In this document: positions 1 through 64,000 of the stretch, piece after piece
How the letters are laid out: every line of letters starts with the position of its first letter
Position numbering within the stretch: position 1 is the stretch's first letter
Assembly (NCBI GenBank): GCA_036867785.1
Contig: CP145422.1
Coordinates: 434,001-498,000 of the forward strand
Reading direction: 5' to 3'
DNA: 64,000 bases
DNA from: Plasmodiophora brassicae
Lineage: Eukaryota
Program-made: the position numbers and the translations under genes
The notes under the pieces: generated by a model
Told to the model about the DNA's origin: nothing
Seen by the model: the letters and a program-made list of their open reading frames with translations, nothing else
Database searches by the model: none

Positions 1-183
1 GCCGAACACCCATCGGATGTTCGCGTCGGCGTCGGTCCAGACGGCGGCGCCTTGTCGACCGGCCAGCTCGGCGTGCTGCGCCGACGCGCTCGTCTGCAAT
101 GGCGACAGGCTAGCCTGCACGACCCCCGACCCCAGCAACCGGGTCGCCAGGGCGAGCATCATCATCATCGTCATCATCCTCAT
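1..183 (-). CDS. 5' end of a possible gene running off the window edge, with a hydrophobic N-terminus
   Basis: The minus strand reads MRMMTMMMMLALATRLLGSGVVQA... and stays open to position 1. No homology recognised. Confidence 0.35.
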   Translation of the reverse strand, partial: MRMMTMMMMLALATRLLGSGVVQASLSPLQTSASAQHAELAGRQGAAVWTDADANIRWVFG

Positions 184-228
184 CTATATTATACCGACGG
201 CCGTACCGTCGTGGCGATCTGATGCTAG

Positions 229-597
229 TCAGGGCCCCGGCTGGCTAACGACCATCATCATGCCCTCACTCTCCGCCATGCACAGCGTCCTGCAGACGGG
301 ACACGTCAATGCTGGCGATCGATTGCCGCCGACGCCGTCATACCTGTCCGATGTCTCAATGGTGACCAGGGCGGGTTTCGACCCGGGTCGCAGGCGTTCG
401 AAGGCGTCGAGCAGGGCGCGTGACGGCCCGGCAACCGCGTCCGACACCGGACGGCCGAGGACGCCCTCGCCCCGCACCGCCATGCCCTTGTCGTCGATCA
501 GCAGGCACCCGTCGGCGCCATGCTCGAACACGCTGTCGAACACGTCATCGTGCCCTGCGCGATCCGCCTGCTGCTGCGCCTCCTGCCCCATTTCCAT
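229..597 (-). CDS. Small PAS-fold-like protein
   Basis: DVFDSVFEHGADGCLLIDDKG...VLGRPVSD resembles the N-terminal motif of PAS domains. A CPVC motif lies near the C-terminus. Confidence 0.45.
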   Translation of the reverse strand: MEMGQEAQQQADRAGHDDVFDSVFEHGADGCLLIDDKGMAVRGEGVLGRPVSDAVAGPSRALLDAFERLRPGSKPALVTIETSDRYDGVGGNRSPALTCPVCRTLCMAESEGMMMVVSQPGP

Positions 598-654
598 CGC
601 CGCCAGCGCAATATCCGCAGTCTGCCGCCCATCGATCCGTCGCCTCGCGTCGCA

Positions 655-880
655 GAGTGGCGCAGACCCGCAAGCTGCAGGCCCTCCGCGTGCGTCTGGC
701 AGCGACGCAAATCTGCAAGCTGCAGGCCCCCCGTGTCGGGGGGAGCGGCGCAAACCTGCAAGCTGCAGGCCCCCCGTGTGCATCGGGGAGCGGCGCAAAC
801 CTGCGAGCTGCAGGCGCTCCGTGCGCGTCGGGGCGTCGCGCAGACCTGCAAGCTGCAGGCCATCCGTGTCGGGGAGCGGC
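655..880. repeat. Minisatellite of 5 units (43-45 bp) with palindromic core CCTGCA-AGC-TGCAGG
   Basis: Cores resembling CGCAAACCTGCAAGCTGCAGGCC start at 661, 706, 749, 794 and 839. Confidence 0.9.
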
Positions 881-931
881 TGCGGCGATAAGTGCGGTCG
901 GGGAGAGCCCGGGCCTTAAGGGACGGTCGCG

Positions 932-3900
932 ATGACTGGCGGCCAGAAAGTCCGTGCCGCCCTGCCAGCCTCGTCATCATCGATGGGCACGCTGGTGGCG
1001 CCCCAGGCCGACGATGGCGGACCCGGCCCGGTCGCCGGCGTATTCGACGAGACGCTCACGTTCGACGAACTGCACCGCCTGATGGCCGGCAGCACGCGCG
1101 TCAACGCATCCCGCGTGAAACGCGCCGCCGTCCAGGACCCGCTGGCGGCGCTCCTGGAATCCACCCCCAGGGAGGTGTTCACGTTTGACGAGTCGGCATG
1201 CAACACCGACAGCCTCACCTGGTTTCGTGGAGCGCGCCTCTCCGACTGCACCGACCCCGACCTGTTGTCGTCCGTCGATGGCCCCGTCCATCCACAGCCG
1301 GTCAGCGCCTTGCTGGATTCGTATCGGGCCAGGCACGCCTGCGCCGTACCCGACCAACCGGTCGAACCCGTCCTGCCATCGCCTACGGTCCAGGCGCCGT
1401 CCGGCGAGTCGCTTCCCGCGGCCGACACGGAATTCGACGCGCCGCCCGCCGCCCCGAACCGAACCTGCGACATGTTCGCGCCCGAGTCGCTGCACTTCTT
1501 CGATGAAATCTCGCCGAACGCTAAGCGTCGTAAGCTGTCGGAGCCCAGCGCGGCTCTGTTTCGGTCGTCGACGTCGGATACGGAACCGGAGGAGAACATC
1601 GTGTCGCTGGCACATGACGGGATCTTGCACGGGAGGCATATCTGGGTGCCGAAGGACCCGACGCAATGCCGGTTCGTCCTGGCCGACGACGGGTTCGATG
1701 AGGCGCCCGCTGATTTCCATGATGTCGTTGTCATTGGGGAGGAGGACGCCTTGCTGGACGAAGACGAGGACGCCGGTAGCGATCCCAGCAAGCGGATCTC
1801 TCGAGCGGACCGGCGCCGTGCCCAGCTGTGGAACAATATCGTTCGCCACGAGATGGTTCGGGAGCACCGTAAATACCAGGCCCGGTTGCTGGGTTCCGTC
1901 AACCACTTCCGACGTGTGTCGTTCATCGTTGTCAAGGAGGTCCGACGTCTGGCGCTTCGCGCTCATCGCCTCGGTCGGGACGTGGCCACCAGGGCCAAGA
2001 GGTGCACTCGGGACATGCAAGCCTACTGGCGACGAATGGAAAAGGAATTGGTCGAGCGCAAGAAATCACGTGAAAAGGAAGAACTCGAAAGGCTAAAGGT
2101 CTGTTCCTGTTCTTCCTCGTGTCTTGTGAATTGTGACACGAACGTCTGCAGGCGCTTGAAGAGGCACGAGAAGCGGCCCAGCAGCAACGGAAACTAGAGT
2201 TCCTGCTGACGCAGACGGAACTGTTCTCTCACTTCATTGGTAAGAAGATGGGGTTCATTCCCGATGCCGCTACACCCGGCAACGCACCCGGGTCAACCGC
2301 CTCGACGGCACACGTGTCGCAGGTATCGCCTATCGTCAGCAATTGATCTATCGAGGCTTAGCGTTTCCGCTGTGTGCAGGTCGACGCTGAACTCCAGGAG
2401 GAAGCCGAGGCGGCAACGAAACGTTATATCCAGCAGACTCGCGATCGGGCAAGCACATTCGATCCTGTCGCTAATGGGGCGCCCAGTGAGACAGAACCTG
2501 TTCTTGAAGACCAAGAAGGTTGGCAACTGTATTTCATTGGCCGTTCGGTGGCTGATCGGGATTGGCGTTTCAGTGGATTTGCTGAACCCGTCGACCATGC
2601 CCACGAACTCGCATCTTTGGTCTGAGCCGACCATGTTCAAGGGCAGGCTGAAGGAGTATCAGGTTCGCGGGGTGAACTGGCTCATCAATCTGTACGAGCA
2701 AGGCATTAACGGGATTCTCGCTGATGAAATGGGTATGCTCGTGTGATGCTCTGACACGGCAATCGATCAACGTGCTGCTGCTGTACAGGCCTCGGCAAAA
2801 CCATCCAGGCCATCTGCCTTCTTGCCCATTTGGCTGAAGTCAAAAACATTTGGGGACCGTTTCTTGTTGTGGCACCCAATTCAACGCTGCACCAGTGGAA
2901 ACAGGTGACTGTGCGTCGTTTCTGCCTGAACCCGCGTTTGCTGATATTGCACGATAGGAACTGAACAAATTCTGCCCTCTGCTGACCGTCATTCCGTACT
3001 GGGGGACGCAGAAGGACCGAACCACGATCCGCAAGTTCTGGAAACCAAAGGCCCTGTCTCAGAAGGATTCGCCGTTTCATGTCTGCGTTACATCGTATTC
3101 CACCTTTGTCAACGACGAAAAGCACTTCCAACGCATAAAGTGGCAGTACATGGTACGCAGTCACGATCGTTGCTGAGCATGGATGGCTCAATGCATTGCC
3201 CCGCAGGTTCTCGATGAAGCGCAAGCCATCAAGAATGCCAATTCGCAGCGATGGATGCGACTGCTTAATCTCAAATGCCGTAACCGTCTACTGCTGACTG
3301 GAACACCTATTCAAAGTCAGCATATCGAGACTGCCCAACGACATTCGTTCGCCTAACGATTTCACTTAGACTCCATGGCGGAGCTGTGGGCCCTCCTACA
3401 TTTTATCATGCCGACGCTATTCGATTCCCACGAGGAATTCAACGAATGGTAGGGGGTCGTGACGTTCAGTGGCAAATCGGTTCCCTGATGTGCTCCGCAG
3501 GTTCTCGAAGGACGTTGAAAACGCGGCCACAGGAGGTGATAAGGATCGGATAGATGCTCATAAGCTCAAGCGATTGCACATGATTCTCCAGCCATTCATG
3601 CTGAGACGTGTAAAGGTGCGTGTGCGACTGCTTGCCGCCTGTGTACGCTTTGCATGCGGGTGCTGATGCTGTCGTCAGAGTGACGTTGAACATGAAATGC
3701 CGAAGAAGACTGAAATCCACCTGAGCTGCAACCTCTCGCAGCGCCAGCGCACGCTTTATCGAGCGCTGCAGAACAAGATATCGTTCGCCGATCTGGGTGA
3801 CACGTCCCTGATGAGCAAGGAGAACCTGATGAACCTCGTCATGCAGTTCCGGAAGGTGTGCAATCACCCGGAAGTCTTCGAACGGAGCTGGGCCCATTCT

Positions 3901-5508
3901 CCGTTCCAGTTTACGTTCGACTCCTATGTCCCCAGCGCCTCAACGACGGGTGGGGGTCGCGGCGTCGGGGCAACGCCCTCGATCGACGCTGTGATCCCAA
4001 CCGCCCACAACCCGGTCGCGTTACGTGTTCCGCGTTGCGTTCTCAACCTTGTCTCCAGCGCTGCCGTGTCTCCGAAACGCTCGCTGTGGCACCCTTCTTA
4101 CATTGCGGGATCATCGTCGTTCTCCTTCCATCGCCTTATCGATGCGTCTCCCTCCGAAGTTGCGTTCGCGTTCTGGAGCCAACGTTCCCCTCTCCACGCG
4201 TGGCTTGCCATTGTCGCCATTCGCCACTTGTTACAAAGGCTGGACCCGCCTTCCTCGTGGTATGGTGACGTTGACGATGGTGTGGAGCGGGATGCGCTGG
4301 GGTTTGCCGTAAGACTGATCTGTGCGTTGCCTGCTTGTGATTGGGCTCTGACACTGGACGTTCCAGAAGCGCACATCCTCCGCCTGGCGCATTAGAGATC
4401 GGCTGATGATACGCCATCGATGCGCGTCGTCGGCCCCGTTTGAGGCTATGTCGTCCGCGACGATTTCCACGCTGTCGCATCTCGTGCGCGCCCTCCCCAT
4501 CCTTCGTGTACCGGACGATCGCGTTGCGGCTGCCCCTCAGGAGATGATCGTGTCCTGTCGACGAACGTTCGTGCGGATGTGTGACGGTGCTCATTCGGGT
4601 TTGCGTCGTTTGTCACATGCCACCGTAACTTTATGCTGACTGGCGACCTGCAGGCTGGGAAAGGACGGTTCTGACCGGAGTCGACTGTCGGCCGTGGTGT
4701 CCGGATCCTGCTTCTCGCTGTCGCAATGACGGCCTGCTACTTCCTGGACTAGCGATGCCTTCGCGGTACGCGGACGCGGTTGGCCCGGCAGCGCTGGCCA
4801 GCTGCCAGCACACGATGGTGGTGAAAGGCCTGTGCCGGCCCCTGTTTGACGCTGTCGGCTCCAACCGGAGCCAGGTGTTCGCACCCCATCCCGGCAAGCT
4901 GATCGCCGACTCTGGCAAGCTGATGGTCCTGGACAGGCTGCTCGCGAAACTGAAAGGTTTGTGGGGGATCGACGCGCAACGGATTGGCCACCGCGGCGCA
5001 ACTGACTGGCATTCGCCCTCCAGCGGAAGGGCATCGCGTCCTCATCTTCTCGCAGATGAAGAAGATGATCGACATTCTGGAGGACTACATGCACTACCGG
5101 AAGTACTCCCTGTTCCGTCTGGACGGCGGCACCGACCTTGCCGACCGTCGCGACATGGTCAACGACTTCCAGGCGAACGACGACACGTTCGCGTTCCTGC
5201 TGTCGACGCGCGCCGGCGGCCTCGGCATCACGCTGACGGCTGCCGACACGGTCATCTTCTTCGACAGCGACTGGAACAACACGATGGACGCGCAGGCGCA
5301 GGACCGCGTCCACCGCATCGGCCAGACGAAGCCGGTCACCGTCTACCGGCTCGTCTGCACGGGCACCGTCGAGGAGCGCATCCTGAAGCGCGCCCAGGAG
5401 AAGTTCGAGATCCAGAAGATGGTCTACTCGGGCCAGTTCAAGCTGCAGAAGGACGTCGACCTGTTCAAGAAGAGCGAGCTGAAGGACTTCCTCCGCGACA
5501 CGATATGA
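932..5508 (+). CDS. INO80: INO80 chromatin-remodelling ATPase (multi-exon)
   Basis: DBINO region ([23 protein letters not shown] after splicing), [33 protein letters not shown], split helicase insertion, and HELICc motifs [11 protein letters not shown] and [13 protein letters not shown]. Confidence 0.95.
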
Positions 5509-5660
5509 CGCGCGCGTTCATCGTCGTCGTCGAGTAAGTACACTGGCAAACGGTATATATTGTAGGGCCCGGCGTGCTGCTGCCGCTCTGCTGTACACGT
5601 CGCGCCATCAGGAGGAACGGGCGGGCGTTTAGCGTCCGTTCGTCCGTCCGCCCACCCGAG

Positions 5661-8600
5661 TTATAGGGATCCCAGGTCGGTGTCGGCGCCCGTGCTCGAC
5701 GAGCCGGTCAGCGACCCCAGGCGGGCGGACGCGGCGGGCCGGATGGCCGTCGGCGCCGCCGCCTGCGTCAGCTGCCAGTGGCGCACGCCGTTGGACTCGG
5801 CGGCCGCCGTCCGCAGCGGCGGGAAGGTCCGCGTGACGAGGTCCGGCGACGACACCTGGAACACGTGCACCGCCTCGGAGATGCCCTTGTAGGCGTGCGT
5901 GCCCAGGTCGGTGAACACGCCGGGGAACGTGTCGCGGACGGCCTCGTAGACGGCGCGGTCGCACACGATCTGGCCGCCGTGCGCGCTGTCGGCGATGCGG
6001 GACGCCCGGTTGACGACCGACCCGAAGTAGTCCATCCTGGAGGTGACCGGGTTCCGCCGACAGTTCGGGTAGCCGACGTTGACGCCCATCCGGACGCGCA
6101 GGCCGCAGAAGACGATGCGCCCGTTGTCGTCGATGACTCGCCTGGCCGACTCGTGGCAGTTGACGAGGTCCTCGGGCCACGAGCAGTACAGCAGCGCGTT
6201 CTGGACGGCGATGCACCAGGACAGGGCGAGCTCGGCGGACGCGAACGACACCATGAACGCGTCGCCCTCGGTCTTGACCTCGTAGCCCTTGAACTGGCGC
6301 AGGTGGTCCCGGACGATCTTGTCGTGGTGCTTCAGCGCCAGGTCCATCATGTCGGAGCAGCGCTCCCACAGGACCGTCGAGCTCTGTATGTCGGTGAACA
6401 CGAACGTGACCTCGCCGGTCGGCGCCTCCTGGAAGAACGAGTTGTGCACGATGGACGGCATGCTGAGCTCGGCGCTGTAGTCGACGCTGCCCTGGCCGAC
6501 GGCGCTGGCGTCCTCGGCGCCGTACTCGTCCGGCGGCCCCTTGGCCATGTTCTTCAGCACGTCGATCCACCTGTACATCTCCTCCTCCGTGTCGGCGGCC
6601 AGGTTGTAGACCCGGTCGGAATTCGACAGGATGAACCGGTAGGCGAAGTCGGAGCGGGACCGGACGCCGCTGGGTTCGCCCGGTTTCGCCGTCGACCCCG
6701 TCTGCGACGACGCGTGCGCGCCGACGCCCCGCGTGATCAGTATCGACCCGGTGTACTTCATCGAGAAGTACCGCATGGTGCACCCCTCGAGGATGAAGTA
6801 CAGGGACCGCCACGTGCCTTTGTGGCACCGCTTCTTCAGCCACCCTTCCAGGCGGTGGACGGCCTGCGACCCGTGCGGGCACTTGGACGCCTCGATCGAC
6901 TCGCCGATCGCCTAGCGGCACCACGTCAGGCAACGATCATCCGGGACCCGGCACAGATCTGGAGCAACACACCTTGATCCAGCGCATCATCTCCTCATGC
7001 GACGACGACGCCATGTAGAGCGGGCGCCCGCGCGACTTGGACACGTACGAGAACGCGTAGTTGGATTTCGACGTCCCCGACAGGGCAAAGTCGCACATGT
7101 CGCAGACCTTCCCCGTCATCAGCGTCCCGGTCGACGGTTCCTGCGCCGAACAAGGTCGTCAGCGCGCTGGCGAAGTAACGCGGGCGGATGGATGGGGGAC
7201 GCCTACCGTGAAGCTGAGGACCTGCCCGGTGCACCCGTGACAGAACTGGTTGTTGCAATAGTCGCACATGGCCCTTCTGTTCGTCAGCGTGTACGTCGTC
7301 AGGCAATTCGGGCACTCGTCCTGCTGGATGCGCGTGACGACGTCCTGCGACGACCGCTTGCGCCTCTGCGCCACGAACCGGGGGAACGTGTCGCTGCGCA
7401 GCTGGGACAGGATCTGGCGCAGGGCGTCGTCGAAGATGGTGGGCGGCAGCAGCTTGCGGTCGTGGGCCAGCACGACGCTGTCCAGCAGGTCCTCTCGCAT
7501 CTCATCCCACAGGAACACTTCGTGCGGGGCGCCAGGGCGGATGTACTTCTCGAAGATCCTCTGCCCGGCGTTGAACTGTTGCGTCGACTCGCGCGGCATC
7601 TCCTGGAACGCTTTCACGTCCAGGTAGAAATCGATGGTCGCCTCCTGACCGAGCGAACGCGCGAACGCCTTCAGCTCCGACACCTTCGCCGGGTCCAGCA
7701 GGAACTTCTCCAGCGCGCAATCCTCGTTTAGCTTCGAACGGGGGAACAGCTTCACGACGCCGTCCTCGATCTGCGTAATGCCTTCCAGCCGCCCCTTGAA
7801 GCATTGCAGGTTGGGCGCCACGAGCCGGTAGTACCGCGGGCGCCAGTACTGTGCACAACCGTCAGATGCCCTGAGCACACCAACCACCGATGCAGAGTCG
7901 CTTACGCGATGCGACGACGACTTCTTGGCGAGCCAGCCCTCGTACAGCGCCGCCGCGTGGTGGGCGACCGGCGATTCGTCATGAGCGACCGAGGCGCGCG
8001 GGACGACCTCGTCCCGGTTCGGATCCAGACGCAGCGCCTGGAACGCGCTCAGGTTCTTTGACACGGAATCGTCGGCGCCGTCGACGGACGCGACCTGGCT
8101 CGATGCCGACATCGTGACCGACAAGTCCCAAGACGGTCGTACCGCCGACGACGTCGCCGTTTGAGCAGCGCCAAGACCGAGCAGTTGGTCGCCCGGCAGG
8201 GCAGCGCACGTGCTGTTCTTCTGCGACAGGTGCCGGCGAAGTTTCGTAACGGACGCCAGCAGCGGCTGGTCGGTCCAGGCGACCGGCAGCGCGCTTCGCG
8301 ACAGCGCCAGGTACGCCGACGAGATGGCCTTCAGGCATTCGCTGCGTCGCGTAAAACGCATACGAACGTCGCGCTCCTTGGCGACTTTGAACACGATCTC
8401 GTGCGACGACGACGAACAGATGACGCCGTACAGGCGGCGCAGGTCAATGTCGCGGCGTGGCTTCTTGTAGACGTGCGGCGAATAATAGATGAGCGACAGG
8501 TTCGTCACGAGAAGGTGCCGCTCGTCAAACACGCCGGCGTGGTCGCTTTTGTGGACGGCGTCGGCGAACACGACCCGCTCGACGGGCGTCTCCGCCAGCT

Positions 8601-8733
8601 GAATGCGCTGTTCGCTGTTGAGGTACTCCTGGACCTCGGGCCGGCCGGCCAGGCGCAGATAGTCACCGTTCATAGGGTGCAGTTCCGCGATCGCATCGCG
8701 ATAGTCGACCGCCAGGCCAGCGACGACGTCCAT
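5661..8733 (-). CDS. Soluble class III adenylate cyclase with myosin-TH1-like, split PH (RGS + FYVE-like insert) and second PH domains (multi-exon)
   Basis: Cyclase motifs [37 protein letters not shown] and [17 protein letters not shown] motifs [16 protein letters not shown] and DTFPRF. PH motifs EGWLxK and EMxRWI. Short introns at about 7850-7905, 7143-7205 and 6913-6972. Confidence 0.88.
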
Positions 8734-9000
8734 GACGGCGGGCCGCCGTCGTCGTCGGTCGGCCGTTCCTGCAGCAGCGTTGTAACGCAATCACCCCAAC
8801 CGGGCGCGCGCTGGCCACGCCAACGCCGACGCCGCGCACTTCCCGCCCCGCTATTTCAGGTGCACCGCCCCAGTCACCGCGCAATATTGCGCGACTGCGC
8901 GACTGCAGCCCGCAGTCGGGGACAACCACGGTCCGTTTATTCGTCGGCACTGATAACAGCACGGTACAAATATAGAAGGTGCCCTGGCGTCGAATGCCGT

Positions 9001-11767
9001 CTACGACATGGCGGCGCGCGCGACCGTCGTCCGCTTCAGGGTGACCTCGTTGACGCGCATCGACCCGGTCCCGTCGACCTGCTGCTGCTGCTGCTGCTGC
9101 TGCTGCGGCAGCGGAGGGTTCACGGGCGGTCGACCGCCCGACGACCGGTTGTTGGCCGCCTTCAGGTTCCAGTTCGTGGTGTCGTTCAAATCGGGGCGGT
9201 ACACGATGACGTAGAAGTTGTACCACACGACGGAGATGACGGTCGTCAGCGTCGTCACCAGCAGGCCGGCCTCGCGGATGATGGCCGCCATCGACGCCTG
9301 CTGGATGCCGAGCGCGATGGAAAACGCGCCCGCCCCGATGAACGCCGTGTTGTACTGCAGGTCAGGTTAGGGCGCGCGTCATATACACGTGCGTGGGCAC
9401 ACGGGGGGTCGCAGCGGTTACCAGTGCGAATGCGATGCGCTTGGATTCGTTGAAGGCGTCGGCGACGTTCCGCGTCCTGATCGACTGGTACACGCCGATG
9501 ACGCTGAGGACGATCTTCGGCACGCAGCTGATGGCGATCCAGGCGGACGTGCTCTGCGACCGGCACATGTACGCGTACGTCTGGTCGGTCAGCGCCACTG
9601 CCTGGATGCGGAGCGGGTCCAGGACCTGCCAGGCGGCGCAGATCAGCGCCTCGACGGCCGCGACGCAGGCGACGATCTTGGCGAGGTCGCCGGACGACAT
9701 GACCTTGATCTGCAGCCTGTTGTCCCCGATCTGGTCGAACAGGCGCATGACGCGGTACGTCTTGGCGAACAGCGCCCCGAAGCAGATCGCCCAGCCGACT
9801 GAGATCGCCCAGACCTGCACCATGCACGACCGGTCGAGCACGACCAGCGACATGCCCAGCGACACGTCGAACGACATCCAGATGCCGGTCGTCAGCGCTA
9901 GGACGGCTCCGCCCATCATCAGCATGTTGAACGGGGCGCTCGACGCCTTCACGATCGGCTCCCGGCGGTACTGCCACACGGCGACCATCGTGGCGACGAC
10001 GATCGCGATCGCCGCCGTCGACAACAGGATGCAGATCGTGGCGATGCCGGACCCGACCGTCACCAGGGTCGGCTGCGGGCCGATCCTCAGGTCGAACACC
10101 TGCTCGGTGATCGTCGACACCTTCAACCCGGCCCGGATCGTCACCGCCCGCAGCACGACGCGCCCGCTCGTGCTGATCGTGAACGGGCCCGTGTACGGTT
10201 CCGACGAGTCGTCCGGCTTGCTGCCGTCGAGGGTGAAGTAGATCGTGGCCCCTTGCGTCGCCGTGGTCAGGTTGACCACCACCGGGCCGTTGCCGACGGT
10301 GTCAGACGCGTGCACCGTCGGCGGGTTCGACACGTTGAAGTGGACCTGCTGGCGCATGATCTCCATCTGGCCCAGCCAGGGCACGATGCCGTCGGCGCCG
10401 AGCGGGTCCAGCAGGATGCCCTGGAACACGCGGTACGCCAGGTTGAAGATCTCGGGCGGCGTGTCCCGGTCGAACACCTGGAACACGTGGTCGGCCCTGT
10501 TCAGGATGCCGAGCGCCTTCTGGTCCAGCGGGTTCGAGATGTTGCCCTTGGCGTACCTGTTGCAGGGTAGCCCCCAAGGGTTGAATGGCGCCGACGTGCG
10601 TCGCATCGAGGCCTCCTTCGACGCCAACCACCCGACAACCTCCATCGCCGCCTTCCGGTTGCGGACGCGGGCCGATATGGCGATCCCGTCGGCGGGCGCG
10701 TTCTCCCCAACCGGCAGCGACGTGTCGTAGATCGGGAACGGGAAGTAGTCGAGGCTGAGCCAGATGTCAGAATTGCTGCGATGGGCGGCGAATGAACGCG
10801 GCGTACTCGTCGACGAGGGCCCAGGCGTTGTACTGGACCCAGCCGCCAGCGTACCCCATGCCATGGGTGCCCTGGAAGACGCCGTCGGGCACGTCGCCCC
10901 CATTGCGGATGTCGTTCCGCGACACGTACCCGAGGTCGATGATCCGGATCCATTCCCTGAACGTGTTGACGACGGACGGGTCGGTCCAGGCGGTCTTGCC
11001 TTCGAGCAGGGCCTGGTGGGCGGCAGGGCCGTTGATGCGCATGTGGAAGTAGTCGAACCAGGTGACGCCGGGCCAGAGCGCCGCGTTGCCCATCTCGATG
11101 GGGCGCAGGCCGGCGCGCCGCAGCACCTCGCAGCAGAGCATCCACTCGTCCCAGGTGTGGGGCGGCGACAGGTTGTACCGCCGGAAGACCGACTTGCGGT
11201 AGAACATGCCCCAGTAGCTGAAGCCTGACGCATGTGCCATATTAGTAGGCGCGCGCCCGAACAGCGGATCCGGTTGCGCCCCAACTGATTGGGACGACGA
11301 ATGGGTGGCCGTTCGTCGCGTTCGACGCCCCTTTCAGCCAGCCGGCGTCGATCTGGTCGTACAGGTCGTAGTCCAGGAAGACCTGATACAGGTCGAGCAG
11401 CTTATTCTCAGCAATCAGGTTGCGCGTCCCATCGCCGCCCGAGTACTGCTGCAGGACCTGCCGTCGGGGCGGTCACACGACGTGGCGACCTGGTTCCGGT
11501 AGCGTTGGCGCGTACCTCTGGGCCCTGCTCGACCGACAAGTAGCTCCAAACGTCGTCCTTCATGGGCTGGTCGGTGGTCATGTAGACGACCAGCTTATAG
11601 TCGGGCCGCACGTCATTGACGAACGCGTTCAGCTCGTCGTACAGGAACGGCTCGTTGCCGATGTGGTCGAATATCAGCGACAGCGTCGACGTGGAGTTGG
11701 TCATCATGAAGACATCGGCGCTGGCTAGTAGGCGCAGGCAGAACCAGACGACAGCGGGCACCAGCAT
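9001..11767 (-). CDS. Class C (GABA-B-like) GPCR with a bacterial-type extracellular solute-binding domain and a chitobiase/Fn3-associated domain (multi-exon)
   Basis: Signal peptide MLVPAVVWFCLRLLASA. SBP motifs YWGMFYRKSVF and PPHTWDEW. Fn3-associated motif ATIYFTLDGSKP. 7TM_3 motifs IVKASSAPF, FGALFAKTYRV and FNESKRI. Poly-Gln cytoplasmic tail. Confidence 0.88.
9079..9105. repeat. (CTG)n microsatellite encoding poly-Gln in the GPCR tail
   Basis: About 9 tandem CTG units are visible. Confidence 0.9.
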
Positions 11768-12201
11768 CGACGCGCCCCCGACAAGGCTCCAGACACACCC
11801 AGGCCGCGGCGCTTCCTGCAGGACAGAGCTGACTGTCCCAGAGCGGAACTGTGCGGTCCTGTCCCGCAGTGCCAGGTGCAGCTCGCAGTGACTCGCACTC
11901 GGTGCCGCGCCGACCGGTCGTTCATGGTCGCCGACCCACTGCCCGCACTGCTGGGCACCGTTCGGTACTGCAGTCCACCGCCGTTGGCAAGTCAACACGA
12001 CGTCAACGCCATCGCGGCGTACCTTGACTGAACTGTGGCACAGTTAGCGGGGGTCTGACTTGGTTGGGAGCCTCCTCCCCACGGGCCGACCGGGCCATCG
12101 CGTCGCTCCACGCTAGTGGCCTTGCTGCACAACCCTAAAGTGGTCGAGTGCCTTCAGTTCAGTCAGAAGACCCATCTGCCGCCAAAAAAGGAGTCAACTA
12201 T

Positions 12202-12273
12202 GGGCCCTTCCGCGAATCGAACGCGGGACCATTCCGACCCTAACGGAATATTATGCCACTAAACCAAAGGGCC
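12202..12273 (-). tRNA. tRNA-Pro (AGG)
   Basis: Acceptor stem GGCCCTT/AAGGGCC, anticodon loop TTAGGGT, T-loop TTCGATT, and a downstream T6 Pol III terminator. Confidence 0.95.
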
Positions 12274-12531
12274 CGAACTGTGAGGCAACTGCCGTGGCTT
12301 TCTCTGATAGCAGGTGTTCAGGGGTCGCTGCAATGTTTAGGACGTAGATCTGGATCTGCCTGCAGCTGCCTGTGGACTCCGGAGGCGGTAGCAATGTGAT
12401 GAACGACGGGGTCATCTCCTGATCTGGCGCATGTAGCATGGTGCCGCCCGACACATCCGATGGCAGCGGCCGAATGTTCCGACAATTGCTGATATGTAGC
12501 ATGACTGTGTATGTAATCCGTCGTTATAGCG

Positions 12532-13254
12532 TTACCGGACCAAGATTGGCTGCGTCAGTATTTCGACGAATTTGATGACGAAAACTGGACCGAACAGAGC
12601 GAGTGCAAGACTACTGCAAACAGCCGTGCCGACCACGTTTCCTACCGTCGTCATCAGCGTCCGGTGCGCCGCAACAAGTTCCAGTGACGTCGACGATACC
12701 GGTGGAGCGCAGCGGCAGTTCCAGTAGAACTTGGCGTTGGTCGCCGGGTATGGCGCCACTCCGGCCACACTTTGGACATGGAGCAGCAGTGAACGCAGAG
12801 TGATGTTCTCGTAACAGTCAGAACGTTCTTCGAAGTAGGTCACGCCGTCAGAGCAGACGAATAGCTTCTGCTTTCCTCCTTGGCTCGCGGCAAGCCAGGC
12901 CGATAGCGATGACTTGGAATCCCCACTTCGGTATAGGTTCAGCTCGTCCTGGAAATTTCGCACCAAGCAAGCTAAAGCTTCGTTTCGGTGGACGTATCGC
13001 GTCGTCAATTTCGTCCTGCTTATCGGGGAACGGCAAGCACCCCATTCAAAGTTTCGGCACCACAAGGCCAGCCCCTTCAGCGAATACGAATGCCCATCGA
13101 TAGCCACGATTGGTGACGTCAACGGCTCCTGCAGTATTGGGCAGGTCAGGCCATACTGCTCCAGCAAGTCGTCGACACTATCGTCGGGGACAGCAGTAGC
13201 CGCTCTGCCCATCATCAGCAGCGCCAGACTCGCCAACAGAAATGACATCGCCAT
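12532..13254 (-). CDS. Signal-peptide U-box protein with a C-terminal hydrophobic segment
   Basis: Signal peptide MAMSFLLASLALLMMGRAATA. U-box LTCPILQEPLTSPIVAIDGHSYS...SPISRTKL...NEAL. The C-terminus is hydrophobic. No introns. Confidence 0.8.
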   Translation of the reverse strand: MAMSFLLASLALLMMGRAATAVPDDSVDDLLEQYGLTCPILQEPLTSPIVAIDGHSYSLKGLALWCRNFEWGACRSPISRTKLTTRYVHRNEALACLVRNFQDELNLYRSGDSKSSLSAWLAASQGGKQKLFVCSDGVTYFEERSDCYENITLRSLLLHVQSVAGVAPYPATNAKFYWNCRCAPPVSSTSLELVAAHRTLMTTVGNVVGTAVCSSLALALFGPVFVIKFVEILTQPILVR

Positions 13255-13506
13255 CGAAACCCGCCCTAAACCCAAGTGACCTGAAAACGCCATTCGGTGC
13301 CACCGGACGCCACGTGATGACTGATGACAGATGAGGTCGTCGCCCGTCGCCCCCCACCACGCACGCGCCAATGGTCACGCAGAGGCTGCAGCCCACGGTT
13401 GGCCGCTGGGGACAGTGTCGAGCCAGGAATAGCGTTGACTGCGGCTCCGTTGACTCGCGGCGTCCGTCACGGAGTCCGAACCGGACTACGTCCTACCGCG
13501 TCGTCG

Positions 13507-15195
13507 ATGGGGAAGACAAAGACACGGCAGCCCGCCAGTAGAGATGCTGCCGGGTCAGTACCGTTAGAGAACGGAGGGACCGGCGTTGAGCTTCATGCGC
13601 TGTCGGATAAGCTTCGAAGTCCGACTGTTTCGCACCGGTCTGCGGCCTGCATTTCGGTGGCGAACCTGGCCGAGCGCTGCAGTCGACAATTGCTCCAGGG
13701 TGGCATTGTGGCGCTGATTATGCCGCTTCTTCGCGATGCCGACGTTTCGATTCGTCGGCACGCCGCTGGGGCTCTGAGGAATCTCTGCGTTGCAGACGAC
13801 GCCGGCGTCGCCAATGAACTCCTGCGCCTCGACGCGTTCGACGCCCTCGTGAAGCTGGTCATTGAGACTGCTCCTGATGACGCATGCCTTCCGCTTCTAA
13901 TAGCCACGCTCGCTGATACGTTGCCGCCATCTTCCTCCGCTGTGCAGTCTGGTGCAATCTGGTCCCTCGCATCCCTCATCCAGACATCTCCAACTGTTGC
14001 CCATGCAATTCTCGACCTCTTCAGGGCGGTCGTCGAATCATCCCCTGAGGCCTCCGAAGCGTTGTTGACGAACAACCAGGCTGTACTTCCTGTCCGCTCC
14101 GCGCTGTCATCTGCATCTCCGTTGACGTCTGCAAATGCTGTCGCGCTGCTTGCTCTTGTCGCTAGGCAGGTCCCGTCCCATTCCAATGAGATTCTCGCCG
14201 CTGTTGTCCCCGTCCTAGGACGGTGGCTGTCCGTTGACCTGGACTCTGCCTTAGCCGAGCTCGCTTCGCATCATGCTGTTCGCCGTGATGCCGTCCAGGC
14301 CGAACTCGACAAGCAACGCGAAGCATACAACGGCAACCCGGGTTCGAACATGTTCCAGCCTACATTCGACGTTGACGCTGCGCTCGAGGAAGCGTGGGAG
14401 GTCCCGTTCCAAGCGTTTCGCGACCAGGCACTTGCCGTTATCACCGCCGCCGAGTCGCTAGCCAACCTGGTCTTCGTTGACGATGACGACGAAGGCGAAC
14501 GATGGGACGTTGCACAGGTTCTTCGTCAGGTCGACGGCATTGTCCCAGTTCTGCTGTCACGGGCGGCGTTATGCGTCGCACACGATGCCCGACCTCGTGT
14601 TGCACACTTGCTGACCGCCTGCGTTGAACGGTGCCTGGAGTGCCTGGGCAACATTGCCGTTTACGCCGACGATGCCAGCACGATTGCTGCCGGTGTCGTA
14701 TCGCTTCTCGACGCCCATGGCACGTCTGCCGCACCGTGCATCTTACGGGGCATTGCTCGTCTCCTGGCAGTCACGTTATCGTCGACCACCGATATCGGCA
14801 TGGTACGCGCCAACGCGATGGCATCGTTCGCAACGAATTCCCAAGACGATGGCGTTCGCAGCGCGTTCGTGTCAGCGTTGTCCCGCCTGGCGACCTGCAA
14901 CCGTCAGTACAGCGCCCCGGTAGGGGCGCTGCTCAAGGACCGTCTCGTCAACGACAAGAGCGCTCGCGTCTTCGTCGAATCCGCCAATGGCGTCATGGAC
15001 GTATTCGCGGACGATTGCGTCCATCAGCAGACCATCGCGGACCTTGACCTACTCGCCACGCTTCGTGCGGTCGTCAACGACGCATCCAGATGGAAATGCC
15101 ATCCGGGCTCCGATTACCCGGGCGCAAGCGACGACCTCGACGAGGCACGCGACAACCTGAACCAGTTCATTGAGTACCGCCTAAGATGTCCTTAA
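13507..15195 (+). CDS. ARM/HEAT-repeat protein, HEATR3/Syo1-like
   Basis: Basic N-terminus MGKTKTRQ, then LLRDADVSIRRHAAGALRNLC and a C-terminal NGVMDVFADD...NLNQFIEYR typical of HEATR3. Confidence 0.75.
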   Translation: MGKTKTRQPASRDAAGSVPLENGGTGVELHALSDKLRSPTVSHRSAACISVANLAERCSRQLLQGGIVALIMPLLRDADVSIRRHAAGALRNLCVADDAGVANELLRLDAFDALVKLVIETAPDDACLPLLIATLADTLPPSSSAVQSGAIWSLASLIQTSPTVAHAILDLFRAVVESSPEASEALLTNNQAVLPVRSALSSASPLTSANAVALLALVARQVPSHSNEILAAVVPVLGRWLSVDLDSALAELASHHAVRRDAVQAELDKQREAYNGNPGSNMFQPTFDVDAALEEAWEVPFQAFRDQALAVITAAESLANLVFVDDDDEGERWDVAQVLRQVDGIVPVLLSRAALCVAHDARPRVAHLLTACVERCLECLGNIAVYADDASTIAAGVVSLLDAHGTSAAPCILRGIARLLAVTLSSTTDIGMVRANAMASFATNSQDDGVRSAFVSALSRLATCNRQYSAPVGALLKDRLVNDKSARVFVESANGVMDVFADDCVHQQTIADLDLLATLRAVVNDASRWKCHPGSDYPGASDDLDEARDNLNQFIEYRLRCP

Positions 15196-15220
15196 ACAGT
15201 TACATACATTGAACAGCGAG

Positions 15221-18200
15221 TCACCAGTAGTCGGCACAGGAGCATTTGCCTTTGGAGAATCGGTGGTACCGGTTGGCATCCCTCATGTAGATCTCCCGGT
15301 CGTACAGAGCCGACAGCATCTTCGTAGCGGCGTGGCAGTCGGCGCAGACGCGAAGGTTCTTCGTTAAACGGATGGGCTCCCTGGCGGGTAACGCGTGCAG
15401 GGCGTATACGATCGCGATCTTCTCGCTGTGCTCGCAGACTGCCTGGCGCGCCGACGCCGTCGCCTTGCTGGTCACGACGGCCGTATCCGGCGAGTACCCG
15501 TGTCGGAACAGGCGCTTCAACACTTTGTCATGCTGGCTCTTGAACAGCGGATCCGACATGAACGTTGGGTCACCCGCGACGAAGTTCACCGATCGATCCT
15601 GCAAGTGCAGCGTGGTTCGCCCTTGGATCTTTTTAAACCCGGCTGCCACCATCTGTTGTCGGACGCGATCTGCGTCACCGGATCGTCCGGCGGCCGTGTA
15701 CATGTTCGCCATCTGGACGTGCGCTGCGGCGAGATGCGGCTCAGCTTCATCAACGGGCAGCCGGCGAAGTGCTGCGAACACGCGCTCAGCACGTTCCAGG
15801 TCACCGTGCTTGCGACATGCGCTTAGCAACGGCATCAGCGCCATGCCGTTCCGGGTGCCCGCCTCGGCCAGTTGTTCGGCGCGGTCCAGGTCGCCGGCTC
15901 GCCCATACAGATCGATCAGGCACGTTGTCGTGATCGGTCCCGGGCGAATGTTCCACGCCGTCTCGAATTCGGATAAGAACGCGTGCGCGAGGTCGACGTC
16001 GCCGACATGGTTGCAGCCAGTGAGCAGAGCACCCAGCGTCACAACACTGGGCAGGACGCCTCCCGATTTCATGGCCGCGAAGCACGACGAGGCCCTGTCC
16101 ATCAGGCCATGATGAGCATACACCGCGATCATAGCTGTGAACACGACGACGCCTGCAGCCGATTGCGTCTGGAAGACAGATTCAGCGTCCTCCAGGTGAC
16201 CGCAATGGCCATACGCCGAGATTAACGACGCAGCGACCCCATCGTCCTGGATCAGAACCCTTGTTTTCGCACAGCCGTGCAAGCGACGAATTGCAGAGAC
16301 GTCAGCGGATCGTTTACACGCGGCGATCACGCCCCGGAACAGTGCAACATCAACAGGGTGGCCTCGTTGCACCATTCGGTCGAATATCGACATGGCATCG
16401 CGCACACAATCTGCCTTGGATAACAGCGATACTGCAGCGGTGCACGTCTCAACGGACGAAGGACTGATCTGCCAGGTGTTCTCGAAGTCGGCGATCAGGG
16501 CACTTGCCTGGGCGACGTTGCCGGAACGATTGCATGAGGTCAGCAACGCACCCAGGGTGACGTCGTTCGGGCGAACGCCGGCTGCTTGCATGTCATCGAA
16601 GCAATGCGCGGCACGGTCGGGTGACCCATGACGCGCATACGCGGCGATCATGGCGTTGAACGCGGCGACGCCGGCACCGGGTGCGCACGCGAACACGCGA
16701 ACAGCGTCGGTGAGGGAATCGCAGCGTGAATAGGCGGAGATGGTGGCGCTGCGAACCCGGTCGTCCTGCAACAGGCCTGCAGCGCTCGAGTATGCCTCCA
16801 GCCTCTTCAACGTGGCAATATCGGCTCCGGCACCGACGAGTTCGGTGAAGACATGCTTAGCAACTGGGATGCCGTTGACCATCATCGTGTCGAACAGATC
16901 AATCGCTTCGGACAGATGCCCAGCTTTGCAGTAGAGCGACAGCGCGGTGGTCAGCGTCTCCATCGACAGCGGTTCTCGCAGCGTCTTCAGAACGTGAAGA
17001 GCTGCGTCGTATCGAGAGTGCCGAGTGTACGCTGCCATCATGGCGTTGCATATGCGTTCACTAGTAGCCGACACCGTCTTAAACACGTCTTCGGCAGCGT
17101 TAACGTCGTTGCAATCCGCATAGGCGGATATGAACGCGCTGAGCACGAACTCGTCGGCGAGTAACGACGCGGTGGCGCGCGCGTACTCGTGCAATCGTTT
17201 TACAGGCGCGACATCAGAACCGCGTCGGCAAGCGGACACGAGCGCTGACAGGGTCCGCTTGTCGACGGGAACTTTGCCCGCCACCATCGCTTCGAACAAG
17301 GACATGCCCTTCGACAGGTAATCTCTGGGATCGCCATCCCGCTCGCGAATGTACGCAGTCATCATGGCGTTGAAGATGGGCGCGGTAGGCACGGAAACGT
17401 TGGATCGCGTTTGGAATATGGATTCGGCGGTGCCGACGTCGTCACAGGCATCAAACGCGGACACGAACGAACAAACGACGAAGTCGTCACGCCACAGTGC
17501 TGGATCGCCCCTGCGTGCATGATCGTATAGGCGACGGAGGGACGTCGCGTCAAGGGCACGTTTGCAGGCGCCGATCAGGGTGACAAAGGTGCGCCCATCA
17601 ACCGGGACGCTGAAGCCCAGCATGCGATCGAACACGACCATAGCATGGGATAGGCGGCCGCTGGCGACAAGTGACGACAGCAGGTTCGTGCAGGTGATGA
17701 ACGACGGCGGCAACCCCAGGTCGTCCATCAGGGACAGGACATCGACAGCGGCGCCAGGTCGCCCTTGTGACAGAAGCGCTTTAATGAGGTTCCCGTATAT
17801 GGCCTGGTTATCGGGGAACGCCGGAACACGCCCGGAGCGCATCAGTCCCAGTAACGTCTGTGCGACATTGGCGCCCGTCGACGTCTGCGCTTCCGCACAG
17901 CAGACCGCGAACGTCGACGTCAACATCTCGCTGAATCCCACGTTGTTGCCGATGGCGTCGTCGACGAGAGGCAGTGCCAATGCAGGCTGTTTAGCGATTC
18001 TGCAGATGGTCGCAACGCATGCGATGACGTTATGCGACCGTGGCCCACACCGCGCGTACAGGTCAACGACATCGCGACAGAGAGGCGGGTCTGCGAGGCG
18101 GCAAGCGCTGCCGAACGTGCAGAACAAGGTGTCGTTGACGGCGATGCCCCGTTCGACAGCAGCGCGCAGGACGTCGGGCGCCTTGCCCGGCATGTGGTCC

Positions 18201-18454
18201 CGGCAGAACATCATCATGGCCTGGTAGAACGGGATACGCGGCTTCAGCCCGTACGCGTGCAGCACGTGCTGGAACGCGGACCATCCCCGATGCGGGTCCG
18301 GGTCCGCCTTCAGCACGCGGACCGCGCCCGGCACCGACGGCGCCCGCACGAACGCGTCGTACGCCGACGACGGCAACGACCGACGAGCGCCGGGTGGTGC
18401 CTCGGACAGTCGCCGCAGGCCAACGCGGGCCAGCGCACCGGCCCTGACCGGCAT
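15221..18454 (-). CDS. PLS-class pentatricopeptide repeat protein with E1-E2-DYW cytidine-deaminase domain
   Basis: Intronless ORF of over 1000 aa with a long PPR array, HSEKIA, KNLRVCADCH and terminal HRFSKGKCSCADYW. The Arg/Ala/Ser-rich N-terminus resembles a presequence. An alternative ATG lies at 18493. Confidence 0.95.
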   Translation of the reverse strand: MPVRAGALARVGLRRLSEAPPGARRSLPSSAYDAFVRAPSVPGAVRVLKADPDPHRGWSAFQHVLHAYGLKPRIPFYQAMMMFCRDHMPGKAPDVLRAAVERGIAVNDTLFCTFGSACRLADPPLCRDVVDLYARCGPRSHNVIACVATICRIAKQPALALPLVDDAIGNNVGFSEMLTSTFAVCCAEAQTSTGANVAQTLLGLMRSGRVPAFPDNQAIYGNLIKALLSQGRPGAAVDVLSLMDDLGLPPSFITCTNLLSSLVASGRLSHAMVVFDRMLGFSVPVDGRTFVTLIGACKRALDATSLRRLYDHARRGDPALWRDDFVVCSFVSAFDACDDVGTAESIFQTRSNVSVPTAPIFNAMMTAYIRERDGDPRDYLSKGMSLFEAMVAGKVPVDKRTLSALVSACRRGSDVAPVKRLHEYARATASLLADEFVLSAFISAYADCNDVNAAEDVFKTVSATSERICNAMMAAYTRHSRYDAALHVLKTLREPLSMETLTTALSLYCKAGHLSEAIDLFDTMMVNGIPVAKHVFTELVGAGADIATLKRLEAYSSAAGLLQDDRVRSATISAYSRCDSLTDAVRVFACAPGAGVAAFNAMIAAYARHGSPDRAAHCFDDMQAAGVRPNDVTLGALLTSCNRSGNVAQASALIADFENTWQISPSSVETCTAAVSLLSKADCVRDAMSIFDRMVQRGHPVDVALFRGVIAACKRSADVSAIRRLHGCAKTRVLIQDDGVAASLISAYGHCGHLEDAESVFQTQSAAGVVVFTAMIAVYAHHGLMDRASSCFAAMKSGGVLPSVVTLGALLTGCNHVGDVDLAHAFLSEFETAWNIRPGPITTTCLIDLYGRAGDLDRAEQLAEAGTRNGMALMPLLSACRKHGDLERAERVFAALRRLPVDEAEPHLAAAHVQMANMYTAAGRSGDADRVRQQMVAAGFKKIQGRTTLHLQDRSVNFVAGDPTFMSDPLFKSQHDKVLKRLFRHGYSPDTAVVTSKATASARQAVCEHSEKIAIVYALHALPAREPIRLTKNLRVCADCHAATKMLSALYDREIYMRDANRYHRFSKGKCSCADYW

Positions 18455-18678
18455 CGACGCCGTCAACGGTGGCGGCCGGGGGCGGGTTCGCATCTGCCTG
18501 CCCCCCTTCCGTTTTGCGCGTACGGATCACGCCCGATGCAGATCGGAACGAGCCGGGCCAGGCAGGCGCCCACCCACGAGCACATCCGCTGACCTGCCGG
18601 GAACTCCTGGGCGCGCCTCATTGTATCAGTATAGGTGGGCACTGCCCTGCGTAGGGAGGCCACTATTGATCTGTATTA

Positions 18679-18880
18679 TACAACCAGCAACAACTCAATT
18701 GAAGAAGATGCTACCTTCGTCCACCACCTCCTCCTCGAAGATATCGTCGTCAGCAATGCAGTCAAGGCCATCAGTCAAGGCCATCAGATGGCCTTGACTG
18801 CATTGCTGACGACGATATCTTCGAGGAGGAGGTGGTGGACGAAGGTAGCATCTTCTTCAATTGAGTTGTTGCTGGTTGTA
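18679..18880. repeat. Perfect 94-bp inverted repeat with a 14-nt loop
   Basis: 18679-18772 is the exact reverse complement of 18787-18880. The loop AGTCAAGGCCATCA duplicates the end of the left arm. Confidence 0.97.
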
Positions 18881-19672
18881 CCTCGTTAGCACGAAACCAG
18901 GGGCCGGCTTCCGGATCGATCCCAGTAGGCGCAGCTTGCAGTCCAGCAACTTGTCTAGCAGATTGGCGGCGCTCTCCCGTCGCAGCTCCATCGTGAAGTG
19001 TTCGAGAAAGAACGGCTTAGGTCCACAAGCCATCATGTTGATGACTTGTTTCCCCTGCACGTTCCCGGCACCGTCCAGCGTGAAGCAGATGAGAGTATGC
19101 TTAGCGAGATGGAGCAGAACGTCGTTCATGGTCAGCGCATATTCGGTTCGCATGAAATCGCCCCCGATCGCTTCGGTCGATGGAATCTTGAAGCTCCCGC
19201 GAAGCGCTTTAAAGAACGCACGCCACGACTCATGCTCAAACGCGGCAAAAGGCATCGATGTACGATGAACAGCACGAGCGAAGAGCTGCTGTAGATTCGC
19301 CAACTCCTCTCCCGACATCGAGTCGAAGTACTGGCGACCGCCGCCAGCGAGGAACAATGATGAATTCAATGGTTGCGCCATCACATCCTTGTCCACCACA
19401 CTGCCACCCGCGGATGAACTCGCAGCTGATGTGGATGCAGCACCCTTCGACGAATGTGCCGACTTCGCCGACTTCCGAGAGGGCTGGAAGCCCGCATCGA
19501 GCTGACCAATTGCGCGAGGTCGCTTCTTGCATTTCGCCCAATGATCGCGCAATCGCCCCGCTGCTGCAATAACGGCACCATCACATGCCAAGCACTTGCA
19601 GTACTTTGATTTAGAATCGCCCGAGCTGAACGGCTCGCTGAACATCTTCCAGATGTCATCCTTTGGCTTCAT
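18857..19672 (-). pseudogene. Truncated BED-zinc-finger / DUF659-type (hAT) transposase
   Basis: BED finger DIWKMF...CKCLAC...LRDHWAKC, then MPFAAFEHESWRAFFKAL and FTLDG (first catalytic Asp). The ORF stops inside the inverted arm. Confidence 0.85.
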
Positions 19673-19690
19673 CTTCGACACTGACGAAGT

Positions 19691-19813
19691 CTGCCTGCGG
19701 CCTCTGCCTGCCGCCTGCGGCCTCTGCCTGCCGCCTGCGGCCTCTGCCTGCCGCCTGCGCACTGCGCTGCGGCCTGCGCCTGCCTGCCGCCGCCGCCTGC
19801 GCACTGCGCTGCG
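19691..19813. repeat. 20-bp subterminal tandem repeat (CCGCCTGCGGCCTCTGCCTG)n plus variants
   Basis: About 3.5 near-exact units followed by degenerate units, lying between the transposase ATG and the right TIR. Confidence 0.9.
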
Positions 19814-20351
19814 GACACAGCCTATACAGTGTGTATAGTACCTCTGGAAGATGGGCGGGTATAATACCGCAACTATACAATATACGGACCGATAGAGGCC
19901 ACACACACACACACGGGTCACTGTCGTGTCCCGTTCCGTATCAGAGCGGGGGCCGCGGGCGGGGGTCCCTAGTTTAGTTTAGTTTTATTTGTTTTTCGCG
20001 CTTTCACACAGGCGCCTCGGTCTCGAGTCCGAGGATCGAAGGTTCAGCAGCAGAACGCCAACATTCCCCGGCCTGGCAGTGCCGGCCCATCGCCTTTGTA
20101 CTGGGTTCATCGCGCCTTGGACGATAGGCGGGGGTCCCTCTCGGCGAGCGTGGCGGAGTCCGCACGGGGCGGGCGCGGAGTCGCGTTGGTTGGTGGTCCA
20201 CCCGTCGATCGCCCGTTGCGATCGTCGCCCTGGACCAACACCGCAATCGTTGCAATGCGGGTGACGCGCCATCCGTGTTGTGACGTTTGAGGTGTTGTTC
20301 GAGGGCGGCGACCTGTCGCAAGACGGTGGCCGTTGTTTTATGTCGGTTCTG

Positions 20352-23209
20352 TCACCAATCCGTGTCGGACGGGGACGAATCGGTCATCGTCAGGGCGCCC
20401 TGGTTGAACTTATCGCGGGCTTCCGTACGCCTCGGTTTGGGGCGTGGCGGTTGCATGTAGGCGCCGGGTCCGGGCGTCGCTGTGGCTCGTGACGCCAAGG
20501 CCGCTTCCTGCGTCGTTGTGCTCATGGACAGGTGGGGCACCAGGACGACGATCGGCGCCGGTGCATCGTACCTCACCGATGGGTGCACCGGGTGCTCTTG
20601 TGCCCGGGCGCGTCTCGCCGCGCCGTGCCGCTGGAGCAGGACGACAATGATGATAACGAGCAGAAGCACGGCAATGCCCGCGACGATGACAATGGTCTGG
20701 TACGTGATGATCGACCCGAACGATGCGTCGTTCGACGCCTGAGGTTTCGCCGCCACCGGCGTCGCTGTCGTCCGCCGACGCGCTATCGTTGTTGGCGCAG
20801 GCACCCGTGTGGATGCGTGGTTAGCCCCAGGCACGCCGAACAACGCCGACGTGACGGCACGAACGGGTGTCGGTGCTGGCGTCGGCGCAGGAGTCGGGGC
20901 CACCACAGGCCCAGGAGTTGTCGCGACTGTCGCTGTTGACCCAGCGGGTATGGTCGGTATCGGTGTGGGGGTGCGCCAAGGCGCGGGAGACGGCGTAGGC
21001 GCCGAAGTGGGAGCAGGTGTGGGTGCGGGTGGCGTTATCGTTTGGATGCGACGAACCCGATGGTTTCTGAAGGCACACACACACACACACACGCCAGTCA
21101 GATCCTCTGGTGTACGCTCGAGCCTCGGCTGAGCCTACAGTTTGTCGGCGACGATGATGCTGGTCGTGCCGTTGATGGCGATGCAGGTCGGCTGGTTATA
21201 CGCAGCGGACGTTGGCGCGCCGTCCTGGAACCCGACCATGCCCGACCCCGACCAGGTCGACACCGCCCAGGTCGCCGCCTGCACCATCCGGATCCGGGAG
21301 TTGAGCTTGTCGACGACGAACACGTTGCCGACGGCGTCCACGGCAACGCTGACGGGGGCGTTGAAGGCGGCCGATGTCCCGACCGCATCGACGTAGGCCT
21401 GTGCCCCGCTGCCAGCGACCGTCGACACTGCCCCCGTCGGCGACACCATCCGAATGCGGTTGTTGTTCATATCGGCGACGTACAGGTTGCCGGTGGTCGC
21501 GTCGATCGCGATGCCCATCGGGCTATAGAAGCTGGCCGCCGCGCCCTGGCCGTCGCCGAACTTGCCAGCGCCGCTGCCGGCGACCGTCGACACGACGCCG
21601 GACGGCGACACCTTGCGGATCCGGTTGTTGTTCTGGTCGGCAACGTAGAAGTTGCCGGCGGCGTCCATGGCCAGGCCATACGGGCCGTTGAATTTCGCTG
21701 CGGTCCCAGCGCCGTCTGCGTAGCCGGGCGCCCCCGACCCCGCTAGCGTCGTCACGTTGCCCGACGGGGTCACCTTGCGAATCGCGTTGTTGTACCAGTC
21801 GGCGACGACCACGTTGTTGTCGCGGTCGACGACGACCATTGCCGGGTTGTTGAACGAGGCCGACCCGGCGGGGCCATTCACCAGGGCGGCGACGCCGTTA
21901 CCGGCGACCGTCGACACGGTCCCGTTCGGGGCGACCATCCGGATCCGATTCGAACCATCGCTGATTATCACGTTGCCGTTCGCGTCGAACGCCACTGCAC
22001 GAGGCTGGTTGAATACTGCCGTGCTGGCAGGCCCGTCCTGGTACCCGAGCGCGCCGGTCCCCGCCAACGTTGTGACGGTACCGGGCGCGTCCCCGGTCCC
22101 GCCGTCGACGATCTGGATTGACCGAATCCGGTTCTCCCTGCCAGGACAGTGCGATCAGCTGGGCGGCGCTGCTCGGGGCGACGGCCGGCTTACGCCTTGT
22201 CGGCGACGAGGATGTTTGTGGTGCCGTTGACAACGATGCCGGCGGGGCTGTCGAACTGTGCGGACGCAGGCCCACCGTCGAGGAACCCGGCCGCACCGGA
22301 CCCTGCCCAAGTCGACACCGCCCCCGTTGCAATCGACAGGACCCGGATGCGGTAGTTGAGTCGGTCGGTGACGAACAGGTGGCCCGCACTGTCCATCGTC
22401 AGGCTGGTCGGGTTGTTGAACGCCGCCTGCGTCCCGACGGGTGCGTCGATGTACGACGCGACGCCCGTGCCGGCCAACGTCGAAACGTATCCGGACGGCG
22501 AGACCGTCCTGATGCGATGGTTGCTTGTGTCGGCGACGTACAGGTTGCCGTTGGCGTCGATCGTGATCCCCAACGGGGAAAGGAAGCTGGCCGCCGTGCC
22601 CTGGCCGTCGGCGAACGCGGCGCTGCCACTGCCGGCGAACGTGGAGACGACACCCGACGGGGTCACCTTTCGGATTCGATGGTTGTTCTGATCGGTGACG
22701 TACAGGTTGCCGTTGCCGTCCAGGCAGGCGCCGTACGGGAAGTTGAACAGGGCGCCGGTCCCGTTGCCGTCCAGGTACCCGGCGGTGCCGTTCCCCGCCA
22801 GGGTCGTCACCCTGCCGGTCGCTGTTACCTTCCGAATCGCATTGTTCTGCCAGTCGGTGACGATCAGGTCGCCGTTGGCGTCGACGACGACCTGCGTTGG
22901 GTAACGGAAGCTGGCGGATGCGCCCTGTCCATCGGCGAACCCTGCTGAGCCGCTGCCGGCGACGAGCGATGTGACCCCGTTCGCGATCTTCCGAATGCAG
23001 TTGTTGTCGGAATCGGCGACGTAGACGCTGCCGAACGAATCCATGGCCAGGCCTCGGGGCGTTTTGAAAATCGCTTGCACGACGCGCCCCTCCAAGTACC
23101 CTGCCGTACCGTTGCCTGCGAACGTGGTCACAGGTCCAGGGGCCATGGCGCCCAGCCCGGTTGCCATCCGCCAGGCGGCAACCGCTATGACAACGAGCCC
23201 AAACGGCAT
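20352..23209 (-). CDS. Type I membrane protein with two NHL-repeat beta-propellers and a Pro/Thr-rich stalk (3 exons)
   Basis: Signal peptide, about 12 NHL repeats (F..P.G...D..GNLYVAD..N.RIR), a PAPT-rich linker and the TM helix IVIVAGIAVLLLVIIIVVLL. Confidence 0.9.
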
Positions 23210-23537
23210 TTGTGTGGACCGGCGCTCACTCAGGGCGGTATCAAGTGGAGTACGGCTCGATCGCGCGTGTTAGCTGAACACAAGCACTCGTCCATGTTTA
23301 ATGATAGCAGAGGCACGGCACGTACGTTATTCGTTGCGGCTCGCCACCTGAAGCGCCGCACCAGGTCGTAGGCGGCAGCGTTCAGAGCTGGGGCCGTCCA
23401 GCTGGTGGCAGAGATGGGGGGTCGCCCGGTGCGGACGTCCGGTGCGGGGTGCGGGCGAGTACGCGGACGTGACGCCAACGTCGCGGCGACTAAGTGCCAA
23501 GCATGGACGCCGGGCAGTGCCATGCATCGGCGTTGCG

Positions 23538-24935
23538 ATGGTACCTGGCGGCCCTGCTATTCACGATGAGCTTCGTGATGGGATTCCTATGGAACCTGGT
23601 GCGTTCCCAGGGAGGAGGGGTACGGCCGTAACGTCGCCGCTGAGCACGCGCTGGGTACAGATGAACGCGCTGTCGGGCATGGTGACCCGGAATCTGGGAA
23701 TCCATCCGGATTCGATTGAGGACGACACGCTCGTGGGCACCGCCGTGCTGTTGATCGCCTCCCCTGTGTTCGCGTTCTGGATGGCGAACGGCCGATTCCG
23801 CCTCGCCATGCTGGTATCGACGCTGTGCTCCTGCGCCAGTGCCTGGGTACTGCTACTGGGCGCCCTGCACCTCAGTGGCCGCATGATCTTCGTGTCGCTC
23901 GCTGTGAATGGCCTATCTGGGCCGATGGCTGTACGTCTGTGTGGTTGTCGTCGTCGCCCTGCCGACATTGATGGGTGAAGCGCTCTGCAGATGTTTGGTG
24001 GCGTAGCGCTGAGCGACCTGTGGTTCCCGTGTCATCAGCGGACGAGGGCGACCGCCCTGCTCTGCTCCGCGAATTACCTCGGGGTCGGAGTCGCGTTCTT
24101 GGTCGGGTCCATCGTCATCAAGGACGATGCCGCCATTGGTGCACTCGTGCGCCTGTCCATCGCCATTTGTGCGGTCACGACCACCGTCTTCATTCTGACG
24201 GCTATCCGGTTCCCGTCCGCACCTCGCCACGCGCCGTCGCTGTCACAGGCTCTTCGCCACGCGCATCCCATGCAACACGACCCGTCGCGAAGCGGATACT
24301 TCGCGTTGGCGTCCAGTGCACCGTTCTGGCGCATCGCGCTGTGCTTCGCACTGGGGTCGGGAATCTACGCCGGTTGGGGCGGATCGCTATCGGTGAACCT
24401 GGCCCAGTTCGGGTTCACCCAGGAGCAGGCCGGGTGGATCGGGTCCGCCGGTATCTTCGGCGGGTTCCTCGGAGGGTACCTATTCGCCATGCTGTGCGAC
24501 AGCAAGCGTGCCCCGCTGCAACAAGTTACGCTGGCGCTGTTCGTCATCAGCGGCGTCTCCCTGCTCGTGTTCCTGTTCGGGTGCCGGAACGCCTGGGGCG
24601 TCGTCCCCCTAGCCGTTGCATCGTCGGTCGCCGGCGCAGGCATCAACGGCACGATACCGCTCCTGCTAGAACTCGCAATGGAGGCAACCTACCCGATACC
24701 AACGGCCTCCACCGGGAACGTCATGACGGCGGCGAACAGTATCGGCGCCGTCGCCTTCCTGATGGTCCCCATCGACACTGTCGGGACACAGTGGATGAAC
24801 TGGGCCCCCTTCGCTGCCTGCGCGCTCTCCGCCTGCCTCCTTGCTTACCCGCCTGTACGCTGCAGGCGCCGAGAGATCGACGTCGCCGATCCGGCCACGC
24901 TTCCGATCCTCCACGACGACGGTCATGACAGATAA
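23538..24935 (+). CDS. MFS transporter, SLC49/FLVCR-like (start uncertain, introns)
   Basis: Multiple TM helices, with LSDLWFPCHQRTRATAL and LLELAMEATYPIP motifs. Confidence 0.8.
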
Positions 24936-24962
24936 AGAGAGCGCTCCCTCCACCAGCTCCGT

Positions 24963-25982
24963 TTAGTCCAGGCCAGCAAAGAACCCGTTGCCGGGCCTGG
25001 GCGTGTCAGCGTCGACGTCCATGTCGACATCGTCGTCGTCATCGGCCTCGAACAGGAACCCGGCCTCCCAGAACTTGACGGCACCGTCGTGGGAGCTGCT
25101 GGCGATCCATTGCCGATCGTGTGACAGGCGAATGCACTCCACCGGGAACTCGTAGCGCCCGACAACGCCCAGCAGCTTGTTCGGGTGGATCTGGACGACG
25201 CGAATCAGGCCGTCGCTCGACGCCGTACAGATCGTGTCGGCGTCGACGACGACCATCGACTCGATCGATTCCGGGTGCCCGGGGAACCGTTCGTCGTAGT
25301 CGCCAAAGTCGCCGTACGACCAGATCAGCACCATGCCGTCCTGCGTGCCGCAGACGACCTTGTTCCCCGACTTGATCACCTGGACCGACAGCAACTCGTC
25401 CTCGACGTCGTCGGACATGGCGAACAGGGACCCCTTGCCGCGAACGTCCCAGACGCCCAGCGTGCCGTCGGCACACGTCACCAGCATGTGGTGCCTGTCG
25501 ACCACGGGGCACATATCCGATATGTAGTCAGCGTTCTCGTCTTGCTTCCACGAGAGCGCCGGCGACCTCCACGACGTTCGCACGTCCCAAAGCGACAGGT
25601 CGCCCTCGTCATCGCCGGCGGCGAACAGGTTCGTGCCGTACGCGGCGACGACGTTGACGGCAGCGTTGTGTGCGTTCGCCTCGTGGTGAACGACGACCCC
25701 GGATTCCATGTCGACGAACCCGAGGCTCCGGTCCTTCGACCCGGTGACGAGCCCTGAACCGCAGGCGGTGAAGGCGACGGATCGGCACGCGTCCTTGTGG
25801 TGCCGCGCTGTGTGCAGGGTCGCCGCCGACCGCCCCGGCTCGTACCCAAACACATGAACGGCACCGTCGATGAGCGCGGCGGCCCCAATGTTGCGCCCTG
25901 GATGCAGCGCAATGTCGTGCACGTGGCAGTCATCGCCGAATGTGATCTCCAGCGGCGCCGTCATTGAGCCGTCGTCAGCCAT
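24963..25982 (-). CDS. WDR55: WD40-repeat protein, WDR55/Jip5-like
   Basis: AAGDDEG, DYISDM, EDELLS, FPGHPES, TASSDGLIR, VVQIHPNK, and the C-terminal FFAGL motif. Confidence 0.85.
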   Translation of the reverse strand: MADDGSMTAPLEITFGDDCHVHDIALHPGRNIGAAALIDGAVHVFGYEPGRSAATLHTARHHKDACRSVAFTACGSGLVTGSKDRSLGFVDMESGVVVHHEANAHNAAVNVVAAYGTNLFAAGDDEGDLSLWDVRTSWRSPALSWKQDENADYISDMCPVVDRHHMLVTCADGTLGVWDVRGKGSLFAMSDDVEDELLSVQVIKSGNKVVCGTQDGMVLIWSYGDFGDYDERFPGHPESIESMVVVDADTICTASSDGLIRVVQIHPNKLLGVVGRYEFPVECIRLSHDRQWIASSSHDGAVKFWEAGFLFEADDDDDVDMDVDADTPRPGNGFFAGLD

Positions 25983-26216
25983 TGCACCGCTACAGCGGTG
26001 GTTACCGACCTGCAGCCCCGGACTTTTTCACTGCGCTCGCAATCCGAACCCGCAGCCCTGCCACTCCCGCCTGCTGGTCCTCCACGTGAGCACCAATACG
26101 ATACATATAACGGTACAGCGCCCGCGAAGGAATCCAACTGCCAACCCCGGGGAGTACTTCCGGCAGCGTCACGATAGGAGAGGTGCAGGTCGAGATCCCA
26201 GTATCTTCCTGCAGTA

Positions 26217-27968
26217 CACCACCAAAGTTAGCGATCTCCTGAGGAGTCTTTCGCGGACCTCCGCAGGAGATTTTTTGTGGAGTCTCCTGTGTGGAATTAC
26301 GTTCCAGGACCTCCAAACCGCATCCGCCAAAAAATGGCAATTGGACCTCCGCCAAAGCCTCCTGGGGAGCTCGGGCAGACCTCCTGAGGAGGTCTTCCAA
26401 AGGCCTCCGTAGGTCCTCCCCCAAACCTCCTGGAGGACCTCCCCAGAACCTCCCCAGGAGCTCATGAAGACGTCCTCAACGCATTGGTGACCATACTACT
26501 GAGGACCTCCCCAGTACCATTTAATGAGCTCGAGAACAGTAAATATTGTAAAGCTGAGAAAGTTTTTATTGTGATAGATCGCGTATCGGATCGAATCGTA
26601 CGGGCGTCAGGGAAGCCCCGTTCGACGCCATAACTTTGTCGGAGTGCCCATTTCTTGAGGACGTCGTCTTGGTAGCATTTGTAACGCCGCCTGGTAAACA
26701 GCTGGGCACCCGAACGCCGTGACAACGACTGGGATGATGAGCTTCTGGCATCTTTCTTTCATCTTGTTCTTGGCGCATGAACCGTGAGGGTTATAGGGGC
26801 AGCGGGCATTCAGCCACGATCTGCAGTTTTTTGCCCCAGTGCTGGTTCCCGCTTTCCTCGTTATCGACGTGGGACTTGGCTGATCTTGGACCATCCGCGC
26901 GTGGTTGATTGGTGGCGCGGACAGAAAGTCCCGGCTGCCGTTTTATTGATCTGTTGCAGGCGCAGCTTAATCGATCGAGGGTCTCCGGTGTAGCCTCTCC
27001 TCGAAGACAGCCGGCCGCCGCTCGAGCCTTGAGATCATTCTCGCGAGAGCGTCTGTTCAAAATGACCGCGGCGCGGACACTGAAGGCACAGTCGTGCAAA
27101 AATTATGGGCCCTTCTTGCACAGTGGCGCACGTTCTTTCATGCGCAGTCTCGCAGTTTCGTTCAGTTGACGTCCCCGCAGGATCTGCGCCCGTCACTGCG
27201 ATTTCGCCATGTCGGACGAACAGAACATGCTTATTGAGCTTGAAAATGGCGGGTTCTAGATCGAACGTGCCGTACTGTTACGTGCTCATCGTAGCAAGCG
27301 GTCAGGTTTCTGGCAAGCAGTCGACCAGGAGCTCGAAAGAGTGGAGAATCTGAGGACCAGTGGCCGCGGAGATGAGGCTGACAGAATCATGGTCGCGTAT
27401 GTAACTAAGGACAAGGAAACGTTCGCTGAGCCCGTTATACACGAGGACTTGCTTGTCATTGACGTTCGACACGACAAGGGCAGTGATGATGGCAACGAAG
27501 GACCTGTCCATGTTGAAGACGACGCCAACTCAATATTACCTGCCCCTGATGGAGACGACGACGACTCAGTTTTACCTGTCCGTGATGAAGACGCTCATTC
27601 TCAAGACTCCCGCTGATCGCTTCAGCACCAACGTCATGACCGTTACAATACAATTTACAACCACCCATTTGGTGCATGTGCGGCGCAATTCGCAAACCAG
27701 TCGCCGTTGTCCGATGAATTCCTGACGGAGGACCTCCTGAGGAGTATGCCTGGAAAGCCTCCTCAGGAGCTCCGCGGTGAAAACATCCTGTACACCATCG
27801 GGTTCAACCTTTGACGGAGCATTTTGCGAACTACTCCCTCGGAGACTCCAGCTGCAGTCTCCACCAGAGGTCCGACGCGACAAACCTCCCACGGAGACTC
27901 CGCCGAAATGGTGCCACGGAGATTTCCCCGTGAAAACCTCCTCAGGAGTATCGCAGCTTTTGGCCGTG
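26217..27968. mobile_element. Non-autonomous CAC-terminal (CACTA/EnSpm-like) DNA transposon remnant
   Basis: Left end CACCACCAAAGTTAGCGATCTCCTGAGGAG aligns with the reverse complement of the right end, CACGGCCAAAAGCTGCGATACTCCTGAGGAG. Palindromic CTCCTSAGGAG motifs cluster at both ends. The interior has only short broken ORFs. Confidence 0.7.
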
Positions 27969-28037
27969 ATAGGCGGTGGCAAGTGGGTGACGCTAAAGAT
28001 AGCTCGCACAACAGATCGCCGTAGCGATCGTCGTCGG

Positions 28038-28913
28038 ATGGGCAAGCGCGAGCGCGCTCGACGGCGCCAGCAAAACCGGAAACATGATACGCTGAGGAAG
28101 CCGGGTCCCGTTGCACTGCCGAAGCGCGTCGGTTTGGGAAATGCCAGGAAGCCGGCCAAGGCGGATGCTTCCAGCTTGACTGTCGCCTCGCTTGTAACCA
28201 TGCCAGGTAATGGGGCTGCTGGTGCTGCTGCGCCTTCCGTTGTACTGTTGCTGCGCTGACGTTGACCACCTAGGACATGTACTGATCGTTGGTGATGGCG
28301 ATTTCAGCTTTAGCAGAGCGGTCGCGTCCATTCGTGGCTCGCATGTACCCGGTGATCTACAATGCACTTCGCTGGACAGTGCATCGACGGTGACGGCAAA
28401 GTACCCGTGCGCCCAGCAGCATCTCGCGTCCCTGCATACCCATCCTTCCTGCACGGTTCGACATTCGATCGATGCCACCAACCTGCACGGAACCAACTTT
28501 AGTGGACGCCTGTTCAACCGTAGGATGACCAGCTAACATCTGCACGCTGTTCGTGGTCTGCTGATGCTGCCACCTTACGTTCAGGAATTGTGTTCATGTT
28601 CCCGCACACCGGCAAGCAAAGAGTGCACATGAATCGAAACCTAATCAGCGAGTTCCTGTCGAGTTGCGAGCCCGTGCTGGCCCAAGGCGGTCTCGTTCTG
28701 GTTACGATCAAGGATCGGCCGCCGTACTCTAGGTGGAACATCGCCGAGCTGGCCGTCGGTACAGGGCTCGAACTGAAGGCCAAGCTGCCGTTCGACGCAG
28801 ACGAATTCCCGGGCTACGCGCATCGAACAACCGACCCTACCGCCAAGAAACTCGTTATCGACTCCCAGTCCGCCAACACCTTTGTCTTTGGTCGACCACG
28901 TACTTCGGGGTGA
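28038..28913 (+). CDS. DUF2431 / BMT5-like rRNA methyltransferase-family protein (multi-exon)
   Basis: VLIVGDGDFSFS, IDATNL, IVFMFPHTG, NRNLISEF and PYSRWNI. Confidence 0.85.
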
Positions 28914-29531
28914 TACGACTTGCCTACCTGGTAGACGCTCCCCCAGTGAGACGTTACATGCAGGAAGCTTCCATGTTAAGGACCATACACTGCACGCCAC
29001 TAAGATATTGCAGGCCAAGCGTCCTACCAAACCAACCCCCTAGAACGTCGCGTGCTTTGAACGTTGCTCCGTTTCGCTGAGACAGCTGGCGAGGGTCCAC
29101 CAAACACTGACCTGGCGAAGGTTCCCTGTACAGTACGGAGAGGTGTACCGAGTACATCTAACCGGGCTGCTGGTCTCCTTCGAATCGAAGCCGACATCAC
29201 CGAACGGGCCCCGCGCCGGAATCGGAACGCACCCAGGAACAGTACTGGAGCCGCACGTCGGGTTGACCAAGGCGTTCGGATTGCTGGCCGGTATGAAACC
29301 CCGCACCGGTACGACAATCACCGATTTCAGACCGACCTGAAACGACTCCACACTCAGGACGGCAATTGAGTGACACAGCTCGTCGACGTCGTTACCTTGT
29401 ACTGCCTGGCTGGCTGTTCTTCAGTTCCGTGCGAAAAAACACACACACACAGAACTCGACGTTTGTGCTGATTTTGTTTTGGGGAGGGAGGCGAACGTCG
29501 GCAGTTGCAACTGACGGCAGCACAATCGCAA

Positions 29532-32279
29532 ATGTCGGGGCCGGGCAATGACGGGATGGTCGTCGACGGTGGACAGTACGACCTGTCGTTCGCCGGGCAT
29601 CTGGCGGGGTCGGCGCGATGCGTATGCGTCGACGATGACGACGGATTCGTTGCGGCCACCGTCGAGGGCGTCGTGTCCGTGTTCACGCGTGCGTCCGCTC
29701 GTGACTGGACTCGGCGTGCGCCGTTTGGAGAGCAACGGATGCATGGGCAGAACCCTGGGCTATTGCTGGCTATTGCCAAGCGGAAGCAGGGTGCGTTCGT
29801 CAGCGGGGGAACGGATAACCGTGCGGCTATATGGTCGGCGGCGGGCGGCCGTCTGGGGCAACTCGTCGGCGCCCATTCCAAACCTGTTAACAGCGTGGTC
29901 CAGCTGCCGAATGACGACATCATCACGGGGAGTCAAGACGGCAGTGCCGTCGTCTGGCGGAAACAACAGCCGCATTATCGCCTGGAGGGACACGAGTACG
30001 GCGTCGAAGTCGCAGCCTTGGACTCGGGGGAAATTGTCACCGGCAGCGGCAATCGCAGCCAGGGCATCATCAGGATCTGGAGCGGCTCGACATGCGTCGA
30101 CCAGAACGACAGTGCCCATTCTCGTCAGTGGCGCCGTCATCGCTTCCTATTGCGACGCTGACGCCCCCTGATGTAGACATCATCAGAAAGCTGATTCGAC
30201 ACCCGCTAGGGTTCGCTTCATGCGGTAACGATGGGTTCGTGAAGGTGTGGACAGCCGGTCCGCCCATGTCATGCATATTATCTGTCCTGGCGCATCCAGC
30301 GGCTGCAGATATCGATTCCTTCGTCTACAGCATCGCGTATATCGAATCGACCGGATCGATCGTGTCCGTCGGCGAAGACCGATATGCTCGTATCATCGCG
30401 GGCGATGGGACGATCGTGCAGTCCATAAAGCACCCTGCTGCCGTCCGAGACGTTGACGTGCTTCCCAATTCGGACATCGTCACTGCATGTAGTGACGGTG
30501 CCATTCGTGTCTGGTCGCGATCTTCCGAGCGACATGCTGATGATTCGACACGCAATGCATACCATGAGCTGCTTGCAGTAACCGAGACGGCTGCCATGCA
30601 GACTTTGGATCCTTCTCAACTTCGGCCGGCATCGGTTCTACAGGCAGCTGGTGAACACCCAGGCCAAGTCGTCATTGTTGACCTCCCCAACAAAGGACCC
30701 ACTGTTTTCCAGTGGGACCAAGACGCGTCCACGTGGCAAGAGGTCGGCGCAGCGCTTGGTGCTGCGTCTAAGCCTACATTGGATGGCGTGCAGTATGACC
30801 ATGTAACGTACCTGAACTATCATTGTCCATTATCAGTGACCCCTGTATGTAGGTCGTGGACGTTGTCGCTCGCGAAGGTGCTCCTCCGATCAAGCTTGGC
30901 TTTAACGTCACCGACGATCCGGCTGCAGTTGCTCGTGCCTTCTGTACCAGATATGGTTTTGGAGAAGACGTACTGCCACAGATTGTCGATTATCTGAAGC
31001 CTTTGGCAAATGCGGCTGCTCGTCTGGCCAAGCAAGAGCAGGAAACTGCCAAGTCCGTAAAACTCATCCCGTGCTGGAAGCATGAAGGCTTCATGATAGA
31101 TTCAAAGTAAGAGTGCTGGCCTCTTGATGTCTGTCGCGTACGTAAACACGGTGGTACAGGCTTGTTACGAAGCCTCTCGAGACGAAGCTGTTGCAATTGA
31201 GTGAGGCATTACCTGCGGGATATTCCCAGTTCGCCCTGTCGGATGACCAAAAGAACACGCTTTCGTCTCTTGTGGGGCTGCTGGAATCGTGCCGAGCTGG
31301 ATCGCGACTGCCCTTCGCACCGGATATGGCATCACTGATTGAGAGCCTACTTGTGTCCTGGCCAATTGACAACCTCCTTCCAGTCATTGACCTTCTTCGG
31401 ATGCTTGCCGCTGGTATGGTGTCAACGGACATTTAATGGTCGCCTATTGATTCCCAACGTTAACGGTGGCAGTTCATCCGGATGCTGTACGCTTGTTTGA
31501 ACAACCGCGAGTTCTCGATCGCATCGTTGAGGTTGCTACCGGCGGTAGCCCCACACATCTCGCAGTAACGTTCAAGGCGCTTTCGAACTGGATCGCTAAA
31601 CGCGGCAACCCGAACTCAGGGCCGACAGGTCCTGACAATTCACGTTCTGTACTAGTGACTATCGAAAAGGTAACCATATCGGGTCGTTGTTACGGTTACG
31701 CTGCCAATGCATTTCGCATTTGTAGGTTGTAAGCAAATTATCCGTCGGCGCAAGCCATGAAAACCCTGCAGTTGTTGCAGAATTCACTGCGTTTGCTCAC
31801 AAGTAAGGGCTGTAATAGTTATCAGGTGACCTGTCCCTAACCAGAGGCTGTTATTGATGTGCAGCATTTTGTGCTACATTGGACGCTACTACCAGCAAGA
31901 GGCTGGCAGTGAGAGAAACACCTTATTCGTTGCGATAATACGCGCGCTCTCTCAGGTCCGTCTCACATGTTGCAATTCCCGGCTAAGTTGAGATACCAAT
32001 GGTGCTGTTCTGTGCCGCTCAGTTTTTCCAGGCTCCGCGAAAAGAACGTGCAACGTTCACGGCGCTGTTGGTAGTCGGCACCATCGTGAGTCGCATATCT
32101 TGCAGTCATATGTGTCATTTCATCGCGAGTTTGTGCAGGCATCCCTAAGTCCTTCAGGGGCCGACCTGGTTCGCTCCGAATTTGCCGACCGCCTTTCCTC
32201 GATGCTATCCGGTTTGGAGGCATCCAGCAACCCGCTCATACGGCAAGCTGCTCGAGACGTCACAGTTGTAATGTCCTGA
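29532..32279 (+). CDS. PLAA: PLAA/Doa1/Ufd3-like protein (WD40-PFU-PUL), multi-exon
   Basis: WD40 repeats with SVGEDR and DIVTACSDG. PFU motifs LDGVQYDHV and KLGFNVTDDP. PUL motif WPIDNLLPVIDLLRML. Confidence 0.85.
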
Positions 32280-32380
32280 AAATGAACCCATCGATGTGCT
32301 TGGCAAATGAACGCTGTTTCGAGGACGCTGTCGTATCGATCGCAGCACAACCGAATGTAAGAACGGGCAGGTTCACAGTA

Positions 32381-32954
32381 TTATGTTTCTTCTTCATCCG
32401 TTTCGTCTTCGGTCTCCTGCTCGGCATCGGTGTCGTCCTCAGTGGACGCCTCCTCTTTGATGTCCGGCCGGGGTACGTATGGCTTCTTTCGTATGATCTG
32501 GGCGTTCGTTAGGAAGCGATCTAACCGGGGCAATGGGAATGGCCAGGTAGCGGCATCGTACCTCTGAGTAATGTCGCTCGCAGTAGGCGAGTCGGTAGAC
32601 GCGTTCGGCACAGTTGGGCTCGACGCATCGCATGGCCAGGCGCGGCGCCGCACCGCTGTCGCTGTCACTGGACTCGTCGGCGGACGACGCCTCCGTTGCT
32701 GCTGCATGGATCGCGCGCAGGTGCTCGTCGAAGTGCTTCGCGCAGAGGCCCGTTGCATCGTCTACCTTGTCGAGGCCGCACTCCCGAAACGTGCAACTGT
32801 GCGATAGATGGGCAAGCACCTCGGACGTCGTCCTGCCGGCCGTCTCCACCGGCACCTGCCCGTTCTTCACGCGATACTCGTTATAGTACCCCACGACGCC
32901 TGCGATCTTGTCGTCGATCGTCGACAGCACTCGCTCATGCTGACGGCGGCTCAT
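32381..32954 (-). CDS. Small protein with two C-x4-C-xn-C-x2-H zinc-finger-like motifs and an acidic tail (one intron)
   Basis: CTFREC...LCAKH and CVEPNC...YCERH. A probable intron lies at about 32512-32560. Confidence 0.6.
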
Positions 32955-33034
32955 CTCGCCGCCAGCGCGTTGCTATTGGCACGCGCCCCCCTCAGACTGG
33001 ATAACCCGAGCAGTGTACTTTCTCCAAATGAATC

Positions 33035-34278
33035 TCAGAAGATCGGGCTGCCGGGCGCAGTGAACTCCTCTCGATCCAGCTTCTTGAACGCGATCAGGCT
33101 GTCGAACAGCCACTTGACGTCGACGGTGCCGGTGGACGGGCCGGCACCGATGCAAACGCTGGCGTCGGCGGGCTTCTGCACGATCTGGGCACCGCACGCC
33201 AGGAACAGCTCCTGGACCGTCTGTTTCGGCGGCTCGACGTCATCGTCGACGAACACCAGCTCGCCAGCGAACATGCCACGGTGGTCGCCGTCGGCATTGG
33301 CCAGCCGTGACGCCTTCCCCGGGAGGTCGTCGAACTCGAACGACTCCGGCGGGAGCCACTTGCCCGCCTGCAGCGATTGCAGGATCCAGTCGCTGGACAG
33401 GATCCAGGCGCCCCTGGCGATGGCGTAGAACACTTTCACGGTTCGGGCCGCCTTGCCGACGACCAGATGCGTGAAATCGACGCTGTCGCATACGGCGTAC
33501 CCGGGCAGGTTCTTGGCGAGGTCCTCGGCGGCGTCCCTCACGAAATCATCGACCTGGGACAGCGCTATCGAGCACTGCTTCTTCGTTGTCGTCTTCCGCC
33601 GTGCCTCCTTCTTGCCCGATGGCTTCGCTTCGTCGTCGGACACCGCTTTGACGTACGGCGCGCGCTTGGGCTCGGGTCTCGCCGCCGCCTCGTCGTCGAC
33701 GCCCGGGCACTGGTTCTCGTCATTCGCTGCGGGTTCGGCATTGCCCTCGGCGGCAGCGCTGCCCTCTGCAGGGCGCTTGCGACTCCCGGCCTGCTTCGAC
33801 GTCGCTTTCCGCTTGCTGTCCGTTGCCGGCTTAGCAGGCGCCGCCCTCTTGTTCGTCGCGCTGGACGCCGCCGCCGTTGCATCGATTATATACTGGTCAG
33901 GGGCCACGACACACGCCTGCTGATGGCATCTAACCCCGGCGGGCGGTCAGTGCAACACCTAGCGAAACGGGACAGATGGGGTTTCGTTTACGCGAGGACC
34001 CATGCAGGCGAGACGACAGACGCGCCGGTGACTTTGGCGCGGCGCAGGACGTTCGCCGCTGTGCCATCTGTACACGACGTTGGTTAGCGCACCTGGCCCC
34101 GATCGCCGCCCCGCGCCCCGGACGTCGCACCCTGCCAGACGACGAACGACACGTTGCTGTCCATGCGCTGCACGACCTCGACGTCCTCGATCTGCTCCAG
34201 CAGGTCCTCCAGGGCGGTGCGCGACCCGGGCCCGGCGCCCTCGTCGTCCGCGACGCAGACCAGGACGCGCGTCGCCAT
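33035..34278 (-). CDS. BRCT-domain protein, microcephalin-like (N-terminal BRCT plus C-terminal tandem BRCT)
   Basis: THLVVG..RTVKVFYAIARGAWILSSDWILQSL and VKWLFDSL. The N-terminal exons give ...VVSPAWV. Confidence 0.75.
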
Positions 34279-34476
34279 GGCGTACGTCCGTACCGTTCGG
34301 GGTCGCCTCGCCAGTCGCCGCGCGCGCTACGAACTGCGCCGAGCGCTGCCGAAGCAATGCGCTGACACCTGATAACGATCTACATAGGTAGTAGCGCGTA
34401 AGTACACGTTCAGCAGGGGTGCCTCCTGCGGTGCACAGAGCAGATGCGGAGACAGGAACGCGCCGATGTGTAATTA

Positions 34477-35601
34477 TCAGAAGGCATGATGGCCCAGGCC
34501 AGGGGCCTCGTGGACGACGACGGGGTCGTGCTCGACGACGTACGGGTCGTGGAGGACCTGGACGGGCTCCTCGTCGACCACGGTCTGGTGGTGCGTTATG
34601 AACGGTTCGTGGACGTGCGTCTCGTCGTAGTGCACGATGGGGACGCTGTCGACGTGCTCGACGGTTTGGAACTCGCCCAGCCCGTGATCGAACAGGTCGT
34701 CGCCGCCCATGAAGTGCCCGTCGTACGCGAGATGCCCGTCGACCATGTCGCCATGGTTGAGGTAATCGTCGTGCAGGCCGTCGTGCAGATGGTACCCTTC
34801 GTGCATGTCCCCGTGCATATGGTGCTCATCGTGAATGCCGTCGTGCACATGCCCATCGTAGTCCCCATGCATCAGATGCCCGTCGTGGAGATCGTCATCC
34901 ATATGGTACCCGTCATGCAGGACGTGCTCGTCGTGCATATCGCCATGCATCATGTGCCCATCGTGCATATCGCCATGCATCATGTGCCCATCGTGCATAT
35001 CGCCATGCATCATGTGCCCATCGTGCATATCGCCATGCATCATGTGCCCATCGTGCATATCGCCATGCATCATGTGCCCATCGTGCATATCGCCATGCAT
35101 CATGTGCCCGTCGTGCATATCGCCATGCATCAGGTGCCCATCGTCCATATCGCCATGCATCATATGCCCATCGTGCATATCGCCGTGCATCAGATGCCCA
35201 TCGTGCATATCGCCATGCATCAGATCGCCATCGTGCATACGGTGGCCATCAATCATGCCGCCGTGCCCGAGGTGCCCGTCGTACGGGATGTGGCCATCCA
35301 CCATGTCGCCATGTACGACGCCGCCTTCGTGCATGAAAGCGTCCCCGTCGTGCAAGGCTTCTTCGTGTGCCAGTTCATGCCCGACAACGCCATGATGGCC
35401 GAGCATCCCGCCATCACCGTGCATATCATGGTGGCCATCGCCGATCACGCCGTGGTGCATATCATGCATGCCGCCAACGACAACGGGTTCGTGCACGCCA
35501 TGATCGAGGTGAAGGTCGTCCTGGAGCACATTAACAGCATGGTGCTGGCCTATCGCGCACCCAGCTAGGGCAACGGCCAGTAACGCAAGCGCACCGCTCA
35601 T
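34477..35601 (-). CDS. Secreted His/Asp/Gly/Met-rich repeat protein
   Basis: Signal peptide MSGALALLAVALAGCAIG, about 10 tandem MHDGHMMHGD repeats (30-bp units) and a Val/Glu/Pro/His-rich C-terminus. Confidence 0.85.
   Translation of the reverse strand: MSGALALLAVALAGCAIGQHHAVNVLQDDLHLDHGVHEPVVVGGMHDMHHGVIGDGHHDMHGDGGMLGHHGVVGHELAHEEALHDGDAFMHEGGVVHGDMVDGHIPYDGHLGHGGMIDGHRMHDGDLMHGDMHDGHLMHGDMHDGHMMHGDMDDGHLMHGDMHDGHMMHGDMHDGHMMHGDMHDGHMMHGDMHDGHMMHGDMHDGHMMHGDMHDGHMMHGDMHDEHVLHDGYHMDDDLHDGHLMHGDYDGHVHDGIHDEHHMHGDMHEGYHLHDGLHDDYLNHGDMVDGHLAYDGHFMGGDDLFDHGLGEFQTVEHVDSVPIVHYDETHVHEPFITHHQTVVDEEPVQVLHDPYVVEHDPVVVHEAPGLGHHAF
34925..35240. repeat. Coding 30-bp tandem repeat
   Basis: (CATGTGCCCATCGTGCATATCGCCATGCAT)n, about 10 copies. 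Confidence 0.95.
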
Positions 35602-36037
35602 CGGTGAACGCCGACTAAGGTCTCAGTAACGCGAATTCCAACACCGATATCGGTCTGGCTACTTTGACATATCCAGTGACTGGACCGGCCTTCGTGAGTC
35701 ATCATCATCCAGGTTCTGGACGTGAATCACGGTTTTGTCGACGCTGTTAACCTATGTGCCGCCGTGTGACCTCGAAGGTTGCCGGCGTACAGCTGCTACG
35801 TACCTATGTAGGTAGACCACTTTTCCAGGCGGGTATACCCCGTTGACGAAGTGATGCGGGCCGATCGTGAGGGTTTCCGCCCGCGGAGTTTGGACATCTG
35901 CGCAATCCCCGTGAGCCGTGCGTGGCCTGCTGCCGCCTGCCGCGCGCCTGAGCCGAACACGACTTCTGCGGCGGGTCGGCGCGTGTAGCTCAGTTGTCAT
36001 TTTGGGTCGTTGCCCGTGTCGGCTGCAGCAGTAGGGG

Positions 36038-36881
36038 ATGGGGTTGCCAGCACGGACGTCGGCGGCGACGGCGGCGGCGGCGGACGGCGCCGGGGCGTCG
36101 ACGCCGATCCGCATCCAGATCGGGCATCAGGAGGTTGCCCGGATCGTTGAGGAGATCGACAACATCTACGCCATGGCGCATTCGGAATGGCTCTGCGCCA
36201 GGCCGATTGCAGGGTTCCTGTGCCTTCAGCTTGGATATGTACTGGGGCACCCCCAAAGCTGTGTACAAGGTCGTTCATTTACAGTTTGTCGATGTGTAGG
36301 AGAATGTTGATGAGCTGGAAGATGCCCTGAATGCGTCGTTTGAGGATTTCATCCGCGTCCTGCCGAATCTCGAGACGGCCATGCTGATGAGCAATGACAA
36401 CAGCGGCGTCGAACAGTTGCACTTCCGTGTTGTTCCCGAACCGCCCCGCGAGCAGTGGACGCCAACGGAGATGACGTATCGGGTCGAAGAGCGCGACCAG
36501 CTGTGGAATGTATTCATGAAGTCGACCGTGGCGCGTATCGAAATTCCTGAGGTAACGCATATACGTTTACAGGTGAGATGTGGTCACGTCGTGTAATACC
36601 GCGATGAACAGATTGGTTTCGAGATTTCCGCCGATGGGCGGCGCCGCATCGACACAATCTGGAACTTCCTGGCAGCGTCCGCTTTCGACCTGGACGCGTA
36701 CATGAATGCAAACGCCGCTACCCAGACGGATGATGAAGCCGAGACGATGCGAGCGTGTGTCGCCAGCCTGGGTGCCCTGCGAGACCTGGAACGACCATGG
36801 ACGATGGTCGTTAACGACCCGAGCGGATCGTCTCGCTTTGTCGACATGACGGGCGTCACGGTCAAGAGACTGGAGCAATAG
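36038..36881 (+). CDS. ZPR1-related protein without a recognisable zinc finger (3 exons)
   Basis: The spliced product contains VFMKSTVARIEIPE-IGFEI and PWTMVVNDPSGSS, resembling the ZPR1 A/B domain. Confidence 0.65.
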
Positions 36882-36995
36882 ACATCGATGCCAGTGTTCC
36901 CATTGCATGTGTAACTGACTCAAGTAAGCGATTGCTGCTCGAGTCGGAGAGATTGACAGAGGCGAATAGGATTCCCGTTTACTCAGCACGACAGA

Positions 36996-37733
36996 TCACT
37001 GCGGTGGACGGAACGCGAACGGCCGCGACTCTTCCCTGATGACGGGATCGTGACGAACGACGATCGGGGCATACTCGATCTCGACCGGCTCCTGTTCCAC
37101 AACGGTCTGCCGATGCGTCACATCCGGCTGGTGAACCCGCAACTCGGCGTAGTGCTCCACCGGCGTCTCATCAACGTCGATCACAGGCGTAACGTCCATC
37201 ATCGGCTCCCCAGCTGGCGTTGAATGTGCCCAGCCTTCGCCTCCATCTTTTCTGCGGTTGGACGTGCTTGTTCGCGTGTTTGCCTTCTTCCGTCGCATTC
37301 CTTCGTCATCGGCGATCTCTGAGTCATCACCAGCGCCCCTTCGCTGTTCGACCTTTTCGCCAGCGTGTTCATGGTCAGTCGTCGGCCAGCCGTCACCGTG
37401 GCCCTGTCCGCCATCTCGTCTCGCGCCAGCATGCTTTGTCATTCGCTTGTGGCTGTCCATGTCGTCATCGTCGCCAATGAGGTTCGCCGGCAGCGGCTTC
37501 GAATGATGCGGGTGAATCATGGTGATGCCATCGTTCTCGCGGTGCGACGCCCTGTCTGCCATGTCGACGGGCCTGCTGCCTGATCGCGTGTGCCCACCGT
37601 CGTCTTCGTGGTTGTGCCCGTGGGAGTTCGCGTTCGCTGGCAACGTTCGCGAATCGCCGTGTTCATGCCCGGTGGCAATGGTGGCCATCCCGAGGGCGAG
37701 CGCAGCAGCGATCAGCAATGACGACGACGTCAT
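36996..37733 (-). CDS. Secreted hydrophilic protein, paralogous at its C-terminus to 34477-35601
   Basis: Signal peptide MTSSSLLIAAALALGMATIATG and C-terminal VEHY.E.RVHQP.VTHRQTVVEQEPV...P.VVRHDPV. Confidence 0.8.
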   Translation of the reverse strand: MTSSSLLIAAALALGMATIATGHEHGDSRTLPANANSHGHNHEDDGGHTRSGSRPVDMADRASHRENDGITMIHPHHSKPLPANLIGDDDDMDSHKRMTKHAGARRDGGQGHGDGWPTTDHEHAGEKVEQRRGAGDDSEIADDEGMRRKKANTRTSTSNRRKDGGEGWAHSTPAGEPMMDVTPVIDVDETPVEHYAELRVHQPDVTHRQTVVEQEPVEIEYAPIVVRHDPVIREESRPFAFRPPQ

Positions 37734-38227
37734 GTTGGGCAAGATCCAGGCGCACACTGCAGCAGTTGGAAATCAGCGACGAAACTCGCACTGAACGTTC
37801 GTTGAGCAACATCACGCTCAGCCGTGGCGGAAGTTGCTGACGGTGACTCACGCCAGCGCACGTGAGTCATCAGCCTGAACCATGCTTCCGCTGTGGCTTG
37901 TAACGCGCCTGGGCCGTTTCGTGTTTCTGACAGCCAACGACAGGTATCAGGCCTGTGAGCAGGAGGTGGACATGAGTCCAAGCGCCTGCAAGTCAGGACG
38001 ATGTGGGCGCTGGAAGCGTCATCGTTCGGAACCCGCGTCAGCCACGGCATCCACCACAACGACTCCAGCACCATTCACTTCGACATTGAGGGTACCCGTT
38101 CTCCGCGGGAGTTGCTTTCGATGTGGGACCGCCAGCGCGGGAACGACGACAATGCGAACATCGCGATGAAGTCGCTGACGTTTGTGACCGGTCGAGTGCA
38201 ATACGCCGCTACGACGACACGTGTCCA

Positions 38228-38300
38228 GCTCCTGTGGCCCAATGGTCAAGGCGCGTGCCTACGGAGCACGAGATTCCGAGTTCGAATCTCGGCAGGGGCT
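38228..38300 (+). tRNA. tRNA-Arg (ACG)
   Basis: Acceptor stem GCTCCTG/CAGGGGC, anticodon stem CGTGC/GCACG with loop CTACGGA, T-loop TTCGAAT, and a downstream T-run. Confidence 0.95.
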
Positions 38301-38401
38301 GTCCTTTGTTTTGCTGCGTCACGACGTCAGCCGTGAAGATATTCCTGTCTACCTACAACAGTCGGCGGGAACTTCACGTCGTGCAGTGTGCCGCGGGTGC
38401 G

Positions 38402-39263
38402 TCACCCGAACCAAATGTTACATTTCATGTTCTTGTTGCTCCTTGGGTCCTGCTTGCACGGCTTCTCGGCGGGCGGCACGTTCGTCCGGTCGAAGTACCT
38501 CGACATGCTGTTCGTGCAGACGTACGACGTGGAGTCGTATCCGAGAACGACGCCTCGTGGCGGCTCCTTGGCTCGCGTCACCAAACTTCCCGCGCTATGC
38601 GATCCCGCCAGCGGCGTCCCGCTGCTCGTGTCTTGGTCGCGTTGGCGATTCGATCCGCGATTGAAGAACGCCCGCGCCCCAAACTCTTGTCGCGCTGTCC
38701 AGAATCTATTCAGGGTACGAGTGCGGCATTCGGTGACCCGTCTGACCTTCTGTGAACGCCGACGCTGCGTTGGACGAGCTTGTGTACTTGGTGCGTTCAT
38801 CGCCCAGGACGATCGCCTGCCCCTTCTGCGGCATGTGCCCTGCATGGGTGGACCCGCCGTCGGTCCGCTTCGTGAGGAACACGCTGGGCGTCGCATTGCT
38901 GGTCGTTGTGAAATCCGGTTTCTCCTGCCACGGCAGGTGGGATTGCTGCAGGGCCTCCCTGCTCTTCTTTGCCGCCAGAGCCCCGCTGTCACCTTGGCCC
39001 TGCTGCGCCGTCAGCATGGCGCTTGCCGCAACGAACGGGCGATGGTGAGGGGACGCAATCGAATCCGCCGAGTAATCCGTCTTCGGCTCGGCGCCTAACC
39101 GCACTTGCGACACCGCCGAGCTGTGGCACGCCGCGACCCGATGGTCACCTTTCGACAGCGGCGTGAAGCTCGACCTGGAGTTCGTCGTGTACGCGCGGGG
39201 CGCATACCCGAAACAGATGCTCGTCTTATTGGCGTCGGCCTTCTGCGCGCCCGGTGGCGACAT
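38402..39263 (-). CDS. Repeat protein resembling axonemal microtubule inner proteins (TEX45/SAXO-like); boundaries uncertain
   Basis: Recurring [IV]x[LF]G-x5-Y motifs: SICFG..YTTNS, VRLG..DYSA, IVLG..YTSS, VVLG..YVCT and NIWFG. Confidence 0.5.
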
Positions 39264-39481
39264 GTCGCCGCCCCTAGAGCACCTTTTAACGCCGTACACT
39301 ACCCCATGATCCCGCCAAATATCGCTCGTACCTTGCCCGATCCACTCGCAGTTAAACGCTATTGGCAAACCGCGACCCCCTGCCCCTGAGTCGTGTTTCC
39401 AGACAGGTTGCTGACCGCATCAACGTGCTGCGGCTAATGTCGGTGTTCTATTACGCTAGGTACGACGTTCGACGTGGTGGC

Positions 39482-42400
39482 CTACCGGCCATGGTGCAGG
39501 TTCCGGAACGATTTCCGGAGGTCGTGGAGGCGTTCCAGGGAGCCGCGCCGCCGACGCTGCTGCTCGCGTTGTTCGTCCTCGCGCATGGCGCTCCACGTGG
39601 ACGACCTGCTGGACATTGCGCCATCGTCGGCCGTGATGCCGGTTGCGGCGCGTCGGTGCGAGTGGGCGCCGCCGATCGCCGAGGCGTCCGCGTCGAGCTG
39701 CGCGGCGATCTGGACGGCTTCGGCGAGCGGCGACGGCGACCCTTGCTCCGCCTCGTGCGCGTCCGTCTGTCGCCTGGCGTCGTCCGGCAGGAGCATCTGC
39801 GGGTTCGGCGACGGATGGCGGACCGGCGCCCGCAGCGGGATCGGCGCCCCTCTCCAGTCCATCAGCGAGCTCAGTGCCGTCGCGCGTGCCCGGTCTCTCG
39901 ACATAGCCAGCCGGTCCGACAGGTCGGCCAGGTGGACGGCATCGTCGACGGAGAGAGCGGCGGCGGTCGCAGGCGGTGCATGTGGGCCAGCAGCGTCTGC
40001 CGCCGTCTCCTCCTGCATCAGCGCTGGTGCGCGAACCTTCGCCAGGGTCTCCGCATGCGACAAACTTGCCGCTGGCCGATGATGATGATGATGATAAGGT
40101 GTGGCAGGTGCAGGTGATGTCGCTGCCGCGGCCAGCTCTGCTGCCTGGCGGGTGACGCGGTGCTCGAGGTACGCGATCCGGGCACGCAACCCTTCGTTCT
40201 CGCCAGCCAGTGCCTGGATCTGCGCCATGGGCTTCACGAGGATCTCGTCCCGCGTCCTGGTGAGGTCGGCGACAACGGCGGCGAGGCGCTTCTTCTCGGC
40301 CTCGCTCGCTTTCAGGATCGCCGTCATCTGCTCCACGTCGTTATGACGCGCCTGCTCGACCTTGTCGACTCGCGTCTCCATCTCCTCCTCGAACGCAGCG
40401 ATCCGCATCGCCTGCTGCTGCACGACCGACCGCATCTCTGTGAACGCTTTCGCCGTCATCTCCGCCATTTGAAGGTCGACCTCGGACCCGCGAGCCTTCG
40501 GGATCGAGGTTGCACGAGCCGACCCTGCCGACATCGACGAACGGGACGCCATTCTTGTCAGCGGCGCTGGAGAGTCTGCCGCCGGCATCGGTTCCCGAGG
40601 GGTCAACTCCCCAGCCACGTCATCGTCGTCATCGGCTTCCTGATCATCCTCCAACGTCGCCGGTCGAGTGATCTCTGGCGGGAGACACGTTGAGAGGTTG
40701 ACGTGGGGCATGGACCGGGACCGCTTTAGGTCGGCCATGACGCGCTGGCGCTGGCGGTCGTTGTGTCTGGCGTCGAACCTGTGCAGGCGATCGTAGTCAA
40801 AGCTTCGTCGGCGCTCCCCGCGTCCTGGTGAACGGCTTCGAGTTGCGAGCTCGTGCTGGGCGGCGCGTTCGAACTGGATGGCGCGGTGCAGGTCCTCCAG
40901 TTGACGAACGCGGGTGTCGACCTCGTCAGATAAAGCCTGGATATGGTCGCGCTGCCGCTCGATACGACCCTGGGCGGACTGGACCTGCGCCTGGAACGCG
41001 TGGACCAGGTCGGTCTCGATCTCCAGGCGCCTTTTCAGGTCCGCTTCGACGGCCTTCAACGAGTCGGTCTCTTCGTTGCTCTTGTCGAGACGTAGACGCG
41101 ATGCATCAAGCGCCGCTGTAGCATTCGACAGTGAGCAATACAACTGTGCAACGCGCGAGCTCTTTACCGTTTAGGCCAAGAATCTGCTCCATGGAACGTG
41201 CCAGGGACAGGTTCAAGGCGGATATCTCGTCAGCCCGTTCGGCCACTTGCCGTTGCAGGTCCTGCTTTTGCAGATTGATCTCGTGGATACGCGCGTCCTT
41301 CGCCTTGCGCGTGTTCTGCAACGACGTCAGCAGCTCGTCGACCTGTTGATGCGACTTGGCAAGGTCCATCTTCAGCTCGGCGACCTTCATGCGCTCGCGC
41401 GTCAGCTCCTGCCGATCGGCCTGGTGCTCGACGTGAGCGGTCTGCATCTGTGCTTTCAGGTCCCTCAGTGCCGTCTGCTGCTGCTCCATCGCCGCCTGGG
41501 TCTCCTTGCGCTCCATTCCCAGCGCATCCCGATCACGAACAACCACGCCCATATCCTGTTCAAGGACGCTGATCGTGTCTTTGGCGACGGCTAGCTCTCG
41601 ACAGACCTCGCTCGCGTGCTTGTCTTGCTCCCGAATCTTCGTCTGGCAGCCACCGATGACTGTCTGTGCTTCAGCGAGTTTCAGGAGGTACTCGTCGCGT
41701 TCTTTGCATCGAGCGGTGGTCTCGTTCGTTTGTTGAATCAAACGGTCTTGCAGGTCGGCGAACTGTGCGCATCGGGCGTCCAGCGCTTTCTGAAGCTGCT
41801 CCATGGCCGTTGTCGTCGCCCGGTGCCCCGTCTGTTCCTTGTCCAGATCAGTCTGCAGGCGTGCCCGCGCCTCGTTCAGCGACGAGATGACAACCAGCTG
41901 GTTCTGTAACCTCAGGCTCATGTCGTGGTACTTATCGCGCGATTCGCTCTGTGCTTTCAACAGGTCGGCGACTTGCGCCTCTGCTTTGGCAAGGCGTGAT
42001 GTCAGTGACTTGTTATCCGTATTCATCGCCAGCATCCGCATCGTCAAAGTGGACGCCTCACTTGCGAGCGCCCGCATCTGGGCGTCGACTTTACGAATGT
42101 GGGCACCTTGCTGAAACAGATGGCACCGCATCGCCGTGTTCTTCATTCGTAGGGCCTGCGCCTCATCATATACGAAGTTGTACCGCATAAGATCGGCGTC
42201 CTTTGCGTTCGCCAGGGCGTCGACCTTCCTGTGCAACGAATCGATCGTGTCGGCCTGGTCGCGTGTGATGCCCTGCACGCGTTCGAGGGCTTCGCTCAGG
42301 TTCCTCTGGTCCAGTGTGAACTGGTGCATGGCCCGGCCGTATACGAGGAACCTCTCGTTGCATCGGGTCACGAGATCAAATACTTGACGCTCCGTGTCCC

Positions 42401-42806
42401 GTTGCACTGATCAAATCGTGAAATTAGATCGCGTTCAGGCAAAGGAGGTTTTGTGCTGTGTACCGAGACTAAGCGCCATGCCGTACATGTCGTTGCTTGC
42501 TGATTCGAGTAGGCCCAGGTAAGCGCGCCACAACGCGCTGATGATCGACGGTCCCGACAACGAATGCTTCATGACGTCGTGGAAGACCTCGTGAGCGCCG
42601 ACCGAGTACGTGTATAGGCTAGCGATGCGGTTAGACCCTGAGGAGAGCGATGTGAATCCAGCGATCTGACGCGCGGTAGAGGCGATCGATCTGATCGTGT
42701 TCAAGGCCTTCTTCCATGAGCTGTTCCCGGGATACACCAAGTGCGATCAACGTTTTCTTCGGTCCGTTCACGTAACTGGCGGCGGGGTCCTGTCCGGGCG
42801 GTCCAT
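39482..42806 (-). CDS. Large coiled-coil protein of unknown function (multi-exon)
   Basis: The heptad-rich ORFs 41106-42407 and 39482-41143 are joined by short introns. The 5' end is uncertain. Confidence 0.7.
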
Positions 42807-43836
42807 CTAGGAGGCGAAGTTGAAATTCATGCTGTCAGGTGGCGTGCAAATACGGACTGTGCAACAAGGTCGCCATGACGCGCTGCACACAGGCGGCATT
42901 GCCCTTCGCCAGGCGCTCGTTGACCCAGCACTCCAGGACGCGAGCCTGCTGGGCGTTCCACCGGCTGGAGCTCGGCACCTGGTTCCCTTGGTAGCGATCG
43001 GACACCCCCGTCGGCAAGTCAGTCCCTGGCGGACGAGCCCGAAGCTCATTGGGCCGGCAGGTCTGTTCACGGGCAACCCGATCATGAGTTATGGATACAG
43101 CGCGTGGCATGAGGATCCTATACCTGGCTATGGGAGAGCCCCCTACCATGATGGGAATGCTGTTTCGCGGCTTTGGCGAGGTCTAAACGAGCGACAGACG
43201 GTGTGTTGCGCAGAGTCGTGGAGGATGACACTAAAGATTTCCAGTTGTCAGAAGTGTGCTCGTGGACGTTAGCGCTTGCTGGAGTACCAAATCCAGTCTC
43301 CAAAGGGTATGCACTCTGGTTGCGGCTCGCCGATCCGGCCAGCGTTTGCGCCCGAGCAGACTGCCTTGCCGCGCGCCCGCCATGCCCGTCCATGCATGCC
43401 AGTGGCCGATATCTGCAAGATTCGTCGCCGCCGACCAGTACACAGCGAATCTAGATTCCCGCCCGCCATTCATATCCTGACTGCCGCCATCGGACCCCCC
43501 CCCCCTGACGACCCTCCGCGTCACATCATCCGACACGCCCAAACACGTCTGAATTCGTGTGCAGCTCGCGCGAGTCGTGACGCCCACCGTTCAAAACGAC
43601 AAGTCACTTCAACGGCAAATATGAATATAACTTTCGAAGTTTGGCGCAAGTCGGCGCGAAAAATGATGCAGCAGGCGAGTGTCAGCGCCGCAGGTCAAGC
43701 GGGCGGAAAGTGCGAGAGGAGGCAGTGCCCCCCGAGTCCCGACGACGAGCCCGCGCCCGCCGCACTGTCCGCCGGCGGCAGACTGCGTTCTGCTTCGAAC
43801 AGATTTGTGGGGACTGACCCGGCGGTGGCGGTGGCG

Positions 43837-46800
43837 ATGCCGGCGACCGTCGTGACGACGTGGCTGCTGCTGGATGTCCTGCCGGTCGTTGTCGGCGTCG
43901 CCGTGGTCGGCGTCGTGATGCTGATTTGGCGGGGGTTCTGCTGGGCGCGGCGGCTTGGCCGGAGGTCGACGAAGCCGGCTGCGAGCGATCTCGTTGACGA
44001 TTTGGCTCCCGTGGCGTACGACAGCTTGCAGCGGGACTTGAGCGAAGGGATTCAGGCGATCGAGGACGTCCAGGTGCAGGTGCAGAACTTGTACTCTGGA
44101 GTTCAGGGCGCGCAGGCGCTGCACAGTGAGGTGGAGACCTGCTTCAGTGCTGCACTCGATGCTGCGTCGATCGAGGACACGGTGGCGCCCGAAGTTACAG
44201 TCGCCGAACTTGAACAAATGTTGCAGGAAGAAACCCGGAAGCGGTGGAGCGTAATCGTCATAAAGGACATGGTAAAGGACGGCGTCGTCGCTTAGGAATG
44301 ATCACGTTCCCCTAACTTGTGAACAGGAAATTAAGGCGGTCGAAGAAAAGTTTGCCGCTCTTTCGGCGACACTCGATGCAATTCATGTTGAAGAGTCAAA
44401 GAAGGACAGAGAAGCGTTTGATGTCGTCATCAGGGAGAAGGACGATGAAATTGCCCTCTTGAAGATGGCGGTAACTGGCGAGAAACAGAAACTCGCCGAA
44501 GCTCTTCTACAGGTTGAATCGCAGGCGATACAACTTGATTCTTTGCACGCCGAAAATGAGCTGGAGACCCGCACCATGAAGGAAAAGCTGGGACAGGCCG
44601 AACGTGAGATCCAGGATAAGGCATCGGCTCTTGATGAGATGGCGTCCCGGTCTGCCTCCGATGTTGCGGCATTGAAACAGGCGCTCAGTGGCAAGGTTGA
44701 TGACGAATTAGCGCAAATGGAGCATCAGACTGAGCTGGATTCGCTGAAAGCGGAACATGATGCCCAGATAAGCGCGTTGACTACTCAGCTGGCCGATTCG
44801 GAGGCACTGGTAGCGTCACTCGAAGCATTGCTGACGACTGTCAAGGCGTCACATGAGTCGGAGATCTCAACGTTGCTGGATCGATTCGCTGGCGAGGAAC
44901 GGAGCCGCCTGGCTGAAGTCGACAGTGCCCTTGCCGCGTTGAGAGATGAGCACGATGAGCAGATCGTGTCACTTCAGACTCAATTATTGACGGCTTTGAC
45001 GGCGGCGAAGGCGCACGAAGACGAACACGATGCAGCAATGGCTGCGCTTCAAGCCGACCACAACAGTCGCATTGCCGATATTCTGGCAAGGCATGTGGAG
45101 GAGTGCGACGATATGCAGATTGCGCATGACAAGGAACGCGCTACGATGACATCGAACTTCGAGGAAGAACTGGCGACTGAAAAGCGAGCAATTTTCGACC
45201 TGCAGGCTGAGTTCGACAACACGCTGCAGGAACGTACGCACGAAATGAACGCAAGACTCGACAGCGCTCACCGGGCACACGCACAGGAACTCGAAGCGCT
45301 ACGACGCGCGCTGTCTGCGGCATCCTCCGAGGGAAACCCGAAACTTAATGCGATTGTGAACGAACAGGCGAAACAGCTGGCCGAGAAAGAAATCGAACTG
45401 AGCGAGGCACGGGAGCAACTTGTTGACCTCACCGAGAGGCTCCAGCAATCCTTGACAGAGTCTGAGAGTACGATCTGCGGTCTTCGCCGCGAGCTGTCCG
45501 TCAAAAACGAAGAGCAGGAGTCGATGCTACGCGATGCACTGGAGCGATTTCAAGCTGAAGCCGACGTGATCATCGACTCCAAGGACGCTGAAGTGCAGGC
45601 GCTGCGAGCGGACGTTAAACAACTGCAGGCACAGATTGACGTGTTCGAGCGCGATCTATCTGCATTGCAAGATGACCTTGTCGACAAGGATGAGTGTCTG
45701 GCTCAGAAAGACGCCGCGCTGTGCGAGGCACTTCTGTCTGCTGAGACTAAGGAGGGTGAGCAGTTGGCGCTGGCGGATACACAGATGAAGACCCTTCGTG
45801 AGGCGTTGGCTTCTGCTGAGGCCCGAATTAAGGAGCTCAAACATCAACTTGGGGAGGCGTCGCAAGGCGAACCTGACGATGATCATGTCCGGCTGCGGGT
45901 CGAAAGCGCTGTTGCAGAGTGCTGTGCCGAATTCCTAAACAAAGCACGGGAATGGGACAAGGCACTTCAAGATGCTGTACATGCGTGTCGTGATCAAGTA
46001 GATTCCGAATGGAAAGCGCGCGTCAAGGAACTGGGGAACGAACATGAAAAGCAGCTTCAAGAAGTCGAGCGAAGATCGAAACAGCTCGAATCCGATTTGG
46101 AGCGTGTTTCAAACGCCAAGGTAATCGGTGGAGAGCTTGCTTACCTGGCTTGCTTTTGACTATGATGCATAGAAGGATGAACTTGAAAAGCAAGAGGCGG
46201 CATTCGAAAGCACGTTACATGAAGCATTAACGGCGGTGCGACTTTCCAAAGATTCTGAGCTTGATGAAGTGCGGCTGGAATGGCAAGAGAAGTTACTTAC
46301 GGCCCAAAAGCAGTTCGATGAGGAGGTCTGGATAGCTGTATACCGATCGCTTACTCTTTGCTTACACACCGCAGCGCCAAAACTTCGACGAACGCCTTCA
46401 AGCGGAACTTGCTGCACAAAACGACGTCGCTTGTCAGCGGCTGAAGTTTTATGAGGCGACAACCGAGAAGCTGCAGACTGAATTACAAGCCGCCCGAAGC
46501 CAGATCAGCGATCTTTCCGCACAGGTTGGTCTGTTGTTATCTTGTCGTCATCGTGCTTGTTTAACGTGACGATTTTCATCCCAGATCAGCGTTGCGCAGT
46601 TCAAGGCTGATGGCGCAGGCGTGCTACTTGACCGTCTTCACACGTCGAAGGTAACTCTTGCTCGCACTCAGGAACATATCGCCAGCCTTAAAATCTCTGT
46701 CAAAGAGAAGACCGAGGTGAAAACATATGTCCAACGATTGCCTGAGAGTTAATTTTGAGAGCAGGCGCTCGGTGCGGCAAACGACACCATTGAGAAGCTA

Positions 46801-48918
46801 CGTGCTGAAGTTGACCGAATGAAGTCACGCCTGTCCTCTGCCGAAGAGTTCAAGGGTACTCTGCAGTCTGAACTGTCGGAGGTTAGCAATCAGTTGCAGA
46901 AGAAGTCATCGCTGTTGCAGACGGCGCTTGACGAGTGTAACCAGCTTCGCGTATCAGGTACTACAAAACGACACTGTTCGTAATGTTTGCTAACCGGTCC
47001 GTCTTAGTTGATACGTTGCCAGACATCGAAGCTCGCATCCAGGTCCCTCCTTGTTTATGTTATTAGTACTGCTGTAGTTCTCATTCGTCGTCAGGAGGGT
47101 ATCGAAAAGGAAAGGAAAGCCATTACTGACGAATGGGAAGCGAAGTTGAGTTCTACTGTCGAACGCATGGAGAAATCGATCCATGATATGCTTGCTTTCG
47201 AACGCACTGAGGCGGAAGGGCGTTTGCTGCGGGCGGTCCAGGCGATGCAAGTGGCCACCGAGCGGGAGGTTAGTGACAGTTTGTGGGCCAGTCTATTATT
47301 TTGTAACCTTTCCCTGTCAGGGCCAGATTGCCTTGCAAGAAGCTGTTGAGCGAGAGCGCAGCATTGCTCTGGAGCGACTCAAGGCTGTGCTTCACGATTC
47401 ACAGGCCGAAAACGAACGTCGTCTTGAAGAAGTCAATAACGAATGGAAGCAGCAGTTACAGTTGCAACAGTCTATTATTGGCAAACTCAAATCTCAGCTT
47501 GAAGTACGTGTTACCAGCCGCGTACAGAGTACCCTTTGCTGACCACGGTCAACAGGAGCGCTCAACAGAGAACTCCAACCTCTCACGGGAAGGTCCAGAA
47601 AGATCCGCTTCCATAAGGACGGCCAAGACGGCACCTGTTCGCAGCAAGGAGAACTTGGAGGGGAATGCGTTGAATAACTCGCTACGCAAGGAGGGAACTG
47701 CGCTGAATAATTCGCTTCGCAAGGCCTCTGCCCGTCCGACTGATACCGAATCGTTGAAGAGCGGGAGTTCGCGCGGAAGGCGCCAAAAGTCCAGGCGTCA
47801 AAGTGATGGCGGCTCATACTGGAAGGCGTCTGATTTCGACCTTCGTCAAGAGCTGGGACGCGGCCGCCTGGGCTCAACATTCCTTGCTGGTAATGGCGTG
47901 TACTGCCTGTTGTTGAGTTCCCCTCGTAACCCACGAATTTCAGTTGAAAACAAGACGCGCAAAGAGTACGCCGTTAAGAAGATTTCGAAACGGCTAATGG
48001 AACGGCTAGAAGCTTCCGACACAGTCTTGAAGCAGATAGAAACAATGGCTCGTCTCCGGCATCCGTACATGCAGGCGCTGCTAGGGTCATTCGAAGACGA
48101 CCGCTGGGTGTACATTGTTAGAGAATACGTTCCGAATGCCGTGCCGCTGTCGACTCACCAACAACGCCTCCTTGCAAACAAGATTGTCTTTCCTCCTACC
48201 GTATGTTCCCGCATGAATCAGGCTGGGCGTTTAGAGTTCTCACCATATGTACGCGATTCAGGATGTTGCTCAGCTGGTTGACTTCATCGCGCAGGCGCTC
48301 GAATACGTTCATCAGCAAGGCGAGATCCACCGTCAAGTCTCGCTTTCTAAGATAATTCTCTCTGCAAGCGGCCGGCCACGCCTAGCAGGGCCTTCGCCTG
48401 TTATCGCAATGCCTGTTCCGCCTCCCGAATGCGTTCGCGACGGGGAACAAGTCGAGTTGACAGCAGCGGTTGACTCCTGGGGTCTCGGTATCGTCGCCTA
48501 CACTCTTCTGGTTGGCAAGCCGCCATTCATGGCCTCTGAAGATACCGCTGATCCGGACATGGTATGCCTCTCAGGACAACTACCTCGTTCCTTTGCTTAT
48601 ACGTTATGCAGATCATCGAGCAGGAGCCGACCTTTAGCTCAAACTGCAACCCGGATGCCAAAGACCTTATCCAAAAGGTTGAAATCGCTATGCTGTGTTA
48701 CCTCGTGTCGACTTACTGACCTTCCCCTAGCTACTCCATAAGGACGCATCCCTCCGCATTTCCATGGAAGGTGTCCTGCACCATCCATTCGTCACCAGCA
48801 CTAGGCCGCCAGGTACCTCTCGCCCTGTACCGGGGTTTCCTTGGCCTGACGTCGCTGTCCCACAGAACCAGAGGGCTCTACTTCCAATGGCGCGCCATCC
48901 GCTAGCGCATCGGCCTAA
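43837..48918 (+). CDS. Protein with N-terminal TM helix, long coiled coil and C-terminal Aurora/CAMK-like pseudokinase (multi-exon)
   Basis: TM helix VLPVVVGVAVVGVVMLIW and roughly 1000 aa of coiled coil. Kinase motifs ELGRGRLG, YAVKKI, LRHP, DSWGLG, GKPPF and VLHHPF. HRQ replaces HRD and there is no DFG. Confidence 0.7.
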
Positions 48919-49102
48919 CTGCCCATGTTTGTCTACTACACAGTGTCTTGTTGCTTTCTGGTCCCCGAATGTACATATTCCACTGGTCGCTCTTGTATGT
49001 GGAGCGAACCCCTTTGTAGCCGCGCCCGCCAGTCGTTCGGCTTGTAACTCCGTGAAGCCGCAGTTCGTCGTCGCGACCCGTCACTGGTCCAGGGATCGCG
49101 TC

Positions 49103-52100
49103 ATGTCCGACAGCGAGGAAGAGGTATTGCCGGCTCAGCGTGCTGGTCGCCCGCCCGCCTGCTCACGTTTGAATGGTGGTTGCGAAGGTGAGCAGCTCGC
49201 CCGGTGAGGAGGAAGAGGTCGAGGAATCGTTCACCGGGTCGTCCGACGACGAAGATGCGCGTGTATCGTCGTCTAGGAAACGCCCGATGGCGTCGAAACG
49301 ACCGATGGCATCCAAACGCCCCCGGGTAGCCGCTTCGAAGCAGCCCGCGGTAGCTTCGAAACGGCCAGCAGCATCCAAACGTCCAGCCATGGCATCAAAG
49401 CGTCCGGCCAGTAAGAAAATGCCCAGCAAACGGCCGATGGTCGAGAACATGTCTAGCTCTGGCGAGGAAGAAGAGGAGGAAGAAGACGTGGTTCGTCGTC
49501 GTTTCGATTGTCGTTGCAGCCTCCGTACGTTAATCGTATCACGGTGCAGGAACCTTCTGAGGAGGAAGAGGAGGACGAAGAAGACGAGGAGGAGGTATCG
49601 TCAGAGGAGGAGCCAGCGTCTTCCAAGCGCCGCAAGAAGGCCTCCTCAAGCTCTAGGCAATTGCTTTCGTTGCACGGGACAGTTCCTTGTTCTGATTGAC
49701 GGTGCGCAGGTTCATCGATGACGCTGCCGATGTGGACTTGGACGCCGACGAAGACGACGAGGACTTTATCGAGGAATCTGGCGTCAAGGATCTGGAGCGA
49801 GAAATGGCCGAGCGACAATCCGCTGCTCGGGTAGGAAACAGTTGTCCAATGCTGGAATGTGTCCTCATTGTGTTGCAGGAGCGCGAACGTAGGTCTGCGG
49901 TGATAGCGGATCCCGAAGCTGAAGCAGCAGAGATGCGGCGACTTGCCCAGGAGGTGTCGCGTCGGTATGGCCGCACAGAAGACGAGGACGATGACATGGA
50001 TGAAGAAGAGGAAGAAGACGAGGACGTTGAGCATCCCTCTCAATCGACGACCCAAAGGCAACGCCGAAGAGGCAAACAGGCCCGGCCGGTCAACCCGCTT
50101 CCCACGATCCACGATCCTAAACTCTGGCTTGTACGCTGCAAACCTGGTCTGGAGCAGCAGATCATTTGCGATATCATGAATCGGTGCTACGCGCGAATGT
50201 CTCTGCAGCAAGACCCGGTTTTCATCAAGACTGCGTTCATTACGAACGTTGGCTCCGGCTACCTTTACGTTGAAGCTGAGAAGGAGATCCATGTTCGGAA
50301 GGCGCTCGCGAACATTCGCGTCAACACTCAAAAGATCAAGCTGGTGCCTATCAAGGAAATGGTCCAAGCCATTACCGTTCAGAAGAAGCGTATCTCGTTG
50401 AAGCGCGGCGACTGGGTTCGCCTTAAGCGTGGCGTCTACAAGGGAGATTTGGCCCAGGTCGTTGCCACCGGTGACCAAGGAACTCAGGTCACGGTCAAAG
50501 TGATCCCTCGCATCGACTACTCAAAGTTGTCCGGAGATGACAAGCAAGGTATTTGCTCATTCTACGCTTTCCACATGTTTGTATTCCGCTCAAGTTCCTG
50601 CTGCAACAGCCCAGTTCTCTGTGAAATCGCGTCCACCTGCACGTCTGGTCAACCCTGCCGAGTTGCGTGATCTGGGAGAGTACCTGGAGAGGAGACAAGA
50701 ACCGTTTACCCGTGCAAATTGCCTCTTCTTCGGGAACAACTACTACAAGTATGGGTTCCTCTACAAAACTATGAAGACAAGCGGCGTTATCATTGAGGGC
50801 GTCGCTCCGTCCTTGTCCGAAGTCGAGAGGTTCCAATCTCGTGTCGCTGAGAGTGACGAGGACCTGGACGACGTCGAAGCCGACCTTCTCGAAGCTGCCA
50901 AGGTTTGCTCTGCATGCCGTCCATCACCTCTTATTGCTTACTCTGCTCACAGGCCGATCTCGGCGTGACGACGCATGTCGAACATGGCCCGAAGTTCACA
51001 AAAGGAAATAACGTCAAGGTCATCCAGGGCGATCTCAAGCATCTTACTGGTGTGGTTCTGTCTGTCGTCGACGATAACGTTGTCGTGCTGCCGGCGCACG
51101 AAGTATATTTGCATGTTCCGTCTGCTACGCGTTTGTTCCTGAAACCGTTTCCAGGATCTGCACGAACCGATTACGTTCCCTCAGAAGGACCTGAGGAAAT
51201 ATTTCAAACTGGGTGACCACGTCAAGGTAATTGGCGGGCATTGCATGTCTCGATGTCGGTCCAGTAAATTGTCGACGCTGTAGGTTGTTCGCGGAGAGTT
51301 CAAAGACGAGACCGGTCTTATTGTTCGCGTGGAGGATGACGAGGACATAGTTGTACGTGTCTGTACCGCGCGCTGCTGTCGTGGGCCTAACGATTCCTCC
51401 CCATGCGCAGGTCGTATTCTCCGATATCAGTTCCCGCGAGATGCGCGTGTTCGCCACCGATCTGATTGAGTCATCGGAGGTAATCGAAAGGTCCCTGGTG
51501 CATCGTCCCCTACTCAGGTTTGCCCGTCGTTAGGTTTCCGCAGGGCATGACTCCTTGGGCAACTACGAACTTCACGACCTGGTGGCCGTTCGGGATTCTG
51601 TGGGCGTTATTGTTAAGGTCGAGATTGGCTCGTTCCAGATCCTCGACACGAAGGTACGGGCTCTCACGTTCGAACCATTCTGCCTTATCATTGTCTTATT
51701 TGCCTGATTCAGGGTGTCGTCTCCACCGTCCGCCTTCAGGATGTCGGCCGCCGCCGCAACAACCGTGTGTCGGTTGCCCTCGACATCAACAACCGCCAGA
51801 TTGCTGCTGGGGACGCCGTCAAAGTGGTTACAGGTGGTGGGCAATACGGTGGGGTGTCTGGCACGGTCCTGCACATCTTCCGCTCCTCCGTGTTCATACG
51901 TTCGAGAGAAATCCCTGACCATGGTGGCGTCTTCGTTGTTCGGGCCCGCTCCGTTAGCCTGGTTGGCGAACACCACCTGCAAGCCGACGGTGACCGAACT
52001 CGCGTTTCTTCGACCGCGCCTGCTGCTGCTGCTGCCGCTGGTGCGCGTCCTGGAATGCCCAGCGGTCTTCCTGCCTTTTCTCGTGGCCGCCGTGGTCACT

Positions 52101-53146
52101 CGCATCCTCTTGTAAGCGAGACTGTCGTCATCAAGGGCGGCCAGTACAAAGGCCTCCTCGGCATCGTCAAGGACGCCACCGACACGTCCGTCCGTGTCGA
52201 ACTTCATTCCCAGAGCAAGGTCGTCAGCGTCCCCATCTCCAGCGTCTCCATCCGAAGCGCGTCGGGCGTCAGCGCGTCCACCAGCGCCAGCGGCTACATT
52301 CCGTCGTACGCCGGGTCGCAGACGCCCATGATTGGCGGGCAAACACCAATGTGGTCCGGCGCTGGATCCCAGACACCCATGCACGGCTCCATGACGCCCA
52401 TGCACCATCCGCAAACGCCCTCCCATGAATCCGCCTGGAGCGCGAACGCGCCGATGACGCCTTTGCATTCCGGGATGACGCCTAACACGTCTGTCACGAC
52501 GCCGTCCATGTCGGGCGCGGAACCTGAGACCCCGTCCTGGCGGAACCCTCATACGCCTGCCATCCCCGGCAGCGTCACCTATGGGACACCGTACGACACG
52601 CCAGCGACGCCGTCGGATCCACAAACGCCTCACACGCCGTCGACGCCCTATGGTGGAGCGGCCGTCGTCTACACGCCAGAACCGCATACGCCTTACACGC
52701 CAGTGTCGGCCGGGTACCAGATGCCGAACACGCCGAACCCGTCGACGCCGACCCCGTTCACGCCCACGTCCCCGATGACCTACTCGGCAACGTCGTCGTA
52801 CGCTGCGCCCGTCATGGATTGGGTGCAACCCGGGATGGACGTCGTCTGGCAAGGCCGGGATGGCGTTTCTGGTCGGGTGATCGAGGTCACCCCCGGCGGT
52901 GTCGTTACGTTGGCCGCGAACGGATCGTCGATCCCGAACGTCCCCGCCATGGAACTGAAGCCTGTCACGCCCGCCAAGAACGACACGCTGATGATCATTG
53001 CCGGCGAGAGCAAAGGGCAGGTCGGCACGCTGCTCGGTGTCGACGGCACCGACGGTATCGTGAAGATGGGGTCCCACGACATCAACATCATTGAGATGTC
53101 GTCGCTGTGCCGGTACGTGGATCCCAACGCGGGCGCAGATAATTGA
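49103..53146 (+). CDS. SPT5: Transcription elongation factor SPT5 (multi-exon)
   Basis: Acidic N-terminus, LPTIHDPKLWLVRCKPG, GYLYVEA, WVRLKRGVYKGDLAQV, KOW motifs (GQYKGLLGIVKDAT) and a TP-rich C-terminal repeat. Confidence 0.95.
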
Positions 53147-53231
53147 TTTATAAAACATGGTGGTATCGTATCCGAACAGGCCTATCGTTCGATCACGCGC
53201 GCTTGTATTGACGACCAAGCAGGAACCGTCC

Positions 53232-54343
53232 TCATGACGTCCTTTCGTCCCCGGACCGGGGTCCCCTTTCGTCCTCGGACGGGAACCATCGGTGGATGAC
53301 GCTCGTGTTGAACGAGTTGCAGGCAGCGCACTTGTGGTAGTAGAAGTGGAAGTCGGATTCGGACTGCTGCAGGCAGTCGTTGCAGAGCAGCTTGGCGCGC
53401 ATGCCCCTGTACTCCTCCGGGATCTCCATCTGCCGCACGTACGAGTCGAACATCTCAAAGTGCTCGGTGGTGTCGATGATGGATTTCAGGCAGACCGGGC
53501 AGGTGTAATTCGTGGCGATGTACCGGTTGAAACAGTCGGAGTGCATGGCGTGCCCGCACGTCATGAAGATCACCGGGGCGATCGACGTGAACATGAACTC
53601 GTGGCAGATCGGGCAGTTCGACTCCAGCGACCGCTCGATGCACTTGTGCGTGTCAAACACGCGAATGCTGATGCAGGCGTTGCAGGCGTGGCAGTGCTGG
53701 TAATCCTCGCCCAGGCCCTTCCCTCGCCTGCACAGCCCGCAGAACTCGCAGTGGTAGATGTCCTTGCTGGGATCGTCATCGAAGAACTTGCAGACTGAGC
53801 AGTAGTGACGCGCCAGTCGCTTCCCGTGCGAGGCGCAATCGACATTGGTGCACTCCGGCCCAACCGGCATCGCCGTCAGGCAGTGCATGCAGACCATCGT
53901 GGCGATCGCGTGCCGGTCGATGGCATGATCCGGCACGGCCGCGTCGTGACACAGCCGACACGGGAACACACGGTTGCAGCACGGCGCGACAACCATTGCC
54001 TGCCTGGAATAATGCTCGCATCCCATGATGCCGTTCTCAGGATCCTGTCGGGCACGGTCAGTCGCGCGACACCAACCGAAACGTGGGGCCGTACGTGATA
54101 GGAGCATTCAGTAGGGATTTGGAGCTGTTGCGAACACGTCAGCGACTGCTCGTCGTTACCATTGCCGCGCCCGCTTAGGAGGTCCTGGACACGACGGTTC
54201 TTCTCCTGCGGCGACAGACCGCTGATGGCCAGGACCTCGCGGATCTGCCGACGTATCCGGGCCTGCGCCTCCGCGTCCGGCGCGCACTCGTCGGCGTCGG
54301 CCGGTTCCCCAATAGCGGCCGTGACGACCGCCGTCGACGTCAT
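53232..54343 (-). CDS. RCHY1: CHY zinc-finger / RING E3 ligase, Pirh2-like (one intron)
   Basis: GCEHY...CCNRVFPCRLCHD, CPICHEFMF..CGHAMH..C..CPVC, and FHFYYHKC..CNSFNT. Confidence 0.9.
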
Positions 54344-54704
54344 GGTCGTGGCCGCCAGATAGAATAGAGCGTTGTGGCGACCGAGAGTGCAGCGCGCGCC
54401 GACTGCCCCGCACCGGGGTCTACAAAGAGTGCGCGCACGCAGTTCCGAACGGGGGGGCGGCCGGGCGGGCCACAGTCCCCTGATGATGATGACTGGCGAC
54501 CCGCCCGACCCGCAGCTGCCGTCGATCGTTCCCGGGCAGAAAAATATGTTCCCGGAATACTCCCTGTGACTGGGCCGGCAGCGTCGGGGCTGCGTGTTTC
54601 AGATTCTAGCCGGGCATCATTTTTCGCTGTGGCCAGCCCGTCCACCGGTGAGCTGCAAACGGAGGGGCGGCGTCATTTGCAAAGTGGTGCGCTTTGGGGA
54701 GGGG

Positions 54705-55202
54705 ATGGAGCAGGCGGCCGTTGGTGAGGGCGGGCAGCCGGAGATCGACCTCCGCATGTGGATGAGCGGCCACGACGAGGACGATGGCGACGACGGGTTC
54801 TTCAGCACCATTGCGCAGACGTTCGGCATCCCGAATCCGGCGAGGGACGCCGCGTCGATGACCCCTCCTGCAATGCCCGCCGCCAAGAAGGTAAAACGGT
54901 AGCATGGTTGGTCGCGTTTCATGACCTGACTGTCGGCGGGTCAGATGAGGCGCGAGGACCCGCCGCAGCCTGCTGGTGACAGCGTGCCTGGCGGCGTCGA
55001 CCCTGTCGCTCAACGTTCACAAGACGACCTGGTTGAAGTTTGTGATCGCAGCCAAGAGATTGAAGCCGTCGTTGACCACAGCAAGGACGCGGCAAACAAA
55101 TTCGCCCAGATGGCCGAGGAGTGCCGACGTGTCAATGATGAGGTCGAGCAGAGACTTATCGACGCCGTTCGTCGTATGTACCCGGTGGTTACCTGCATCT
55201 AG
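54705..55202 (+). CDS. Hypothetical protein with a short coiled coil
   Basis: Two ORF segments joined by a plausible GT-AG intron at about 54891-54944. No homology recognised. Confidence 0.45.
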
Positions 55203-55635
55203 AGAACCTTCCGTGAATACGTGATGCAGGCATCCGAGGGCAGATCGCCTCCCTTGATCAGATGATTGTCGATCTCCTGCCCGGTCTGATCCGACATCTT
55301 CGCCGGCAGACCCACGAAGGTATCGCGAAGGGGAACGAGAAGGTTCGAATGGGCGCCGCTCTACGAAAGGTTCTACTCGATACGTTCCGCACTGGCCAGA
55401 CGTTCCAACAGTCACTATCAACAACGTCGTCCTGAGTAAACCGTCTTCGTTCTTACAGCACGATGCTGAATGTCATGCTAGTAGGGCTAGTAGAGTGTGG
55501 CTTAAGGTTTCCAGTGGCGGAGACGATCTTCGGCATGGCAGTGCTGTGACGCGCAGGGCGATGACGCCAGGCGACAGAGCTCAACATTAAGCGGTGGGCG
55601 GCCTTGGACAGGATCCCACCGGCTCACCATAGCGT

Positions 55636-56413
55636 ATGGCGACGCGGACGCATATCGCTGTGCCAGTCAGTAGACCGGCGCCCTGCCTCCGTATCAAAGT
55701 TCTAACGATGGGCGACGGCGCCGTTGGCAAGAGTTGCCTCATCAAACGGTACTGCGAGAAGAAGGTCTTCCCTGAGCATATGCACACTGCGGTGGCTCCT
55801 TTCGTATGACCATGCCCGCCGTCGTAGTTCGTCAGCCGATACATTACGACGATTGGCGTCGACTACGGCGTCAAGGTTGTCAAGTTTCGCGGGAAAGAGA
55901 TCAGTATCAACTTCTGGGACCTCGCGGGCCACCCTGAATTCTTCGATATTCGAAACGAATTCTACAAGGACACTCAGGCGGTACGTTCAGGGAGGCTACC
56001 GTCAGCACGGCCTGACTGTCGTCCAGGCGTTGCTCGTGTTCGATGTCGGCTCTCGTGCGTCGTTCGGGAAGCTGGACGCCTGGCTACACGAGTCGGTGCA
56101 GTTCGGGGGCAAGATCAGGTCCATCGTCGTGTGCGGCAACAAGGTAGACCTGCCCGGGCGGGCCGTACCACGAGACGAGGCGGAATCATGGGCGGCCAGT
56201 CGGGGTTACAAGTACGTCATCGACACGTGCCAGGGCGGCATAACCAGAGCTCATGGTTCATTGGGATGGCATAGATATTTCGAGACCTCGGCGAAATCAG
56301 GAGACAATGTCGACGCCGTATTCGAGTGCCTGTTCGGGAACGCTGTACCCAGAGACGATCAGTCACCGGGCACGGCCACAGGCGCGTCCGACGCCACGAA
56401 CCGTGCAGGGTGA
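55636..56413 (+). CDS. RJL-family Rab-like small GTPase without a J domain (multi-exon)
   Basis: GDGAVGKSCLIKRYCEK, TIGVDYG, WDLAGHPEF..IRNEFYKD, GNKVD and ETSAK. His replaces the catalytic Gln, as in RJL/RBJ proteins. Confidence 0.85.
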
Positions 56414-56448
56414 CTGCATTGATAAAAGCGGGAACATCGAGGGCGCAT

Positions 56449-56667
56449 TCAGGACCTGGACGGCTCGGCTGCGCCGGCGAGGAAATCGGGCGTCACGGGC
56501 AGCGCGCCGGCGTCCTCCAGGCGCTTGCGTTGCCGCTCGATGGCTTCCAGCTTCGCGGGCCGGTGCGCGTACCACTGCGCGGCACTGACAATGACGGCGC
56601 CGACGACCACGGGAGACGCGAAGAACACGGCGGCGTGCAGGAACCGCTTGGCCTGCGCCATCGTCAT
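56449..56667 (-). CDS. Possible small single-TM protein
   Basis: 72-aa ORF with a hydrophobic segment (AAVFFASPVVVGAVIVSAA) followed by a charged helix. It begins TTG/CTG-independent at an ATG pair but has no recognised homologue. Confidence 0.35.
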   Translation of the reverse strand: MTMAQAKRFLHAAVFFASPVVVGAVIVSAAQWYAHRPAKLEAIERQRKRLEDAGALPVTPDFLAGAAEPSRS

Positions 56668-57215
56668 CTCCTGCAGTGGTGGTGGTGCCGGTCGCGCTCT
56701 TCGGGGCGGCTACAAAATGATTTGAACGCGTCAGCCGGCACGGACTTGCCCGAGGACGATGAAGGGACCCGGAAAACGCCTGCGTACTGCTGTCACGGCA
56801 ACCCGAAATAGGCCCTCCCCTGGACTGCGTATTAGGTGTATGCACTGCGGCAACGGAATCATGTCGATGCAATTCGCATCAATTATCTCGTCACACACGC
56901 TGGGGCATACCTACTTGCCGGAAATCCTGTCAGAACGAGCGCCTCGATTGTGCGGACTTCGGGTGGACGACCTCACATGATCCAACCGCTTTCGGAGGTG
57001 GTCCATCTGCAGCGGGTCCGCCTCGCGTACATGCGACGCGACCCGAATAACGTCGCTCTGCACGGTCTGGGAACGCTGTCGACGCTGCCGCTGTTTCGCG
57101 CGTGGTTACGCGTCGTCTATTTATTAATCATGACCGTCTTGTTATCGTTGCTACGTCGTCCATAGGGGGATAATCGATAGATCATCGTGTACGGCCGTCG
57201 TCGCGCCGTTGCAGG

Positions 57216-58046
57216 TCAGCGGCGCAAGAGATGTCGGATGCGCTCGGGGCAGCTGGGGCACATATCAGCAGACTCGAAGAACCAGGACAGGTCGAACTCC
57301 TTGGGGCCCGCGAGCCCATACAGCTGGGGCTTGACGCAGGTGTCCTCGAACGACGACCCGACGGCGTGGATCAGCTCGGACGCCACACGCAGGACAGGCA
57401 GGAGCATCGCTGGGTCCTTGGCGAACTCTGGGACATGCTTGACGGGAACGACTGAATGCGCGCCGTTCCGGAAGTAAAACGTGCAGAGCGCGACCACCGC
57501 GTTGCAGATGGCGTTCTTGTCGTCGGCGGCCGACCGGATCACATCCGCCAGCATCGCGACGAAATCCGAGAACGGCGCGATCGCATCGCTCGTCGGGCGC
57601 GCCGGGCGATGGAACGCGATCATGTAGATGTAGTGAGCCGTCGTCCTATTGATCAGAAGCAGGTCGGGAGCGTGGACGGCCTTCAGCGCCAGCGACGCGA
57701 ACACCGTACGAAGCAGGACGCCGATGCGCTCCTTGAACATGCCGGTCTCGGCGTTGTCGCCCAGCAATCGCCCGATCGCGAACGACAGATGCCGACGCCA
57801 CATGCGCCGGTCGTGCGCCAGCGCCCTCAGCCGGCGACACGTGCACGCCAGCGCCCGAAGGTCGTCGGTCGACGCGAACCACATCACAGCGCGGATGACG
57901 TCATCCGGCAGCGGCGACGTCTGCACGCCGGTCGCGATCTGCTTGCACACTCGAAGGCCGTCCACGAACGCCGCGTCCACCCGCGACAGCGCCCGCGCCA
58001 CCGGCAGACGCGATGGCGCCACGCGCCGCCGCCCCGGCAGACACAT
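57216..58046 (-). CDS. F-box protein (ends uncertain)
   Basis: LPDDVIRAVMWFASTDDLRALACTCRRLRALAHDRRMWR fits the F-box consensus. Confidence 0.75.
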   Translation of the reverse strand: MCLPGRRRVAPSRLPVARALSRVDAAFVDGLRVCKQIATGVQTSPLPDDVIRAVMWFASTDDLRALACTCRRLRALAHDRRMWRRHLSFAIGRLLGDNAETGMFKERIGVLLRTVFASLALKAVHAPDLLLINRTTAHYIYMIAFHRPARPTSDAIAPFSDFVAMLADVIRSAADDKNAICNAVVALCTFYFRNGAHSVVPVKHVPEFAKDPAMLLPVLRVASELIHAVGSSFEDTCVKPQLYGLAGPKEFDLSWFFESADMCPSCPERIRHLLRR

Positions 58047-58366
58047 GCGAACAACGCCTCACGAGATCAGCGTCCCGTCCGACCTCGCTCACACCCAGCC
58101 GACCGTTGCCGGGCCCCTGCCGCCGCTGTTTGTGTCGTCACACACAGAGACACACACCGTGACGGGGTCGCCCACCTCGCCGCTGACAAACGAATGACGC
58201 GCCGTCCGGCCAGTCAGGATCGCATAGGCGTACCTATTCGATGCTGCGACAGCGATCGCACGAGAATCCCCTATACCTATCTGGGCGCGTGCCAGGGGGC
58301 GGGGCTGCAACGGGCACGTAATACGCGCCGCGTTCGGTTCAATACAATTGCGCTCGGGCAACGGAA

Positions 58367-61300
58367 ATGGCGGCCGTCGTCGGCGTCGAGCCTGTGAAAT
58401 CCGCCGAGGACCGGCGAGAGTATCGGATTGTGACGCTGCCGAACGACCTCAAATGCATACTGGTGTCGGATCCGGACACCGACAAGGTAAATCGTGGGCC
58501 GCGCGTCTGCCGATGTGATGATCCCGGTCGTGACCTGGGGCGGCGCCCCGCGGCACAGGAAGCAGCCGCCATGGACGTCCAAGTCGGGCATTTCTCCGAT
58601 CCTGACGATCTGCCAGGGTTGGCACACTTCTTAGGTCAGCGTGTGCCTGCTGCCTGCGTTCGTTAGTCTGGTTCACACAGGGCATCCGCAGAGCACATGC
58701 TGTTTCTGGGAACCAAGAAGTACCCTGATGAGAATTCGTTCTCCGGGTTCCTGAATCGTCATTCCGGCAGCTCGAACGCGTAGGGCGGGTGGATAGTGTG
58801 TTTGCCTGCTCCAATATTTCATCGTCGTCTGTCTGCCTCTCAAGGTACACGAGCTCCGAGAACACGAACTATCATTTCGATGTCACTCGAGGACATCTGA
58901 TGGAGGCGCTTGACCGGTGCGGGACCGTCTTTGAATCGCTGGACCATTTGCCTGATCTGCATGCGTGATCCAGGTTCGCCCAGTTCTTCGTCGCACCGTT
59001 GTTCACTGACAGTGCAACGGATCGCGAACTGAAGGCTGTCGAGAACGAGCACCAGAAGAATCTGCAGAACGACACGTGGCGCATTCATCAACTTCGCAAG
59101 TCGACCGCGAACCAGAAGATGACAGCGATTACAAAGTTCGGGACCGGCAACCTCCAGACGCTATCAACGGTTCCCGCTTCCCAAGGCATCGATACCAGGG
59201 CGGCCCTCATCAAGTTCTACGAGACGTTCTACTCGTCAAACGTGATGTGCCTCTGCATCTACGGAGCGGGTAACAATGTGGACCCTTGGTCAACGTCCCT
59301 TCTGATATGCCCCGATAGATGCGCTTGATGCGCTTCAAGCGGCTGCAATTGAGATGTTCTCTGCAGTCCCCAACCGCAACGTAACAGTGCCCCAGTTCAG
59401 CGGTCCCGCGTTTGATCACATCTCTCTGCAAGTCAGTATTGACGTTTGCGACGATGGCATATTCGATGGTGATGCGTCCTGATTTGCCTAGAAACTGTAC
59501 CGTGTCGTCCCGGTGAAGGATAAACGTGTAGCCCACATTGTATGGGATTTTCCAGCGACCGAGCCGTTTTACAGGACACAGCCGCCTGCGTTCCTAGCCC
59601 AGTACGTATCCAAATGACACGACCCGCCGAGGATTAACGCGCGTCCAGTTTGCTTGGGCATGAAGCTGAAGGATCGATTCTGTCGACGCTCAAAAAAAAC
59701 TCGTGGGCAACAGGGCTATCGGCAGGTTATATGTGCCGCTCCTGCTTCGTTGCTGGCAAGGTCTCATGTGTATGGCACTCACAGGCGAATCGATGTCTGC
59801 GTCCGGATTCTCGCTATTCAGCATCTCCATTGACTTGACTCCCGAAGGCTTGCACCATACGGACGAAATCTTCGCGGTAGTGTTCCAGTACATCCGCTTG
59901 CTTCAGGCAGCAGACTCGGAGACGTTGCATTGCCTGTACACGGAACGAAAGATCATCGGGGACCTGAAGTTTCGCTTCAAGGGCAAGGAACCACCTTACA
60001 GCTTGTCCACTCAGCTGTCTCGCGACCTGCAGAAAGTGGATCCAGTCGACGTTCTTTCGTGCCACTACGTTTTCCACGAATTCGACGAACCGCTGGTTAG
60101 CTTTTGAATGTTGCCACGTTCTGCCAGTGCTTCACACATTGGCCGTCAACCTAGATCAGGCGCTTTGTGAGCTACCTCGTCGTTGATCGCGCCAGATTCG
60201 AAGTTGTTTCGAAGACATTCGATTCTGTTTGCGACCAACGTGAACGATGGTATGGCACAGCGTACGCTGTCGAACCTATGGGTTCCGAAACGCTCGCTCG
60301 TTGCGCATCAGGTATGCCTCTACTCAGCATCCTTTCAGTCAAACTGATCACGGGCATGCAGGCTCCACACATTCACTGCATTTGCCGAATCCCAACAAAT
60401 TCCTCGCTACCAACTTCGAGCTTGTTAATGCTGTTGACCCGAACCCTGTGTTTGATTCGGTCGTACTCGGGTTTCGTCTCATTACGTCGCCGGACTGATT
60501 CCCGGTACCAGGCACCGACTCTCGTCCTGGATATACCCAACATCAAGCTGTGGTATAAACCCGATGCCGTGTTCGGGAAGCCAAAGATCAATGTCATGGC
60601 CCAGTTCTCGACGCGTTCCGCCTACCTGACACCGCGCTCAGCAGTACGTCCTCGTTCGTGGTTCGATGATTGCAATTAATGAGGCACCCGATTGCCAGGT
60701 TGAATGCCAGCTGTTCACGAAGCTCCTGACAGAAAGTCTGAATGAGATCGCCTATGATGCAGAGCTGGCCGGTTTGTCGTACTCGCTCGATGCGGTCCGA
60801 TGTGGGCTCGAGCTCCGCGTTCGCGGTTACAGTGAGAAGTTGCACGTCCTGCTCGACATGGTCGTCGACCGCATGGCAGCGCTCGAAATCGACGAGCAGC
60901 GCTTCGCAATGATCCACGAGACAACGAAACGTGCACTGCTGAACTTCGCGCTGGAGCAACCCTACCAGCACTCGCTGTATCAGCAAGCGATGGCCACCGA
61001 ATGCCCGCGATGGGGAACCGACCTTCGTCTTGCGGTCATTGACGATATTACGGCTCGCGACATCGATGTGTTCAGAAAGGACCTTCTCGGCCATGGGCGC
61101 TGGGAGGTTTTCGTTCATGGCAACACTGTCTCCGGGCGCGCTATCGAATTTGGCAAACAGATCATCATGCACATTCCGAAAGGCGCTGCCTTGCCTGCCG
61201 ATTTGTGGCCAGAGCAACGCGTCGTTGAATTGCCTGCGAAATCCGAAGTCCTTCACGCCATGCAGGCCGCCAATCCAAACGAGCGGAACTCGTCGGCTCT

Positions 61301-62072
61301 CGTCTACTTCCAGATCGGCCGGGATGAGGTCGCCCTGCGCGCCCGCCTTCGACTGCTAGCACATCTGGGCACGGAGCCATGCTTCAATCGGCTGCGAACC
61401 ATCGAGACCCTAGGGTACCTCGTCTTCTCTGGGTACGAACAGTCATGCGCGTTTGCCTTCTCGTTGAATAACGGCCCGGATAGAATGCAGGAACAGTTTG
61501 GCGTCCTCGGCTATCGATTCATCGTGCAATCGTCTGAGTATTCGCCGCTGCATCTTCGTTCGCGGATACTGGCGTTCGTGAACGAATTACGGGTAGGCCC
61601 GGTGATTGCTCTGTAGACCTTGATATGCTGTTTACTGATCCGTTAACAGGGCATTATTGCCACCGGCCTCTCCGACTCGGAATTCGATGCCAACAGGGAT
61701 GCTGTTGTCGCACGACGCCTGGAGAAAGACAAGACGTTATCCGACGAGACCAAGCGAATATGGGTAACACGTTCACGAATGTGGCCCGGCTTCTTCTGAT
61801 TCGGCTCTCAGTCACAAATTCATCGTCATCGTTACGAGTTCTCGGCGCGCTCATTGGAAGCGGACGAAATCTCGAAGCTGTCCCGCGCCGACATCCTGTC
61901 GTTCTTCGACGAGTACATCGCCGAATCGGCAGTGTCGAAGCGTATGTACACGTCCCTTGTGTTTGGAACGGAGCATCCCTTCAGCGACGACGATTTACCG
62001 GGCGACGTACACGTCATCAAGGACGTCTCACTGTTCAAGCGGTCGTGCTCAGTGTTCCCTGCTTTCGAATGA
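58367..62072 (+). CDS. IDE: Insulysin / M16A zinc metallopeptidase (multi-exon)
   Basis: [34 protein letters not shown] (HxxEH), [24 protein letters not shown] and LRTIETLGY. Confidence 0.93.
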
Positions 62073-62573
62073 GCGGCTTGGCTCTATGCTCAGATCTCAT
62101 AAATGATCCAGGTTGCAATAGCACCCTGTTCAAAGTGTGTGGCACTGTCAGCGCTATTTGTACACATGTACCAGTGGCGTTACACGCTGCGTGATGTCGT
62201 ATGTACGAACGCCGGAAAGTTCATGTCAACGTCTTTTATCAGTGCATTCGACAAATTCGGGCAGCAACAATGTCCCGTACGGATTGGGCATTCGCTGTCG
62301 AGCGCCGCGTTTGTACCAATCCGGGTTGTCTGGCGGTACTGCAAACATGTGCATGATTAGCGGTATCTTGTCCGATGTGGAATTAAGTCGCGCTCCTTGT
62401 CAGATGACACGCCTATCGTCGTCCTCATGCAGGCTGTCAATCCAAACGAACAGCTACATCATATGGGAACCTCGAATGAACAGCGGCACATTCAGGAGGT
62501 GCTCATGTCGTGAGACCCCGTCGTCATTGTTTTATCCTTCATAGGTCGTACATAACTGGTAAGGCGTCGGTCA

Positions 62574-62645
62574 GGCCGCTTAGTTTAGTGGCATAATTCT
62601 CGGTTTGGGTCCGAGAGGTCCCGCGTTCGATTCGCGGAGCGGCCC
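62574..62645 (+). tRNA. tRNA-Pro (TGG)
   Basis: Acceptor stem GGCCGCT/AGCGGCC, anticodon loop TTTGGGT, T-loop TTCGATT, and a T-run terminator. Confidence 0.95.
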
Positions 62646-63048
62646 TCTTTTTATTAATTCCCACCAAGACTACCGTATTGTAGGTACTTAAAGGAGGAAC
62701 ATCGTGCCTTGTTACAGCTTGCTTTCCACTGCATCGTGATCCTCGTTGCAGGGTTCGCGGACGCCGCACCGATTTCGTGGGAAGACGTTTCAATCCGCGC
62801 ACCGACAGTTCCGTGCTGACGTTCCCGCATACGCGATGCATGCCTGCATGGATTGGCCAGCGCGAATCGAAGCGTCGCCGTCTTTGGATTCGGTTCGGCA
62901 CTAAAATAAGGATGCGAAGGGGCTACGCGTCCCAGGGGCGGCGGCGACGTGTACCAGTTACGTGGCGCGGAGCTTCAGCGCGGGCCCGAGGCCTCGCGGA
63001 CAGTGTCAAGTCGTCGCCGCGAACCGTTTCGTCATCGATTGTCGCGCG

Positions 63049-64000
63049 ATGCCGGCCACGCTGACTGACGCCGACGTCCACGAGCTGTCCCGCGTCATCA
63101 ACCATGACAATTTCGAGCTGCGGGTGGGGCGCGCGTCCCGATGCAGGCCGGCCGCCGTGGGAGCCACTGACGCCCTGTTCAGGCCAAGATGCTCGACCTG
63201 TTCCGCGACCCGTTGTACACGCGCGACTACTACGCCAACGTCCAGGACCATCGCAAACGCGTCAATCAGCAGCTGTTTGGCGTCCTGAAGCAGAAACTGG
63301 CTCGCGTCCAGGATTACAAGGACGATCCTCTGCGGTACATCCGTGTCGTCGGTTCAGTCAACGTTCGTGTTCATTCTGCTGGTCTCAGGTTCTTCACCTA
63401 CCTGGAATCCCTCATGTACGTCGACTACTCGTTATCGATTAAGCACGGCGTGCACTGGACGCTGTGTGGCGGCACCATCCAAACGCTTGGCACCAAGAAG
63501 CATGAAGTGTACCTGGATCGCATGAACACCGGCCAGCTTATCGGATGCTTCGCAATGACTGGTGACGTTTCTGCTGGTGCAACATAGCAACCGCTGGATG
63601 ATTGATTGTGTCTGCAGAGTTGGGCCATGGGTCAAACGTTGCGGGTATCGAGACGACGGCTGTGTATGATCCGGCAACGCAGGAGTTCGTCATCAACACA
63701 CCGTCTGAGAGCGCGCAGAAGTGCTGGATTGGCGGTCTCGCCCAGACCTCGCATATCTCTGTCGTGTTCTGCCAGCTGACAGTTGGGGGAGTCGCTCGTG
63801 GTGTCCACGTCCTGCTGGTTCGTATCCGCAACGACGACGGTTCCATCTGCAAAGGCGTTCGTGTCAAGGATAACGGACCAAAGGTGTATTGGGGGATGCG
63901 ATCTTTCGTTCAAAGGCAGCAGCAGCTGCTTACCATTTGCAGATGGGGTTGAACGGTGTTGACAACGGCCGATGCTGGTTCGACAACTACCGCGTCCCGC
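63049..64000 (+). CDS. Acyl-CoA oxidase, 5' part (runs off the window)
   Basis: GCFAMTE-LGHGSNV.GIETTAVYD, EFVINTP..SAQKCWIG, and K-MGLNGVDNG. Confidence 0.92.

Follow-up and report, generated by a model that had tools for sequence, protein, structure and literature searches.

Plasmodiophora brassicae, a rhizarian parasite of plants, possesses an intact and transcribed gene whose product is a PPR protein of plant style that carries a DYW cytidine deaminase domain. It is the only DYW or PLS gene in the window (the whole 64-kb stretch of DNA analysed here) and one of at least 24 mutually distant DYW-PPR paralogs of this organism. We consider it rather probable that its product is a mitochondrion-targeted PLS-class editing factor for site-specific C-to-U deamination, as one member of this family. 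The preliminary description of this DNA had already recognised that a eukaryote other than a plant carries a PPR gene of the plant-type PLS-E1-E2-DYW class, and Pfam, motif HMMs and alignment agree on this assignment. It had mentioned a plant parasite only as a possible case, which is now the actual one, and had not recognised that the gene belongs to a whole family and is no sporadic single gene.

Gene, transcript and domain architecture

The gene is represented by one unbroken open reading frame that encodes 1090 amino acids from the first ATG with neither a stop nor a frame break (Table 1), in agreement with the earlier view that it is intronless. Its product is 100% identical to PBRA_004378 of P. 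brassicae, for which the names “hypothetical protein” and “DYW domain-containing protein” are used in public databases. A second in-frame ATG (M14) at 18454 is an alternative start used by the public 1077-aa model. The reading frame first delimited as 15221 to 18454 was therefore the correct one but its upper end corresponds to M14, and the first ATG is located at 18493.

Contigs from four runs (from four studies) span the whole frame with no differing letter. In neighbouring genes these contigs contain spliced joints, which indicates that they derive from RNA; the runs themselves are not recorded as RNA, and for all 20 runs that contain the sequence the label RNA is a guess. One run (X1) covers positions 12699-18500 with a single contig. 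At the likely 5′ end of the transcript contigs terminate at 18479 (X13), 18500 (X1) and 18504 (X2). A short stretch skipped in the contig of X13, through which the contigs of X1, X2 and X6 run, is probably an optional 3′-UTR intron of the DYW-PPR gene and overlaps with the terminal part of the adjacent, convergent ORF. Three joints inside the frame (15432>16638, 15439>15878 and 15898>17172), whose sides are 21 letters long and whose ends are non-canonical, were rejected as introns in favour of assembly or paralog artefacts.

Table 1. Features of the DYW-PPR gene of P. brassicae and of its product (positions in the window).
Feature	Position	Strand	Evidence or remark
Complete intronless ORF	15221..18493	-	1090 codons, stop at 15221-15223; P. 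brassicae PBRA_004378
Likely transcript 5′ end	18479..18504	-	RNA-like contigs of 3 of 4 runs stop here
N-terminal 60 residues	18314..18493	-	Arg-rich, no hydrophobic core; presequence-like by composition
Degenerate helical-repeat-like pieces, n = 4 (residues 85-229)	17807..18241	-	Pfam PPR matches 0 of 4
19 PPR motifs in PLS order (residues 230-884)	15842..17806	-	own parse and HMMs
E1 motif (residues 885-921)	15731..15841	-	alignment and HMM; 5-residue insert versus plant consensus
E2 motif (residues 922-954)	15632..15730	-	HMM
DYW cytidine deaminase domain (residues 955-1090, 136 aa)	15224..15631	-	Pfam, HMM, structure comparison
PG-box region (residues 955-964, KIQGRTTLHL)	15602..15631	-	Gln for Pro; RTTL for plant xSWI
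HSE (H1022, E1024)	15422..15430	-	catalytic zinc ligand and proton-shuttle Glu
CADCH (residues 1050-1054; C1050, C1053, H1054)	15332..15346	-	zinc ligands
CSCADYW C-terminus (residues 1084-1090)	15224..15244	-	C1084 and C1086, second zinc site; DYW tripeptide
Skipped 51-nt stretch	15155..15205	-	contig of X13 only; CT..AC ends (GT..AG on minus strand)

The repeats are detected with the Pfam models PPR_2 (E 7.7e-63) and PPR (E 3.6e-60), and E_motif reaches 26.2 bits, slightly under its cut-off of 27.3. An alignment that includes 118 other DYW proteins shows the final 400 residues to follow the consensus L1-S1-P2-L2-S2-E1-E2-DYW in a collinear manner, with the insert in E1 as the sole departure from it in this region. 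Motif HMMs built from these other proteins only, with the protein under study left out, gave scores of 26.2 (P2), 22.8 (L2), 25.8 (S2), 21.9 (E1), 26.2 (E2) and 135.7 bits (DYW), with E-values of 1.4e-8 for E1 and 5.3e-10 for E2. They locate P2, L2 and S2 at residues 782-816, 817-852 and 853-884, respectively, and a second P2-L2 pair at 609-679. Thus, P, L and S motifs, which are unequal in length, follow each other in PLS order up to a final P2-L2-S2, and both E motifs lie between this array and the DYW domain. The order in residues 230-884 reads P-P-[L1-S1-P]x2-P-L1-S1-P2-L2-P-L1-S1-P2-L2-S2 and includes a duplicated module of five motifs (546-715 versus 716-884). Pfam PPR models match 11 of the 13 pieces labelled P or S in this region and none of the six labelled L, as is expected for L motifs. 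The fifth and last residues of the S motifs (C/T, S/S, S/G, A/G and T/M) lie outside the combinations that we take to make up the plant PPR code, so that RNA targets cannot be predicted with confidence. Canonical pairs occur in only about 7 of the 19 motifs (T/D three times, N/D, N/N, N/S and S/D).

The DYW domain itself is covered by DYW_deaminase (PF14432) with an E-value of 1.2e-30 in residues 999-1090, corresponding to profile positions 1-93 of 93. The zinc ligands in HSE and CADC and the terminal CSCADYW that had been pointed out before are all found in the translation, and H1077 is likewise present; HxE(x)nCxxC is accompanied by the second zinc site, and the chain ends in the DYW tripeptide. 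In an alignment of 80 rows H1022, C1050, C1053, H1054, H1077, C1084 and C1086 are invariant. A conserved PG box is missing: the sequence is KKIQGRTTL, exactly as the preliminary description gave it when calling this box degenerate, and keeps Lys-Lys and Gly. Nonetheless the PG-box hairpin is predicted in the AlphaFold model (strands 959-963 and 968-972, pLDDT >90). According to a survey from 2026 the PG box is variable among non-plant DYW domains (PMC13386178), and for moss PPR56 a strong, target-dependent effect of a P2A change on editing is described (PMC10482289).

Over their full length the C-terminal 203 residues can be aligned with a synthetic PPR-DYW protein crystallised together with its target RNA (9kfx, E 8.8e-49), and C-terminal residues also align with the DYW domains of OTP86 and DYW1. 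Residues 880-1090 were modelled by AlphaFold with a pLDDT of 94.6, and the top Foldseek match of this model is 9kfx_A (E 7e-19, query-normalised TM 0.88, rmsd 2.4), followed by the DYW domain of OTP86 (target-normalised TM 0.85); for 7o4e, 7o4f and 7w86 E-values of 1e-8 to 1e-9 were obtained. As modelled, the E1-E2-DYW region matches solved PPR-DYW structures and has the DYW deaminase fold.

Phylogenetic position and origin of the family

In our tree, which is without bryophyte, fungal, paradinid, Physarum and Acrasis DYW rows and names no donor, the 24 P. brassicae DYW proteins constitute one clade together with a few unnamed metagenome proteins, separate from sampled vascular plants, Naegleria, rotifers and Balamuthia. 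A strongly supported branch (100* or 99*) splits this clade from all sampled plants including six rows of Brassicaceae. The metagenome sisters are P0131 (the nearest one), P0123, P0124, P0127, P0125 and P0254. Three of them (P0123, P0125 and P0127) are located on short JGI contigs of about 0.9-1.3 kb with no gene context. When metagenomes were scanned for sequences more closely related, 561 loci were confirmed, of which the best 80 were just 35-41% identical, and a search with P0131 (region 440-662) revealed no named close relative, the next best match being at most 45% identical.

The best named matches outside Plasmodiophora are from land plants, with 34-40% identity over E1-E2-DYW, as would be expected if the assembly were contaminated with plant DNA or if the gene had recently been transferred from a Brassicaceae host. 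However, the highest-ranking matches among plants come from Ginkgo and ferns and not from Brassicaceae, the G+C content of the gene (about 0.60) resembles that of its surroundings, and contigs of the runs join the DYW-PPR gene to its neighbour. The neighbouring genes are of protist type, encoding a SYO1-like protein, WDR55, a class-3 GPCR with chitobiase-like domains and an RGS-FYVE protein, and since these are ordinary protist nuclear genes they speak against plant contamination, as the preliminary description had already held. Constraining the P. brassicae DYW proteins to group with Brassicaceae costs 99.5 log-likelihood units and is rejected (p-AU 0.0024). This rejection and the separate clade argue against both contamination and recent host-derived transfer, which we regard as hardly credible. 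The DYW phylogeny that had been proposed as a check sets P. brassicae apart from the sampled plants, and the suggested transfer from the host is left unsupported for the present host family.

Land-plant DYW factors (Arabidopsis OTP86, moss PPR56 and the synthetic 9kfx protein) share with the P. brassicae protein the order of parts with P2-L2-S2, E1, E2 and a DYW domain of 136 residues, the zinc sites HxE...CxxCH...H...CxC, the DYW end and the modelled fold. They differ by the limited identity given above, by xPGxSWI instead of IQGRTTL and by the lack of the E1 insert, and the last residues of the S motifs in the P. brassicae protein are not Asp or Asn. Moreover, its bearer is a rhizarian parasite devoid of plastids, and the sequence falls outside the clade of sampled vascular-plant proteins. 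Naegleria gruberi is likewise a protist outside the plants whose nucleus encodes a (small) family of plant-type DYW-PPR proteins, and its mitochondrial C-to-U editing is proven (Knoop and Rudinger 2010; Rudinger et al. 2011, as cited in PMC13386178 and PMC11946409), whereas for P. brassicae it is predicted. The one Naegleria protein in the tree (P0360) is separated from P. brassicae by the 99* branch and lies on the same side of it as the plants, which suggests a separate lineage. Paradinids (Ascetosporea, Endomyxa, Rhizaria) are, like P. brassicae, endomyxan parasites with PPR-DYW genes, and both mitochondrial C-to-U and A-to-I editing are described for them (PMC11946409). As far as this paper describes them, they have 1-3 PPR-DYW sequences, in contrast with the at least 24 genes of P. 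brassicae, and these share a deletion with fungal sequences and group with fungi. The DYW-PPR genes of bdelloid rotifers and Balamuthia mandrillaris, also non-plant holders of plant-like genes, are generally read as horizontal acquisitions (PMC13386178); eight rotifer rows form their own 99* clade and Balamuthia is placed beside ferns, and the split from P. brassicae leaves both of them with the plants.

Proposed function and alternative roles

Mitochondrial C-to-U editing appears to be the best-supported function, with the location, the RNA target and the deaminase activity of this protein all being predictions. The nuclear gene would give rise to a mitochondrion-targeted PLS-class PPR protein, its PPR array would bind one or few specific mitochondrial transcripts, and the E1-E2-DYW module would turn a cytidine that lies immediately 3′ of the bound sequence into uridine by deamination, as it occurs in land-plant organelles and in Naegleria. 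Among the first 60 residues there are 11 Arg, no Lys, one Asp and one Glu, and the most hydrophobic stretch of 12 residues within the first 40 has a mean of 0.92 (Kyte-Doolittle). Judged from this composition the N-terminus looks like a presequence, as had been noticed before, and unlike a signal peptide. Similar Arg-rich starts are found in longer models of many P. brassicae DYW paralogs.

CxxCH and CxC, hence all zinc ligands, are kept in all 24 paralogs. The Glu of HxE is retained in 14 of them, including the protein described here, and missing in ten (eight with another residue, two with Asp). This retention is consistent with a family under selection, and the size of the family suggests a multi-site mitochondrial editing system in P. 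brassicae. The PG dipeptide is kept in seven paralogs and missing in 17. A wider proposal, to which we assign about an even chance, holds that the at least 24 DYW-PPR proteins serve plant-like multi-site C-to-U editing in the intron-rich mitochondrion of P. brassicae and probably also of unsequenced soil relatives represented by the metagenome sisters. The family would have been acquired long ago or retained from an ancestor, independently of the families in Naegleria, rotifers and Balamuthia, and members without the catalytic Glu would need a deaminase in trans, just as plant E+ proteins rely on DYW2.

With Glu lost in ten and PG in 17 of the 24 paralogs, not every member can function by deamination. 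In plants, splicing or RNA cleavage is the task of some DYW-type PPR proteins, and the protein could bind mitochondrial RNA in a different process, such as the splicing of group II introns or the stabilisation or cleavage of transcripts, with a structural or non-deaminase DYW domain. The mitochondrial DNA of P. brassicae is strikingly rich in introns (54, with unclear splice sites) and would require many RNA factors; in the available text of the paper describing it a transcriptome is mapped to this DNA, no editing is reported, and it is left unstated whether editing was sought (PMC6823432). Such a role is nevertheless rather unlikely for this member, in which HSE, CxDCH, the two zinc sites and the terminal DYW are all preserved within a confidently modelled deaminase fold, in a family that retains all zinc ligands throughout. 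The degenerate PG box, the non-canonical code residues and the catalytic residues lost in several paralogs might also be signs of a member that is expressed yet decaying and has no remaining role. This is quite improbable in view of the intact frame of 1090 codons, the retention of every zinc ligand and of the catalytic Glu and the absence of differences across the four runs.

Because P. brassicae lives inside plant cells, the protein might be secreted as an effector into the cells of the host, with RNA of the host organelles as its substrate. In infected Arabidopsis roots host PLS-class PPR genes are reported to be up-regulated at night, and the respective paper, dealing in its available part with host genes only, raises the speculation that editing in host organelles is manipulated by the parasite (PMC13247141). 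An Arg-rich N-terminus with no signal-peptide-like hydrophobic core, comparable starts in many paralogs and S-motif code residues that differ from plant norms make this very improbable, and the action on host RNA once considered worth testing is left unsupported.

Implications for the clubroot parasite

DYW genes in Rhizaria were already counted in the survey from 2026, and in the literature we found no paper that describes the P. brassicae DYW family or C-to-U editing in Phytomyxea. According to the published accounts available, the presence of DYW-PPR genes outside plants has to date been a correct predictor of mitochondrial C-to-U editing in each case tested, namely in Naegleria, Acrasis and paradinids. 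The family predicts a previously undescribed mitochondrial C-to-U editing system in the clubroot parasite, which if true would be the first one in Phytomyxea, and at least 24 genes in this important crop parasite predict dozens of mitochondrial editing sites. This prediction is directly testable with already public RNA-seq and mtDNA data. As a deep branch separate from the other sampled non-plant DYW lineages, the family provides an independent data point on repeated transfer from plants versus an age that predates land plants. In the admittedly unsettled annotation of the P. brassicae mtDNA, start codons are odd and splice sites unclear. Editing that went unnoticed could account for some of this difficulty and would alter the predicted mitochondrial proteins.

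Gene, neighbourhood and transcript

An uninterrupted ORF of 1090 codons, counted from the first ATG, extends over 15221–18493 (-) and is the only DYW/PLS gene of the window. Its G+C content (about 0.60) equals that of the surroundings. Residues 850–1090 of its product (the DYW protein) are 100% identical with Plasmodiophora brassicae PBRA_004378, a protein of 1077 amino acids carried by a 658-kb contig and named "hypothetical protein" in NCBI and "DYW domain-containing protein" in UniRef. This public model starts at M14, the second in-frame methionine; the preliminary description had placed the gene correctly but let it end there, at 18454, whereas the ORF reaches upstream to 18493. Besides a SYO1-like gene and two NHL genes (see the table) the neighbours encode WDR55, a class-3 GPCR with chitobiase-like domains, an RGS-FYVE protein and a cyclase. 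All are ordinary protist nuclear genes. From this neighbourhood and the identity with PBRA_004378 it follows that the DYW gene is native to its host, a rhizarian plant parasite. The two NHL genes adjoin each other, and the product of 22190–23209 (-) has a hydrophobic N-terminus, so it may be secreted.

Twenty public runs contain this stretch, none of them on record as RNA. Four runs from four studies (X1, X2, X6 and X13) were compared with window positions 9000–24000. In nearby genes their contigs omit 51–62-nt stretches bounded by GT..AG or CT..AC (e.g. 10754>10807 and 23597>23660), and they leave the region partly uncovered (depth 0 at 18519–19520 in X1 and X13); therefore they derive from spliced RNA. 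The DYW ORF is covered in all four without a differing letter, in X1 by a single contig spanning 12699–18500; as contig depth cannot rank genes, the claim is limited to presence in RNA. Since contigs end at 18479–18504 in three of the four runs (in X6 earlier, at 18314), the transcript probably starts a short way 5' of the first ATG. Shortly after the DYW stop codon one run skips 51 nt overlapping the last 41 nt of the SYO1-like ORF, probably an optional 3'-UTR intron, which suggests that the two convergent transcripts overlap. A further ORF at 18857–19672 (-), lying mostly in the zero-depth region of X1 and X13 and covered by RNA-like contigs of X2 and X6, encodes 271 residues, rich in Cys and His towards the N-terminus, that match no Pfam model; it may be transposon-derived or strain-variable.

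Domain anatomy and predicted fold

The plant-type PLS-E1-E2-DYW architecture proposed in the preliminary description was confirmed by Pfam, alignment and motif HMMs, and the HSE, CADC, CSCADYW and PG-box sequences were found as it had given them. Pfam reports many PPR repeats (PPR_2, E 7.7e-63), a weak E motif (26.2 bits vs cut-off 27.3) and the DYW deaminase PF14432 at residues 999–1090 (profile 1–93 of 93, E 1.2e-30). Aligned with 118 other DYW proteins, the C-terminal 400 residues match their consensus order motif for motif, and HMMs trained only on other DYW proteins detect a second P2-L2 pair at residues 609–679.

Features of the DYW gene, its product and adjacent genes
Feature	Window position	Residues	Evidence or remark
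SYO1-like/ARM protein ORF	13324-15195		convergent with DYW gene
Skipped 51 nt	15155-15205 (-)		GT..AG ends, one run; contigs of other three continuous
NHL-repeat beta-propeller gene 1	21135-21938 (-)		Pfam NHL E 7e-23
NHL-repeat beta-propeller gene 2	22190-23209 (-)		Pfam NHL E 2e-39
Module copy 1	16349-16858 (-)	546-715
Module copy 2	15842-16348 (-)	716-884
L1		716-750	alignment
S1		751-781	alignment
P2		782-816	alignment, HMM 26.2 bits
L2		817-852	alignment, HMM 22.8 bits
S2		853-884	alignment, HMM 25.8 bits
E1		885-921	alignment, HMM 21.9 bits; 5-residue insert
E2		922-954	alignment, HMM 26.2 bits
DYW		955-1090	alignment, HMM 135.7 bits
HSE		1022-1024	present
CADCH		1050-1054	present
His		H1077	present
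CSCADYW		1084-1090	present
PG box			KKIQGRTTL, Pro -> Gln

Manual parsing gave 19 PPR motifs in PLS order (residues 230–884), preceded by four degenerate helical pieces (residues 85–229). Scanned singly, 11 of the 13 P/S pieces match Pfam PPR models in register but none of the six L and four N-terminal pieces; matching P/S and non-matching L pieces are the signature expected of a PLS array. The likeness of residues 546–715 to 716–884 (67/166 identical, score 287 against a shuffled mean of -28, sd 14) indicates that a module of five motifs, L1-S1-P2-L2-S2-like in order, was duplicated within the gene.

Residues 880–1090 align by sequence with 9kfx, a synthetic PPR-DYW protein solved with its target RNA (E 8.8e-49, positions 9–211), and with the DYW domains of OTP86 and DYW1. 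The AlphaFold model from an 80-row alignment (pLDDT 94.6, pTM 0.88) retains both PG-box strands and finds 9kfx_A as top Foldseek match (E 7e-19, TM 0.88, rmsd 2.4), followed by 7o4e, 7o4f and 7w86. Invariant in this alignment are L890, H1022, C1050, C1053, H1054, H1077, C1084 and C1086, which are zinc ligands except for L890 in E1.

The P. brassicae family and its phylogeny

Searching 1.84 billion representatives with the E1-E2-DYW segment yielded 2459 matches at E <=1e-3 and 237 at E <=1e-30. Among 30 of the best representatives, whose names were checked, 22 belong to P. brassicae, six are unnamed (JGI, ENA or Logan) and one each stems from Carica papaya and Balamuthia mandrillaris. Together with the DYW protein and PBRA_006614 this gives at least 24 P. 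brassicae paralogs, one per 50%-identity cluster and none shared. All 24 keep CxxCH, CxC and every zinc ligand. The HxE position holds Glu in 14, Asp in two (P0142, P0161) and another residue in eight (P0155, P0141, P0149, P0136, P0164, P0167, P0175, P0210); the PG dipeptide occurs in seven and the DYW end in 14. The Glu-less paralogs resemble plant E+/DYW-degenerate factors, which borrow a deaminase in trans. Judged by its motifs the DYW protein belongs to the catalytically complete paralogs, apart from Gln for the PG-box Pro. In longer gene models the N-terminus of many paralogs is likewise Arg-rich and acid-poor. Several nuclear paralogs on contigs of 1–2 Mb bear the NCBI label "unnamed protein product (mitochondrion)", which looks like a record-level labelling artefact and not like localisation evidence.

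A FastTree reconstruction of 266 E1-E2-DYW segments unites all named P. brassicae proteins in a single clade. In an IQ-TREE "quick" tree (73 rows, 210 columns) the 24 paralogs form one clade (SH-aLRT 92), and a branch of length 0.51 and support 100 sets them, together with six metagenome rows, apart from the remaining 43 rows. These comprise Balamuthia and 42 rows of Ginkgo, a conifer, ferns, a lycophyte, angiosperms (among them six Brassicaceae) and three unnamed Logan proteins. A second tree (70 rows), now with one Naegleria and eight rotifer proteins, supports the clade with 94 (97 with four metagenome rows) and puts plants, Naegleria, rotifers and Balamuthia beyond a branch of support 99. 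As the trees are unrooted and without bryophyte, fungal, paradinid, Physarum and Acrasis rows, they name neither donor nor direction. The six metagenome proteins (P0131, P0123, P0124, P0127, P0125, P0254; environmental, on short contigs) take a position between plants and the P. brassicae family, have intermediate PG boxes and may derive from plasmodiophorids not yet sequenced or from other protists of the soil. P0129 from the free-living amoebozoan Balamuthia mandrillaris (KAL6053490.1, 961 aa) has a fully plant-like PG box (KEPGRSWI), adjoins fern sequences in both trees and looks like a separate, plant-derived acquisition.

Predicted function and standing

It is fairly probable that the DYW protein is a mitochondrial editing factor, which would convert C to U site-specifically: its catalytic apparatus is complete, its modelled fold is that of PPR-DYW proteins, the family is conserved, the N-terminus resembles a presequence, and there is precedent elsewhere. 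Against this reading stand S-motif code residues that are non-canonical under the plant PPR code, and the Gln in the PG box. In moss PPR56 a P2A change affects editing strongly, in a target-dependent manner (PMC10482289); the Lys ahead of the PG box, important in PPR56 and OTP86 (PMC7611903), is retained here. The main rival, that the protein acts in splicing or in another processing step, is distinctly less probable; in its favour, 54 introns with unresolved splice sites are reported for P. brassicae mtDNA (PMC6823432). A secreted effector is without support and very improbable. Both the G+C content and the flanking genes, the latter already cited against contamination in the preliminary description, contradict an origin by plant contamination or by recent transfer from the host. 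Host-derived transfer, which it had thought worth testing, was not borne out for the present host family: a tree forced to unite P. brassicae with the six Brassicaceae rows is worse by 99.5 log-likelihood units (p-AU 0.0024), so a recent origin from such a host is practically dismissed, and what stands is a plant-type DYW gene in a non-plant.

The literature searched, mostly at title and abstract level, yielded no description of such genes or of editing in Phytomyxea. A 2026 survey counts "31 DYW in Rhizaria", naming no species in its main text (PMC13386178); most of these may well belong to P. brassicae. For paradinids, mitochondrial C-to-U and A-to-I editing with 1–3 PPR-DYW sequences was described in 2025 in a paper whose accessible text calls C-to-U editing in rhizarians never reported earlier and leaves Phytomyxea unmentioned (PMC11946409). 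Thus non-plant DYW-PPR genes are already known as a kind, and the DYW protein is machine-annotated in databases; new in relation to the literature searched are the large, separate DYW family of P. brassicae and the editing predicted from it.

Follow-up and report, generated by a model that had tools for sequence, protein, structure and literature searches.

A 64,000-nucleotide window of the Plasmodiophora brassicae contig CP145422.1 contains, at positions 18664–19894, a 1,231-bp DNA element that is best read as a solitary, immobile hAT remnant, i.e., the scar of an abortive gap repair and possibly the source of a self-targeting hairpin RNA; a probability of roughly 0.6 is assigned to this reading. 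The element had originally been predicted to be an internally deleted hAT-type transposon, and this structural description proved right.

On either side of the element lies one copy of an 8-bp target-site duplication, GAGGCCAC; the left (18656–18663) and right (19895–19902) copies agree at 8/8 positions. Equal 8-mers at that spacing occurred at 1 of 62,753 positions in the window, and this one instance was the GAGGCCAC pair itself. The terminal 13 nt match each other in inverted orientation at 10 of 13 positions (TATCGGTCCGTAT versus TATTGATCTGTAT). The original prediction had placed the ends of the terminal inverted repeats (TIRs) at 18658 and 19900; imperfect TIRs are indeed present, but each end had been set 6 bp too far out, as the outer 6 bp belong to the GAGGCCAC target-site duplication, and the true termini are 18664 and 19894. 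The element is read on the minus strand. Its 3′ terminus (18664–18678, minus strand; sense ...ATACAGATCAATA) includes a 13-nt imperfect TIR (18664–18676), lies outside the palindromic duplication described below, and corresponds to the 3′ termini of related elements (...ACAGAACAGTA / ...CAGATCCATA). The 5′ leader, presumed promoter, and 5′ terminus (19673–19894, minus strand) were delineated from direct repeats, BLASTN, and the termini of relatives, and comprise 20-bp tandem repeats (19693–19759), one subterminal GGTATTATAC motif, and the 5′ TIR (19882–19894; sense TATCGGTCCGTAT); BLASTN similarity to relatives begins at 19894–19905. No second copy of the element was found in the 64-kb window by self-BLAST. 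A nested, “double-Ds”-like insertion of one element inside another was also considered and rejected, because there is just a single set of termini with a single target-site duplication.

The minus-strand open reading frame (ORF) extends from an ATG at 19672 to a stop at 18857 and encodes 271 aa, with 264 codons (19672–18881) preceding the palindrome and 7 codons plus the stop lying inside its proximal arm. The first 264 codons (18881–19672, minus strand) represent the N-terminal part of a transposase, with a putative BED-type zinc finger (C-x2-C-x13-H-x3-C; C27, C30, H44, and C48 invariant across 13 relatives) and the start of a DUF659/RNase-H-like domain including the first catalytic Asp (TLDGAGN). 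The copy breaks off at codon 264 and lacks the remainder of the catalytic core as well as the dimerisation domain; full-length relatives run on past ...APGF.L.R, i.e., beyond this codon. The predicted transposase start of about 260 codons with BED and DUF659 parts thus corresponds to 264 codons, identified via homologues only, as the ORF itself had no Pfam hit at E ≤ 0.01 (one spurious match to 2-oxogl_dehyd_N, E 0.046). A 99%-identical protein carries the name of P. brassicae, and P0169, a named P. brassicae protein, has the same junction between ORF and arm, ending in ...TRYNQQQLN; at a family-conserved residue, the window copy reads DGAGN versus DGATN in P0169. Rfam searches of 18400–20400 returned generic hairpins below gathering score only (mir-4477, 49.8 versus 74; mir-2_2, 30.5 versus 94), and no match for the neighbouring high-copy repeat.

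Protein searches with the ORF yielded 592 relatives at E ≤ 1e-3. Among the long relatives, DUF659 was detected in 24/27, Dimer_Tnp_hAT in 18/27, and zf-BED in 3/27 (distant relatives, at the aligned position). The family profile (A1) aligned to that of the Pfam-positive relatives (A3) with a probability of 100% in hhalign (E 3.5e-62, 598 columns), and a profile search of PDB sequences with the family alignment gave four chance-level matches only (E 0.28–0.82). These comparisons show the family to be a divergent hAT with predicted BED, DUF659, and hAT-dimerisation domains. The transposase core and dimerisation domain are hence present in the family and not in the window copy, which among the hAT characteristics itself carries the 8-bp target-site duplication and the short TIRs. 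For the relatives, termini were set by where independent insertions diverge. Among the 9 loci that include both ends, 8 have 8-bp target-site duplications with 7–8/8 matching positions, and these come from 3 distinct insertion sites. Of 18 related loci, 17 have the 5′ motif TAT[TG]GG... ahead of the ORF, the contig of the remaining locus (L004) starting too late to include it. A search for the 5′ terminal 14-mer in inverted form, with up to 3 substitutions allowed, gave nothing useful at the 3′ ends of relatives, as the TIRs of the family are too imperfect. Related elements are 2.05–2.6 kb in length. Loci L012, L006, and L015/L016 have the same flanks and target-site duplication, yet measure 2,523, 2,409, and 2,053 bp, respectively, and these size differences at a common site support in-situ internal deletion within the family.

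In the window copy, the ORF runs into a perfect inverted repeat with arms at 18679–18772 and 18787–18880 (94 nt each, 100% complementary, 14 nt in between), which cannot be due to chance and whose 94-bp stem has a computed fold energy of −192.8 kcal/mol. The distal arm (18679–18772, minus strand) contains 25 final codons (18772–18698), a stop codon (18697–18695), and 16 nt of 3′ UTR. Its minus-strand translation, DGLDCIADDDIFEEEVVDEGSIFFN-stop, matches the exact C-terminus of the relative P0173 at 16 of 23 positions (score 84 versus a shuffled mean of 26.7, sd 4.5). As determined by BLASTN, the tail occurs once, in sense orientation and 3′ of the ORF, in 10/10 related full-length or near-full-length loci, and a second, inverted copy of the tail in none of them. 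Hence, the distal arm represents the native 3′ end of the gene, and the proximal arm (18787–18880, minus strand), which supplies YNQQQLN and the stop to the ORF, is its inverted (antisense) copy; the comparison with intact elements and the match to P0173 thereby confirmed what had been proposed for both arms from the window alone. Compared with the relatives, the tail is also the best-conserved nucleotide stretch (75–87% versus about 70% for the ORF). The spacer or loop (18773–18786) was delimited by direct and inverted repeats and consists of 14 nt, 13 of which are the second copy of CAGTCAAGGCCAT. The latter forms a 13-nt tandem duplication (18759–18771 / 18772–18784) at the loop of the palindrome, as had been noted before.

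The palindrome was checked in contigs, i.e., neither raw nor long reads, of two DNA-labelled runs from two studies (X1 and X2; k = 31 graph). In both runs, contigs break as a k = 31 graph must at a palindrome, with the flank contig ending at 18708, the ORF contig starting at 18851, and the arm forming a separate 94-nt unitig. Depth in X1 was 118.6 for the arm compared to 52–56 for the flanks (2.2×) and 1× of flank depth for the ORF, and depth arithmetic for the bin 18709–18809 leaves about 1× for the loop. In X2, a 74-nt contig (18743–18816) crosses the loop. A single molecule spanning both arms was not seen among the contigs of X1 and X2. Since the graph is reproduced in contigs of two DNA runs, the palindrome is not an artefact of this assembly alone, and the perfect 94-bp inverted repeat of the original prediction stands. 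Long-read chimeras or assembler errors can create perfect palindromes, and both arms on one raw or long read were not seen here. Absence of the palindrome from the genome is nevertheless extremely improbable, as two studies independently gave both outer arm junctions and the separate arm unitig, the X2 contig spans the loop, the arm depth in X1 leaves one loop equivalent, and a named protein from another assembly (P0169) ends in the arm-encoded YNQQQLN.

About 1.3 kb of the middle of the element is gone, including the dimerisation domain and the bulk of the catalytic core. Abortive gap repair would explain intact termini and an intact target-site duplication alongside a deleted and rearranged interior; we infer this mechanism from the anatomy of the element alone. 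In brief, an excision attempt would have been followed by refilling of the gap from a sister copy, inward from both ends. By fold-back or a template switch, the strand from the 3′ end would then have served as its own template over 94 nt in the outward direction, leaving a 13-nt slippage duplication at the turn, and this 3′-derived strand would have joined the 5′-derived strand at codon 264. The product would be a 264-aa BED-finger fragment with 7 junction residues, the transcript of which enters the 94-bp stem; the stem would end or destabilise the transcript and would likely be a substrate of the Drosha-like RNase III of the parasite. With regard to timing, the rearrangement could also be older than the transposition of this copy to its site. 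Ds-type derivatives of Ac are internally deleted hAT elements that are thought to be born of interrupted gap repair. Like these, the window copy has kept its termini and 8-bp target-site duplication, has lost the transposase interior, and carries filler from nearby element sequence at the break. Unlike in Ds-type elements, the filler is a perfect 94-nt inverted copy of the element’s own 3′ end and results in a hairpin, and the copy is solitary and without a detectable autonomous partner, whereas Ds is a member of a mobile family. The element would be a neat case of interrupted repair reshaping a cut-and-paste transposon, with the ends kept, the catalytic middle lost, and a fold-back gained.

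Copy number was assessed from contig depth in two runs and from named proteins. The element is single-copy in X1 and X2 (single-copy depth for the ORF, about 2× for the arm), and no other contigs with at least 85% likeness on 18911–19617 were found in either run. P0007, the only other family protein named for P. brassicae in the protein searches, is 41% identical and lacks the C-terminal third including the tail. Family copies of less than 85% nucleotide identity could be missed, as repeats were masked in the published annotation (PMC4471660), and the accessible portions of the literature on transposable elements or hAT in P. brassicae yielded nothing on this element. By depth, contig likeness, and named proteins, no active homologous targets were found in the same genome, and no intact or near-identical family member is detectable. 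Small RNAs from the stem could therefore only hit the element’s own transcript, and on this reading the locus is not a functional “killer” but a scar.

The function put forward in the original prediction was a Mu-killer-like one, in which siRNAs from the hairpin silence intact family members in trans and repression of the KP type is exerted by the truncated BED protein. A transposon inverted duplication behind a retained promoter and the retention of a putative BED-finger DNA-binding part speak for it, and the principle is known for Mutator (PMC3440606). Maize Mu killer and the window copy are both naturally occurring inverted duplications of a transposase gene segment with the potential for a hairpin RNA. 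In Mu killer, the duplicated portion consists of the TIRA promoter region and 5′ mudrA sequence, the proposed hairpin RNA is about 4 kb long, transcription reads through from a neighbouring gene, and active MuDR serves as the target (PMC3440606). Here, by contrast, the stem comprises 94 bp of the 3′ end, the promoter is presumably the element’s own, and targets were not found. Among hAT elements, inverted duplications in Ac/Ds composite insertions lead to dsRNA, siRNAs, and heritable repression, the dsRNA arising from inverted repeats of fractured elements via their own or a flanking promoter (bioRxiv 10.1101/2020.01.07.897926). These composites are large, originate from alternative transposition of two elements and re-replication, and silence active Ac (bioRxiv 10.1101/2020.01.07.897926), whereas the present rearrangement took place within one element, inside intact termini, and lacks an active family. 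The stem itself consists of the last 75 coding nt and 19 nt of stop and 3′ UTR (16 nt), without promoter or TIR, and the longest perfect run that it has in common with the tails of relatives is about 16 nt (by eye), less than the length of a 21-nt small RNA. In Drosophila, KP-type repressors of the P element are truncated transposases in which the DNA-binding domain is retained. By analogy, the internal deletion left an N-terminal zinc-finger fragment that could occupy transposase sites, but the superfamily is a different one and there are no mobile partners to repress. Given single-copy depth, a sole other P. brassicae-named family protein that is distant and tail-less, and no published mature miRNA in the stem (see below), trans-silencing of an intact family is very unlikely, and this part of the prediction is not upheld.

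Transcription was assessed in contigs of two RNA-labelled runs (X10 and X14), for which the label is a guess, as no run is on record as RNA, and which are without strand, ends, or level. The X14 contig covers 18882–19722 and the X10 contig 18787–19705 including the proximal arm. Judging from the contig starts at 19705/19722, transcription apparently begins within the 5′ region of the element itself. RNA-labelled depth was zero on 18507–18708 and 19820–19920, and no contig crossing the loop or spanning the whole hairpin was listed for X10 or X14. The X14 contig stops at 18882, a single base short of the stem, and this run yielded no assembled arm k-mers despite an ORF depth of 33. Cleavage at the stem base would explain this end; the fit is treated as a hint, coverage included, and with such cleavage the hairpin would no longer be just an inert scar. 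In one X10 contig, position 18787 is linked to opposite-strand sequence at 19672–19705, followed by 293 unplaced letters, an arrangement that is unaccounted for by the repair scar.

P. brassicae has two AGOs and no Dicer, and its small RNA production requires a Drosha-like RNase III (PMC13547706). An RdRP was not detected (PMC4471660), so that hairpin or other self-pairing transcripts may be an important source of dsRNA. The locus might thus be an endogenous hpRNA or miRNA-like locus, at which PbDRL cuts the stem base and dices the stem to 21-nt RNAs that act in cis on the BED-ORF transcript, which has the proximal arm, or as a guard against horizontally transferred relatives. Apart from the failure to detect an RdRP, this is suggested by the stability of the perfect 94-bp stem, by RNA-labelled contigs on the ORF together with the end of X14 at the stem base, and by the conservation of the tail. 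However, a by-eye comparison of the mature miRNAs of Table S8 (Pb-miR001 to miR225) with both arm strands placed none in the stem, and neither supplementary file contains a T-free 15-mer taken from the arm. The Table S8 comparison covers mature miRNAs, and the supplement gives PHAS and hc-siRNA loci only in the coordinates of another assembly. In addition, the RNA drop at the stem may be technical, since hairpins are poorly reverse-transcribed and assembled, and the X10 contig includes the proximal arm. Overall, an hpRNA locus is conceivable but rather unlikely, and small-RNA production from the stem is plausible. A palindromic, miRNA-generating region of P. brassicae, which may or may not be the present locus as its coordinates belong to another assembly (PMC13547706, Fig. 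2G), is likewise a palindrome in transcribed DNA, with the Drosha-like enzyme turning dsRNA into 21-nt RNAs (PMC13547706); no small RNA from the 94-bp stem is among the published mature miRNA tables. The further idea that 21-nt RNAs cut from the stem by the Dicer-less, Drosha-like pathway serve as a genomic “vaccination” against a re-invading, horizontally spreading hAT family is quite doubtful; if true, it would mean the birth of a small-RNA gene from a transposon, caught in a rhizarian. A single-copy, apparently transcribed, perfect 94-bp hairpin of known origin would be a natural reporter for how a Dicer-less, Drosha-like pathway deals with long perfect stems, and small-RNA libraries of P. 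brassicae have already been generated (PMC13547706).

A PPR-DYW gene lies 171 bp downstream of the element, and the locus could be a domesticated unit, with the BED fragment as a host DNA-binding protein and the hairpin as a transcript end or terminator shielding the PPR-DYW promoter from read-through. The locus is present in runs from 8 studies, with 0 differences over 841–919 nt in the four runs compared, P0169 has the same ORF-arm junction, and RNA-labelled runs show no coverage from the stem to the PPR gene. P. brassicae isolates are apparently very similar overall, and identity across runs therefore says little about selection. Moreover, the window copy and P0169 differ at the family-conserved DGAGN/DGATN residue, purifying selection is without orthologue-level support, and the position of the truncation, like the 7 junction residues, seems accidental. 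Domestication is hence a distinctly weak candidate compared to the repair scar; the accessible portions of the literature on DYW or pentatricopeptide proteins in Plasmodiophora contained nothing specific.

The accessible literature on horizontal transfer of hAT elements in oomycetes or Aphanomyces likewise held nothing specific to the family. The closest named relatives were found in oomycetes, mosses (Sphagnum assemblies), and a diatom, and amino acid identity within the family reaches 86–96% with fragments from Aphanomyces invadans. This patchy, high-identity distribution hints at horizontal transposon transfer among plant-associated eukaryotes.

A perfect 8-bp direct repeat, GAGGCCAC, brackets the element at 18656-18663 and 19895-19902 and adjoins its termini at 18664 and 19894; these borders give a length of 1,231 bp and an 8-bp target-site duplication, a hallmark of hAT transposition. 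Equal 8-mers at that spacing were found at one of 62,753 window positions, the GAGGCCAC pair alone. The original prediction had set the terminal inverted repeats at 18658 and 19900, but each of these ends takes in 6 bp outside the element that belong to the direct repeat; since GGCC reads the same on both strands, the duplication had been mistaken for an inverted repeat. The true terminal 13 nt match in inverted orientation at 10 of 13 positions (TATCGGTCCGTAT versus TATTGATCTGTAT). Inside these borders, a minus-strand ORF of 271 aa (truncated transposase; ATG at 19672, stop at 18857) runs into a palindrome with arms of 94 nt at 18787-18880 (proximal) and 18679-18772 (distal), which are 100% complementary and separated by 14 nt, with CAGTCAAGGCCAT duplicated head to tail at 18759-18784. 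Codons 1-264 (down to 18881) lie outside the inverted repeat, the proximal arm supplying the last seven (YNQQQLN) and the stop, and the minus-strand translation of the distal arm is DGLDCIADDDIFEEEVVDEGSIFFN followed by a stop. The perfect repeat, the duplicated loop motif, the ORF running into the arm and the reading of the distal arm as a peptide with its stop were all found as originally described. Sense RNA of 18679-18880 is predicted to form the full stem (−192.8 kcal/mol, fold calculation). The 5′ leader carries, at 19693-19823, three perfect 20-bp tandem units (GCCTGCGGCCTCTGCCTGCC...) plus further degenerate copies, within which all DNA and RNA contigs break, and a (CA)n microsatellite at 19901-19915 starts inside the right-hand target-site duplication.

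Assembled contigs support the palindrome as real DNA, although none of them represents one long molecule that spans the two arms. At least 63% of sampled words were found in 20 sequencing runs from 8 studies, and contigs of four runs were aligned to the locus at 85% likeness. Two DNA-labelled runs from different studies, X1 and X2, gave contigs at 17800-18708 and 18851-19722 and a 94-nt unitig at 18679-18772, with 0 differences throughout; these breaks are exactly those forced on a k=31 graph by a perfect palindrome. In X1, the arm unitig had a depth of 118.6 versus 52.2 and 56.2 in its flanks (2.2×), and the loop about 59 (1×, by arithmetic on bin 18709-18809). In X2, a 74-nt contig (18743-18816) crossed the loop at a depth of 8.2, with an arm depth of 43.8; we read the low loop depth as under-representation of a hairpin-forming stretch. 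From another assembly, P0169 (174 aa; “unnamed protein product [Plasmodiophora brassicae]”) is 99% identical over 64% of the ORF, differs by one residue (DGATN versus DGAGN) and terminates in the arm-encoded ...TRYNQQQLN. A 1,246-nt contig of X10, a run guessed to be RNA, matches 18787-19705 (one contig, one run, 85% likeness), joins at 18787 the opposite strand of 19672-19705, a 34-nt piece of 5′ leader that ends with the first base of the start codon, and then carries 293 letters placed nowhere in 17800-20800; it ends at 19705, contigs of the other runs at 19722. Either this contig is chimeric, or some isolates may carry a second arrangement of the locus.

No Pfam model matched the ORF itself. 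An exhaustive phmmer search retrieved 592 relatives at E ≤ 1e-3 (25 at E ≤ 1e-30), the full-length ones (789-856 aa) sharing 51-58% identity with the ORF, aligning from their own N-termini and extending beyond ...APGF.L.R into a long conserved NEHFxNPPMFxFCSDSPSVM...GGERNHK... region. Among 150 relatives listed, excluding those already inspected, 27 longer, more distant proteins (at least 453 aa) were surveyed against Pfam (E ≤ 0.001): DUF659 was present in 24, the hAT C-terminal dimerisation domain in 18, zf-BED at the aligned N-terminus in three, and no Pfam domain at all in two. Eight closer relatives were also scanned; only P0168 had both DUF659 and Dimer_Tnp_hAT, and P0152 gave a weak DUF659 match. 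Profile-profile comparison of the close family with the Pfam-positive relatives yielded a probability of 100% (E 3.5e-62, 598 columns), and a profile search of PDB sequences with the family returned nothing meaningful. The family represents a divergent lineage of hAT elements. Within the ORF, a C-x2-C-x13-H-x3-C zinc-finger pattern (columns conserved in the family alignment) is retained, as is the region of the first catalytic Asp (TLDGAGN); the rest of the catalytic core and the dimerisation domain are missing.

For comparison, 18 loci with relatives were collected from a scan of metagenome contigs. In BLASTN with the sense-oriented element, the N-terminal part of the ORF was matched in all 18, and the tail was matched once, in sense orientation, about 2.0-2.2 kb 3′ of the ATG (1.7 kb in L015/L016) in each of the ten long-enough loci (L001, L003, L004, L005, L006, L010, L011, L012, L015 and L016), the remaining eight contigs ending earlier. 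Both query arms match one identical interval per relative, and the inverted second copy is therefore absent from all of them. Among related proteins, P0173 (227 aa, 81% identity to the ORF) is an in-frame internal-deletion derivative in which the N-terminal 170 aa are joined to the C-terminal tail; its exact C-terminus, ...GPDRIDDDDIFEEEMVDQGNIFY, and the peptide encoded by the arm agree in 16 of 23 residues (alignment score 84; shuffles 26.7 ± 4.5). In nine other full-length or nearly full-length relatives (P0152-P0164), the best local match to this peptide falls within the last 26 residues, with individual tail scores mostly inside the range of shuffled controls. The single sense tail and the P0173 C-terminus show that the native 3′ end is the distal arm with the terminus, the proximal arm being the copy, as originally proposed; that the arm is the 3′ end of the family was thus borne out by BLASTN on metagenome relatives. 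Termini of the relatives, set where independent insertions diverge, read 5′-TAT[TG]GG... and ...ACAG(A/T)(A/C)CA(G/A)TA-3′. Eight of nine loci with both termini, representing three distinct insertion sites, have 8-bp duplications matching at 7-8 of 8 positions; L005 matches at only 1 of 8 with its ends as placed. The related elements measure 2,053-2,614 bp, with multiple subterminal motifs resembling GGTATTATAC at either end, of which the window's copy retains one, at the 5′ end, with only 31 nt from stop codon to 3′ terminus. Four of the metagenome contigs, L012, L006 and L015/L016, represent a single insertion site, with flanks and an 8-bp duplication (GTTGGTTA / GCTGGTTA) in common around elements of 2,523, 2,409 and 2,053 bp, sizes that fit internal deletions arising in place.

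The window's element is a rearranged, dead hAT copy. Its intact ends and target-site duplication, lost catalytic middle, inverted copy and slippage duplication together point to one origin, which we infer to be interrupted, template-switching gap repair, a model known for Ac/Ds and P elements. An excision attempt would have left a gap; its repair, interrupted and with template switching, would leave neighbouring element sequence copied in inverted orientation at the break and, at the turn, the 13-nt slippage duplication. In form, the element resembles Mu killer (PMC3440606) and the inverted duplications of Ac/Ds by which siRNA silencing is triggered (bioRxiv 10.1101/2020.01.07.897926), but homologous active targets, the defining requirement of those silencers, were not found here. 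The ORF region 18911-19617 is covered by one contig each in X1 and X2 (depth 56.2 and 49.8; flanks 45-52), with no further contigs of at least 85% likeness in either run and the arm at about 2×. Three protein searches returned only one further relative named as P. brassicae, P0007 (621 aa, 41% identity to the ORF), which ends ahead of the C-terminal catalytic motif GGERNHK and has no tail; its sole Pfam match is an unrelated mitochondrial ribosomal MRP-S33 domain (E 1.4e-12), into which the gene model runs. P0007 is a second, diverged hAT remnant whose gene model is probably fused or chimeric. The published P. brassicae annotation masked repeats (available part of PMC4471660). Within the limits of run depth, named proteins and that repeat-masked annotation, the P. 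brassicae genome offers no target on which small RNAs from the stem, or a BED repressor, could act. The proposal that the hairpin silences intact family members in trans is not supported, with the ORF at single-copy depth and the tail missing from the one other P. brassicae-named relative, and the truncated BED protein, suggested as a repressor, has no family member found for it to act on.

Contigs of two runs guessed to be RNA cover the ORF, at 18882-19722 in X14 (depth 33) and 18787-19705 in X10 (depth 15.6); both runs also cover the neighbouring PPR gene, with zero depth on 18507-18708 and 19820-19920. Such coverage fits RNA, from a transcript that would begin around 19705-19820 and end at or within the stem. 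The X14 contig ends one base outside the stem, and arm k-mers are absent from its assembly; either cleavage at the base of the stem or a technical effect could explain this. According to the available part of PMC13547706, P. brassicae has two AGOs, no Dicer and a Drosha-like RNase III required for sRNA biogenesis; its sRNAs are mostly 21-nt, phased, and derived from intergenic regions, transposons and exons, and one palindromic region was shown to be a miRNA source. RdRP was not detected (available part of PMC4471660). By-eye comparison placed none of the mature miRNAs miR001-miR225 (Table S8, PMC13547706, as available) within the arm on either strand, and a T-free 15-mer of the arm was absent from both supplementary files; in its available part, this supplement holds no siRNA sequences and gives PHAS and hc-siRNA loci only in another assembly's coordinates. 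There is a real chance that the stem, a candidate substrate, enters the unusual RNAi pathway of this parasite.

The window has a G+C content of 60% and eukaryotic genes; with the near-identical P0169, this leads us to assign it to P. brassicae or a closely allied species. An intron-less minus-strand gene for a PPR-DYW protein of 1,090 aa (15221-18493) lies 171 bp downstream of the element and encodes a C-terminal E motif and DYW deaminase domain (Pfam E 1.2e-30), a type associated with C-to-U organellar RNA editing. At 18113-18192, other run contigs align with 8 differences, suggestive of paralogues; a literature search on Plasmodiophora DYW pentatricopeptide proteins found nothing relevant. 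On the other side, 70 bp from the element, a 156-bp stretch (19971-20126) lies between perfect 13-bp direct repeats, GGCGGGGGTCCCT (19958-19970 and 20127-20139). Its depth is 1,000-3,800 in DNA-labelled runs versus about 45-55 around it, it is abundant in RNA-labelled runs too, and it has no second copy within the window and no Rfam match; 19958-20139 has the look of a short dispersed repeat of SINE or MITE type. Among named proteins (P0003, P0209, P0216, P0217, P0218, P0170, P0204 and P0205), the element's closest relatives are Aphanomyces invadans fragments from two independent assemblies, which cover 13-49% of the ORF at 86-96% amino-acid identity; others come from Sphagnum assemblies (61-71%) and from Fragilaria crotonensis, a diatom (86% over 14%). 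Identity this high between eukaryotic supergroups suggests horizontal transposon transfer.
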